Shown here piece by piece: positions 1-21,977 of a stretch of 21,977 nt of DNA. The number at the start of each line of letters is the position of its first letter. Positions within the stretch are counted from its first letter, which is position 1. Position numbers and translations under genes: made by a program. The stretch is taken from the UHGV virus genome UHGV-0256468; one strand, given 5' to 3'. This DNA is from a virus. The notes under the pieces were generated by a model that had not been told where the DNA came from, did not search any database, and saw only the letters and a list, made by a program, of their open reading frames with translations.

Positions 1-2
1 TT

Positions 3-551
3 AAAAGTTTGTGTGACAAAAGAAGCATCATTTACACTCGTTATGCTGATGATATGCTTTTTTCGAGCTCCGGGAAAGACAAACTTCTTGGAAGTGAACA
101 TTTTGACAACGAGATATCAACTATTGTCAATACGGCAGGACTGTCCCTCAACAAACATAAAAAAATATTTAAGAAAGGCATAATCTCACTAAACGGCTAT
201 ATAATAGAAAATAAAAATGGAGGGGGAGAGAGAGGGAGTATAAGAATATCTAATGGAAAAATGTATTTAATACGGAAAGCACTAGATAAATTTAAAAAGG
301 GATATTCTAAAGAGCATATTTGCAAAAAGGTATTTTCTGTTAAATCACCAACTGTCAAGTATAATAACAATGCAGATCAGTTTGTAACGGATTTTTATAA
401 TTCACAATTCTCTAATAAGTTGGCTGGTTATCGTTCATATTTAATATCATTAGTAAAATTTAATGATAAATTCAGATGTTTTCACGAAAACGAAATCACC
501 AAATACTCAGTGATTATTGATGAAATTTCTAATGCACTGCTAAAACCCTAG
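3..551 (+). CDS. Reverse transcriptase, C-terminal part (5' end lies outside the window); defence-associated RT of retron / Abi-P2-like type
   Basis: The reading frame is open from the window edge (the ORF track starts it at an internal TTG at 9). The translation has the RT active-site motif YADD in the context IIYTRYADDMLFSS, followed by about 165 aa of thumb/C-terminal extension. The gene lies in an AT-rich block beside tail-fibre assembly gene G, where P2-like phages carry variable cargo. No alignment was run. Confidence 0.7.
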   Translation, partial: KSLCDKRSIIYTRYADDMLFSSSGKDKLLGSEHFDNEISTIVNTAGLSLNKHKKIFKKGIISLNGYIIENKNGGGERGSIRISNGKMYLIRKALDKFKKGYSKEHICKKVFSVKSPTVKYNNNADQFVTDFYNSQFSNKLAGYRSYLISLVKFNDKFRCFHENEITKYSVIIDEISNALLKP

Positions 552-571
552 CCTTAGAAAGTTAATGTTTT

Positions 572-596
572 GGCCCTAAAGCAAGGGCCTTAATAG
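572..596 (+). terminator. Candidate stem-loop terminator downstream of the RT gene (GGCCCT-AAAGCA-AGGGCC followed by TTAATAG)
   Basis: Perfect 6-bp inverted repeat with a 6-nt loop about 20 nt after the RT stop codon. The downstream U-tract is weak. Confidence 0.3.
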
Positions 597-973
597 TAAA
601 AATAGTTACCAGCATAAGTATTCCTTCAACTAATCACACAAATTAACGTTAGCAACGTTCCCTTTTTACACCGTCTGAGCACTAAGCTGTCGGTCATTCT
701 GGTCTACCATACTATTATACGTAACATCCAAGAGTGTTCCTGCAAACGGTCGTAGAAAATGCGGGCTTCGCCATTTTCTGGCCGACGCCGGTCTCGTCGA
801 GTTCTTCTGACTGTTCAAGTGCAAATGCGCCTGTAGGTATCCCTACAAAAGAAACCATCAACTTTCAGATAGTATCTGGCACTCCAACTCCCGCTGTTGA
901 CTCGGAGCAGACTGTCAGATTAAGTTTTACTCTGTGCCATAGATACGTTAGCTCACTCCAGATATCATACAAC

Positions 974-1501
974 TTATTGTGGTATTTCCGGCCATTCAGG
1001 ATTTGCAGGATCCACACGGCTGACCAGAACGCTGTAGCGTTCCCATGACTCCAGTCGTGCGCGCTCCTCATCCGTCGCCATATTCAGCCTGACGGCGCGT
1101 TCCAGCGGCTGAATAACGCTTTCCGCTTCGGAAAGTAACGCGGCCTTTTGTGATTCTGCCTGTTGTTGCTGTTCATCTGCCGTATAAATCCGTTTAACCA
1201 CAGCACCATCCTTAAACATCCATTTACCTGAGTCGTCAGCACGTCGATTGGAGGTAATATCAGGAACCTCAACAACGCTAAAACCTTCAGGATTAAGCGT
1301 TGAAGCATCTCTGGTGATGGCGACAATAATATTATTTTCATCGTAAACAATCTTTATTGTGTCTGGCTGAAAGTTCTTCACTTCCTCATACCAGTTTTTT
1401 CCGTCTTCGGACCATAACCAGATAACATCAAAATTCTTTGTTAGCTGATATTGCTCTTTTGTTTTTGGATTACCTGACTTAATGTTCTTTAAATGCTGCA
1501 T
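974..1501 (-). CDS. G: Tail fibre assembly protein (P2 gpG-like)
   Basis: 175-aa ORF immediately downstream of the tail-fibre gene on the same strand. Length and position match P2 G. Confidence 0.85.
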
Positions 1502-1504
1502 AAC

Positions 1505-3514
1505 TTATACCTGCGCAACGTTATACCATGTGCCATTGATGTACTTTTGTATCGGCCTGAAGATGGCTTCATCATCGCCATCTACTTCACCAATGATTCT
1601 TAATCCGGTAATCGTGTGTCCGGCTTTTTCATAACGACCACCTCGCGCCATCAATTGAACAACTCGCGTACCCAGGCGAACATCTTTCACATAGCGGGAA
1701 TCGAAATTTCCCCAGTTGCTGGGTTGCATCTGACCGTTAACAGCAAATATTACCGAGTTATCTGTATTTCGCTGGCTATAGAAATGCCATCCGGCCTCAT
1801 CGCCTAATTCTGCAACCACTGGACGGGTGGAAGCACCCCATAAATTAAAGGTAATATTCTTCGTGGATGTGTTAGAGCTGGATAGCGAGAACTTTTTACT
1901 ATCCCCTGCCTGAATATTTTTAAAAGCAATAGCCACTCCATTCTGAAAACGGAATACTCGCTGACTGTTAGCATAAACATCAAGAATACCGTCTCCATTC
2001 TGTTTAAATCCGGTATCATTATCACCAAGAACAATTGAGCTACCACCTAGTGCATTCGTCGTACCAACTCCAAAACAGCCATTAATGACGGCATTAACAA
2101 GAATATTTAGTGCATCCCATTTCAACGTCATCAGGTCTTTTGTTGTGGTACTCTGGCGGCTTCTCCATTTGAAATATTCATTGCCGTTATCCCCCGTTTC
2201 AAACCACATGTATGAATCAGTGTCACCATCGGCATCATTTTTAAATCCAATCTTCGCCCAGTCAGTATTTCGAATCCAGGCAAGGATTGAGTCGTTTTCA
2301 AAAGTAAGTCCACCGGACAAGGTATCGCCATTCTTTTGCACCGCGTTCCTGGCCCTGTTTACCGTTTCCTGCAAACCGAGATATTCGATAACGGCGGCAA
2401 CGGTCGCTTTAGCCAGAATATCCCGTCCGACTTTTGTCAGGGTTGCCAGGCTGGCAACATCATTCCCCGTAAAATACGGAAACCTGTCTGACGCAGTAGC
2501 AAGCCCCGCCAGCGCCGTCAAAGTGGCATCTTTCGGTTGCTTACCCGCAAGCGCATTAGTCATGGTGGTAGCAAAATTCGGGTCATTGCCCAGCGCCGCC
2601 GCCAGCTCGTTCAGCGTATTCAGTGCGTCAGGCGACGAGTCTACAAGGGCGGCAATCGCGGCCATAACGAAAGCCGTGTTTGCGATCTGAGTATTATTCG
2701 TTCCCTGTCGCGCAGTTGGCGTCGTTGGCGTTCCGGTCAGTGCAGGGCTGTTTAATGGCGCTTTCTTGTTCGTTTCATCCATTACCGTCTTAACGGCTTT
2801 TGGTGTTGCGGCGAGCGTCTCAGACATGCTGTTGGTCGCACTACTTAGCTGGACAAGACCTTTTCGCGCTGTGGTAGCGTCCTGTGCGGTATATTTCCCG
2901 TTAGCAAGGTCATATGCGGCCTTAACCGCTTTCGGCGTTGCGGCCAGTGTTTCAGACGTGCTGTTGGTCGCATTGCTTAACTGAGTAAAACCTTTTGCGG
3001 TCAGCGAGGCGTCCGGGTGACGTCGTGACTGTTCATGCTCTGCAATTTTGTCATTAACGTAATCCTGCGTCGCCATCACCGTTGTGGTGTCAATGGTCAG
3101 CTCCACTGAGGCCACACTGCTGACGATGATGATCATGCGGCAGGTCTGCGAACGCCCTGAGCCTTCGGCAAGGGTAGGTTTATAACTTTCGGCCATGTTC
3201 GCCACGGCAATTAACGTTCCCGCATCATCGTACAGGCCAAGCTCTCGCATCCAGAAACCGCCCACCTCCGGCGGAATAACCAGCTCTGCGATAATATAAT
3301 TACTGTTTCGTTTGTCCTGGCTGATTTTGTTCAGCGCATGTCGCCAGACTTCATGGATAAGCCCGGTCTGTCCGGCATCCGGGACAGGCAATTTACCACC
3401 GCCATCCCCGACGGCCATCGTGGTAATGTTGACCTTCCGCCCTCCCGGCGCGGTTGCCGCTGCCAGCTTTGCTGCACCGGCAGTGGTGATAACGGTTCTG
3501 AATTTTGTGCTCAT
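1505..3514 (-). CDS. H: Tail fibre protein (P2 gpH-like)
   Basis: 669-aa ORF with Ala/Thr/Ser/Gly-rich fibre sequence and an internal repeated motif (ATNSxSETLAATPKAVK). Same length as P2 H and located between I and G. Confidence 0.9.
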   Translation of the reverse strand: MSTKFRTVITTAGAAKLAAATAPGGRKVNITTMAVGDGGGKLPVPDAGQTGLIHEVWRHALNKISQDKRNSNYIIAELVIPPEVGGFWMRELGLYDDAGTLIAVANMAESYKPTLAEGSGRSQTCRMIIIVSSVASVELTIDTTTVMATQDYVNDKIAEHEQSRRHPDASLTAKGFTQLSNATNSTSETLAATPKAVKAAYDLANGKYTAQDATTARKGLVQLSSATNSMSETLAATPKAVKTVMDETNKKAPLNSPALTGTPTTPTARQGTNNTQIANTAFVMAAIAALVDSSPDALNTLNELAAALGNDPNFATTMTNALAGKQPKDATLTALAGLATASDRFPYFTGNDVASLATLTKVGRDILAKATVAAVIEYLGLQETVNRARNAVQKNGDTLSGGLTFENDSILAWIRNTDWAKIGFKNDADGDTDSYMWFETGDNGNEYFKWRSRQSTTTKDLMTLKWDALNILVNAVINGCFGVGTTNALGGSSIVLGDNDTGFKQNGDGILDVYANSQRVFRFQNGVAIAFKNIQAGDSKKFSLSSSNTSTKNITFNLWGASTRPVVAELGDEAGWHFYSQRNTDNSVIFAVNGQMQPSNWGNFDSRYVKDVRLGTRVVQLMARGGRYEKAGHTITGLRIIGEVDGDDEAIFRPIQKYINGTWYNVAQV
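2790..2984. repeat. Imperfect direct repeat of about 60 bp, two copies 132 bp apart, inside the tail-fibre gene
   Basis: The two copies are visible as the duplicated peptide LTAFGVAASVSD(M/V)LLVALL in the opposite-strand shadow ORF at 2766..2984, and as ATNSxSETLAATPKAVK repeated 44 aa apart in H. Confidence 0.6.
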
Positions 3515-3524
3515 TATTCCTCAC

Positions 3525-4055
3525 TTATCCGGGGTAAACCGTAATTACATCGCCGTCGTAAGCCACACCACCGGCGAACAGATAGCCGGGAATGTCCCGG
3601 GTAATGTTCAGGCCAATAAGGTGGCGGCTTGCAGGTTTGGCATCGGCAATCAGCCGTTCCATTTCCTGATACATTGCCTCTGTGATACCGCTTTCCAGTA
3701 CACCAATATCAAGCCGGAAGGTGCCGGGCGGGTCACTGTTTTCCCACCACTCCGTCACGTTGATGAGATAGCCGAGCGGCTCCACCACACGCCGGATTGC
3801 ACCTATCGTGCCCTTATGACAGTGGATGAAATAGGCATCGCGGATAACGGCGCGTTTTGTCGCTTCCGGCCACTTTTCATCCCACCTGTCGACCGAAAAC
3901 GCCCACGCCAGCCACGGCAGCAGATTTGCCGGGCAGGTGTCCGGGTTCCACAGTTCACGAATCCTGACCGGCGTTTTTTCAATTTCCGCACAGGCTTTTG
4001 CGGCGGCGACCTCAAGCGGTGATGAGCCGGTCGGCAGCAGTCGCGAATCACTCAT
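3525..4055 (-). CDS. I: Baseplate assembly protein (P2 gpI-like)
   Basis: 176-aa ORF between J and H. Length and synteny match P2 I. It overlaps J by 8 nt, consistent with translational coupling. Confidence 0.85.
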   Translation of the reverse strand: MSDSRLLPTGSSPLEVAAAKACAEIEKTPVRIRELWNPDTCPANLLPWLAWAFSVDRWDEKWPEATKRAVIRDAYFIHCHKGTIGAIRRVVEPLGYLINVTEWWENSDPPGTFRLDIGVLESGITEAMYQEMERLIADAKPASRHLIGLNITRDIPGYLFAGGVAYDGDVITVYPG

Positions 4056-4956
4056 CCGAGCCTCCGGTCACGACGCGGTATTCGGTACAGAAAGACGCCT
4101 GCGTACTGTTGAGCACGATGTCGGCCAGTGGTGCAGCCAGTTCGACACGCTGCACACCTTCCACATGCAAAGCGGCATAAATGGCAGACAGACGGATGTC
4201 GCGCCCCAGCCGGTGCTGTGCCGTGATATACGCTTCCAGCTTTTTCACAGCGGCAGCGCGGATGGGTTCGCTTTCGGGACCAGGGTAAAGGTAAAGCGTG
4301 GCGTTTATCTGGTATTCAACGATGGCGGCAGACTGCACGGTCACGCGGTCGGCCACCGGCCTGACGTCCTCGCCATTAAGGGCGTTACGCACCACAGCCA
4401 GCAGGTCTTCGGATGCGACGCCGTTATTTTCACGTGACAGCACAGAGATGGTGACACAGGCAGGAGACGGACTGGTGACAGAAATATCCGCGACACGCCC
4501 GTCAGCACTGCGACCATGATACTGATAGGCTCCCACTGACCCGGCGACGCTTAAGCCCTCAAAAGCCTGCTGAATACGCAGACGATAATCGGTGTCAGAT
4601 TCCATCACTGCCGGTGTCGGCGGAATGGTCGAATCATCTGCCAGGGTGATAGTCAGGCGCGTGGTGTTGTAATTGGCACCAATCATATCAAGGTCATTAC
4701 CGGCGGCACAGGCCAGCATCACCGCCCGCGCGGCCTCATTCACACGCTGACGCCAGATAAGCTCACGATAAGCATTTTCTTCCAGCAGTTTGACGAGAGG
4801 CTCAGATTCCAGTGTCAGGCTACGGGCGACCGCCTCCTGCTGGTCTTCCGGGTAAATGGAAATCAGTGTCGCCTTGCGTTCAGCGAGAATGGTTTCAAAG
4901 TCCAGCTCCTCGACCACATCCGGTGCGGGTAGCTGGTTCAGGTCGATAATCGGCAT
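4048..4956 (-). CDS. J: Baseplate wedge protein (P2 gpJ-like)
   Basis: 302-aa ORF. Length and synteny match P2 J. Confidence 0.88.
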   Translation of the reverse strand: MPIIDLNQLPAPDVVEELDFETILAERKATLISIYPEDQQEAVARSLTLESEPLVKLLEENAYRELIWRQRVNEAARAVMLACAAGNDLDMIGANYNTTRLTITLADDSTIPPTPAVMESDTDYRLRIQQAFEGLSVAGSVGAYQYHGRSADGRVADISVTSPSPACVTISVLSRENNGVASEDLLAVVRNALNGEDVRPVADRVTVQSAAIVEYQINATLYLYPGPESEPIRAAAVKKLEAYITAQHRLGRDIRLSAIYAALHVEGVQRVELAAPLADIVLNSTQASFCTEYRVVTGGSDE

Positions 4957-4960
4957 GGTT

Positions 4961-5308
4961 TCAACTCACAGGGATGGTTAACGAAAGTGGCTGGCCGGTG
5001 TCGTTGTGCTGGCCGGTTAACGTGACCGTCATTCGCCCGTCAAAACTGCGCGCCGTAGTGACGGATGACAGGGTGACGCGGGGTTCCCATTTCAGCACCG
5101 CCATGTAACAGGCGACCTTAATCTGCAACTCAAGCGCCGGGGTCTGCGGCTGGTCAATCATTGATGCCAGCAACGAGCCGTAATCACGACGCATCACCCG
5201 TGAGCCGACCGGTGTGCGCAGGATATCACCGATACTCTGGCTGATATGCTCAAGGTCAGTGACAGTCAGGCCATCACTGCGATTCATTCCGAGATAACGC
5301 GCTGTCAT
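4961..5308 (-). CDS. W: Baseplate protein (P2 gpW-like, gp25 family)
   Basis: 115-aa ORF. Length and synteny match P2 W. Its start overlaps the V stop by 4 nt. Confidence 0.85.
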   Translation of the reverse strand: MTARYLGMNRSDGLTVTDLEHISQSIGDILRTPVGSRVMRRDYGSLLASMIDQPQTPALELQIKVACYMAVLKWEPRVTLSSVTTARSFDGRMTVTLTGQHNDTGQPLSLTIPVS

Positions 5309-5940
5309 AAAGGACTCCCGGTTGTGCCGCCGCTGTCGCCGGGGTGTTTATGGGTATGCAGTACCTTACCGTTTGATGAGAGTTCACCGCCGGTGTGTTC
5401 AATGTTGCCGCGCATCGTCCCGCCCTTCTGCACTTCCAGCGTGCCGGTAGTCAGTTTGTTGGTGCAGACCACTTCCGGTGTGTCCAGGGTGATGCGGGTT
5501 GATGCTTTCACCATAACCACCGGCACCGTGGCAGTAACAGAATCAGAAGCCATCACGCTGGCCGTTTTAACTCCGCTTACCGTGAGCGCACTGGTTTCAG
5601 GTTCATACTCAATCACCGCCCCGTCAGGGAAACGGATATGCAGGGCATCCGCCGACGCAGACGGCGCGGGGTTATCGCCGGAATAAATCCCCGGCAGAAC
5701 GAACGCCGTGTCGAGTTCACCGCCCACGGCCAGAATCAGCACCTGTTCCCCCACGGAAGGTGCCCACCATGTGCGCGAACGTCCGGCGCGATGGGTCAGC
5801 CACTGAAGCCAGTCGGTGCACATGCCGCCGGTCTGCACACGGCAGCGACCGGCGTTAAGGTCGGTTTCGACGACAAGGCCGGTGCGGATCATGTTGCGCA
5901 GTGCGCGCGCGAGTTCCTGAATATTTGCGAGAGTGTTCAT
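5305..5940 (-). CDS. V: Baseplate hub/spike protein (P2 gpV-like)
   Basis: 211-aa ORF. Length and synteny match P2 V. Confidence 0.85.
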   Translation of the reverse strand: MNTLANIQELARALRNMIRTGLVVETDLNAGRCRVQTGGMCTDWLQWLTHRAGRSRTWWAPSVGEQVLILAVGGELDTAFVLPGIYSGDNPAPSASADALHIRFPDGAVIEYEPETSALTVSGVKTASVMASDSVTATVPVVMVKASTRITLDTPEVVCTNKLTTGTLEVQKGGTMRGNIEHTGGELSSNGKVLHTHKHPGDSGGTTGSPL

Positions 5941-5951
5941 AACGGGAAGGA

Positions 5952-5975
5952 TGCCGCCGGGTCATACCGGCGGCA
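5952..5975. promoter_or_regulatory. Perfect 9-bp inverted repeat (TGCCGCCGG-GTCATA-CCGGCGGCA) in the S-V intergenic region
   Basis: Read directly from the sequence. It sits about 12 nt upstream of the V start codon and about 30 nt downstream of the S stop. In P2 this interval holds the late promoter for the V operon. Confidence 0.3.
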
Positions 5976-6006
5976 ATGTGACGATGAGGTGTCGGGGATG
6001 GCACAA

Positions 6007-6459
6007 CTAACGGTCGAGGTGCGCCAGAATAATCTCTTCAATCATCTGCACATCCTCACCGGTAAAGCCGAGCAGAGGACGCGCCGGATAATCAATTTTC
6101 TTACCGTCTTTCCGGGTTTCTTCCGACAGACCGAACTGATGCACGCTGGCGATTTTCGGTGACTTCCCGCCGTAAAACTCCATTGATGCCTGTTCCGGGC
6201 TGGCGCGGATATGCAAAAAACGACTGGTGATAAGTTTCGCAAACATTTTTCGCTTAACACGACCAGTCTTTTTTCTGGCGCTCTGCTGCTGGCGTGGCGC
6301 GTAGGGTGTGCCGTCCGGGGCTTTCTGAGCCATCACCCGACGCTGCTGACTCTGCCGCAGACGTTTCGCCAGTTCGGCACTCAGTCGCCGACGCCCTGAC
6401 GGTGACAGCGATTCAATCAGCCCGGTCAGCCGGTCTTCAAAACGCTTAAACTCATTCAT
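6007..6459 (-). CDS. S: Tail completion protein (P2 gpS-like)
   Basis: 150-aa ORF. Length and synteny match P2 S. It overlaps R by 8 nt. Confidence 0.85.
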   Translation of the reverse strand: MNEFKRFEDRLTGLIESLSPSGRRRLSAELAKRLRQSQQRRVMAQKAPDGTPYAPRQQQSARKKTGRVKRKMFAKLITSRFLHIRASPEQASMEFYGGKSPKIASVHQFGLSEETRKDGKKIDYPARPLLGFTGEDVQMIEEIILAHLDR

Positions 6460-6919
6460 CCCACTTGCTCACCAGTTCGCCATTGATATAAAGCTCCATC
6501 GGGCGGGTGACCGGCTCCGGCGGCGTGGGTTCCGGGATATTCTTCACATGCAGTGCGCCGTCAACCTCACTGACCAGCGTGCGCTCGGTCAGCATCAGGC
6601 TGATGCTGATATCAAAGCTGCTGTCATTGTTGATGTCCGCATAAAACGTGAAGCCCTTTTTCTGGCCTGCGTCGGTGGTCATGATGTCGGGCTGATTTTC
6701 CCGCAGCCACGCCAGCACCGGCACGATGAGCAGGTCAAAATCACCGGTAAAGTCGGTCACAATGACATTGAGCGTGTAACGCTTTTCGAATGACAACGAC
6801 GCCGCCAGCGTGGAGGCAATACTCCCGTTATCCACGAATATCCGCAGCATATCGGGGTTAGTTTTCAGCACCGTGACGGCATCAGTCAGCGCCCTGCGCA
6901 GGCTGTCGGGTTTGAGCAT
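6452..6919 (-). CDS. R: Tail completion protein (P2 gpR-like)
   Basis: 155-aa ORF. Length and synteny match P2 R. Confidence 0.85.
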   Translation of the reverse strand: MLKPDSLRRALTDAVTVLKTNPDMLRIFVDNGSIASTLAASLSFEKRYTLNVIVTDFTGDFDLLIVPVLAWLRENQPDIMTTDAGQKKGFTFYADINNDSSFDISISLMLTERTLVSEVDGALHVKNIPEPTPPEPVTRPMELYINGELVSKWDE

Positions 6920-7172
6920 CGTTTTCGTCCTGACAGTGTTTAATCATTTTTACCTGGCTGGCACAGCGCGCCAGCGCGTTCTCAAGCTGCCGGATATCGG
7001 CACTTAAATCACCGTTCGTCTCCGGGTCGCTGCCCGGCATCGGGCAAAGACTCACTTTCGGGCAGGCGTTGTGGACAATCACTGGCGTCGGTGCAGGCCG
7101 GACGCTGGTGCAACCGGCGCACAGCATCAGGCAGGTCAGCGCCGTACCAGCGGCGAAAATCTTCGTTTTCAT
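6882..7172 (-). CDS. lysC: Rz1-like outer-membrane spanin (P2 LysC-like)
   Basis: Internal ATG at 7172 of the 6882..7289 ORF gives 96 aa starting MKTKIFAAGTALTCLMLCAGC, with a proline-rich mature part. It lies out of frame inside the 3' part of lysB and runs into the start of R, the overlapped Rz/Rz1 arrangement. The lipobox is not canonical, so the start is uncertain. Confidence 0.6.
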   Translation of the reverse strand: MKTKIFAAGTALTCLMLCAGCTSVRPAPTPVIVHNACPKVSLCPMPGSDPETNGDLSADIRQLENALARCASQVKMIKHCQDENDAQTRQPAQGAD

Positions 7173-7452
7173 TAAGTAACCTCGTGATGGTTTTCTCGCG
7201 CTGTGCTTCACGCTTCGCGGCGTTCTCCAGTTCCTGACGCAGTGCCACCTGCGCCATCTCGTTTTTGTCTGCCCTGGTGAGGGCAACATGAAGCTGATTT
7301 TTCAGCATGGTGATGGTCGTCTGCTGTTCACTGGCGACGTTGTTCGCCCTGTCCAGCGAGGCGCGCAGGCTGGCATTTTTATGTTTCACCAGAAACAGAC
7401 CGGCCACCGCCAGCGATAACAACACGACCAGCACAGTCATCAGCTTTGACAT
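7009..7452 (-). CDS. lysB: Rz-like inner-membrane spanin (P2 LysB-like)
   Basis: 147-aa ORF with an N-terminal transmembrane segment (LMTVLVVLLSLAVAGLFLV) followed by a charged, coiled-coil-like region. It sits between lysA and R. Confidence 0.75.
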   Translation of the reverse strand: MSKLMTVLVVLLSLAVAGLFLVKHKNASLRASLDRANNVASEQQTTITMLKNQLHVALTRADKNEMAQVALRQELENAAKREAQREKTITRLLNENEDFRRWYGADLPDAVRRLHQRPACTDASDCPQRLPESESLPDAGQRPGDER

Positions 7453-7865
7453 GGTTCCCGCCCCTCAAAACGCTGACGGCAGGCCGTACGTATCAGCCGG
7501 AAGAACAGCGATACCACGAGATAAATCAGCGCGGTAAAAATCCACCCGGCAGCGACCAGCGAGATAAACGTCGCCACCATCACTACCAGAGCCACCGCCC
7601 GTCTGCGCCACGGCACCGGCTGCAAAAACAGCGACGTGACAATCTTCACGGCCAGCGATTCCGGCGGCAGCTCTCGCCCGTAGCGTTCCAGTACATACTC
7701 TGTGGCATACACGCCGACACCGCCGGCAACCACACAGATAACCGTCGCCAGAATCGCCCAGGCGGCGACAAAACTGACGGCCACGCTCTGCGGGTAAATC
7801 AGGGACAGTGCCAGCATCAGCGCCAGCGACACGTTCAGCATCAGTGAAAGGGATAATTTCTTCAT
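7440..7865 (-). CDS. lysA: Lysis timing membrane protein (P2 LysA-like)
   Basis: 141-aa ORF with several hydrophobic helices, directly downstream of the endolysin gene. Same length as P2 LysA. Confidence 0.75.
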   Translation of the reverse strand: MKKLSLSLMLNVSLALMLALSLIYPQSVAVSFVAAWAILATVICVVAGGVGVYATEYVLERYGRELPPESLAVKIVTSLFLQPVPWRRRAVALVVMVATFISLVAAGWIFTALIYLVVSLFFRLIRTACRQRFEGREPCQS

Positions 7866-7879
7866 GGTGTTTACTCCGT

Positions 7880-8377
7880 TTAAGCCGGTACGCCGCCAGC
7901 GGTACGCCAGACGGTGACCAGTTTTTCCAGTGAATGCTCACGCTGACCGTAACCGGCACCCGGCAGGGACGCCCAGATATTGCGACAGCGTGAAATGGCG
8001 CGCTCAATGCGTCCCGCCCGGATGTCATCCAGTGCACCGCGTTCGCGGATCAACTGAATGGCGAGCCTGTCCTGTGACAACGGACTGAAATCCGGCAGGG
8101 CAAGCTGTTTGCGGTAGTGCGGCCAGAACAGGTAAAGCTGCTGATAGCGACCGGAGGCCGTGGATTTTTCACCGCGACGGTTAAACACCTTCGCCGGTCG
8201 GCCATGCGCGAACGGGTGGTCACTGTAGTCAGTGAAGATTTCCGGCTTTCCGTCCAGTCCGGTGACTATCACGTCATAGCCCCGGTTTTTCGTCAGCGGA
8301 TGATTCGCCGTCCCTTCGGACACGGCCAGCATGTCGAGAAAGGCGGCGATATTCTGATGCGTGTTAATTACCGGCAT
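7880..8377 (-). CDS. K: Endolysin (P2 gpK-like lysozyme)
   Basis: 165-aa soluble ORF between the holin and lysA genes. Length and position match P2 K. Confidence 0.88.
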   Translation of the reverse strand: MPVINTHQNIAAFLDMLAVSEGTANHPLTKNRGYDVIVTGLDGKPEIFTDYSDHPFAHGRPAKVFNRRGEKSTASGRYQQLYLFWPHYRKQLALPDFSPLSQDRLAIQLIRERGALDDIRAGRIERAISRCRNIWASLPGAGYGQREHSLEKLVTVWRTAGGVPA

Positions 8378-8658
8378 TACTGTTTCCCCCTGCCCTTAAA
8401 GCGGCGCTGAATGGCAATCTCAATCACCTGATAACCGGCGATACCCAGCATGGAGCCGATGCCGCACACCGCAGGCAGTGACAGGTCAGGAAACTGCACC
8501 AGAACAACACCGGCAACCATCGAGACAAAACCACCGAGCAACATGCGCCCGATAAACAGACGCGGGGTGATGGGTTCACCACCGGCAAGCACCTTGCCGA
8601 CAACAATCAGCACCCCAATCATGAAAAGCGACAGGACGCTTTTTTCTTCTGCTGTCAT
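8377..8658 (-). CDS. Y: Holin (P2 gpY-like)
   Basis: 93-aa ORF with hydrophobic helices and a charged C-terminus (RRFKGRGKQ). Same length as P2 Y. Confidence 0.8.
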   Translation of the reverse strand: MTAEEKSVLSLFMIGVLIVVGKVLAGGEPITPRLFIGRMLLGGFVSMVAGVVLVQFPDLSLPAVCGIGSMLGIAGYQVIEIAIQRRFKGRGKQ

Positions 8659-8661
8659 GCG

Positions 8662-8865
8662 TTACTCCCACAGATTGACAGTTTCAGCCACGGGCGCGGT
8701 CTGAACGTCGGGCAGTTCGACGGCGGTGCCATGTGGCAGCACCGCCCCCAGTTCAGCCAGTCCCGGATTTGCGGCGAGCACAGCCTCGACCACGCCCTCA
8801 GTGCGCCCGTAATACCGGACACAGATGGCGTCGAGCGTGTCGCCCTGTAGCGCAAAGGTCTTCAT
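8662..8865 (-). CDS. X: Tail protein X (P2 gpX-like, LysM-like)
   Basis: Internal ATG at 8865 gives 67 aa (MKTFALQGDTLDAICVRYYG...), the same length as P2 X. The start overlaps the L stop codon. Confidence 0.8.
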   Translation of the reverse strand: MKTFALQGDTLDAICVRYYGRTEGVVEAVLAANPGLAELGAVLPHGTAVELPDVQTAPVAETVNLWE

Positions 8866-9374
8866 CAGATTTGACTCACGATGCAGCGCGGCTTGTCCTG
8901 GATACGCGCCACCGCCCAGCGCATATCCCGCCACAGTTCATCAATGGTGCTGTCAATGCTGTCGGCCTTCTTGTCGCCTTTTGCACTGGCATCCACGCCG
9001 CGGTAACGCTCATAAAGCGACGCGGTCGCCATCGCACACACGGCGCGCTCGTAGTAAAAAACTTTGATGCTTTCACCGTCGATGTCGTCCGCCGGGACGT
9101 CCGCCAGACGCGTAAAACCGGCGGCAATTTTCTGTTCGCGGTACTCGTACAGCTCCGCATTCGTCTCCGCCATGCCTGACTTGATGGCCTCACGCAGACG
9201 GGCGGGGGCGACGGTCTGCTCAAGGCGCATACGTTCCCGGACGCGCTTCGGGTCGATATCGGGAAAAAAGAACGTGTTTTTAATCACCGGCTCGTCGACT
9301 GCCGGTTGCGGGATGACCACCGTACCCTCACCGGACACGGGAGCCTCCTTTCGCGGAATAATCAGCGTCATCAT
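8865..9374 (-). CDS. L: Head completion/stabilisation protein (P2 gpL-like)
   Basis: Start at the MMTLIIPRKEAP methionine gives 169 aa, the same length as P2 L. It lies between M and X. Confidence 0.85.
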   Translation of the reverse strand: MMTLIIPRKEAPVSGEGTVVIPQPAVDEPVIKNTFFFPDIDPKRVRERMRLEQTVAPARLREAIKSGMAETNAELYEYREQKIAAGFTRLADVPADDIDGESIKVFYYERAVCAMATASLYERYRGVDASAKGDKKADSIDSTIDELWRDMRWAVARIQDKPRCIVSQI

Positions 9375-9473
9375 GACTACCTCTGAAAAGTCGGGCGGTG
9401 GACGCCGGTGCAGTGTCAGGTGATTCACCCTCACTGACCGGCGTGCCGCCCTGGCGCGGGGCGCATTCGGTTG

Positions 9474-10217
9474 TTAACTGGCTTTCTTTTTCGGGCGTCC
9501 ACGTTTTGCCGGTGTCACGCTCCGGGTCTTACGCGGGGCGCGGGTGGCCGCTTTGGGCTGCGGCTCCGGCTTCGGTTTCAGCTCCCGCTCCAGTCGTTCA
9601 ATCTCTTTTTTGACGCCTGCCTGACAGTCGAGCTGTGTCGCACGTTGCAGGTGAGCCAGCGCACCGGCGGCATCACCAGCGTCACGCAGAAACAGACCGG
9701 TGATTTTGTGCAGCTTTGCGCGCACTTCATCAGGCATGTCTGCCGTGGCGGTCAGTGCAAGGGTCTCCGTCAGCAGGCGGGTATCCACAGACTCACCGGC
9801 AGCGTGGGCGCGCATGGCCGCGAGCGCCACCTCCTCGGTGAACATATACGGCGGGGTGCGGCGGTGTTTACCCGGCATGGTCAGACCGTACTTCAGGGCA
9901 TAACGGGCAATCTCCAGCGCACCGGCAATATCGCCGGTATCCAGACGCCACAGCATGACCGTCATCAGAATGTCATCCTGTGCACCTTTGCCCTGCTCCA
10001 GCACGCCGTTCACCCACGGCAACCAGAACGGCAGCAGTTCGCGTTTTTTCGCGGCCTTCAGCTCTTTTGAATAAATCGCTTTCAGTGTGCGCTGGTCTGC
10101 GGCCAGCTTGACCAGCATCTGCTCATAGACAGTTGCATGTCGCAGCGGGGCGGCGTCCCGCTGCGCGGTCATCGCTGCCGAGACCCGCATCATGTGGCGC
10201 TGTGCGGGACTCGTCAT
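9474..10217 (-). CDS. M: Terminase small (endonuclease) subunit (P2 gpM-like)
   Basis: 247-aa ORF with a basic C-terminal tail (KRGRPKKK). Same length as P2 M and located between N and L. Confidence 0.85.
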   Translation of the reverse strand: MTSPAQRHMMRVSAAMTAQRDAAPLRHATVYEQMLVKLAADQRTLKAIYSKELKAAKKRELLPFWLPWVNGVLEQGKGAQDDILMTVMLWRLDTGDIAGALEIARYALKYGLTMPGKHRRTPPYMFTEEVALAAMRAHAAGESVDTRLLTETLALTATADMPDEVRAKLHKITGLFLRDAGDAAGALAHLQRATQLDCQAGVKKEIERLERELKPKPEPQPKAATRAPRKTRSVTPAKRGRPKKKAS

Positions 10218-10220
10218 CGG

Positions 10221-11294
10221 TTACGCTCCCGGCTCTGCGGTCACTTTAGTCGGTGTGGAGAAGTCACCGACCTTAATTTTTTCCACCAGACAACCGGCGG
10301 CGTAGTCTTCCACCACGTAATCAATGTTCATTGACTCGTAGTTCTCCACGCGGTCGAGTTTCGGGTTTTCCACAATCACGCGGCGATGGCTGTCATCCAT
10401 GTAGTAGATGGACAGGTTTTCCAGCTTTGTGATGAGCATCGCATCCGCCGGGAAGTACGGGACGCGTACCGCCGGCAGGTTACCGATGCGTTTCTGGCTG
10501 ATGATGACGTCAGCGGCCAGCATTTCGCTGTTGTCCTGCTCCTTGTTGACGATGGGAAAATACTTGTCCGCCAGTAGCTGACGTCCCACAATCACCACAA
10601 GGTCAGGGTCTTCCTGATACCACGGCTCAATCAGGTTGTTGGTCGCATCCATCACCAGTGCGTCAAGGCTGGCATAATCACCGCCCTTACCCACGCGGAT
10701 AACCTCAGAGGTGGTGTGCCCTTCCTCGTCAGTGACCTTGCTCATCACGCGCGCCGGGGCTTCATTGCGGTATTTCTGCAGCCAGCCGACCGCCACATCC
10801 TGCAGCATCGGATTGCTGCTGCGGTCAGAGGTTTCGGCACGTCTCACGCCATTAAAACCGGCCATGATTAAATCAAGGGACTGGCGTTTGATAATGGCGT
10901 TACGGACACGGAGCTGGAAATCCTGATAACGCGCCCACAGGTCCAGCGTTTTGTAGCGGATATAAAAATCGAAGTTAATCTGGTCGCATTCGTACTTGTT
11001 TGACGCCAGCTTCGAGAAGTCCTTCGGCTGACGCTCGGTGCCACCGGCGGTGTCGGTGGTGCTGGCGATGGAGCCGGTGACACCGATGCCAATTTTTTCC
11101 CCTTTCATTTCGCTGACCGGCACAATGTTGATGCGGGTCAGAAAGTCAGAGGACTCCTGCATGGTGTTCATCAGGGTCTGGGTGACCGACGGTTCAACGG
11201 TGAATTTTTTCGACACATCACCGGCGTCGATGCCGTTCAGTTCGGCAACACGGGACAGGTAGGCATTAAATTTAAAGCGGGTTTCCTGGCGCAT
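10221..11294 (-). CDS. N: Major capsid protein (P2 gpN-like)
   Basis: 357-aa ORF. Length and synteny match P2 N. Confidence 0.9.
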   Translation of the reverse strand: MRQETRFKFNAYLSRVAELNGIDAGDVSKKFTVEPSVTQTLMNTMQESSDFLTRINIVPVSEMKGEKIGIGVTGSIASTTDTAGGTERQPKDFSKLASNKYECDQINFDFYIRYKTLDLWARYQDFQLRVRNAIIKRQSLDLIMAGFNGVRRAETSDRSSNPMLQDVAVGWLQKYRNEAPARVMSKVTDEEGHTTSEVIRVGKGGDYASLDALVMDATNNLIEPWYQEDPDLVVIVGRQLLADKYFPIVNKEQDNSEMLAADVIISQKRIGNLPAVRVPYFPADAMLITKLENLSIYYMDDSHRRVIVENPKLDRVENYESMNIDYVVEDYAAGCLVEKIKVGDFSTPTKVTAEPGA

Positions 11295-11352
11295 AGTTTT
11301 TCCTGAAATTAAGGGTTAATCGTGAAGGTTTTCCCGGACTGACTGACGCCGG

Positions 11353-12207
11353 TCAGCAGTTCGTCATCAGGGCGTCACCGCCACCACCGGTGGCCTTGCT
11401 GCGGCGCTGCTGGGTCAGACTTTCGGTGTGGTCGAGACTGTTTTTCAGGCGGGTGAATGCCTGGCTGGTTTCATCCGCCCTGTCAGTCACATCCTGCTTA
11501 AGTGCGGAAAAAGCGGTTTCCATCTCAGCGAGGCGCTGCTCAGTGGCGCTCAGTTTTTCCTGCACATGTTCAGCAACAGCGGTCACCGCTTCATGCACGT
11601 CATTCAGACGGGCGTCATCGCTGGCCTGTTTGCGGCCAAAAATGGATTTCACCTTTTCGGTCAGGGCGGTGAACACGGTTTCATGCAGGTCTTCAAATTC
11701 CAGCTCAACAGGCGTTGCCACTGAAATCAGGTTTTCAGGGCTTAATTTGAAGCGGTTCAGGGGGTTGTGTTTTGCCGTGCGGCAGAATTCCAGGTATTCC
11801 GTGCCGAGGCTTGCCGGGTCATCGGTGACGGCCAGACCCACCAGATAACATTTGCCGGTGTTGGCAAAGTTCGGCTGGATTTCCATTGAGGTATAGACCT
11901 TCTGCGCGGCCTTGTTCATCGCGATAAGGTCATCGGTCGGGGTGATTTTCGCAAACAGCGCCCATTTGCCTTTCAGCGCCGAATCATCGTCAATCTTTTC
12001 GGCCTTCAGTTCGGCCACATCGCCATAACGCTTAAAAATACCGTCAGGCAGGATGCCGCGCAGATGTTCCAGGTTAATGCGGCAACCATAGACTCGCGGG
12101 TCAAAGGTTTCGGCCATTTCCTGAATATCCTGCGCACTGATGACACGCCCGTCACAGGTGTCACCCTCAACGCCGATACGAAAGAATTTTGAGACTTTTT
12201 TTGCCAT
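11353..12207 (-). CDS. O: Capsid scaffolding protein (P2 gpO-like)
   Basis: Start at the MAKKVSKFFRIGVEG methionine gives 284 aa, the same length as P2 O. The protein has an acidic, coiled-coil-like C-terminus. Confidence 0.88.
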   Translation of the reverse strand: MAKKVSKFFRIGVEGDTCDGRVISAQDIQEMAETFDPRVYGCRINLEHLRGILPDGIFKRYGDVAELKAEKIDDDSALKGKWALFAKITPTDDLIAMNKAAQKVYTSMEIQPNFANTGKCYLVGLAVTDDPASLGTEYLEFCRTAKHNPLNRFKLSPENLISVATPVELEFEDLHETVFTALTEKVKSIFGRKQASDDARLNDVHEAVTAVAEHVQEKLSATEQRLAEMETAFSALKQDVTDRADETSQAFTRLKNSLDHTESLTQQRRSKATGGGGDALMTNC

Positions 12208-12380
12208 TGTCAGGAGTCCTGAATAGTGATTAGAAGAGTCACATGTCGGCATCAGTTTCCCGACGATGCGCATCCTCCGCCATCAGTCCCGGATGGCTTA
12301 TCACTGACACAACAGCACCTTAGCGAATCGCGGGGCGCGACTCAGTAGCCTTGCCGTGTATTCATCACGGCGAGGTATTC
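12208..12380. promoter_or_regulatory. Divergent late-promoter region between O (minus strand) and P (plus strand)
   Basis: 173-bp non-coding interval between divergently transcribed capsid and terminase operons. It contains the inverted repeats GTGA-N9-TCAC (about 12226..12242) and GCCGTG-TATTCAT-CACGGC (about 12352..12370), the latter just upstream of a GAGG ribosome-binding site for P. Exact Ogr-type promoter elements are not mapped. Confidence 0.5.
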
Positions 12381-14153
12381 ATGACCATCACCACAGACAC
12401 CACTCTTTTACACGACCCGCGTCGTCAGGCGGCGCTGCTGTACTGGCAGGGATTTTCCGTGCCGCAGATTGCCGCCATGTTGCAGATGAAACGCCCGACG
12501 GTGCAGAGCTGGAAACAGCGCGACGGCTGGGACAGCGTTGCCCCCATCAGCCGTGTCGAAATGAGTCTGGAAGCGCGGCTGACCCAGCTCATCATCAAAC
12601 CGCAGAAAACCGGCGGTGACTTCAAGGAAATTGACCTGCTCGGACGCCAGATTGAACGACTGGCACGGGTAAACCGCTACAGCCAGACCGGCAACGAGGC
12701 AGACCTTAATCCGAACATCGCTAACCGCAACAAAGGCGGGCGGCGCAAACCGAAAAAGAATTTTTTCAGTGACGAGGCTATCGAAAAGCTGGAGCAGATT
12801 TTCTTTGAGCAGTCTTTCGAATATCAGTTGCACTGGTATCGCGCCGGGCTTGAGCACCGCATCCGCGATATCCTGAAATCCCGCCAGATTGGCGCGACGT
12901 TTTATTTTTCCCGCGAGGCGCTGCTGCGCGCCCTGAAAACCGGTCATAACCAGATTTTTCTGTCGGCCAGTAAAACGCAGGCGTATGTGTTCCGCGAATA
13001 CATCATCGCCTTTGCCCGGCTGGTTGACGTTGACCTGACCGGTGACCCGATTGTCCTGGGCAATAACGGCGCAAAACTGATTTTTCTCGGCACCAACTCC
13101 AACACCGCGCAGAGCCATAACGGCGACCTGTACGTCGACGAGATTTTCTGGATACCGAATTTTCAGGTACTGCGTAAGGTGGCATCAGGTATGGCCTCAC
13201 AGAGTCACCTGCGCTCGACCTATTTCTCCACCCCGTCCACGCTGGCGCACGACGCCTACCCGTTCTGGTCGGGTGAACTGTTCAACCGGGGACGCGCCAG
13301 CGCCGCCGAACGCGTGGAAATCGACGTCAGTCATAACGCTCTTGCCGGTGGGCTTCTCTGTGCGGACGGTCAGTGGCGGCAGATTGTCACCATTGAGGAC
13401 GCCCTGAAAGGTGGCTGCACGCTGTTCGACATTGAGCAGCTTAAACGCGAAAACAGCGCCGACGATTTTAAAAACCTGTTCATGTGTGAATTTGTTGACG
13501 ACAAGGCGTCGGTGTTCCCGTTCGAGGAGCTGCAACGCTGCATGGTCGACACGCTGGAAGAATGGGAAGACTATGCGCCGTTTGCCGCGAATCCGTTCGG
13601 CTCCCGCCCGGTCTGGATTGGTTACGACCCGTCACACCGTGGCGACAGTGCCGGATGCGTGGTGCTGGCACCGCCGGTGGTGGCCGGTGGCAAATTCAGA
13701 ATACTTGAGCGTCACCAGTGGAAAGGCATGGACTTTGCCACCCAGGCTGAATCCATCCGCAAACTCACCGAAAAATACAACGTCGAATACATCGGAATTG
13801 ATGCCACCGGCCTCGGTGTCGGCGTGTTCCAGCTCGTTCGCTCGTTCTATCCCGCCGCACGCGATATCCGCTACACGCCGGAAATGAAAACCGCAATGGT
13901 GCTCAAGGCAAAAGACGTTATTCGCCGTGGCTGTCTGGAATATGACGTCAGCGCCACCGACATCACCAGCTCGTTTATGGCTATCCGCAAGACCATGACC
14001 AGCAGCGGACGCAGCGCCACGTATGAGGCCAGCCGCAGCGAGGAAGCCAGCCACGCCGACCTCGCCTGGGCGACCATGCACGCCCTGTTAAATGAGCCAC
14101 TCACCGCCGGTATCAGCACCCCGCTGACATCCACCATTCTGGAGTTTTACTGA
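12381..14153 (+). CDS. P: Terminase large (ATPase) subunit (P2 gpP-like)
   Basis: Start at the MTITTDTTLLHD methionine gives 590 aa, the same length as P2 P. A GAGG ribosome-binding site lies 6 nt upstream. Confidence 0.9.
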   Translation: MTITTDTTLLHDPRRQAALLYWQGFSVPQIAAMLQMKRPTVQSWKQRDGWDSVAPISRVEMSLEARLTQLIIKPQKTGGDFKEIDLLGRQIERLARVNRYSQTGNEADLNPNIANRNKGGRRKPKKNFFSDEAIEKLEQIFFEQSFEYQLHWYRAGLEHRIRDILKSRQIGATFYFSREALLRALKTGHNQIFLSASKTQAYVFREYIIAFARLVDVDLTGDPIVLGNNGAKLIFLGTNSNTAQSHNGDLYVDEIFWIPNFQVLRKVASGMASQSHLRSTYFSTPSTLAHDAYPFWSGELFNRGRASAAERVEIDVSHNALAGGLLCADGQWRQIVTIEDALKGGCTLFDIEQLKRENSADDFKNLFMCEFVDDKASVFPFEELQRCMVDTLEEWEDYAPFAANPFGSRPVWIGYDPSHRGDSAGCVVLAPPVVAGGKFRILERHQWKGMDFATQAESIRKLTEKYNVEYIGIDATGLGVGVFQLVRSFYPAARDIRYTPEMKTAMVLKAKDVIRRGCLEYDVSATDITSSFMAIRKTMTSSGRSATYEASRSEEASHADLAWATMHALLNEPLTAGISTPLTSTILEFY

Positions 14154-15187
14154 TGAGCAAGAAAAAAGGGAAAACACCGCAACCTGCGGCAAAAAAAATG
14201 ACCGCCAGCGCCCCGAAAATGGAGGCATTCACCTTTGGTGAGCCGGTGCCGGTGCTCGACCGCCGTGACATTCTGGATTACGTCGAATGTATCAGTAACG
14301 GCAGATGGTATGAGCCGCCGGTCAGCTTTACCGGTCTGGCAAAAAGCCTGCGTGCTGCCGTGCATCACAGCTCACCGATTTACGTCAAACGCAATATTCT
14401 GGCTTCAACGTTTATTCCGCATCCGTGGCTTTCCCAGCAGGATTTCAGCCGCTTTGTGCTGGATTTTCTGGTGTTCGGCAATGCGTTTCTGGAAAAGCGT
14501 TACAGCACCACCGGTAAGGTCATCAGACTGGAAACCTCACCGGCAAAATATACCCGCCGTGGCGTGGAGGAGGATGTTTACTGGTGGGTGCCGTCCTTCA
14601 ACGAGCCGACAGCCTTCACGCCCGGCTCCGTGTTTCACCTGCTGGAGCCGGATATTAATCAGGAGCTGTACGGCCTGCCGGAATATCTCAGCGCCCTTAA
14701 CTCTGCCTGGCTGAATGAGTCGGCCACGCTGTTCCGCCGCAAGTATTACGAAAACGGCGCTCATGCCGGATACATCATGTACGTCACCGATGCCGTGCAG
14801 GATCGCAACGATATCGAAATGCTTCGCGAAAACATGGTTAAGTCGAAAGGCCGCAATAACTTTAAAAATCTGTTTCTCTATGCCCCGCAGGGGAAAGCCG
14901 ACGGCATTAAAATTATCCCCCTCAGTGAAGTGGCGACGAAGGACGATTTTTTTAATATCAAAAAAGCCAGCGCCGCAGACCTGCTGGACGCGCACCGCAT
15001 CCCCTTTCAGTTGATGGGCGGCAAGCCGGAGAACGTCGGGTCGCTGGGTGATATTGAGAAAGTGGCAAAGGTCTTTGTCCGCAATGAGCTTATCCCGCTA
15101 CAGGACAGGATCCGCGAGATAAACGGCTGGCTCGGTCAGGAGGTCATCCGCTTTAAAAACTACTCACTGGACACTGACAACGGCTGA
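14153..15187 (+). CDS. Q: Portal protein (P2 gpQ-like)
   Basis: 344-aa ORF, same length as P2 Q. Its ATG overlaps the P stop codon (TGATG). Confidence 0.9.
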   Translation: MSKKKGKTPQPAAKKMTASAPKMEAFTFGEPVPVLDRRDILDYVECISNGRWYEPPVSFTGLAKSLRAAVHHSSPIYVKRNILASTFIPHPWLSQQDFSRFVLDFLVFGNAFLEKRYSTTGKVIRLETSPAKYTRRGVEEDVYWWVPSFNEPTAFTPGSVFHLLEPDINQELYGLPEYLSALNSAWLNESATLFRRKYYENGAHAGYIMYVTDAVQDRNDIEMLRENMVKSKGRNNFKNLFLYAPQGKADGIKIIPLSEVATKDDFFNIKKASAADLLDAHRIPFQLMGGKPENVGSLGDIEKVAKVFVRNELIPLQDRIREINGWLGQEVIRFKNYSLDTDNG

Positions 15188-15192
15188 ACATC

Positions 15193-15214
15193 GCCGCCTG
15201 CGGGCGGCTTTTTT
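15193..15214 (+). terminator. Rho-independent terminator of the P-Q operon
   Basis: GCCGCC-TGCG-GGCGGC stem-loop followed by TTTTTT, beginning 6 nt after the Q stop codon. Confidence 0.7.
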
Positions 15215-15349
15215 ACAACCCGTCATCACGGCCTCACACGCTCACCACCGCACAAAACACCCCGCAGACACACCAACGCCCCGGCAGGCCGACTAAATGC
15301 CATCACGACGCGCTCAGACGCAAAAAAACTGTCACTACCACGCCGTTAC

Positions 15350-15374
15350 GTTGGCCACATAAAATGTGGCCAAC
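15350..15374 (-). terminator. Stem-loop at the 3' end of the cargo gene (GTTGGCCACA-TAAAA-TGTGGCCAAC)
   Basis: Perfect 10-bp inverted repeat starting 6 nt downstream of the cargo gene stop codon. There is no immediate U-tract (a T-run follows about 25 nt later), so it may be a terminator or a stabilising hairpin. Confidence 0.4.
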
Positions 15375-15379
15375 TCCAG

Positions 15380-16381
15380 TTATAATAATTTGTCCAGCCT
15401 AGCTGAAACAATACCTAGAACAACTGTTGAAACTATATTTAACACCACTCTTAAAATACTCTTCTTTCGCTTCTTACTATATTCATCATACAACCTCTCA
15501 TCACCCTTATTTAATACAATGTACGATGCTGGAGTATAACCATCAATTAATCTCTCTAGGCCTTCACCTAAATGCTCCGCTAACAATGGGATAATAGAAA
15601 ACGCACCAAGAAAGAGCATTAAAAATTTTACTAACCTTTCTTTATCACCAATATCAATATATTCACCAACATTGTACAGTGCATAACTTAAAATCAATAT
15701 AGAAAAAGAAAACCGCATAATCAGTGGAATTAAATACGATATCCTTTGAGCTTGCTGTATCAATGGTATTTTGTTTGTAACTCTTTGACATCCTTCAACC
15801 CATTCTTTAAATGCTTCGATAAAACCTCTAGCCACTACATAATCAGCATATTCAACAACTATTTCTGCTGAACTGGTGAGCATGAATGCAACAAAACGCC
15901 CCCTAATGAAAGGTGGTGCATCTTCTTCCATTTCTTTCTGCATAGCAATTCTTGATGCTAATTTAACAGTAACTTCATAGTGGTTAGGTAATGATGCCCC
16001 TGTCGATAAAATTGCAAAGTTATATTTTAAAATTACACTAATTGTTGGACTACTTCCCGCACTACTCGACATTGCAAACTTATCAAAAGAGGTAAACTGT
16101 TCCTTTCTATCTTTTGAATGTAAAATAGTTACCGTTTCATTTTTCGATATAATATTATGAACATCACACAATTGATTTATTTTTTGATGAACGCTTCTTA
16201 TCTCATCGATATTTATAAGTAAATTCTCAGAGGTTCTCTGCCTTATTGTTTCTGTTGTTCCCGTTATATGTTGATAAATTTGCTGATAAATACGAATGCT
16301 AGTATTAATATCCCGAGAAGCAGGTAACCCACTATTAACCCCATTATTTTTTTCATTTGACTCATCAATTATAATACTCAT
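15380..16381 (-). CDS. Hypothetical 333-aa protein with an N-terminal soluble domain of about 210 aa and three predicted C-terminal transmembrane helices; candidate anti-phage cargo
   Basis: Long ORF in a conspicuously AT-rich block embedded in GC-rich phage DNA, between portal gene Q and the cos site. Hydrophobic segments lie at about residues 214-236, 251-267 and 308-327. It has its own AT-rich upstream region and a downstream hairpin. I do not recognise the protein. Confidence 0.75.
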   Translation of the reverse strand: MSIIIDESNEKNNGVNSGLPASRDINTSIRIYQQIYQHITGTTETIRQRTSENLLINIDEIRSVHQKINQLCDVHNIISKNETVTILHSKDRKEQFTSFDKFAMSSSAGSSPTISVILKYNFAILSTGASLPNHYEVTVKLASRIAMQKEMEEDAPPFIRGRFVAFMLTSSAEIVVEYADYVVARGFIEAFKEWVEGCQRVTNKIPLIQQAQRISYLIPLIMRFSFSILILSYALYNVGEYIDIGDKERLVKFLMLFLGAFSIIPLLAEHLGEGLERLIDGYTPASYIVLNKGDERLYDEYSKKRKKSILRVVLNIVSTVVLGIVSARLDKLL

Positions 16382-16625
16382 TTTATTTCCTATAAAAACT
16401 TAACCAGCAAATTAAATAAAAAGAACACAAGGTTATTATTTAGCGTGCAACAACACGATTGCACAACCAAATGCCACGTGTACGAATCTAACCATTCTCT
16501 TATATTAAATCAAGTCAATACAACCTAATAGACACATTTTTATCGCAGTTATACACTTGGTTAACAATATGCGGATAGTTACTCAAATCAAATTACATAT
16601 ATGACAAAATGAACAATTGCGCGCA

Positions 16626-16644
16626 GTGCTTTCCCCGCCTCGCC
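16626..16644. other. cos: cos site (19-nt cohesive end)
   Basis: GTGCTTTCCCCGCCTCGCC on the plus strand. Its reverse complement, GGCGAGGCGGGGAAAGCAC, is the P2 cohesive-end sequence as I recall it, and it lies in the expected A-to-Q interval. Confidence 0.8.
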
Positions 16645-17044
16645 CGCCCGCTTCACAGGGCGGTTTTAATGCAGTTGCATAGATACTATGGATCCGCACC
16701 AGTCCTGACCGCACGCAGCCTGAACGGACATCCCCAACGCATGCAAAAACATTCACTTGTTGCATGCATAGCTTTTTAAGTACGCCATACCGCAACTGTA
16801 CATTTTTAAGCAATTGGCAACTTTAAAAAATTTACATTGCTTTCAAGACCTTATCATCCGTAGTCTCTGTTTTTTACTTTGAGCTACATCAATAAAATCT
16901 CAAACATGTTTAATGCAAAGCCCTTGTTACACAACATAGAATGTATGTCTAGAAACAACGACATACTATATGTTGTGTTTTTCCGGCCCTCTGTTCGGTG
17001 ATATGCCAAATCACTTTGCGTTTAAACAGAGCATTATTTCAGGG

Positions 17045-17059
17045 CAAGACTTCGCTCAA
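17045..17059. repeat. Direct repeat copy 1 (CAAGACTTCGCTCAA)
   Basis: 15-nt perfect match to 17309..17323. The two copies bracket the 37-codon ORF and its terminator. Confidence 0.5.
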
Positions 17060-17122
17060 AAGTCATTCCACCTAAGAAGCGCATATACCGGTGGAAGTTG
17101 CCCTCTACTTACAGGAGGCAAT

Positions 17123-17236
17123 ATGAAGAAATGCTATTACTGCATTCTCGTTCTGGCCCTCTTTGGCTATCCAAACGGTAGTCCAAGTGGTTTGTCAGTA
17201 AACGTCAGTAATATCAATGTCAGCATTATGCTTTAA
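17123..17236 (+). CDS. Small hydrophobic protein, 37 aa (MKKCYYCILVLALFGYPNGSPSGLSVNVSNINVSIML)
   Basis: AGGAGG Shine-Dalgarno sequence 4 nt upstream of the ATG, and a strong terminator 12 nt downstream of the stop. The N-terminal half is hydrophobic. The longer 88-aa form in the ORF track begins at an upstream ATG with no ribosome-binding site. Confidence 0.4.
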   Translation: MKKCYYCILVLALFGYPNGSPSGLSVNVSNINVSIML

Positions 17237-17247
17237 TATGCTTCAAA

Positions 17248-17279
17248 CAAAAAAACCACCTGCCAGGGTGGTTTTTTTG
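17248..17279. terminator. Bidirectional rho-independent terminator
   Basis: A-run, then ACCACCTG / CAGGGTGGT stem, then a 7-T run (AAAAAAACCACCTGCCAGGGTGGTTTTTTTG). Confidence 0.75.
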
Positions 17280-17308
17280 CGCCCATCATCAATACGATGA
17301 AAGACTGA

Positions 17309-17323
17309 CAAGACTTCGCTCAA
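17309..17323. repeat. Direct repeat copy 2 (CAAGACTTCGCTCAA)
   Basis: 15-nt perfect match to 17045..17059. Confidence 0.5.
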
Positions 17324-17431
17324 GACGAATTATGCGTCGACATAAGGTTACCCGCAATGATTTTATTAGTCTAAATGGATGGCCTTTTATGACCCGGATC
17401 AAACGGCTGTCCTTACCGACATGCTAGTCAC

Positions 17432-17469
17432 TCAATAGCATTTAGCCTTCTAATTCAGCATGCTATTGA
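17432..17469. promoter_or_regulatory. 10-bp perfect inverted repeat (TCAATAGCAT-N18-ATGCTATTGA) with a third ATGCTA copy just upstream
   Basis: Read directly from the sequence, about 70-110 nt beyond the 3' end of gene A. It could be a protein-binding site or an RNA structure. Confidence 0.25.
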
Positions 17470-17538
17470 CCTTCTGCTGCCCCATAACTGCTCCGCATAA
17501 GCCATTCAATGCCATATCAAATTACGTTGTGTTTTTAC

Positions 17539-19824
17539 TCAAATGGGTAACGAGAACCCCGGCCACTCATCAGCGACCGGATATCTGAATTTTTTCCCGT
17601 CATAATTTACGGTTGCCCCACGCGCCAGCGCCTCAATCTCCCATCGCTGCGGCCTGATACCGTTCTGAGCAAGGTCAACGCGGATACGGGTAATTTGCGT
17701 TCGTTCCGACCGGGTCAGTCTGGCCGATGGCGCTATTTCATGTGGTTTTAACAGGCTTCCGTTTCTCTGCTGACGATTTGGTGTTCTCAGTCCGTGTTTT
17801 AATGCACCTCTGAGCGCCCTCACGACCTCTGGCTCATTCCATTCGATAACACCGTCATCAACCAGATTAAGCACGGCTGTGGCATGTTCAGAAGGTGTGG
17901 GAGCCGGTAACGAAGTATCACCACCGGTGAGCTTTCCACAGTTATTGACAGGACTCCGAGGCGCGGCGATGCCGCTTTTTAAAGTCAAAGGCTCAACGAC
18001 CGGCACTTTCGGAACAATGCGCCAGTCCGTCGTTCTGGTGATATGAATATGACGCGCGCCGAGATGCGGCGCGTAAATGCCGACCACTCTCTCGACTTCT
18101 TCCTCGTACTCGTTAACTTCATCCGACGGACTACGGGCAACCCTGACAGTCTGACAATCGCGCGGAACATTTGCCCCACCCTGCGCGCTGATATACAACG
18201 CAAAATCACCACTGTCTGCGGCAGCGCGTGCAGCCTCGACGCGTTCGTCAAACTCATCAGCAATGCTGACGCCGCGAGGCAATTTGCGTAGTTCACGGTA
18301 AGCCCCCATTGTCGGCAGGCCAACCGTTTTAAATTGCGGAATGCGCCACGTTGACGCCCATGCGGTAACAGCCGCGGCAGTGTCTTTCAGCGGCCTGCCG
18401 GTATCGTTATCGAGCTGACCATCCAGTGCATAGCCATCGATGTTTTTTGAGATGTATTTCGCGATATATCCCGCAGCACCGCCCCGGTTAAGGTGTTTTG
18501 CCTGAAAACGGTTTCGCGCGGCTCCTCTTTCGTCACCATCCTCTTTGAGCGCATAGCGACGCATGATTTCGATAATCTGGTTACGCTGGCGTGGATTACA
18601 AAAAAGCATCATATGCCAGTGCGGCGTTCCGTCGTGGTGTGGCTCGACGACTCGCAAACCGTAGACCTGTAAATCATTATCCTTGAATGCCGTGCGCATC
18701 AGGCTCCAGATGCGGCAGAGATAACGCTGCGCATCCTTTGGATTAAATGCCTCATCATTCCAGCCGTGATTTAGCTGGACGGTTTTACTTTCGCCTTTTC
18801 CGACCTGACGTGTCGGGTGATACTTTGACGGCGCGGTCAGAGTGATAAACATCCCCACATCACCCTCTGCGGCGGCGTAACGCTCAATACCGGCGATGGT
18901 GTTCATCAGCTCCATCCGGCGAATTTCAGGATTAGAAATACTGCCCATCACCTTACTGATAAGGTCGATGCGCTCGCCGGTTTCCCTGTTTTCGAGGTCA
19001 CACGATTTAAGAAATTCCAGATTTGCCTGGCGGCGTGCACGCACATCACGAATGGCATGTTTACTGGCATAAGGAGAACGGTCTTTATTGACCTCCCCGA
19101 CAGCAATCAGTAACGCCTCATGCCAGCGCATACGCTGGCCTTTAAGCTGATGAGTCCACCACTCATCGTTAAACAGACGGGCAATGGCAGAATATGCCTG
19201 CCTCGTGGTCATCTGTCCTTTACGGTATTTTTTCCAGTAGAGAGGGGAAATATTGAAAGCACGTGCAGCGCCAGCAACATGACCATACAGATGCGCCTGC
19301 GCCTCATCTGTAAACAGCGATTCTTTCTCGCCATGTGCATCAACCCATGCATCGCAGAGTTCCTCATACATCATGAAAAGCTGCGATGAGATACGGGCGG
19401 CAAACTTTTTCAGCTCCTTGTCATTCATCCCCGGCAGACGCGCATAATGGTCACGCTCTGCCAGAAACAGCAACGACGCGTCGGTGTTCATTTCATGGCG
19501 CTGATTCACGCGCTCAATACGCGGCCATAAACGGCGCTGAAAAGTGGATGTGAGGAAATAAAACCCGTGCACCGGGCTTTTATTGCGCCGGATGTAGTCA
19601 TAGCGTGAAGTAAACAGCGAGCGCAAAAAGTAAGGCAGGCGATTAATCGTGGATAAAACACCTTGCACCTGACGCATCTCGTCACGTGTAAGGGGTCTTT
19701 CGCGCCCGACGGCCTCGCGTGGCGCGTTCCATGCATAAGCACCGGTAAACGTCTCACCGGTGCCTGCGGCAAATGCTGACGGAGGGACAAAACGCCCGGA
19801 GGCTTTAACGGCCATATGAGCCAA
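17539..19824 (-). CDS. A: Rolling-circle replication initiator (P2 gpA-like)
   Basis: 761-aa ORF, same length as P2 A. It has an HUH-type motif (PHWHMMLF) and a tyrosine pair (GYIAKYISK) typical of rolling-circle initiators. Confidence 0.9.
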   Translation of the reverse strand: MAHMAVKASGRFVPPSAFAAGTGETFTGAYAWNAPREAVGRERPLTRDEMRQVQGVLSTINRLPYFLRSLFTSRYDYIRRNKSPVHGFYFLTSTFQRRLWPRIERVNQRHEMNTDASLLFLAERDHYARLPGMNDKELKKFAARISSQLFMMYEELCDAWVDAHGEKESLFTDEAQAHLYGHVAGAARAFNISPLYWKKYRKGQMTTRQAYSAIARLFNDEWWTHQLKGQRMRWHEALLIAVGEVNKDRSPYASKHAIRDVRARRQANLEFLKSCDLENRETGERIDLISKVMGSISNPEIRRMELMNTIAGIERYAAAEGDVGMFITLTAPSKYHPTRQVGKGESKTVQLNHGWNDEAFNPKDAQRYLCRIWSLMRTAFKDNDLQVYGLRVVEPHHDGTPHWHMMLFCNPRQRNQIIEIMRRYALKEDGDERGAARNRFQAKHLNRGGAAGYIAKYISKNIDGYALDGQLDNDTGRPLKDTAAAVTAWASTWRIPQFKTVGLPTMGAYRELRKLPRGVSIADEFDERVEAARAAADSGDFALYISAQGGANVPRDCQTVRVARSPSDEVNEYEEEVERVVGIYAPHLGARHIHITRTTDWRIVPKVPVVEPLTLKSGIAAPRSPVNNCGKLTGGDTSLPAPTPSEHATAVLNLVDDGVIEWNEPEVVRALRGALKHGLRTPNRQQRNGSLLKPHEIAPSARLTRSERTQITRIRVDLAQNGIRPQRWEIEALARGATVNYDGKKFRYPVADEWPGFSLPI

Positions 19825-20080
19825 AAGCCTCTGAACAACGCTTGCTGAGTTGCTTAACCTGCGCGTTTAAATCAGCAAAAGACTTTGCGCTTCCGGTCAG
19901 AATATCGTGATGCATCAGGCCGGAAACAAGCTGGCTTAATTTCGGGTAATAACCAACCACCGCCAGCCATTCCTGACCGGCGTTTTTACCGCTTTCAGCT
20001 CTCTTTTTCTCGTGGAGAATAAACTGAAAGCTGTCACTGGTAACGACATAACGTTCGCCAATTTCAATACGAATACTCAT
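19805..20080 (-). CDS. Hypothetical early protein (P2 orf83 position)
   Basis: 91-aa ORF translationally coupled to the neighbouring genes in the early operon. The exact start is uncertain. Confidence 0.55.
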   Translation of the reverse strand: MSIRIEIGERYVVTSDSFQFILHEKKRAESGKNAGQEWLAVVGYYPKLSQLVSGLMHHDILTGSAKSFADLNAQVKQLSKRCSEAFGSYGR

Positions 20081-20301
20081 GCCGTTCTCCGGTAATGTTT
20101 GTTTTTTGCTTCAAAGACTGACTGGCAGGAAACACAACGCGTGGCTGACGGATAAGCCGCACGACGGGCAGCAGGTATTGGCGCGTCACACTCTTCGCAA
20201 ACCAGCGCAGAAACACTGCAATGCTTTACCCTTGCCGCGTTAATCTGGCGCTCCAGTAATTCAGCCTGTTGTTCCTGAATAAAATCTACGTTGTCCGGCA
20301 T
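20077..20301 (-). CDS. C4 zinc-finger protein, TraR/DksA-like (P2 orf82 position)
   Basis: 74-aa ORF with CxxC-N17-CxxC (CEECDAPIPAARRAAYPSATRCVSC). It overlaps its neighbours by 1 and 4 nt. Confidence 0.7.
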   Translation of the reverse strand: MPDNVDFIQEQQAELLERQINAARVKHCSVSALVCEECDAPIPAARRAAYPSATRCVSCQSVFEAKNKHYRRTA

Positions 20302-20606
20302 TACCAGCTCCTTTTGTTGTTAAGTTTTTTAAATTCATCAGCGCAATAGCTGGCAATTTCTGTCGTTAATTTCGTCAGTTCATCCACGGAGGAGATTTGC
20401 TTGTGAAATACAGCGCGTTTAACAAGTAAATTGACCACATCAGACAGGAGATTTAATTCGTTCTGATAAATCGCGATAACAGACTCAGTTATTTCGCGTT
20501 TTTCTTTATCAAGACCAAGTTGAATAAGAGATAAATCGCCATTTTTCATAACGGCGATTTTTAAGGCGTTATTCAGTAATACAACTGAACGAGAACAGGA
20601 CATCAA
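20301..20606 (-). CDS. Hypothetical early protein, AT-rich
   Basis: 101-aa ORF whose start overlaps the upstream stop (ATGA). Its base composition is more AT-rich than the flanking genes. Confidence 0.55.
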
Positions 20607-20860
20607 AGCACCTCCCCGCGAGACAATCCGATATTGTGAAATTTTTCCGACTCCTGACTGAGCAGCTCGACTATCTCCACGCGGGATAACTCCGCCTTTG
20701 TGATGTGGCGAATCATGGCGTCAAGATGAGAAGAAAAGCGCGTCGCTGCGTCGGCCTGTGCTTCGGTTCTGGCCTGTTGCAGCAGTAATGCGTATTTACC
20801 GCACTGATTTTCAGAAACTGTATGCATGACTTTCTCCAGGCAAAAAGAAGCCCCGCACAA
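20603..20860 (-). CDS. Hypothetical early protein (P2 orf80 position)
   Basis: 85-aa ORF; the likely start is the internal MHTVSENQ methionine. It lies between B and the next small ORF. Confidence 0.5.
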
Positions 20861-20890
20861 TTAAGTGCGTTAAAAACTCTGGTTAATTAC

Positions 20891-21391
20891 TTAATGCAGA
20901 TATTGCTCTGGTTTTACCGACGTCAGAATTGTCGGTGCATACTCAAACAGGCTGAATAATTCACGTAATGCACGGAATAAAGCATCACGCCAGTAACATG
21001 ATTCTTCATTAATTCGCCAGTATGGCTGGTTGAATTCTTTTTCAGTCAATCCGGCATGCATAAATAAAGTACGACGCTGACTGACTGTTAAAAAACTAAT
21101 ATATGCATACTCACTTGCGCCAACCTGACGGCGTTTTGAGAATGCCCCACGCAATTCATCAATTGCACATACCAGTCGTTCACGTTCGACATCATTCATT
21201 TCTTCAAAATGCATCGTTGCGTGACGCTGTTTTAACTGCGCATGGAAGCAAACCGTTAGCCGTTCGCGTTCCATCATCTGATTATAATAATCGCATGTCT
21301 CCTGCCAGCGAGGGACGGCAAGATGCTTACCAATTATCCGGCGCATAGCTGCTGGCTGTTTTTCGACGAGATTAAGCGTCATCACTGTCAT
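20891..21391 (-). CDS. B: Replication protein B (P2 gpB-like, helicase-loader function)
   Basis: 166-aa ORF, same length as P2 B, upstream of the small ORFs and A in the early operon. Confidence 0.85.
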   Translation of the reverse strand: MTVMTLNLVEKQPAAMRRIIGKHLAVPRWQETCDYYNQMMERERLTVCFHAQLKQRHATMHFEEMNDVERERLVCAIDELRGAFSKRRQVGASEYAYISFLTVSQRRTLFMHAGLTEKEFNQPYWRINEESCYWRDALFRALRELFSLFEYAPTILTSVKPEQYLH

Positions 21392-21648
21392 TTCCAGACC
21401 CTCCGGCTTTTCAGAAAGGTCAGAGCCTTTTTTAACGGACTCTGTTTTTTGGTACGGATAATGATTCCCTTGCGCCCCTTCCCGTGGGTGATGGTGAAGT
21501 CAATCGCCCTGGGGCTTTCGTTACGCAATAACTGAGCAATACAACGAGGCTCGTTCATCCTTTCCACCTTAAGCCGCACGGCCATGTCTTGATTTGCTGT
21601 AACTAATGCGATTTTTCCAGTCATGCCATTCTGTCGGAGCTTCATCAA
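21388..21648 (-). CDS. Hypothetical small early protein between cox and B (P2 orf78 position); start uncertain
   Basis: The ORF is open to 21648, but its 5' part overlaps cox. Internal starts (for example MNEPRC, near 21558) are more plausible. Confidence 0.4.
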   Translation of the reverse strand: MMKLRQNGMTGKIALVTANQDMAVRLKVERMNEPRCIAQLLRNESPRAIDFTITHGKGRKGIIIRTKKQSPLKKALTFLKSRRVWK

Positions 21649-21823
21649 CTAGCTGGGCTGCGTACTTGTCCCACTCACGACGATTAATCCATAACTCAGC
21701 ATGACCGCCCGGCTTTAATGGGTCCGTCATATAAAAGGCTGGTAACTTGCCTGCTTTCGCCATTTCAGCAACAGCACGAGGCGTCTTACCGATGTAAAGA
21801 GCAAAACCTTCTTTCGAGAGCAA
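21569..21823 (-). CDS. cox: Cox-like excisionase / early repressor
   Basis: 84-aa ORF whose FALYIGKTPRAVAEMAKAGKLPAFYMTDP segment resembles the P2 Cox helix-turn-helix region (FAKLIGKSTGAVRRMIDKGKLPVIDMTDP, as I recall it). The track start is a TTG; the true start is uncertain. Confidence 0.65.
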   Translation of the reverse strand: MLSKEGFALYIGKTPRAVAEMAKAGKLPAFYMTDPLKPGGHAELWINRREWDKYAAQLVDEAPTEWHDWKNRISYSKSRHGRAA

Positions 21824-21948
21824 ATCCGACGGTGCGAGGTGTTGTAGTTAATTCCAGTTAATTCAGCAACTTGCTTCCTTGTCATTCTTTCTGATTCCCG
21901 AATAAGTGCGAGTTTCTCTGCTTGAGATGTGATTTGTGTATTTGACAT
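21727..21948 (-). CDS. Possible small helix-turn-helix protein, overlapping the cox start out of frame; may be spurious or a frameshifted remnant
   Basis: ATG-initiated 73-aa ORF whose N-terminus (RMTRKQVAELTGINYNT) looks like a helix-turn-helix motif. It runs about 100 nt into cox in another frame. Confidence 0.3.
   Translation of the reverse strand: MSNTQITSQAEKLALIRESERMTRKQVAELTGINYNTSHRRICSRKKVLLFTSVRRLVLLLKWRKQASYQPFI
21846..21865. promoter_or_regulatory. Tandem 10-bp direct repeat (AGTTAATTCC AGTTAATTCA), flanked by GTTG...CAAC; candidate repressor operator / early promoter element
   Basis: Read directly from the sequence, about 25-45 nt upstream of the cox start. P2-type C repressors bind direct repeats spaced one helical turn apart. 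Confidence 0.35.
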
Positions 21949-21977
21949 GAATTGTCGTATCTCGTAATTTATGTTGT

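Follow-up and report, generated by a model that had tools for sequence, protein, structure and literature searches.

The window, by which we mean the whole 21,977-nt stretch of DNA that was analysed, carries one inserted gene besides a complete P2 gene set, and we judge the chances to be about even that this gene is accessory cargo carried on its own in the cos-proximal hotspot, encoding a candidate anti-phage system that consists of one protein and acts by abortive infection. On sequence similarity its 333-aa product is a member of a widespread, uncharacterised family and not an orphan, and genomic context together with protein architecture makes a defence function exerted through abortive infection the most likely reading. 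The gpA-gpQ interval of P2 is a published defence hotspot in which several cargo systems have been validated (Rousset et al., 2022; PMC9122126), and a 2026 preprint has confirmed it. The inserted gene resembles such cargo in lying between A and Q, in adjoining cos, in its variable presence and in its foreign composition. The locus is laid out as follows.

14153-15187, plus strand: portal gene Q, the left core flank of the sub-locus (RefSeq annotation of a near-identical prophage).
15193-15208, plus strand: Q intrinsic terminator, a GC stem with TTTTTT after it, belonging to the left flank that is conserved in the empty site too.
15323-16618, no strand: low-GC inserted block, defined by alignment to the E. 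coli GD33 empty site and by GC, with no terminal repeats.
15350-15374, minus strand: hairpin 5 nt past the stop codon, with an 11-bp perfect stem and a loop of 3 nt.
15380-16381, minus strand: coding sequence, inclusive of the stop codon, for the 333-aa protein (WP_053285577 family), which RefSeq annotates as hypothetical.
16382-16618, minus strand: AT-rich 5' region of the gene, with a ribosome-binding site, a weak promoter-like pair and an inverted repeat.
16626-16644, minus strand: cos, identical to the P2 19-nt cohesive end GGCGAGGCGGGGAAAGCAC and the right limit of the sub-locus.
17539-19824, minus strand: replication gene A, which closes the gpA-gpQ hotspot on the right (RefSeq annotation).

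Both composition and alignment confirm the original prediction of an AT-rich block wedged between the Q terminator and cos. Alignment to the empty-site prophage of E. coli GD33, from which the borders were set, shows ~25 bp of the common empty site replaced by a block of ~1.29 kb and GC ~0.33 (~15323-16618), and the GC content of the coding sequence (0.327) and of positions 15346-16625 (0.328) lies far from that of P and Q (0.559) and of the whole window (0.517). The borders first proposed, 15346-16625, were close, yet the alignment moves them to ~15323 and ~16618. Because neither direct nor inverted terminal repeats were found at the ends of the block, we rejected a transposon origin. Rfam families gave zero matches across the window.

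The gene starts with ATG, 5 nt downstream of AGGAA (16387-16391), and an inverted repeat, GTGCAA-N8-TTGCAC, lies at 16445-16464 in its 5' region. The claim that the gene has its own AT-rich upstream region stands as far as composition goes, but the region offers only a weak promoter-like pair, TTGATT (16508-16513)-17-TAGATT (16485-16490), and a consensus scan found no sigma-70 promoter with at least 9 of 12 consensus matches upstream of the gene in the window; in the Klebsiella and Cronobacter loci, TTTACA-18-TATCAT lies between cos and the ATG. The predicted perfect hairpin is likewise present 3' of the gene, although its stem measures 11 bp and not 10, and its distance from the stop codon 5 nt and not 6. 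Its RNA folds at -20.2 kcal/mol (z = -3.6), with 0 of 200 shuffles folding as well, and as no U-tract follows it, the hairpin does not qualify as a canonical intrinsic terminator and may instead be a transcript-stabilising or atypical termination element. Neither a promoter of convincing quality nor a canonical terminator for the gene was found in the window, which we count against the defence reading.

The original prediction could place the protein in no family, and all our searches agree. Profile searches with Pfam, NCBIfam and PHROGs returned zero families; PADLOC-DB v2.0.0 (5,027 models) returned 0 families at E <= 1, which excludes membership of a validated defence system; and a PDB profile search gave no match, nor was any solved structure significantly similar. 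Foldseek found nothing significant among viral structures, and tblastn found no homologue among 50,697 sequenced phage records and one distant family member among plasmids. Homology to a known lysis, structural or housekeeping protein, named at the outset as a refuting result, did not appear in the profile searches. We count the lack of a PADLOC model match and of a phage-record homologue against the defence reading. Public sources all label the protein "hypothetical", and the accession WP_053285577 is absent from main texts in the literature, its sole appearance being the locus list in Table S5A of Rousset et al., where it is entered as hypothetical and stands once beside a DUF4238 gene (PMC9122126). 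The family motifs were not found in the supplementary sequence tables of Rousset et al. (2022), some of them covered in part, or of Vassallo et al. (2022). The family to which the protein belongs is uncharacterised and unnamed.

AlphaFold models the protein as an alpha/beta domain (residues 25-197) followed by three long helices, and the following parts can be told apart.

15767-16312, minus strand: N-terminal alpha/beta domain, residues 24-205, conserved and predicted cytoplasmic, with a candidate TBP-like/AdoMetDC-like fold.
15668-15742, minus strand: hydrophobic helix 1, residues 214-238, predicted TM1 running in to out (Kyte-Doolittle, family profile, AlphaFold helix 206-242).
15569-15637, minus strand: hydrophobic helix 2, residues 249-271, predicted TM2 running out to in (AlphaFold, hydropathy, family profile).
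15464-15568, minus strand: loop, residues 272-306, conserved and predicted cytoplasmic (alignment; 5.6 K+R per sequence).
15395-15463, minus strand: hydrophobic helix 3, residues 307-329, predicted TM3 running in to out (AlphaFold, hydropathy, family profile).

The arrangement foreseen from the single sequence, a soluble N-terminal region and three C-terminal transmembrane helices, is upheld at the level of prediction by AlphaFold, hydropathy and positive-inside analysis. The three predicted hydrophobic helices are conserved in position across the family, and family-level counts of 3.9, 0.1 and 5.6 K+R lead us to place the N-domain and the loop between helices 2 and 3 in the cytoplasm. Each helix contains one or two basic residues and hydrophobicity is moderate at the family level, so that constitutive membrane insertion is itself a prediction. 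A predicted cytoplasmic N-domain joined to a membrane C-terminus fits the sensor-effector layout suggested earlier, and we propose that the N-domain (residues 24-205) serves as a sensor or regulatory module. This domain is better conserved than the helices (0.72 vs 0.45), and no domain swapping occurs among the top 150 representatives, a combination that is atypical of sensors engaged in an arms race with phage proteins and that we count against the defence reading. Its invariant residues include Y32, Q33, Y36, E44, K67, R92, K93, Y178, Y181 and R185. The loop has a mean conservation of 0.64, with E276, D280, S286, Y287, N291, G293 and D294 invariant, and includes a basic KKRKK stretch. Residues 291-294, 'NKGD', recall a GTPase G4 motif, which we dismissed because the protein has no P-loop and no NTPase fold.

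A word index returned 197 homologues of the protein, and the family comprises 1,019 cluster representatives (~1,000 clusters, defined at 50% identity), found in Gamma- and Betaproteobacteria, which keep the ~330-aa architecture over their full length. A search for homologues at the same locus of other P2-like prophages, one of the checks proposed with the original prediction, found them in six enterobacterial genera: in P2/186-family prophages from Escherichia, Yersinia, Klebsiella, Serratia, Cronobacter and Pantoea, the same interval between cos and the portal gene holds homologues with 39-56% identity, always AT-rich. Within E. coli the gene is present in 10 of 5,426 genomes; the Q-side junction is empty in no fewer than 1,285. 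The gene diverges far more than the portal and does not follow the portal phylogeny, its GC lies 13-19 points under that of the portal in P2-family contexts and 5-26 points under the flanks in 18 other loci, and the cargo across cos varies independently of it. Inactivated copies occur, by IS1 in strain H9 and by frameshifts or IS disruption in other species, as would be expected of a costly accessory gene.

Throughout these loci the gene stands by itself, as the original prediction of a single-gene insertion had it. No neighbour family recurs across 17 loci; in the compact Serratia, Cronobacter and Klebsiella loci, gaps of 83-106 nt and 45-77 nt around the gene cannot hold a second ORF, and no conserved small ORF that might encode an antitoxin lies upstream or downstream. 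A toxin-antitoxin pair was rejected because there is no partner ORF.

Beyond the P2 locus, the defence neighbours of homologues include an OLD/GajA-like ATPase, a bSEFIR protein (3e-81) and a NucC-like PD-(D/E)xK nuclease; on one phage-like replicon a homologue lies near PDC-M68A/B and a CHAT protein, and others occupy a toxin-antitoxin island or a site beside an integrase. Neighbours in environmental genomes include restriction-modification genes, a DRT reverse transcriptase, SoFic and transposases, though most of the 121 ORFs at these environmental loci are ordinary genes, in pooled counts that do not constitute a statistical test of enrichment. In some cases a homologue is surrounded by housekeeping genes and has neither mobile nor defence genes nearby, which we count against the defence reading. 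The second check proposed at the outset, for homologues in defence contexts, therefore gave a divided answer: members of the family do stand beside defence genes, but some sit among housekeeping genes and the environmental neighbourhoods are mixed.

These housekeeping sites lend weight to an alternative that we consider unlikely, in which the gene is a non-defence 'moron' that gives the lysogen some other benefit, such as in envelope stress, transport regulation or niche adaptation, or is a functionless passenger of a recombination-prone site. The N-domain combines strong conservation with many invariant polar residues, as ligand-binding or enzymatic domains do, and folds of its candidate class (TBP-like, KA1, SRPBCC) typically bind small molecules and lipids; moreover, some hotspot cargo gave no defence when Rousset et al. 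assayed it (PMC9122126). This alternative sits poorly with repeated and specific placement in a defence hotspot in six genera with incongruent phylogeny, with defence-gene neighbours in unrelated contexts, and with a very patchy distribution and a composition that looks foreign everywhere, while strong purifying conservation speaks against a functionless passenger in particular.

Superinfection exclusion, in which an inner-membrane prophage product keeps the DNA of incoming phages from entering, or stops an early step at the membrane, and the cell survives, seems to us improbable. It would suit a prophage-encoded, membrane-anchored single gene in a locus known for phage exclusion, and also the absence of a recognisable enzymatic effector. 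However, the C-terminus extends just 4 residues past helix 3, so the predicted periplasmic exposure amounts to these and ~10 loop residues, and the large conserved part is predicted to be cytoplasmic; PHROGs and the viral structure library show no likeness to known exclusion proteins; and the family also occupies non-prophage chromosomal sites in many environmental bacteria. We are more doubtful again of a selfish toxin or addiction module, or a weapon aimed at competitors with the same cos (P4-like satellites, P2-like phages), in place of a general host defence. In its favour, cos adjoins the homologue at a distance of 10 to ~600 bp in 7 of 7 P2-family contexts, a link that persists in prophage remnants; systems from the P2 hotspot have been shown able to target P2-like relatives (Rousset et al., 2022; PMC9122126); and the membrane helices could be toxic. 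Yet no antitoxin ORF adjoins the gene, and many members of the family occur in genomes or at sites that have neither cos nor a P2-like context.

An anti-defence or lysis/packaging accessory role in the phage's own lytic cycle is very unlikely: the gene does adjoin the late packaging genes and cos, and membrane proteins do act in lysis, but it is missing from the great majority of P2-like prophages and from all the phage records, the P2 gene set of the window is already complete, no holin, spanin or anti-defence profile matches, intact homologues persist in decayed prophages and homologues are kept at non-phage sites too, and a 2026 survey counts anti-defence genes in only 28 of 1,511 P2 elements. 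A lysis protein as such was rejected on its location outside the late lysis cluster, the absence of Pfam and PHROG holin matches and its rarity among P2-like prophages.

For the reading that we prefer, a single-protein system of the abortive-infection type, we propose the following mechanism. The lysogen would make the protein from the gene's own promoter, and the three C-terminal helices would anchor it in the inner membrane, with the ~180-residue N-domain and the helix 2-3 loop both facing the cytoplasm and together keeping the helical module inactive. Upon infection, the N-domain would sense a conserved cue, either a phage product or a disturbed host component or small molecule; as the N-domain is so conserved, a host component or small molecule is perhaps the cue. 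The freed helices would then oligomerise or rearrange, and the membrane would become leaky, halting the infected cell before the competing phage finishes its cycle. For the family as a whole, of which the inserted protein would be the founding member, we hypothesize, with rather less than even confidence, that its members are one-protein immune devices in which a new conserved alpha/beta domain directly senses a cue and switches the three-helix module to a lethal, permeabilising state, and that P2/186-family phages have repeatedly acquired variants, for which the interval from cos to the portal gene serves as a dedicated slot.

If the gene proves protective, it would represent a compact, partner-free defence family that PADLOC, Pfam and NCBIfam have missed entirely, and it would give the P2 hotspot a second slot, normally empty, on the portal side of cos. 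The family would also offer a model for the control of a membrane effector by a sensor within one 333-aa protein with a strongly conserved N-domain, for which the residues invariant across the family, the topology as predicted and a natural IS1-truncated allele already supply hypotheses for mutagenesis. If the gene is not protective, it would be another case in which location in a hotspot fails by itself to predict defence.

P22 SieA, T4 Imm and HK97 gp15 are superinfection-exclusion membrane proteins of prophages. The inserted protein is like them a single, small to medium-sized, prophage-encoded membrane protein, in its case with a candidate protecting role; it differs from them in being predicted to lie almost wholly in the cytoplasm and in belonging to a family widespread outside prophages, and neither PHROGs nor viral structures reveal any similarity. 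A closer likeness in layout, a soluble cytoplasmic domain with a few membrane helices, is found in CBASS Cap14 (2TM-SAVED) and Cap15, Pycsar PycTM, SLATT-domain effectors, lambda RexB and the 3-TM partner of the P4 'hydrolase + 3TM' system. All of these also share with the inserted protein the absence of a recognisable enzymatic killing domain, and systems of this type likewise occur in prophage and defence hotspots. They have no homology with the inserted protein, whose order is an N-terminal soluble domain followed by C-terminal helices, and in contrast to CBASS, Pycsar and Rex its family has no cyclase, CD-NTase, RexA-like or other partner gene, so that a signal would have to be sensed directly. 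Nor does the N-domain have the SAVED, CARF or cNMP-binding fold; its candidate fold relatives are small alpha+beta domains of the TBP-like, AdoMetDC-like, KA1 and SRPBCC kinds, among them the spermine synthase N-domain, prokaryotic S-adenosylmethionine decarboxylase, KA1 lipid-binding domains and the N-terminal domains of the anti-phage toxin RnlA.

In position, the nearest comparison is with P2 old and tin and with the cargo validated by Rousset et al. (2022), including a DUF4238 system made up of one gene and, from phage AC1, the TIR + 2TM + 1TM system, all of which lie in the same gpA-gpQ interval beside cos. The inserted gene resembles none of them in sequence or profile. The original prediction likened its site to that of old and tin, and the gene does lie within the A-cos-Q interval, but old and tin stand on the gene-A side of cos, whereas the inserted gene stands on the portal side, which is normally empty. 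What it shares with old, tin and the other cargo is their manner of occurrence, as an AT-rich, stand-alone cassette that is swapped in and out among syntenic prophages.

The predicted 333-aa membrane protein encoded between portal gene Q and cos belongs to a large, well-conserved and partner-free family that no curated resource yet includes, and across six genera this family is linked to one particular cos-portal slot that normally stands empty. On the + strand of the window the order is P, Q, the 333-aa gene, cos, a gap of ~890 bp and A.

Features surrounding the 333-aa gene
12351/12381-14153, + strand, terminase gene P
14153-15187, + strand, portal gene Q
15193-15208, Q terminator
15380-16381, minus strand, 333-aa ORF (ATG start, AGGAA 5 nt upstream)
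16626-16644, cos, exact P2 19-mer
17539-19824, minus strand, replication gene A

GC content is 0.32-0.39 over 15300-16650 versus 0.52-0.59 in P and Q (0.327 for the 333-aa coding sequence, 0.559 for P and Q combined). We set the edges of the block by aligning both flanks to a gene-less prophage of E. coli GD33; homology ends at ~15322 of the window and restarts at ~16619 (GCGCGCAGTGCTTTCCCC...), indicating that ~25 bp were exchanged for ~1.29 kb; no terminal repeats were found flanking the block. The GC profile, this alignment and the cos 19-mer thus confirm, with small corrections, the original prediction of a low-GC single-gene insertion between the Q terminator and cos. The mechanical ORF of terminase P opens with TTG at 12351 and encodes 600 aa; as the near-identical RefSeq gene is annotated at 590 aa, the true start is probably an ATG ~30 nt downstream.

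The hairpin predicted after the stop codon is indeed a perfect stem, but of 11 bp rather than 10, and it starts 5 nt rather than 6 nt past the stop (15350-15374; -20.2 kcal/mol, z = -3.6, with none of 200 shuffles as stable); no U-tract follows, so we regard it as a putative terminator. Upstream of the gene in the window no promoter reached the scan threshold. By eye, we noted a weak TTGATT-17-TAGATT at 16485-16513 and an inverted repeat, GTGCAA-N8-TTGCAC (16445-16464, ~65-85 nt 5' of the start codon), that could be a regulator's operator, and the cos-to-start spacers of the Klebsiella and Cronobacter homologs contain a near-consensus TTTACA-18-TATCAT promoter.

Searches of Pfam, NCBIfam, PHROGs, 5,027 PADLOC models and viral structures with the protein, and of PDB sequences with the family profile, gave no significant match, bearing out the earlier view that it fits no known family; no relative encoded in phage records was found, and every public source labels it "hypothetical protein". 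A word-index search recovered 197 homologs, all ~331 aa and all unnamed, from Pantoea, Erwinia, Enterobacter, Cronobacter, Serratia, Yersinia, Klebsiella, Plesiomonas, Shewanella, Limnohabitans, Acidovorax, Parasulfuritortus and many metagenomes. An exhaustive profile search returned 1,019 cluster representatives at E <= 0.001 (283 at E <= 1e-30), and nearly all of the best 150 match over their full length, one with an extra N-terminal extension, which indicates that a two-part architecture is inherited as a unit.

That architecture, three C-terminal helices after a soluble N-terminal region, was anticipated by the original prediction and is supported by both Kyte-Doolittle analysis (hydrophobic segments at ~214-238, ~249-271 and ~307-329) and an AlphaFold model built with 57 homologs as input (mean pLDDT 79, pTM 0.68), in which residues 1-23 are disordered, 25-197 form an alpha/beta domain and 206-242, 247-280 and 292-332 form long helices. 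Counts of lysine plus arginine, averaged per sequence over the family, are 3.9 immediately ahead of helix 1, 0.1 in the short helix 1-2 loop and 5.6 in the helix 2-3 loop. Under the positive-inside rule, this predicts a cytoplasmic location for both the N-domain and the conserved loop at 272-306, leaving only ~10 loop residues and four C-terminal residues on the periplasmic side. Mean column conservation is highest in the N-domain (0.72), followed by the helix 2-3 loop (0.64) and the helices (~0.45). Thirty positions are invariant, many of them polar, including Y32, Q33, Y36, E44, K67, Q70, R92, K93, T97, Y120, Y135, Y178, Y181, R185, W194, S215, E276, D280, S286, Y287, N291, G293 and D294. 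Such strong N-domain conservation suggests that what the domain reads is a conserved cue (for example a host component, small molecule or conserved phage feature) rather than a fast-evolving phage protein.

In E. coli, the identical protein is always encoded beside portal in P2-like prophages. The proposed check for homologs at the equivalent locus elsewhere located them in P2/186-family prophages of five further genera (39-56% identity): Yersinia enterocolitica, Klebsiella pneumoniae, Serratia marcescens, Cronobacter dublinensis and Pantoea, the last with a truncated portal gene. The gene also survives in a Pantoea dispersa prophage remnant, where a cos-like sequence lies 92 nt upstream of it. 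As the cos 19-mer lies on the gene's far side from the portal in 7/7 contexts, the slot is specifically cos-portal. Prophage copies are AT-rich (GC 0.33-0.37 versus 0.50-0.55 in the portal), and the gene is far more diverged across prophages than the portal (65-84% identity) or terminase (70-88%), and its divergence does not track theirs (E. coli versus Klebsiella, 79% for portal and 41% for the gene; E. coli versus Pantoea, 67% and 56%), which is the behavior of swapped cargo. Ten of 5,426 complete E. coli genomes carry the gene, and at least 1,285 have an empty Q-cos junction. An all-vs-all comparison of neighbor ORFs from 17 loci revealed no recurring partner gene; in Serratia, Cronobacter and Klebsiella, the gaps flanking the gene (83-106 nt from cos to start, 45-77 nt from gene stop to portal stop) hold no conserved small ORF.

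Other cargo also occurs in these prophages. What lies between cos and gene A varies among prophages with the identical gene, and the window has no cargo there: two E. coli prophages encode at this site a 440-aa protein without a Pfam or PADLOC match (L026, 6274-7596) or an ASCH/DUF3850 protein with 94-aa and 305-aa unknowns (L028, 5644-7633), which are further uncharacterized hotspot genes. In the window, the corresponding stretch from cos to the end of gene A (16650-17538, ~890 bp), the site of old and tin in P2, has a GC of 0.41, a largest ORF of at most 88 aa and no Rfam match; 149 E. coli genomes, E. coli W among them, contain the stretch at >=80% coverage and have no annotation there, and it may be a hotspot remnant or a regulatory spacer. 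In the K. pneumoniae prophage L008, which has a portal-side homolog, tail gene S is followed by a Pycsar-like pair (PycTM and a guanylate-cyclase-domain protein; 19901-21080), making this late-region site a second cargo slot, and in the homolog-bearing S. marcescens prophage L034 a KAP-NTPase gene (87-1418; PADLOC candidate PDC-S20, E 9e-158) adjoins the CI repressor gene.

The proposed check for homologs in other defense islands found several beside defense genes. The Limnohabitans homolog lies in a toxin-antitoxin and defense island, immediately downstream of a NucC-like PD-(D/E)xK nuclease; that of Enterobacter mori shares an islet with bSEFIR (E 3e-81); and a 28%-identical member on a phage-like Shewanella replicon sits beside a CHAT protein and PDC-M68A/B, near CI/Cro. 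One homolog lies amid fatty-acid metabolism genes. In a pooled scan, 121 neighbor ORFs from 13 environmental genomes were for the most part ordinary genes; some matched restriction-modification, DRT, SoFic or transposase families. Two DDE transposase matches in the Pfam scan are a pooled count not tied to particular ORFs. The Acidovorax homolog adjoins an integrase and the Yersinia homolog an OLD/GajA-like ATPase-TOPRIM gene; in two Y. enterocolitica prophages (L004/L006, 7728-9548, and L006, 17323-19244) this OLD/GajA/AriA-like gene separates the portal from the homolog, which is inverted relative to other prophages, and one of the two variants has FRG and GmrSD_N genes near the integrase. 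In 18/18 non-prophage loci the gene's GC is 5-26 points under its flanks. Broken copies also occur: in E. coli H9 (NZ_CP195976.1; 1920-3459 of the extracted locus) IS1A is inserted in the 3' part, and as the 263-aa product lacks the last hydrophobic helix this is a natural truncation allele. The members in Ectothiorhodospira (L024, 9938-10940; split into two ORFs) and Thauera (L025, 9956-12321; interrupted, with two 376-aa ORFs nearby) appear frameshifted or IS-disrupted and look inactivated.

A stand-alone abortive-infection-type defense gene is the best-supported reading, to which we give about an even chance, and an anti-phage function in the broad sense seems fairly probable. In such a gene, a cytoplasmic sensor or regulatory domain would control a membrane-disrupting helical module. 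Our results establish the anatomy, the family, the topology as a prediction, the recurrence at the locus, the cargo-like behavior and the lack of a partner, and from these we infer expression in the lysogen, a trigger, autoinhibition and membrane permeabilization. Its rivals are a moron serving some non-defense role and a selfish or cos-linked competition module. A function in the phage cycle or in anti-defense is disfavored, as the gene is rare and is retained in decayed prophages, and superinfection exclusion is disfavored by the predicted topology.

The cos-adjacent gpA-gpQ interval has been defined as a P2 defense hotspot with several validated cargo systems (Rousset et al., 2022; PMC9122126), and a 2026 preprint on 1,511 P2 elements confirmed the hotspot and its rapid cargo swapping. 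Table S5A of the former study enters WP_053285577 three times as "hypothetical", at one locus beside a DUF4238 gene, outside the set of systems tested there. We found no mention of the protein by name in the literature searched. Prophage defense hotspots hold hundreds of untested genes, and as a candidate stand-alone defense gene this one is of a familiar kind: uncharacterized single-gene hotspot cargo that joins a soluble domain to membrane helices.

Follow-up and report, generated by a model that had tools for sequence, protein, structure and literature searches.

An AT-rich accessory-gene cassette between portal gene Q and the predicted cos site of a P2-like prophage

Results

The window (the whole 21,977-nt stretch of UHGV-0256468 that was analysed) is a P2-like prophage in the orientation opposite to the P2 reference map (Table 1). 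Its portal protein is identical or 99% identical in 80 IMG/VR P2-like loci. The 19-mer that a sequence-only reading of this DNA had matched to the P2 cohesive end is exactly that end: GGCGAGGCGGGGAAAGCAC is identical to the annotated cosL (1..19) and cosR (33575..33593) of the P2 reference NC_001895, and a shuffled-sequence control allowing up to 3 mismatches gave an expectation of 0.02 matches. The 19-mer sits between Q and A, as a P2-type cos should, and the core around it (16619..16671) is identical to the circularised P2 ends at 52 of 53 positions. Staggered cleavage of a P2-type cos by terminase leaves 19-nt 5' overhangs in virion DNA, and the cos of the window is predicted to be cut in this way. 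The Q-to-A interval measures 2351 bp, against roughly 3.4 kb in P2.

Table 1. Features of the window around the predicted cos site.
Feature	Position	Strand	Remarks
Terminase gene P	12351..14153	+	Full-length Pfam match
Portal gene Q, 344 aa	14153..15187	+	Pfam Phage_portal, full-length match
Q-proximal spacer	15188..15347	.	Aligns to P2 and to the empty-site locus L077 until about 15321; abuts the cos flank when the site is empty
tQ, rho-independent terminator of the P-Q operon	15193..15214	+	Terminator scan; sequence and position as annotated P2 tQ
Inserted cargo cassette, 1271 bp, 32.6% GC	15348..16618	.	Absent from P2 and from 77 of 79 close relatives
Hairpin, perfect 11-bp stem, 3-nt loop, 100% complementary	15350..15374	-	Inverted repeat, 5 nt past the cargo stop codon
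Cargo ORF, 333 aa	15380..16381	-	Sole ORF of at least 60 aa in the insert; read from cos towards Q
AT-rich region upstream of the cargo gene, 237 bp	16382..16618	-	Reaches to 7 bp from the cohesive end
Q-side flank of cos, 7 bp, GCGCGCA (+ strand)	16619..16625	.	Nearly invariant in 76 P2-like loci; present in P2 and 186
P2 19-nt cohesive end (predicted cos cleavage site), GGCGAGGCGGGGAAAGCAC	16626..16644	-	Exact match, single copy
Hairpin CCGCCC-N8-GGGCGG, then TTTT	16644..16667		Terminator scan
A-side half of the cos core, with hairpin and TTTTAATGCAGTTGCA	16645..16680	.	Conserved to about +36 in 76 loci
A-side arm of the hotspot	16681..17538	.	858 bp, 41% GC
Replication gene A, 761 aa	17539..19824	-	Pfam Phage_GPA, E = 3e-124, full-length match

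The same reading had placed cos about 1.4 kb from the portal gene and had described a switch to AT-rich DNA within a few bases of it. Both hold. The Q stop codon (15187) is separated from the 19-mer by 1438 bp, whereas P2 has 167 bp, not about 1.3 kb, between cosL and its Q stop. In the alignment to P2 that the reading had called for, homology covers 15101 to about 15321, a stretch that takes in the end of Q, tQ and spacer sequence, and resumes at 16619. By comparison with L077 and with the spacer variants of other lineages, breakpoints were placed at about 15347/15348 on the left and 16618/16619 on the right, accurate to about 2 bp, and the insert is therefore 1271 bp long. The last 26 nt of the Q-proximal spacer, after about 15321, resemble the spacer end in other lineages. 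GC content is 53.5% in Q and 60% in the spacer, against 32.6% in the insert, the cos-side edge of which lies 7 bp from the cohesive end.

Judged from its sequence, the hairpin just past the cargo stop codon is probably the terminator of the cargo gene. The promoter presumably lies in the AT-rich region upstream, where a consensus scan (16382..16618) gave no convincing sigma-70 match. An inverted repeat, GTGCAA-N8-TTGCAC, at 16445..16464, about 65-85 nt 5' of the start codon, could be an operator. A non-coding RNA in the Q-to-A interval was considered and rejected, as Rfam searches of that interval returned only sub-threshold, terminator-like hits. Once cos is cleaved as predicted, the virion DNA would carry the cargo ORF near its left (Q-side) terminus, at about nt 264-1265, which agrees with the earlier placement of the cargo next to the packaging site and thus at the extreme Q-side end. 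In NC_001895, old and tin are found on the side of cos that faces gene A, as the reading had stated and unlike the cassette described here.

The site is seldom occupied in close relatives. Among 79 IMG/VR loci with near-identical Q, all from close E. coli relatives, 77 have an empty site with a Q-to-cos distance of 156-170 bp. Of the two occupied sites, one (L004) carries the same insert and the other (L047) a different, two-gene cargo of 1875 bp with its cos-side junction in the same place as in the window. The L047 cargo (8327..10004, minus strand) encodes a 353-aa DUF262-type protein (PADLOC NsnA, 3e-40; PD-T4-2_A, 6e-18) and a 204-aa protein without a hit; it substitutes for the entire spacer between tQ and a point 7 bp short of the cohesive end. 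In complete E. coli genomes, the insert of the window was found in 10 of 1529 that bear the spacer, at 99.3-99.9% identity, and among 5426 E. coli genomes it was seen only in the cos-Q context. Genomes with this prophage include NZ_CP084055, NZ_CP019961 and NZ_CP146667. In E. coli strain H9 (NZ_CP195976.1 2277812..2280026) the cargo region is split by an IS1A element.

Conservation around cos was compared in P2, P4, 186, the window and 76 diverse P2-like prophage loci, anchored on the 19-mer; the 76 are the loci with identifiable cos from a survey of one genome per species across Enterobacterales. Conservation is asymmetric, reaching only about 7 bp on the Q side, as opposed to about 36 bp on the A side. 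The P4 equivalent of the Q-side flank, CGCGCGC, is a one-base variant of GCGCGCA, and the conserved A-side stretch of about 36 nt reads TGCCCGCTT...GGTTTTAATGCAGTTGCA. The core of the window agrees with the conserved 55-bp cos site common to P2 and P4 (PMC9594776, PMC2231350), and the same blocks are found in P4, 186 and the 76 loci. AT-rich DNA lies flush with GCGCGCA in at least 12 independent lineages.

The hairpin noticed earlier on the A side of the 19-mer was confirmed by the terminator scan. It was rejected as a conserved structure or terminator: all six pairs are intact in only 11 of the 76 diverse loci, and folding energies across these loci range from -13.6 to -0.5 kcal/mol. The hairpin is a P2-lineage feature, and the sequence blocks, not the helix, are under conservation. 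Two Logan contigs (L087 and L089) were considered as virion ends and rejected; their positions 1..30 correspond to cos core (4 + 19 + 7), beginning 4 nt before the 19-mer, and these starts are most likely assembly-graph breaks at a 30-nt core shared by several coexisting cos-bearing elements.

The insert could have parted cos from Q-side sequence needed for packaging, in which case the prophage would be a packaging-dead remnant and its layout would have no bearing on a virion genome. Consistent with this, the spacer beside cos is moderately conserved in loci that lack Q-side cargo, no phage isolate in INPHARED carries the cargo family, and longer cos flanks are reported to raise cosmid transduction (PMC9594776). 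We consider a dead remnant unlikely. None of the Q, P and A ORFs is truncated, their domain matches are complete, and the cos core is almost identical to that of P2. P4, reportedly packaged by P2 machinery while sharing only the 55-bp cos site with P2 (PMC9594776, PMC2231350), has just the 7-nt flank in common on the Q side. Flush junctions occur in many independent lineages, and the 10 E. coli genomes with the same insert come from varied hosts and sources (water, crayfish, panda, human, pig).

The sharp junction at the same 7-bp position in different cargoes would also be expected of a transposable element, or of an integrase-driven insertion that targets the cos flank. Short flanking direct repeats, which the sequence-only reading had proposed looking for, are absent at both cassette edges: the repeat search found neither direct repeats nor a target-site duplication at 15348 or 16618, nor terminal inverted repeats, and the 1271-bp insert holds no transposase or integrase ORF. 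An IS or transposon origin of the cassette was rejected on these grounds, and targeted insertion of either kind is very improbable. The recurring junction is more simply attributed to selection, because anything nearer would destroy cos.

Variable DNA was also located relative to cos in the 76 diverse loci, a comparison suggested by the earlier reading. Cargo of 556-3962 bp (GC 31-50%) is present on the Q side in 29 of them (38%); the Q-side arm, rare among the close E. coli relatives of this prophage, is common in other Enterobacterales. Insertions are of two kinds, either flush with the 7-bp flank, as in the window, or near tQ with the spacer still on cos, the latter making up about a third of Q-side cargoes. 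Proteins encoded there include LmuA/LmuB (Lamassu), Avs5, OloA/OloB (Olokun) and PDC-S49, together with OLD/GajA-like ATPase, AbiLi-like, PDC-M18A and PDC-M03A proteins. In Yersinia enterocolitica (L091, 3728..6996) a gene for a 606-aa OLD/GajA-like ATPase lies beside Q, on the Q side of cos together with a homolog of the cargo gene, whereas old lies on the A side in P2.

Q-side ORFs are read mainly from cos towards Q (43, against 15 in the opposite direction). Outward reading from cos on both arms was considered as a general rule and rejected, since 113 A-side ORFs point towards cos and 58 away; the bias is confined to the Q side. The A-side arm has a median of 1448 bp in loci with Q-side cargo and 2635 bp in those without (Mann-Whitney p = 0.0009; kinship ignored). 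Across 74 loci in L097-L176, a longer arm on one side tends to go with a shorter one on the other (Spearman rho = -0.30, p = 0.01; kinship ignored).

These patterns bear on a further proposal of the sequence-only reading, that the position at the genome end could matter for early expression or for packaging. In its strong form, the end position would itself be functional, either through early or privileged expression on injection or through selection by packaging constraints. The prevailing cos-to-Q direction fits this proposal, as do homolog start codons lying only 82-110 nt from the cohesive end in several loci; the shorter A-side arms beside Q-side cargo fit a limit on total cargo. Against it, the injected genome circularises via cos, a lysogen has this region in the interior of the prophage, and the cargoes near tQ are not at the end. 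No size limit is approached in the window, because its Q-to-A interval is shorter than that of P2, and the cargo gene has its own upstream region and hairpin. The proposal found no support here, and a function of the end position as such appears quite unlikely.

The A-side arm of the window contains a 37-aa ORF (MKKCYYCILVLALFGYPNGSPSGLSVNVSNINVSIML) at 17123..17236 (+), with a GGAGG ribosome-binding site. It is followed at about 17256..17271 by CCACC-N6-GGTGG and a T-run flanked by an A-run, seen by eye and not listed by the terminator scan. Five other P2-like loci (L025, L028, L053, L064, L072) encode this peptide with 92-100% identity, likewise on the A side. It gave no match in family searches and could be a small membrane peptide or toxin. 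At the far end of the window, positions 1..600 form a further AT-rich stretch (GC about 0.30) with a 180-aa ORF at 9..551 (+), adjoining tail-fibre genes; we take this position to be that of the second hotspot (Z/fun) on the P2 map.

About 200 homologs of the cargo protein were found in gamma- and beta-proteobacteria (about 331 aa, 40-60% identity), all annotated as hypothetical and without a Pfam domain, and the family alignment has 31 invariant positions, Y178, D180 and Y181 among them. The cluster of cargo proteins includes a 263-aa member. In an AlphaFold model of the protein (pLDDT 79), residues 25-197 form an alpha/beta domain, and the C-terminal part consists of three long helices that coincide with hydrophobic segments at 213-236, 249-272 and 307-330. 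A CorA-like membrane channel was considered as a possible structural counterpart, on the criterion of a cytoplasmic alpha/beta domain joined to C-terminal transmembrane helices. Searches with the 333-aa protein gave no PADLOC hit at E up to 1 and no PHROG, NCBIfam or PDB sequence match, and against Pfam only a sub-threshold match to DUF3894 (18.6 bits against a cutoff of 25). The protein was not found in the portion of the Rousset 2022 supplementary tables that was searched. Kinship to the similarly built 355-aa proteins of L139 and L149 was rejected at an hhalign probability of only 13%.

Genomic context was examined for 10 homologs, 7 of which lie just downstream of a P2-type cos on its left-end side (a metagenome P2-like contig, Pantoea, Klebsiella, Yersinia, Serratia, Cronobacter and Enterobacter mori); the cargo is on this account a candidate defence gene. 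The remaining 3 adjoin genes for Fic, HsdM_N, NERD and BrnT (L093), HerA and UvrD (L094), or integrases (L095). The likely start codon of the Klebsiella homolog is 85 nt from the cohesive end and is preceded by TTTACA-N18-TATCAT, as seen by eye. In Enterobacter mori (L178, 4900..6005) a cos with one mismatch lies 82 nt upstream of the homolog, no portal gene was detected, and the neighbours are WapI-like and TIR/SEFIR genes; this locus looks like a prophage remnant that has retained cos and cargo. Our best guess for the cargo is a membrane-acting anti-phage effector of the abortive-infection type; we infer that its most likely role is that of a membrane effector expressed in the lysogen against competing phages.

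Discussion

Very probably the cassette is an accessory gene, or moron, that occupies the Q-side arm of the hotspot known beside cos in P2-like phages. An AT-rich module of 1271 bp, comprising one gene with its own upstream region and terminal hairpin, would have replaced, or been inserted at, the junction of the Q-proximal spacer and the 7-bp cos flank, most likely by illegitimate or flank-guided recombination rather than by transposition. Terminase would recognise the 19-nt end together with flanks of about 7 bp towards Q and about 36 bp towards A. Because all of these determinants are intact in the window, the insert is not expected to prevent packaging. The cargo gene converges on Q, with tQ predicted to insulate it from the late operon. 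It would act as a lysogenic-conversion gene, presumably transcribed in the prophage state.

This layout is not unusual among P2-like phages: foreign genes in the slot are on record, and it is frequently filled in diverse enterobacterial P2-like prophages. The position between cosL and Q was named a hotspot in a 2017 paper that cites work of 1996 and 1999 (PMC5694545). According to the part of Dodd and Egan (1996) that is related there, retrons Ec67 and Ec86 replace the DNA from cos to the terminator in a 186-related prophage, and the slot was proposed as a site for the pick-up of foreign genes. This slot resembles that of the window in running from cos to the portal-operon terminator of an E. 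coli P2/186-family prophage, and differs in its cargo, a retron (reverse transcriptase and msDNA). In Ralstonia, P2-like phages have extra ORFs between cosL and the gpQ homolog (Askora et al., 2017).

The Pseudomonas P2-like phage phiCTX, like the window, carries a single accessory gene (ctx) between cosL and Q, which is read from cos towards Q, converges on Q and has its own annotated promoter and terminators. It differs in having a 21-nt cohesive end, in encoding a pore-forming toxin unrelated to the 333-aa protein, and in an annotated 220-bp repeat region between cos and the ctx promoter; because this region intervenes, the phiCTX cargo is not flush with the end. The gop-beta-cII region of P4 does share the geometry of the window, with variable cargo that directly adjoins the 7-nt flank to the left-end side of the shared 19-nt end, but P4 is a satellite without a portal gene and the far border of its cargo is int. 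Defence systems are reportedly not exchanged between P2 and P4.

The gpA-gpQ interval of P2-like phages has been described as a cos-adjacent hotspot rich in anti-phage systems (Rousset et al., 2022; Moura de Sousa et al., 2026). The cassette of the window lies inside this interval, which both studies handled as one locus without a split at cos. The former covers 18,150 gpA-gpQ loci and the latter 8,165 P2-like prophages. Given phiCTX ctx, the Ralstonia phages and these hotspot descriptions, the layout is of a known kind, and the slot has been described as an accessory-gene site since the 1990s. What is new here is this cargo, together with the arm-resolved numbers.

A more extended reading is possible, and we offer it tentatively. 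The 333-aa protein may found an undescribed family of single-gene, abortive-infection membrane effectors, long resident at the left terminus of P2-like phages across Enterobacterales and always read outward from cos, in a hotspot whose two arms evolve separately, with a trade-off between them.

The present analysis locates the packaging site of this prophage and sets the exact limits of its cargo. Natural variation shows that only about 7 bp are conserved on the portal side of the cohesive end, which is useful for the design of P2/P4 cosmids and engineered P2 vectors. The A-to-Q defence hotspot is divided by cos into two arms, the sizes of which are negatively associated and which were not separated in earlier descriptions (Rousset et al., 2022; Moura de Sousa et al., 2026). 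The cargo protein belongs to an uncharacterised family of membrane proteins with close linkage to the cos-to-Q slot, and this family is nominated as a candidate for phage defence.

What the first reader, a model, noticed from the sequence alone, without database searches (positions are those of the whole stretch)
17045..17323. Small hydrophobic ORF with strong translation and termination signals, bracketed by a 15-nt perfect direct repeat
Between cos and the 3' end of gene A, where P2 carries old and tin, there is no large gene. Instead there is a 37-codon ORF (17123..17236) with a consensus AGGAGG ribosome-binding site, a hydrophobic N-terminus, and a textbook bidirectional terminator 12 nt after the stop. 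The perfect 15-mer CAAGACTTCGCTCAA occurs on both sides (17045..17059 and 17309..17323). A perfect 15-mer pair is expected only about 0.2 times by chance in a window of this size, and these two are only 265 bp apart. The arrangement resembles a small moron or a small membrane toxin module, or the repeats could be binding sites or recombination scars from replacement of old/tin.
Basis: seen in the sequence. Interest (0 to 1): 0.5.

Follow-up and report, generated by a model that had tools for sequence, protein, structure and literature searches.

The report
Undescribed small toxin–antisense RNA module
The 15-base repeat, the 37-codon gene and the two-way terminator are the parts of one compact, self-contained module (a small membrane-type protein gene plus a facing small RNA gene whose first bases match the messenger's leader) that looks like a new family of RNA-controlled toxin–antitoxin systems, is carried unannotated by P2-like prophages and hundreds of Klebsiella plasmids, and has not been tested experimentally.

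Summary
I have no expression or toxicity data, so the function below is inferred from comparative sequence analysis.

The repeat, the ORF and the terminator belong to one ~580-bp module (window ~16826-17405). It occurs in 152 of 5,426 E. coli genomes, always in P2-like prophages. It also occurs, without any P2 genes, on 416 plasmids, mostly conjugative Klebsiella IncF plasmids. It is unannotated in every E. coli and plasmid record inspected.

Evidence across 40 distinct copies:
- **ORF:** it stays 37-39 codons, with dN/dS 0.09-0.41.
- **Promoters:** two convergent promoters keep fixed geometry while their spacers diverge.
- **Predicted sRNA:** the minus-strand promoter sits exactly 7 nt from the complement of repeat copy 2. 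This predicts a ~80-nt sRNA that ends at the shared terminator.
- **Pairing:** the sRNA's 5' end pairs with copy 1 in the mRNA leader (15-19 bp, -26 to -34 kcal/mol).
- **Co-evolution:** the two copies change together. Four positions changed in both copies, and every mismatch between copies is a G:U wobble in the mRNA:sRNA sense.

Best reading: a type I toxin–antitoxin-like pair. Its layout matches par/Fst of Enterococcus plasmid pAD1, and its logic matches enterobacterial TimP/TimR. It matches no Rfam, Pfam or NCBIfam family.

The parts
16826..16913 (+). Conserved block upstream of the mRNA promoter (AAATTTACAT..., TTTTTACYTTG, ATCAAWAAA, CAAACAT). It marks the left edge of the mobile module. 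Its function is not assigned.
   Evidence: Homology between the P2-type and plasmid-type copies begins here.
16914..16942 (+). Candidate promoter of the toxin mRNA: -35-like TGCAAA (16914-16919), a 17-nt spacer, and -10 TAGAAT (16937-16942). The predicted start is about 16949.
   Evidence: ATGCAAA, a 17-nt spacer and TARAAT are kept in all 40 distinct modules while the spacer sequence diverges. The -35 matches the consensus in only 3 of 6 positions, and the start site is inferred.
16951..16982 (+). 5'-terminal hairpin of the predicted mRNA. Its sequence and length vary between lineages, but a hairpin is present in most.
   Evidence: Inverted repeat I7 and the folds of 11 lineages.
16988..17033 (+). 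Leader stem-loop SL2: outer stem CTCTGTT/AACAGAG and inner stem GGTGAT/ATCACT.
   Evidence: The RNAalifold consensus has compensatory changes in 6 of its 13 pairs (alignment A7). Variant L082 shows further compensatory changes by eye.
17042..17060 (+). Repeat copy 1, the predicted sRNA target site in the mRNA leader (core 15-mer 17045-17059), 64 nt upstream of the ATG. Its 5' part (AGGGCAA) also forms helix H4 with 17098-17104.
17066..17096 (+). Leader stem-loop SL3 (TTCCACC ... GGTGGAA) with a conserved AGAAGCGCA loop.
   Evidence: with compensatory changes in two pairs.
17098..17118 (+). 3' strand of helix H4 (TTGCCCT), overlapping the anti-SD CCCTCT, followed by the SD AGGAGG (17113-17118).
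   Evidence: H4 is found in every lineage, with covariation: AGGGCAA/UUGCCCU, GGUGGC/GCCGCC, GGUGACA/UGUCACC, GGUGGU/GCCACC. The SD is predicted to be mostly paired.
17123..17236 (+). 37-codon ORF MKKCYYCILVLALFGYPNGSPSGLSVNVSNINVSIML, the candidate toxin. It has a basic N-terminus, a 13-residue hydrophobic segment, a P-x-G turn, and a C-terminal stretch of alternating polar and hydrophobic residues.
   Evidence: The ORF is kept at 37-39 codons in 19 distinct nucleotide versions. dN/dS is 0.09-0.41. Variable sites by codon position are 19/13/32 and 20/5/23.
17248..17279 (.). Bidirectional intrinsic terminator shared by the two convergent transcripts. Because it is shared, their 3' ends are complementary over about 31 nt.
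   Evidence: (pair I2). It is identical in copies found by BLAST or by the ORF pattern (L004, L039, L040), with one loop change in L037 and a one-T shorter run in L029.
17244..17322 (-). Predicted ~80-nt antitoxin sRNA. It consists of a single-stranded 5' seed (the complement of repeat copy 2, 17306-17322), stem-loop SL1 (17281-17305), and the terminator hairpin with a U-tail.
   Evidence: All 18 distinct versions have the same architecture. SL1 has 6 pairs changed on both sides. SL1 is more stable on the minus strand in 16 of 18 versions, with 25 G:U pairs against 6.
17309..17323 (+). Repeat copy 2. It is read from the minus strand and gives the seed of the sRNA.
17329..17357 (-). Promoter of the sRNA: -35 TTGCGG (17352-17357), a 17-nt spacer, and -10 CATAAT (17329-17334).
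   Evidence: All 40 distinct modules have TTGNNN, a 17-18-nt spacer, CATAAT, then exactly 7 nt before GAGC(G/A)AAG. The spacers are unrelated in sequence. The consensus scan did not call it, because the -35 matches in only 3 of 6 positions.
17362..17405 (-). Conserved block upstream of the sRNA promoter (TTTATTA ... TATGAC ... ATCAA on the + strand). It marks the right edge of the module. It may be an UP element or a regulator site; its function is not assigned.

Best explanation
Window ~16826-17405 is an autonomous two-gene RNA module that most likely works as a type I toxin–antitoxin system.

Components:
- A plus-strand promoter (TGCAAA, 17 nt, TAGAAT) makes a ~330-nt mRNA. It has a long structured leader, the 37-codon ORF for a small signal-anchor-like membrane protein, and the terminator.
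- A convergent minus-strand promoter (TTGCGG, 17 nt, CATAAT) makes a ~80-nt sRNA that stops at the same bidirectional terminator.

Role of the repeat: the two genes are read in opposite directions across a direct DNA repeat. The first ~16 nt of the sRNA are therefore complementary to repeat copy 1 in the mRNA leader, 64 nt upstream of the start codon.

Proposed mechanism: pairing keeps the protein from being made. The target site overlaps a conserved long-range helix (H4) whose other strand adjoins the anti-SD/SD region. The sRNA probably locks the leader in a translation-incompetent fold, marks the mRNA for RNase III cleavage, or both. If the module is lost, or host transcription is shut off, the short sRNA would decay first and the protein would be made. 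This would give plasmid or prophage addiction, or abortive infection in the P2 cos-proximal defence hotspot.

Shown by sequence comparison:
- The ORF is under coding selection.
- Both promoters are conserved in geometry.
- The sRNA and leader structures covary.
- The two repeat copies co-evolve as an RNA duplex.
- The module moves as a unit between P2-like phages and IncF plasmids.

Inferred only: that both RNAs are expressed, that the protein is toxic, that the sRNA represses it, and the biological role.
For: 1. Mobility as a unit. The same ~580 bp occurs next to gene A in P2-like prophages (152 of 5,426 E. coli genomes; about 30 IMG/VR contigs). It also occurs with unrelated flanks on 416 PLSDB plasmids, of which 395 are Klebsiella and 352 conjugative.
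2. Coding selection. There are 19 distinct ORF sequences and more than 14 peptide variants, all 37-39 aa. In every pair pS exceeds pN (dN/dS 0.09-0.41), and third codon positions vary most. The in-frame upstream extension and all other ORFs are not conserved.
3. Repeat co-evolution. The repeat pairs are CAAGACTTCGCTCAA, TGGCAAGACTTCGCTCA, GTGACAAGACTTCGCTCA and GGTAAGGCTTTGCTCA, each present in both copies of its own lineage. Scored as an intermolecular helix, 15 pairs give 99.6% of cells paired, 4 pairs changed on both sides, and 0 of 500 shuffles reaching the covariation score. Shifted registers pair only 30-44%.
4. RNA-type mismatches. Within the 14-position core that pairs in all 15 distinct repeat pairs, every difference between the copies is G in copy 1 against A in copy 2. 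That is G:U for mRNA:sRNA and would be C:A in the opposite sense.
5. Promoter geometry. The minus-strand promoter is invariant in geometry and lies exactly 7 nt from the seed in all 40 modules. The plus-strand ATGCAAA-17-TARAAT is likewise invariant.
6. sRNA architecture. Seed, SL1 and terminator are kept in 18 versions, with 6 covarying SL1 pairs and a minus-strand energy and G:U bias.
7. Duplex strength. Cognate duplexes are -25.6 to -34.2 kcal/mol. At 15-19 bp they fall within the range reported for trans-type antitoxins: 16 nt for RalA (PMC4041452) and 18 nt for TimR (PMC7667032).
8. Leader structure. Leader helices SL2 and SL3 covary in the consensus fold, and helix H4 is present with different but complementary strands in every lineage. 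The SD is predicted to be sequestered, as is usual for type I toxin mRNAs (PMC11228461).
9. Known precedent for the layout. Convergent promoters, a shared bidirectional terminator and direct repeats read in opposite directions are exactly the layout of par of pAD1 (PMC7472228).
10. Joint loss. One remnant prophage lost the ORF's 3' half, the terminator and the sRNA gene in a single deletion (L087).
Against: - There is no experimental datum. No transcript ends, toxicity test or repression test was available. The one Klebsiella strain with dRNA-seq and RIL-seq data that I checked (MGH 78578, plasmid pKPN3) showed no copy in the ~97% of pKPN3 that I scanned.
- The hydrophobic segment is only ~13 residues and there is no charged tail. 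The peptide is therefore atypical of classical type I toxins and could be a non-toxic membrane protein.
- Both -35 hexamers match the consensus in only 3 of 6 positions, and the generic promoter scan did not call either promoter.
- Thermodynamic modelling shows no consistent change in SD accessibility when the target site is blocked. The step from pairing to repression is unresolved.
- The covarying repeat positions come from few lineages: three positions in the Salmonella-type clade and one in L066. The number of independent events is therefore small.
- Part of the sample (the metagenome loci) was collected with the terminator as the search pattern, which inflates the apparent conservation of the terminator.
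Confidence: 0.65

Rival explanations
1. The pair is a small-RNA-regulated gene for a small membrane protein that is not a toxin. It could, for example, act in superinfection exclusion or as a membrane modulator made only under certain conditions. The RNA logic would be the same but there would be no addiction or killing.
For: All the RNA evidence fits equally well. The peptide has a short hydrophobic segment and a polar, beta-strand-like tail, unlike classical type I toxins. No toxicity data exist. The P2 hotspot carries exclusion genes of many kinds (PMC9122126).
Against: The module is kept as a minimal self-contained unit on large conjugative plasmids and prophages with unrelated neighbours, which is the typical ecology of addiction modules. 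The regulator and its target co-evolve tightly, as cognate toxin–antitoxin pairs do. The closest functional analogue with a similar peptide, TimP, is toxic (PMC7667032).
Confidence: 0.2
2. The minus-strand sRNA mainly regulates host or phage genes in trans. Repeat copy 1 would then be a secondary target or a sponge rather than the point of the module.
For: The sRNA has the build of an Hfq-type trans-acting sRNA: a 5' seed, a stem-loop and a U-rich terminator. Prophage-encoded trans-acting sRNAs are known in E. coli (my own knowledge).
Against: The seed changes together with repeat copy 1 in different hosts. This would be unexpected if a conserved host mRNA were the main target. The ORF is always retained alongside the sRNA. 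I did not search for host targets.
Confidence: 0.1
3. The repeats are DNA-level features, either protein-binding sites or scars of the recombination that replaced old/tin. The hairpin would simply be the terminator of the P2 early operon, and the ORF would be fortuitous.
For: The terminator lies 260 bp downstream of gene A on the A strand and may well also stop early-operon transcription (inference). The region is a known recombination hotspot (PMC9122126).
Against: The repeats lie inside the conserved unit, not at its edges. They are present in plasmids that lack P2 sequence. Both copies co-vary with G:U tolerance. The ORF shows purifying selection. No DNA-binding protein travels with the module.
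Confidence: 0.03

Closest known systems
par of Enterococcus faecalis plasmid pAD1 (Fst toxin mRNA RNA I and antitoxin RNA II) and the par-like loci of Gram-positive bacteria
   Same: Both have convergent promoters, a shared bidirectional intrinsic terminator that makes the 3' ends complementary, and direct DNA repeats read in opposite directions that provide a second short region of complementarity. Both have an intramolecular structure that sequesters the SD, and both sit on plasmids and prophages (PMC7472228, compared).
   Different: Here there is one repeat pair rather than DRa plus DRb. The target lies 64 nt upstream of the start codon instead of covering the translation initiation region. 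The peptide has no PXXXG motif or charged tail and gives no Pfam hit. The host range is Enterobacteriaceae, and the predicted sRNA is about 80 nt rather than about 40 nt.
timP/timR (RyfA/RyfB) of Salmonella and E. coli
   Same: Both have a 38-41-aa protein with a basic N-terminus and a signal-like hydrophobic segment (K-12 TimP begins MKIRCFCIVLIVSG; this family begins M-[KN]-[KR]-x-C-x-C-I-L-V-L). In both, the sRNA's 5' end pairs with 15-18 nt of the leader far upstream of a sequestered SD. In both, the target site takes part in an alternative leader structure (PMC7667032, PMC11228461, PMC13000454).
   Different: The timR gene lies upstream and is divergent, whereas here the sRNA gene is downstream, convergent and shares the terminator. 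There is no RyfA (RF00126) match at E<=10. The four divergent peptides tested gave no NCBIfam hit at E<=10. Profile-profile comparison gives only 6% probability over the 11 N-terminal residues. timPR is a fixed chromosomal locus, whereas this module is mobile.
Enterobacterial trans-type type I systems (tisB/istR-1, shoB/ohsC, zorO/orzO, dinQ/agrB, ralR/ralA)
   Same: All have a short region of imperfect or limited complementarity (16-30 nt) in a long structured leader, a small sRNA with its own promoter, and an SD-sequestering fold.
   Different: All of those are divergent or separate genes with no shared terminator. No Rfam model matches this module, although AgrB was found next door on the Klebsiella plasmid as a positive control. 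The toxins are unrelated.
hok/sok
   Same: Both are plasmid- and prophage-borne killer-type modules. The fold of the window's own mRNA pairs the SD region with the mRNA's 3' end.
   Different: There is no overlapping mok frame, no Hok-family peptide, and no Sok-type overlap at the 5' end. Pfam and Rfam give no hits.

Membership tests
Type I toxin-antitoxin systems (class) | Small (<60 aa) hydrophobic protein gene | tested here: met
   The ORF is 37-39 aa, is under purifying selection, and has a 13-residue hydrophobic N-terminal segment.
Type I toxin-antitoxin systems (class) | Adjacent gene for a small RNA complementary to the toxin mRNA | tested here: met
   The sRNA is predicted from a conserved promoter, a seed, a covarying stem-loop and a terminator. 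The intermolecular helix covaries. Expression itself was not tested.
Type I toxin-antitoxin systems (class) | The protein is toxic when over-produced, and the RNA prevents its synthesis | not testable with these tools
   This needs induction assays and compensatory seed mutants.
Type I toxin-antitoxin systems (class) | The toxin mRNA leader sequesters the ribosome-binding site | tested here: inconclusive
   The predicted probability that the SD is unpaired is 0.03-0.40 in 11 lineages, but it shows no consistent shift when the target site is blocked. These are thermodynamic predictions only.
par / Fst-RNA II family | Convergent promoters with a shared bidirectional terminator | tested here: met
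   The layout of par is taken from PMC7472228.
par / Fst-RNA II family | Direct repeats transcribed in opposite directions that give RNA-RNA complementarity | tested here: met
   There is one repeat pair, and it co-varies.
par / Fst-RNA II family | The repeats cover the toxin translation initiation region | tested here: not met
   Repeat copy 1 ends 63 nt before the ATG.
par / Fst-RNA II family | Fst/Ldr-type toxin (hydrophobic helix with PXXXG and a charged C-terminal tail) | tested here: not met
   No Pfam family matched at E<=10. The tail is polar and uncharged.
timP/timR (RyfA) | The RNA matches Rfam RyfA (RF00126) | tested here: not met
   No RyfA hit at E<=10 in window 16400-17700, and none at E<=0.05 in four divergent loci.
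timP/timR (RyfA) | The protein is homologous to TimP | tested here: inconclusive
   No NCBIfam hit for the four peptides tested. hhalign gives 6% probability, with only residues 1-11 aligning. There is a visible shared M-K-x-x-C-x-C-I-[VL]-[LV] start (one search compared).
timP/timR (RyfA) | The sRNA gene is divergent and upstream of the toxin gene | tested here: not met
   Here the sRNA gene is convergent and downstream (searches compared).
Known enterobacterial antitoxin sRNAs (Sok, IstR, OhsC, OrzO, AgrB, Sib, Rdl, SymR, RalA) | Match to the Rfam covariance model at the gathering score | tested here: not met
   The best hit was OrzO-P at 21 bits against a gathering score of 60, and it covers only the terminator. 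AgrB was detected in the neighbouring locus as a positive control.
P2 old / tin exclusion genes | A large ORF between gene A and cos | tested here: not met
   No ORF longer than 88 aa lies between 16646 and 17538.

The most novel reading that the evidence does not exclude
This is a previously unrecognised family of type I toxin–antitoxin systems in Enterobacteriaceae. Its RNA architecture (convergent genes, shared terminator, one trans-pairing repeat) has so far been described for the par/Fst systems of Gram-positive bacteria. It would serve as a minimal (~580-bp) addiction or abortive-infection cassette. It would fill the old/tin position of the P2 cos-proximal defence hotspot and stabilise hundreds of clinical Klebsiella IncF resistance and virulence plasmids, while remaining invisible to current annotation.
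Probability: 0.4. Interest if true: 0.7.

Novelty: new variant of a known kind. Interest (0 to 1): 0.58.

Why it matters

It would show that the P2 'defence hotspot' can hold an RNA-based cargo that gene-centred surveys miss. PGAP annotates nothing here.

It would also identify a probable maintenance or defence determinant on about 400 sequenced Klebsiella, Salmonella and Enterobacter conjugative plasmids, many of them multidrug-resistance plasmids.

The natural seed variants (E. coli type against Salmonella type) are ready-made compensatory mutants for testing RNA specificity.

Tried and rejected
- **Rfam.** No family neared its threshold, either with the E-value threshold on the region or on four divergent loci. 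The weak hits only recognise the terminator.
- **Pfam and NCBIfam.** Four peptide variants gave nothing.
- **Protein databases.** Searching the peptide found only close relatives with no names.
- **Homology to TimP.** Only an 11-residue N-terminal resemblance, hhalign probability 6%. I treat TimP as an analogue, not a family member.
- **Promoter and terminator scan.** The generic scan called neither promoter and missed the terminator. The promoter calls rest on conservation instead.
- **SD accessibility.** Modelling with and without a blocked target site showed no consistent effect, so I do not claim a specific repression mechanism.
- **Experimental transcripts.** I looked in the K. pneumoniae MGH 78578 dRNA-seq/RIL-seq study. 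Its pKPN3 sRNA candidates KpnR_124/126/127/128 lie in other loci (for example hok). No copy of the module was found in the ~97% of pKPN3 that I scanned; 126.5-131 kb was not fetched.
- **Full-text search.** The repeat, seed and peptide strings returned no paper.
- **The 88-aa in-frame extension.** Some gene callers call it, but it is not conserved.
- **L088.** This copy has a lost stop codon, L13S and a damaged sRNA -35. It looks decayed, but the assembly may contain sequencing errors, so I did not use it as evidence.
Full report
**1. What is in the window**

The window is a P2-like prophage read in the reverse of the standard P2 map.
- Terminase and portal genes lie on the plus strand. The portal gene is the 14153-15187 ORF; the E. 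coli W copy of this locus annotates the same gene as a phage portal protein.
- An AT-rich 333-aa ORF lies at 15380-16381 on the minus strand.
- cos lies at about 16627-16645. The window aligns here to the physical ends of linear P2/186-type genome records.
- The replication endonuclease gene A lies at 17539-19824 on the minus strand.

- The 15-mer occurs at 17045 and 17309, with 0 of 100 shuffles giving two copies.
- The 37-codon ORF runs 17123-17236 behind AGGAGG.
- A perfect 13-bp stem with flanking A- and T-runs lies at 17248-17279.
- No ORF between cos and A exceeds 88 aa.

**2. The features belong to a mobile unit**

The stretch from cos to gene A recurs at 99% identity or more in E. coli W and many other strains. 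A second allele is about 90% identical. In all, 152 of 5,426 complete E. coli genomes carry it, and PGAP annotates nothing there. Three phage records have it, and one annotates the 37-aa CDS as hypothetical.

A 74% identical copy sits on a Klebsiella-type plasmid with no P2 genes nearby. Searching plasmids with that copy found 416 records: 395 Klebsiella, the rest Salmonella, Enterobacter, Serratia, Leclercia and Citrobacter. Of these, 352 are conjugative.

Homology between the phage and plasmid copies starts at about 16826 and ends at about 17405. The repeats are therefore internal to a ~580-bp unit that moves on its own.

Pattern scans added about 30 IMG/VR contigs, one GTDB species representative (Citrobacter freundii) and 36 metagenome contigs. 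This gave 40 distinct full-length modules. The metagenome scan was seeded with the terminator itself, so terminator conservation in that subset is circular. Copies found by BLAST or by the ORF pattern still carry it almost unchanged.

**3. The ORF is a real gene**
- All copies keep an ORF of 37-39 codons that ends just before the terminator and follows a GGAGG-type SD. There are 19 distinct nucleotide versions and more than 14 peptide variants.
- Every informative pair has pS well above pN (dN/dS 0.09-0.41). Variable sites by codon position are 19/13/32 for the 37-codon group and 20/5/23 for the 39-codon group.
- The upstream in-frame extension that gives the 88-aa ORF is closed by stop codons in many lineages. 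No minus-strand ORF is conserved.
- The peptide pattern is M-[KND]-[KR]-x2-3-C-[IL]-[LF]-[VI]-L-x-L-[FIV]-[GS]-x-[PL]-x-x-G, followed by a stretch of alternating polar and hydrophobic residues.
- No Pfam or NCBIfam family matches the four divergent peptides tested.

**4. The repeats are two halves of an RNA duplex**

Different lineages carry different repeat sequences, but the two copies in any one module agree with each other.
- E. coli: CAAGACTTCGCTCAA.
- Klebsiella and Citrobacter: TGGCAAGACTTCGCTCA.
- L066: GTGACAAGACTTCGCTCA.
- Salmonella type: GGTAAGGCTTTGCTCA, three substitutions present in both copies.

I scored copy 1 against the reverse complement of copy 2 as a 15-pair helix over 15 distinct repeat pairs.
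- 99.6% of cells pair.
- Four pairs changed on both sides.
- None of 500 shuffles reaches the covariation score.
- Shifted registers pair only 30-44%.

Within the 14-position core that pairs in every distinct repeat pair, each difference between the copies is G in copy 1 against A in copy 2. That gives a G:U wobble if copy 1 is read as plus-strand RNA and copy 2 as minus-strand RNA. It would give a C:A mismatch the other way round. Gene conversion across 16 nt with dissimilar flanks is an unlikely alternative (inference).

**5. A convergent sRNA gene**

On the minus strand, all 40 modules have TTGNNN, a 17-18-nt spacer of unrelated sequence, an invariant CATAAT, and then exactly 7 nt before GAGC(G/A)AAG, the complement of copy 2. 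In the window the -10 is 17329-17334 and the -35 is 17352-17357.

The predicted RNA runs from about 17322 to about 17244. In all 18 distinct versions it has the same parts:
- a single-stranded 5' seed;
- a stem-loop that differs in sequence but not in shape, with 6 pairs changed on both sides;
- the terminator hairpin with a U-tail.

The stem-loop is more stable on the minus strand in 16 of 18 versions. It has 25 G:U pairs on the minus strand against 6 on the plus strand.

Seed-to-leader duplexes are -25.6 to -34.2 kcal/mol. Because both transcripts use the same terminator, their 3' ends are also complementary.

**6. The mRNA**

ATGCAAA, a 17-nt spacer and TARAAT are invariant on the plus strand (window 16913-16942). 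This predicts a ~330-nt mRNA.

Its leader has a 5' hairpin, then SL2 and SL3, both with compensatory changes in the consensus fold. It also has a long-range helix, H4, between the 5' part of the sRNA target and a segment ending 17-19 nt before the AUG. H4 covaries between lineages: AGGGCAA/UUGCCCU, GGUGGC/GCCGCC, GGUGACA/UGUCACC, GGUGGU/GCCACC.

The sRNA and H4 compete for the same bases. The SD is predicted to be largely paired, but modelling did not show a consistent change when the target is blocked. How pairing leads to repression is therefore left open.

**7. Comparison with known systems**
- **par of pAD1.** The layout is the same: convergent promoters, a shared bidirectional terminator, and direct repeats read in opposite directions (PMC7472228). 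The target here is far upstream of the start codon, and the toxin is not Fst-like.
- **timP/timR.** The logic is the same: a small signal-anchor-like protein, with the 5' end of the sRNA pairing in the leader at a site involved in an alternative structure (PMC7667032, PMC11228461, PMC13000454). However, timR is divergent and upstream, Rfam RyfA does not match, and profile comparison supports only an 11-residue N-terminal resemblance.
- **Rfam positive control.** Rfam did detect AgrB beside dinQ about 550 bp from the plasmid copy, so known antitoxins are detectable there.
- **Literature.** No paper in the library contains the repeat, seed or peptide strings.

**8. Setting and likely role**

The region between gpA and gpQ around cos is the described P2 defence hotspot, and P2 itself carries old and tin there (PMC9122126).

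In this phage family the protein-coding cargo lies on the portal side of cos and varies between phages:
- the 333-aa ORF in this window;
- an AAA ATPase pair in E. coli W;
- an ImmA/IrrE-containing set in EC1.

The RNA module sits on the gene A side in all of them. It is therefore independent of the protein cargo.

Addiction or abortive infection are the roles expected of a type I system on such elements. Neither was tested here.

**9. Verdict**

The 'small toxin module with an antisense RNA' reading is supported and made specific. The 'scar' and 'binding site' readings are rejected.

The module works like a type I toxin–antitoxin system (confidence about 0.65; about 0.85 for the RNA-pairing part alone). 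It is not a member of any family I could test. Expression, toxicity and repression remain to be shown.

Noticed in passing
window 15380-16381 (-): An AT-rich 333-aa ORF lies between the portal gene and cos, on the opposite side of cos from the RNA module. It has a hydrophobic C-terminal region. It gave no PADLOC hit and only a sub-threshold Pfam DUF3894 match. It is probably the protein cargo of the P2 hotspot in this phage. Other carriers of the RNA module have different genes here (an AAA ATPase pair in E. coli W; ImmA/IrrE plus two hypothetical genes in EC1).
   Followed up: partly
L004 2817-3291 (Klebsiella-type plasmid pJ53-KPC_Vir): A dinQ toxin gene and an AgrB antitoxin sRNA (Rfam, 45 bits) lie about 550 bp from the plasmid copy of the module. 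Two RNA-controlled toxin loci therefore sit side by side.
   Followed up: partly
window 16826-16913 and 17362-17405: Two blocks at the outer edges of the module, beyond both promoters, are conserved between phage and plasmid copies (AAATTTACAT / TTTTTACYTTG / ATCAAWAAA on the left; TTTATTA...TATGAC...ATCAA on the right). I found no explanation for them. They may be regulator sites or UP elements.
   Followed up: no
window 17248-17279: The terminator is almost invariant even between copies that are only about 72% identical overall. The sRNA-side loop reads CUGGCA and contains a YUNR (U-turn-like) CUGG motif. In par of pAD1 the complementary terminator loops start the RNA-RNA contact, so the same may apply here.
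   Followed up: no
window 16644-16663: A terminator-like hairpin (CCGCCCGCTTCACAGGGCGG followed by TTTT) lies directly at the cos end, inside the part conserved among P2/186-type phages.
   Followed up: no
window 17432-17441 / 17460-17469: A perfect 10-bp inverted repeat (TCAATAGCAT / ATGCTATTGA, 18-nt loop) lies between the module and the stop codon of gene A. It is in phage-backbone sequence that the plasmids lack.
   Followed up: no
window 16969-16982 and 17523-17536: There is a 14-nt near-repeat, TATGTTGTGTTTTT / TACGTTGTGTTTTT. The second copy abuts the stop codon of gene A, and the first is the 3' arm of the mRNA's 5' hairpin.
   Followed up: no
L087 (Logan ERR1623625 contig) and L088 (GCA_046452175.1): These are decayed copies. 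In L087 a deletion joins codon 16 of the ORF to the repressor/integrase end of the prophage and removes the terminator and the sRNA gene with it. In L088 the stop codon is lost, the otherwise invariant L13 is changed to S, and the sRNA -35 is deleted. The L088 assembly may contain sequencing errors.
   Followed up: partly
window 17227-17246: A tandem 10-nt repeat, TATGCTTTAA / TATGCTTCAA, spans the stop codon. In the predicted fold of the window's mRNA it pairs with the SD and start-codon region, giving a possible 5'-3' fold-back like that of hok. I did not check its conservation across lineages.
   Followed up: no
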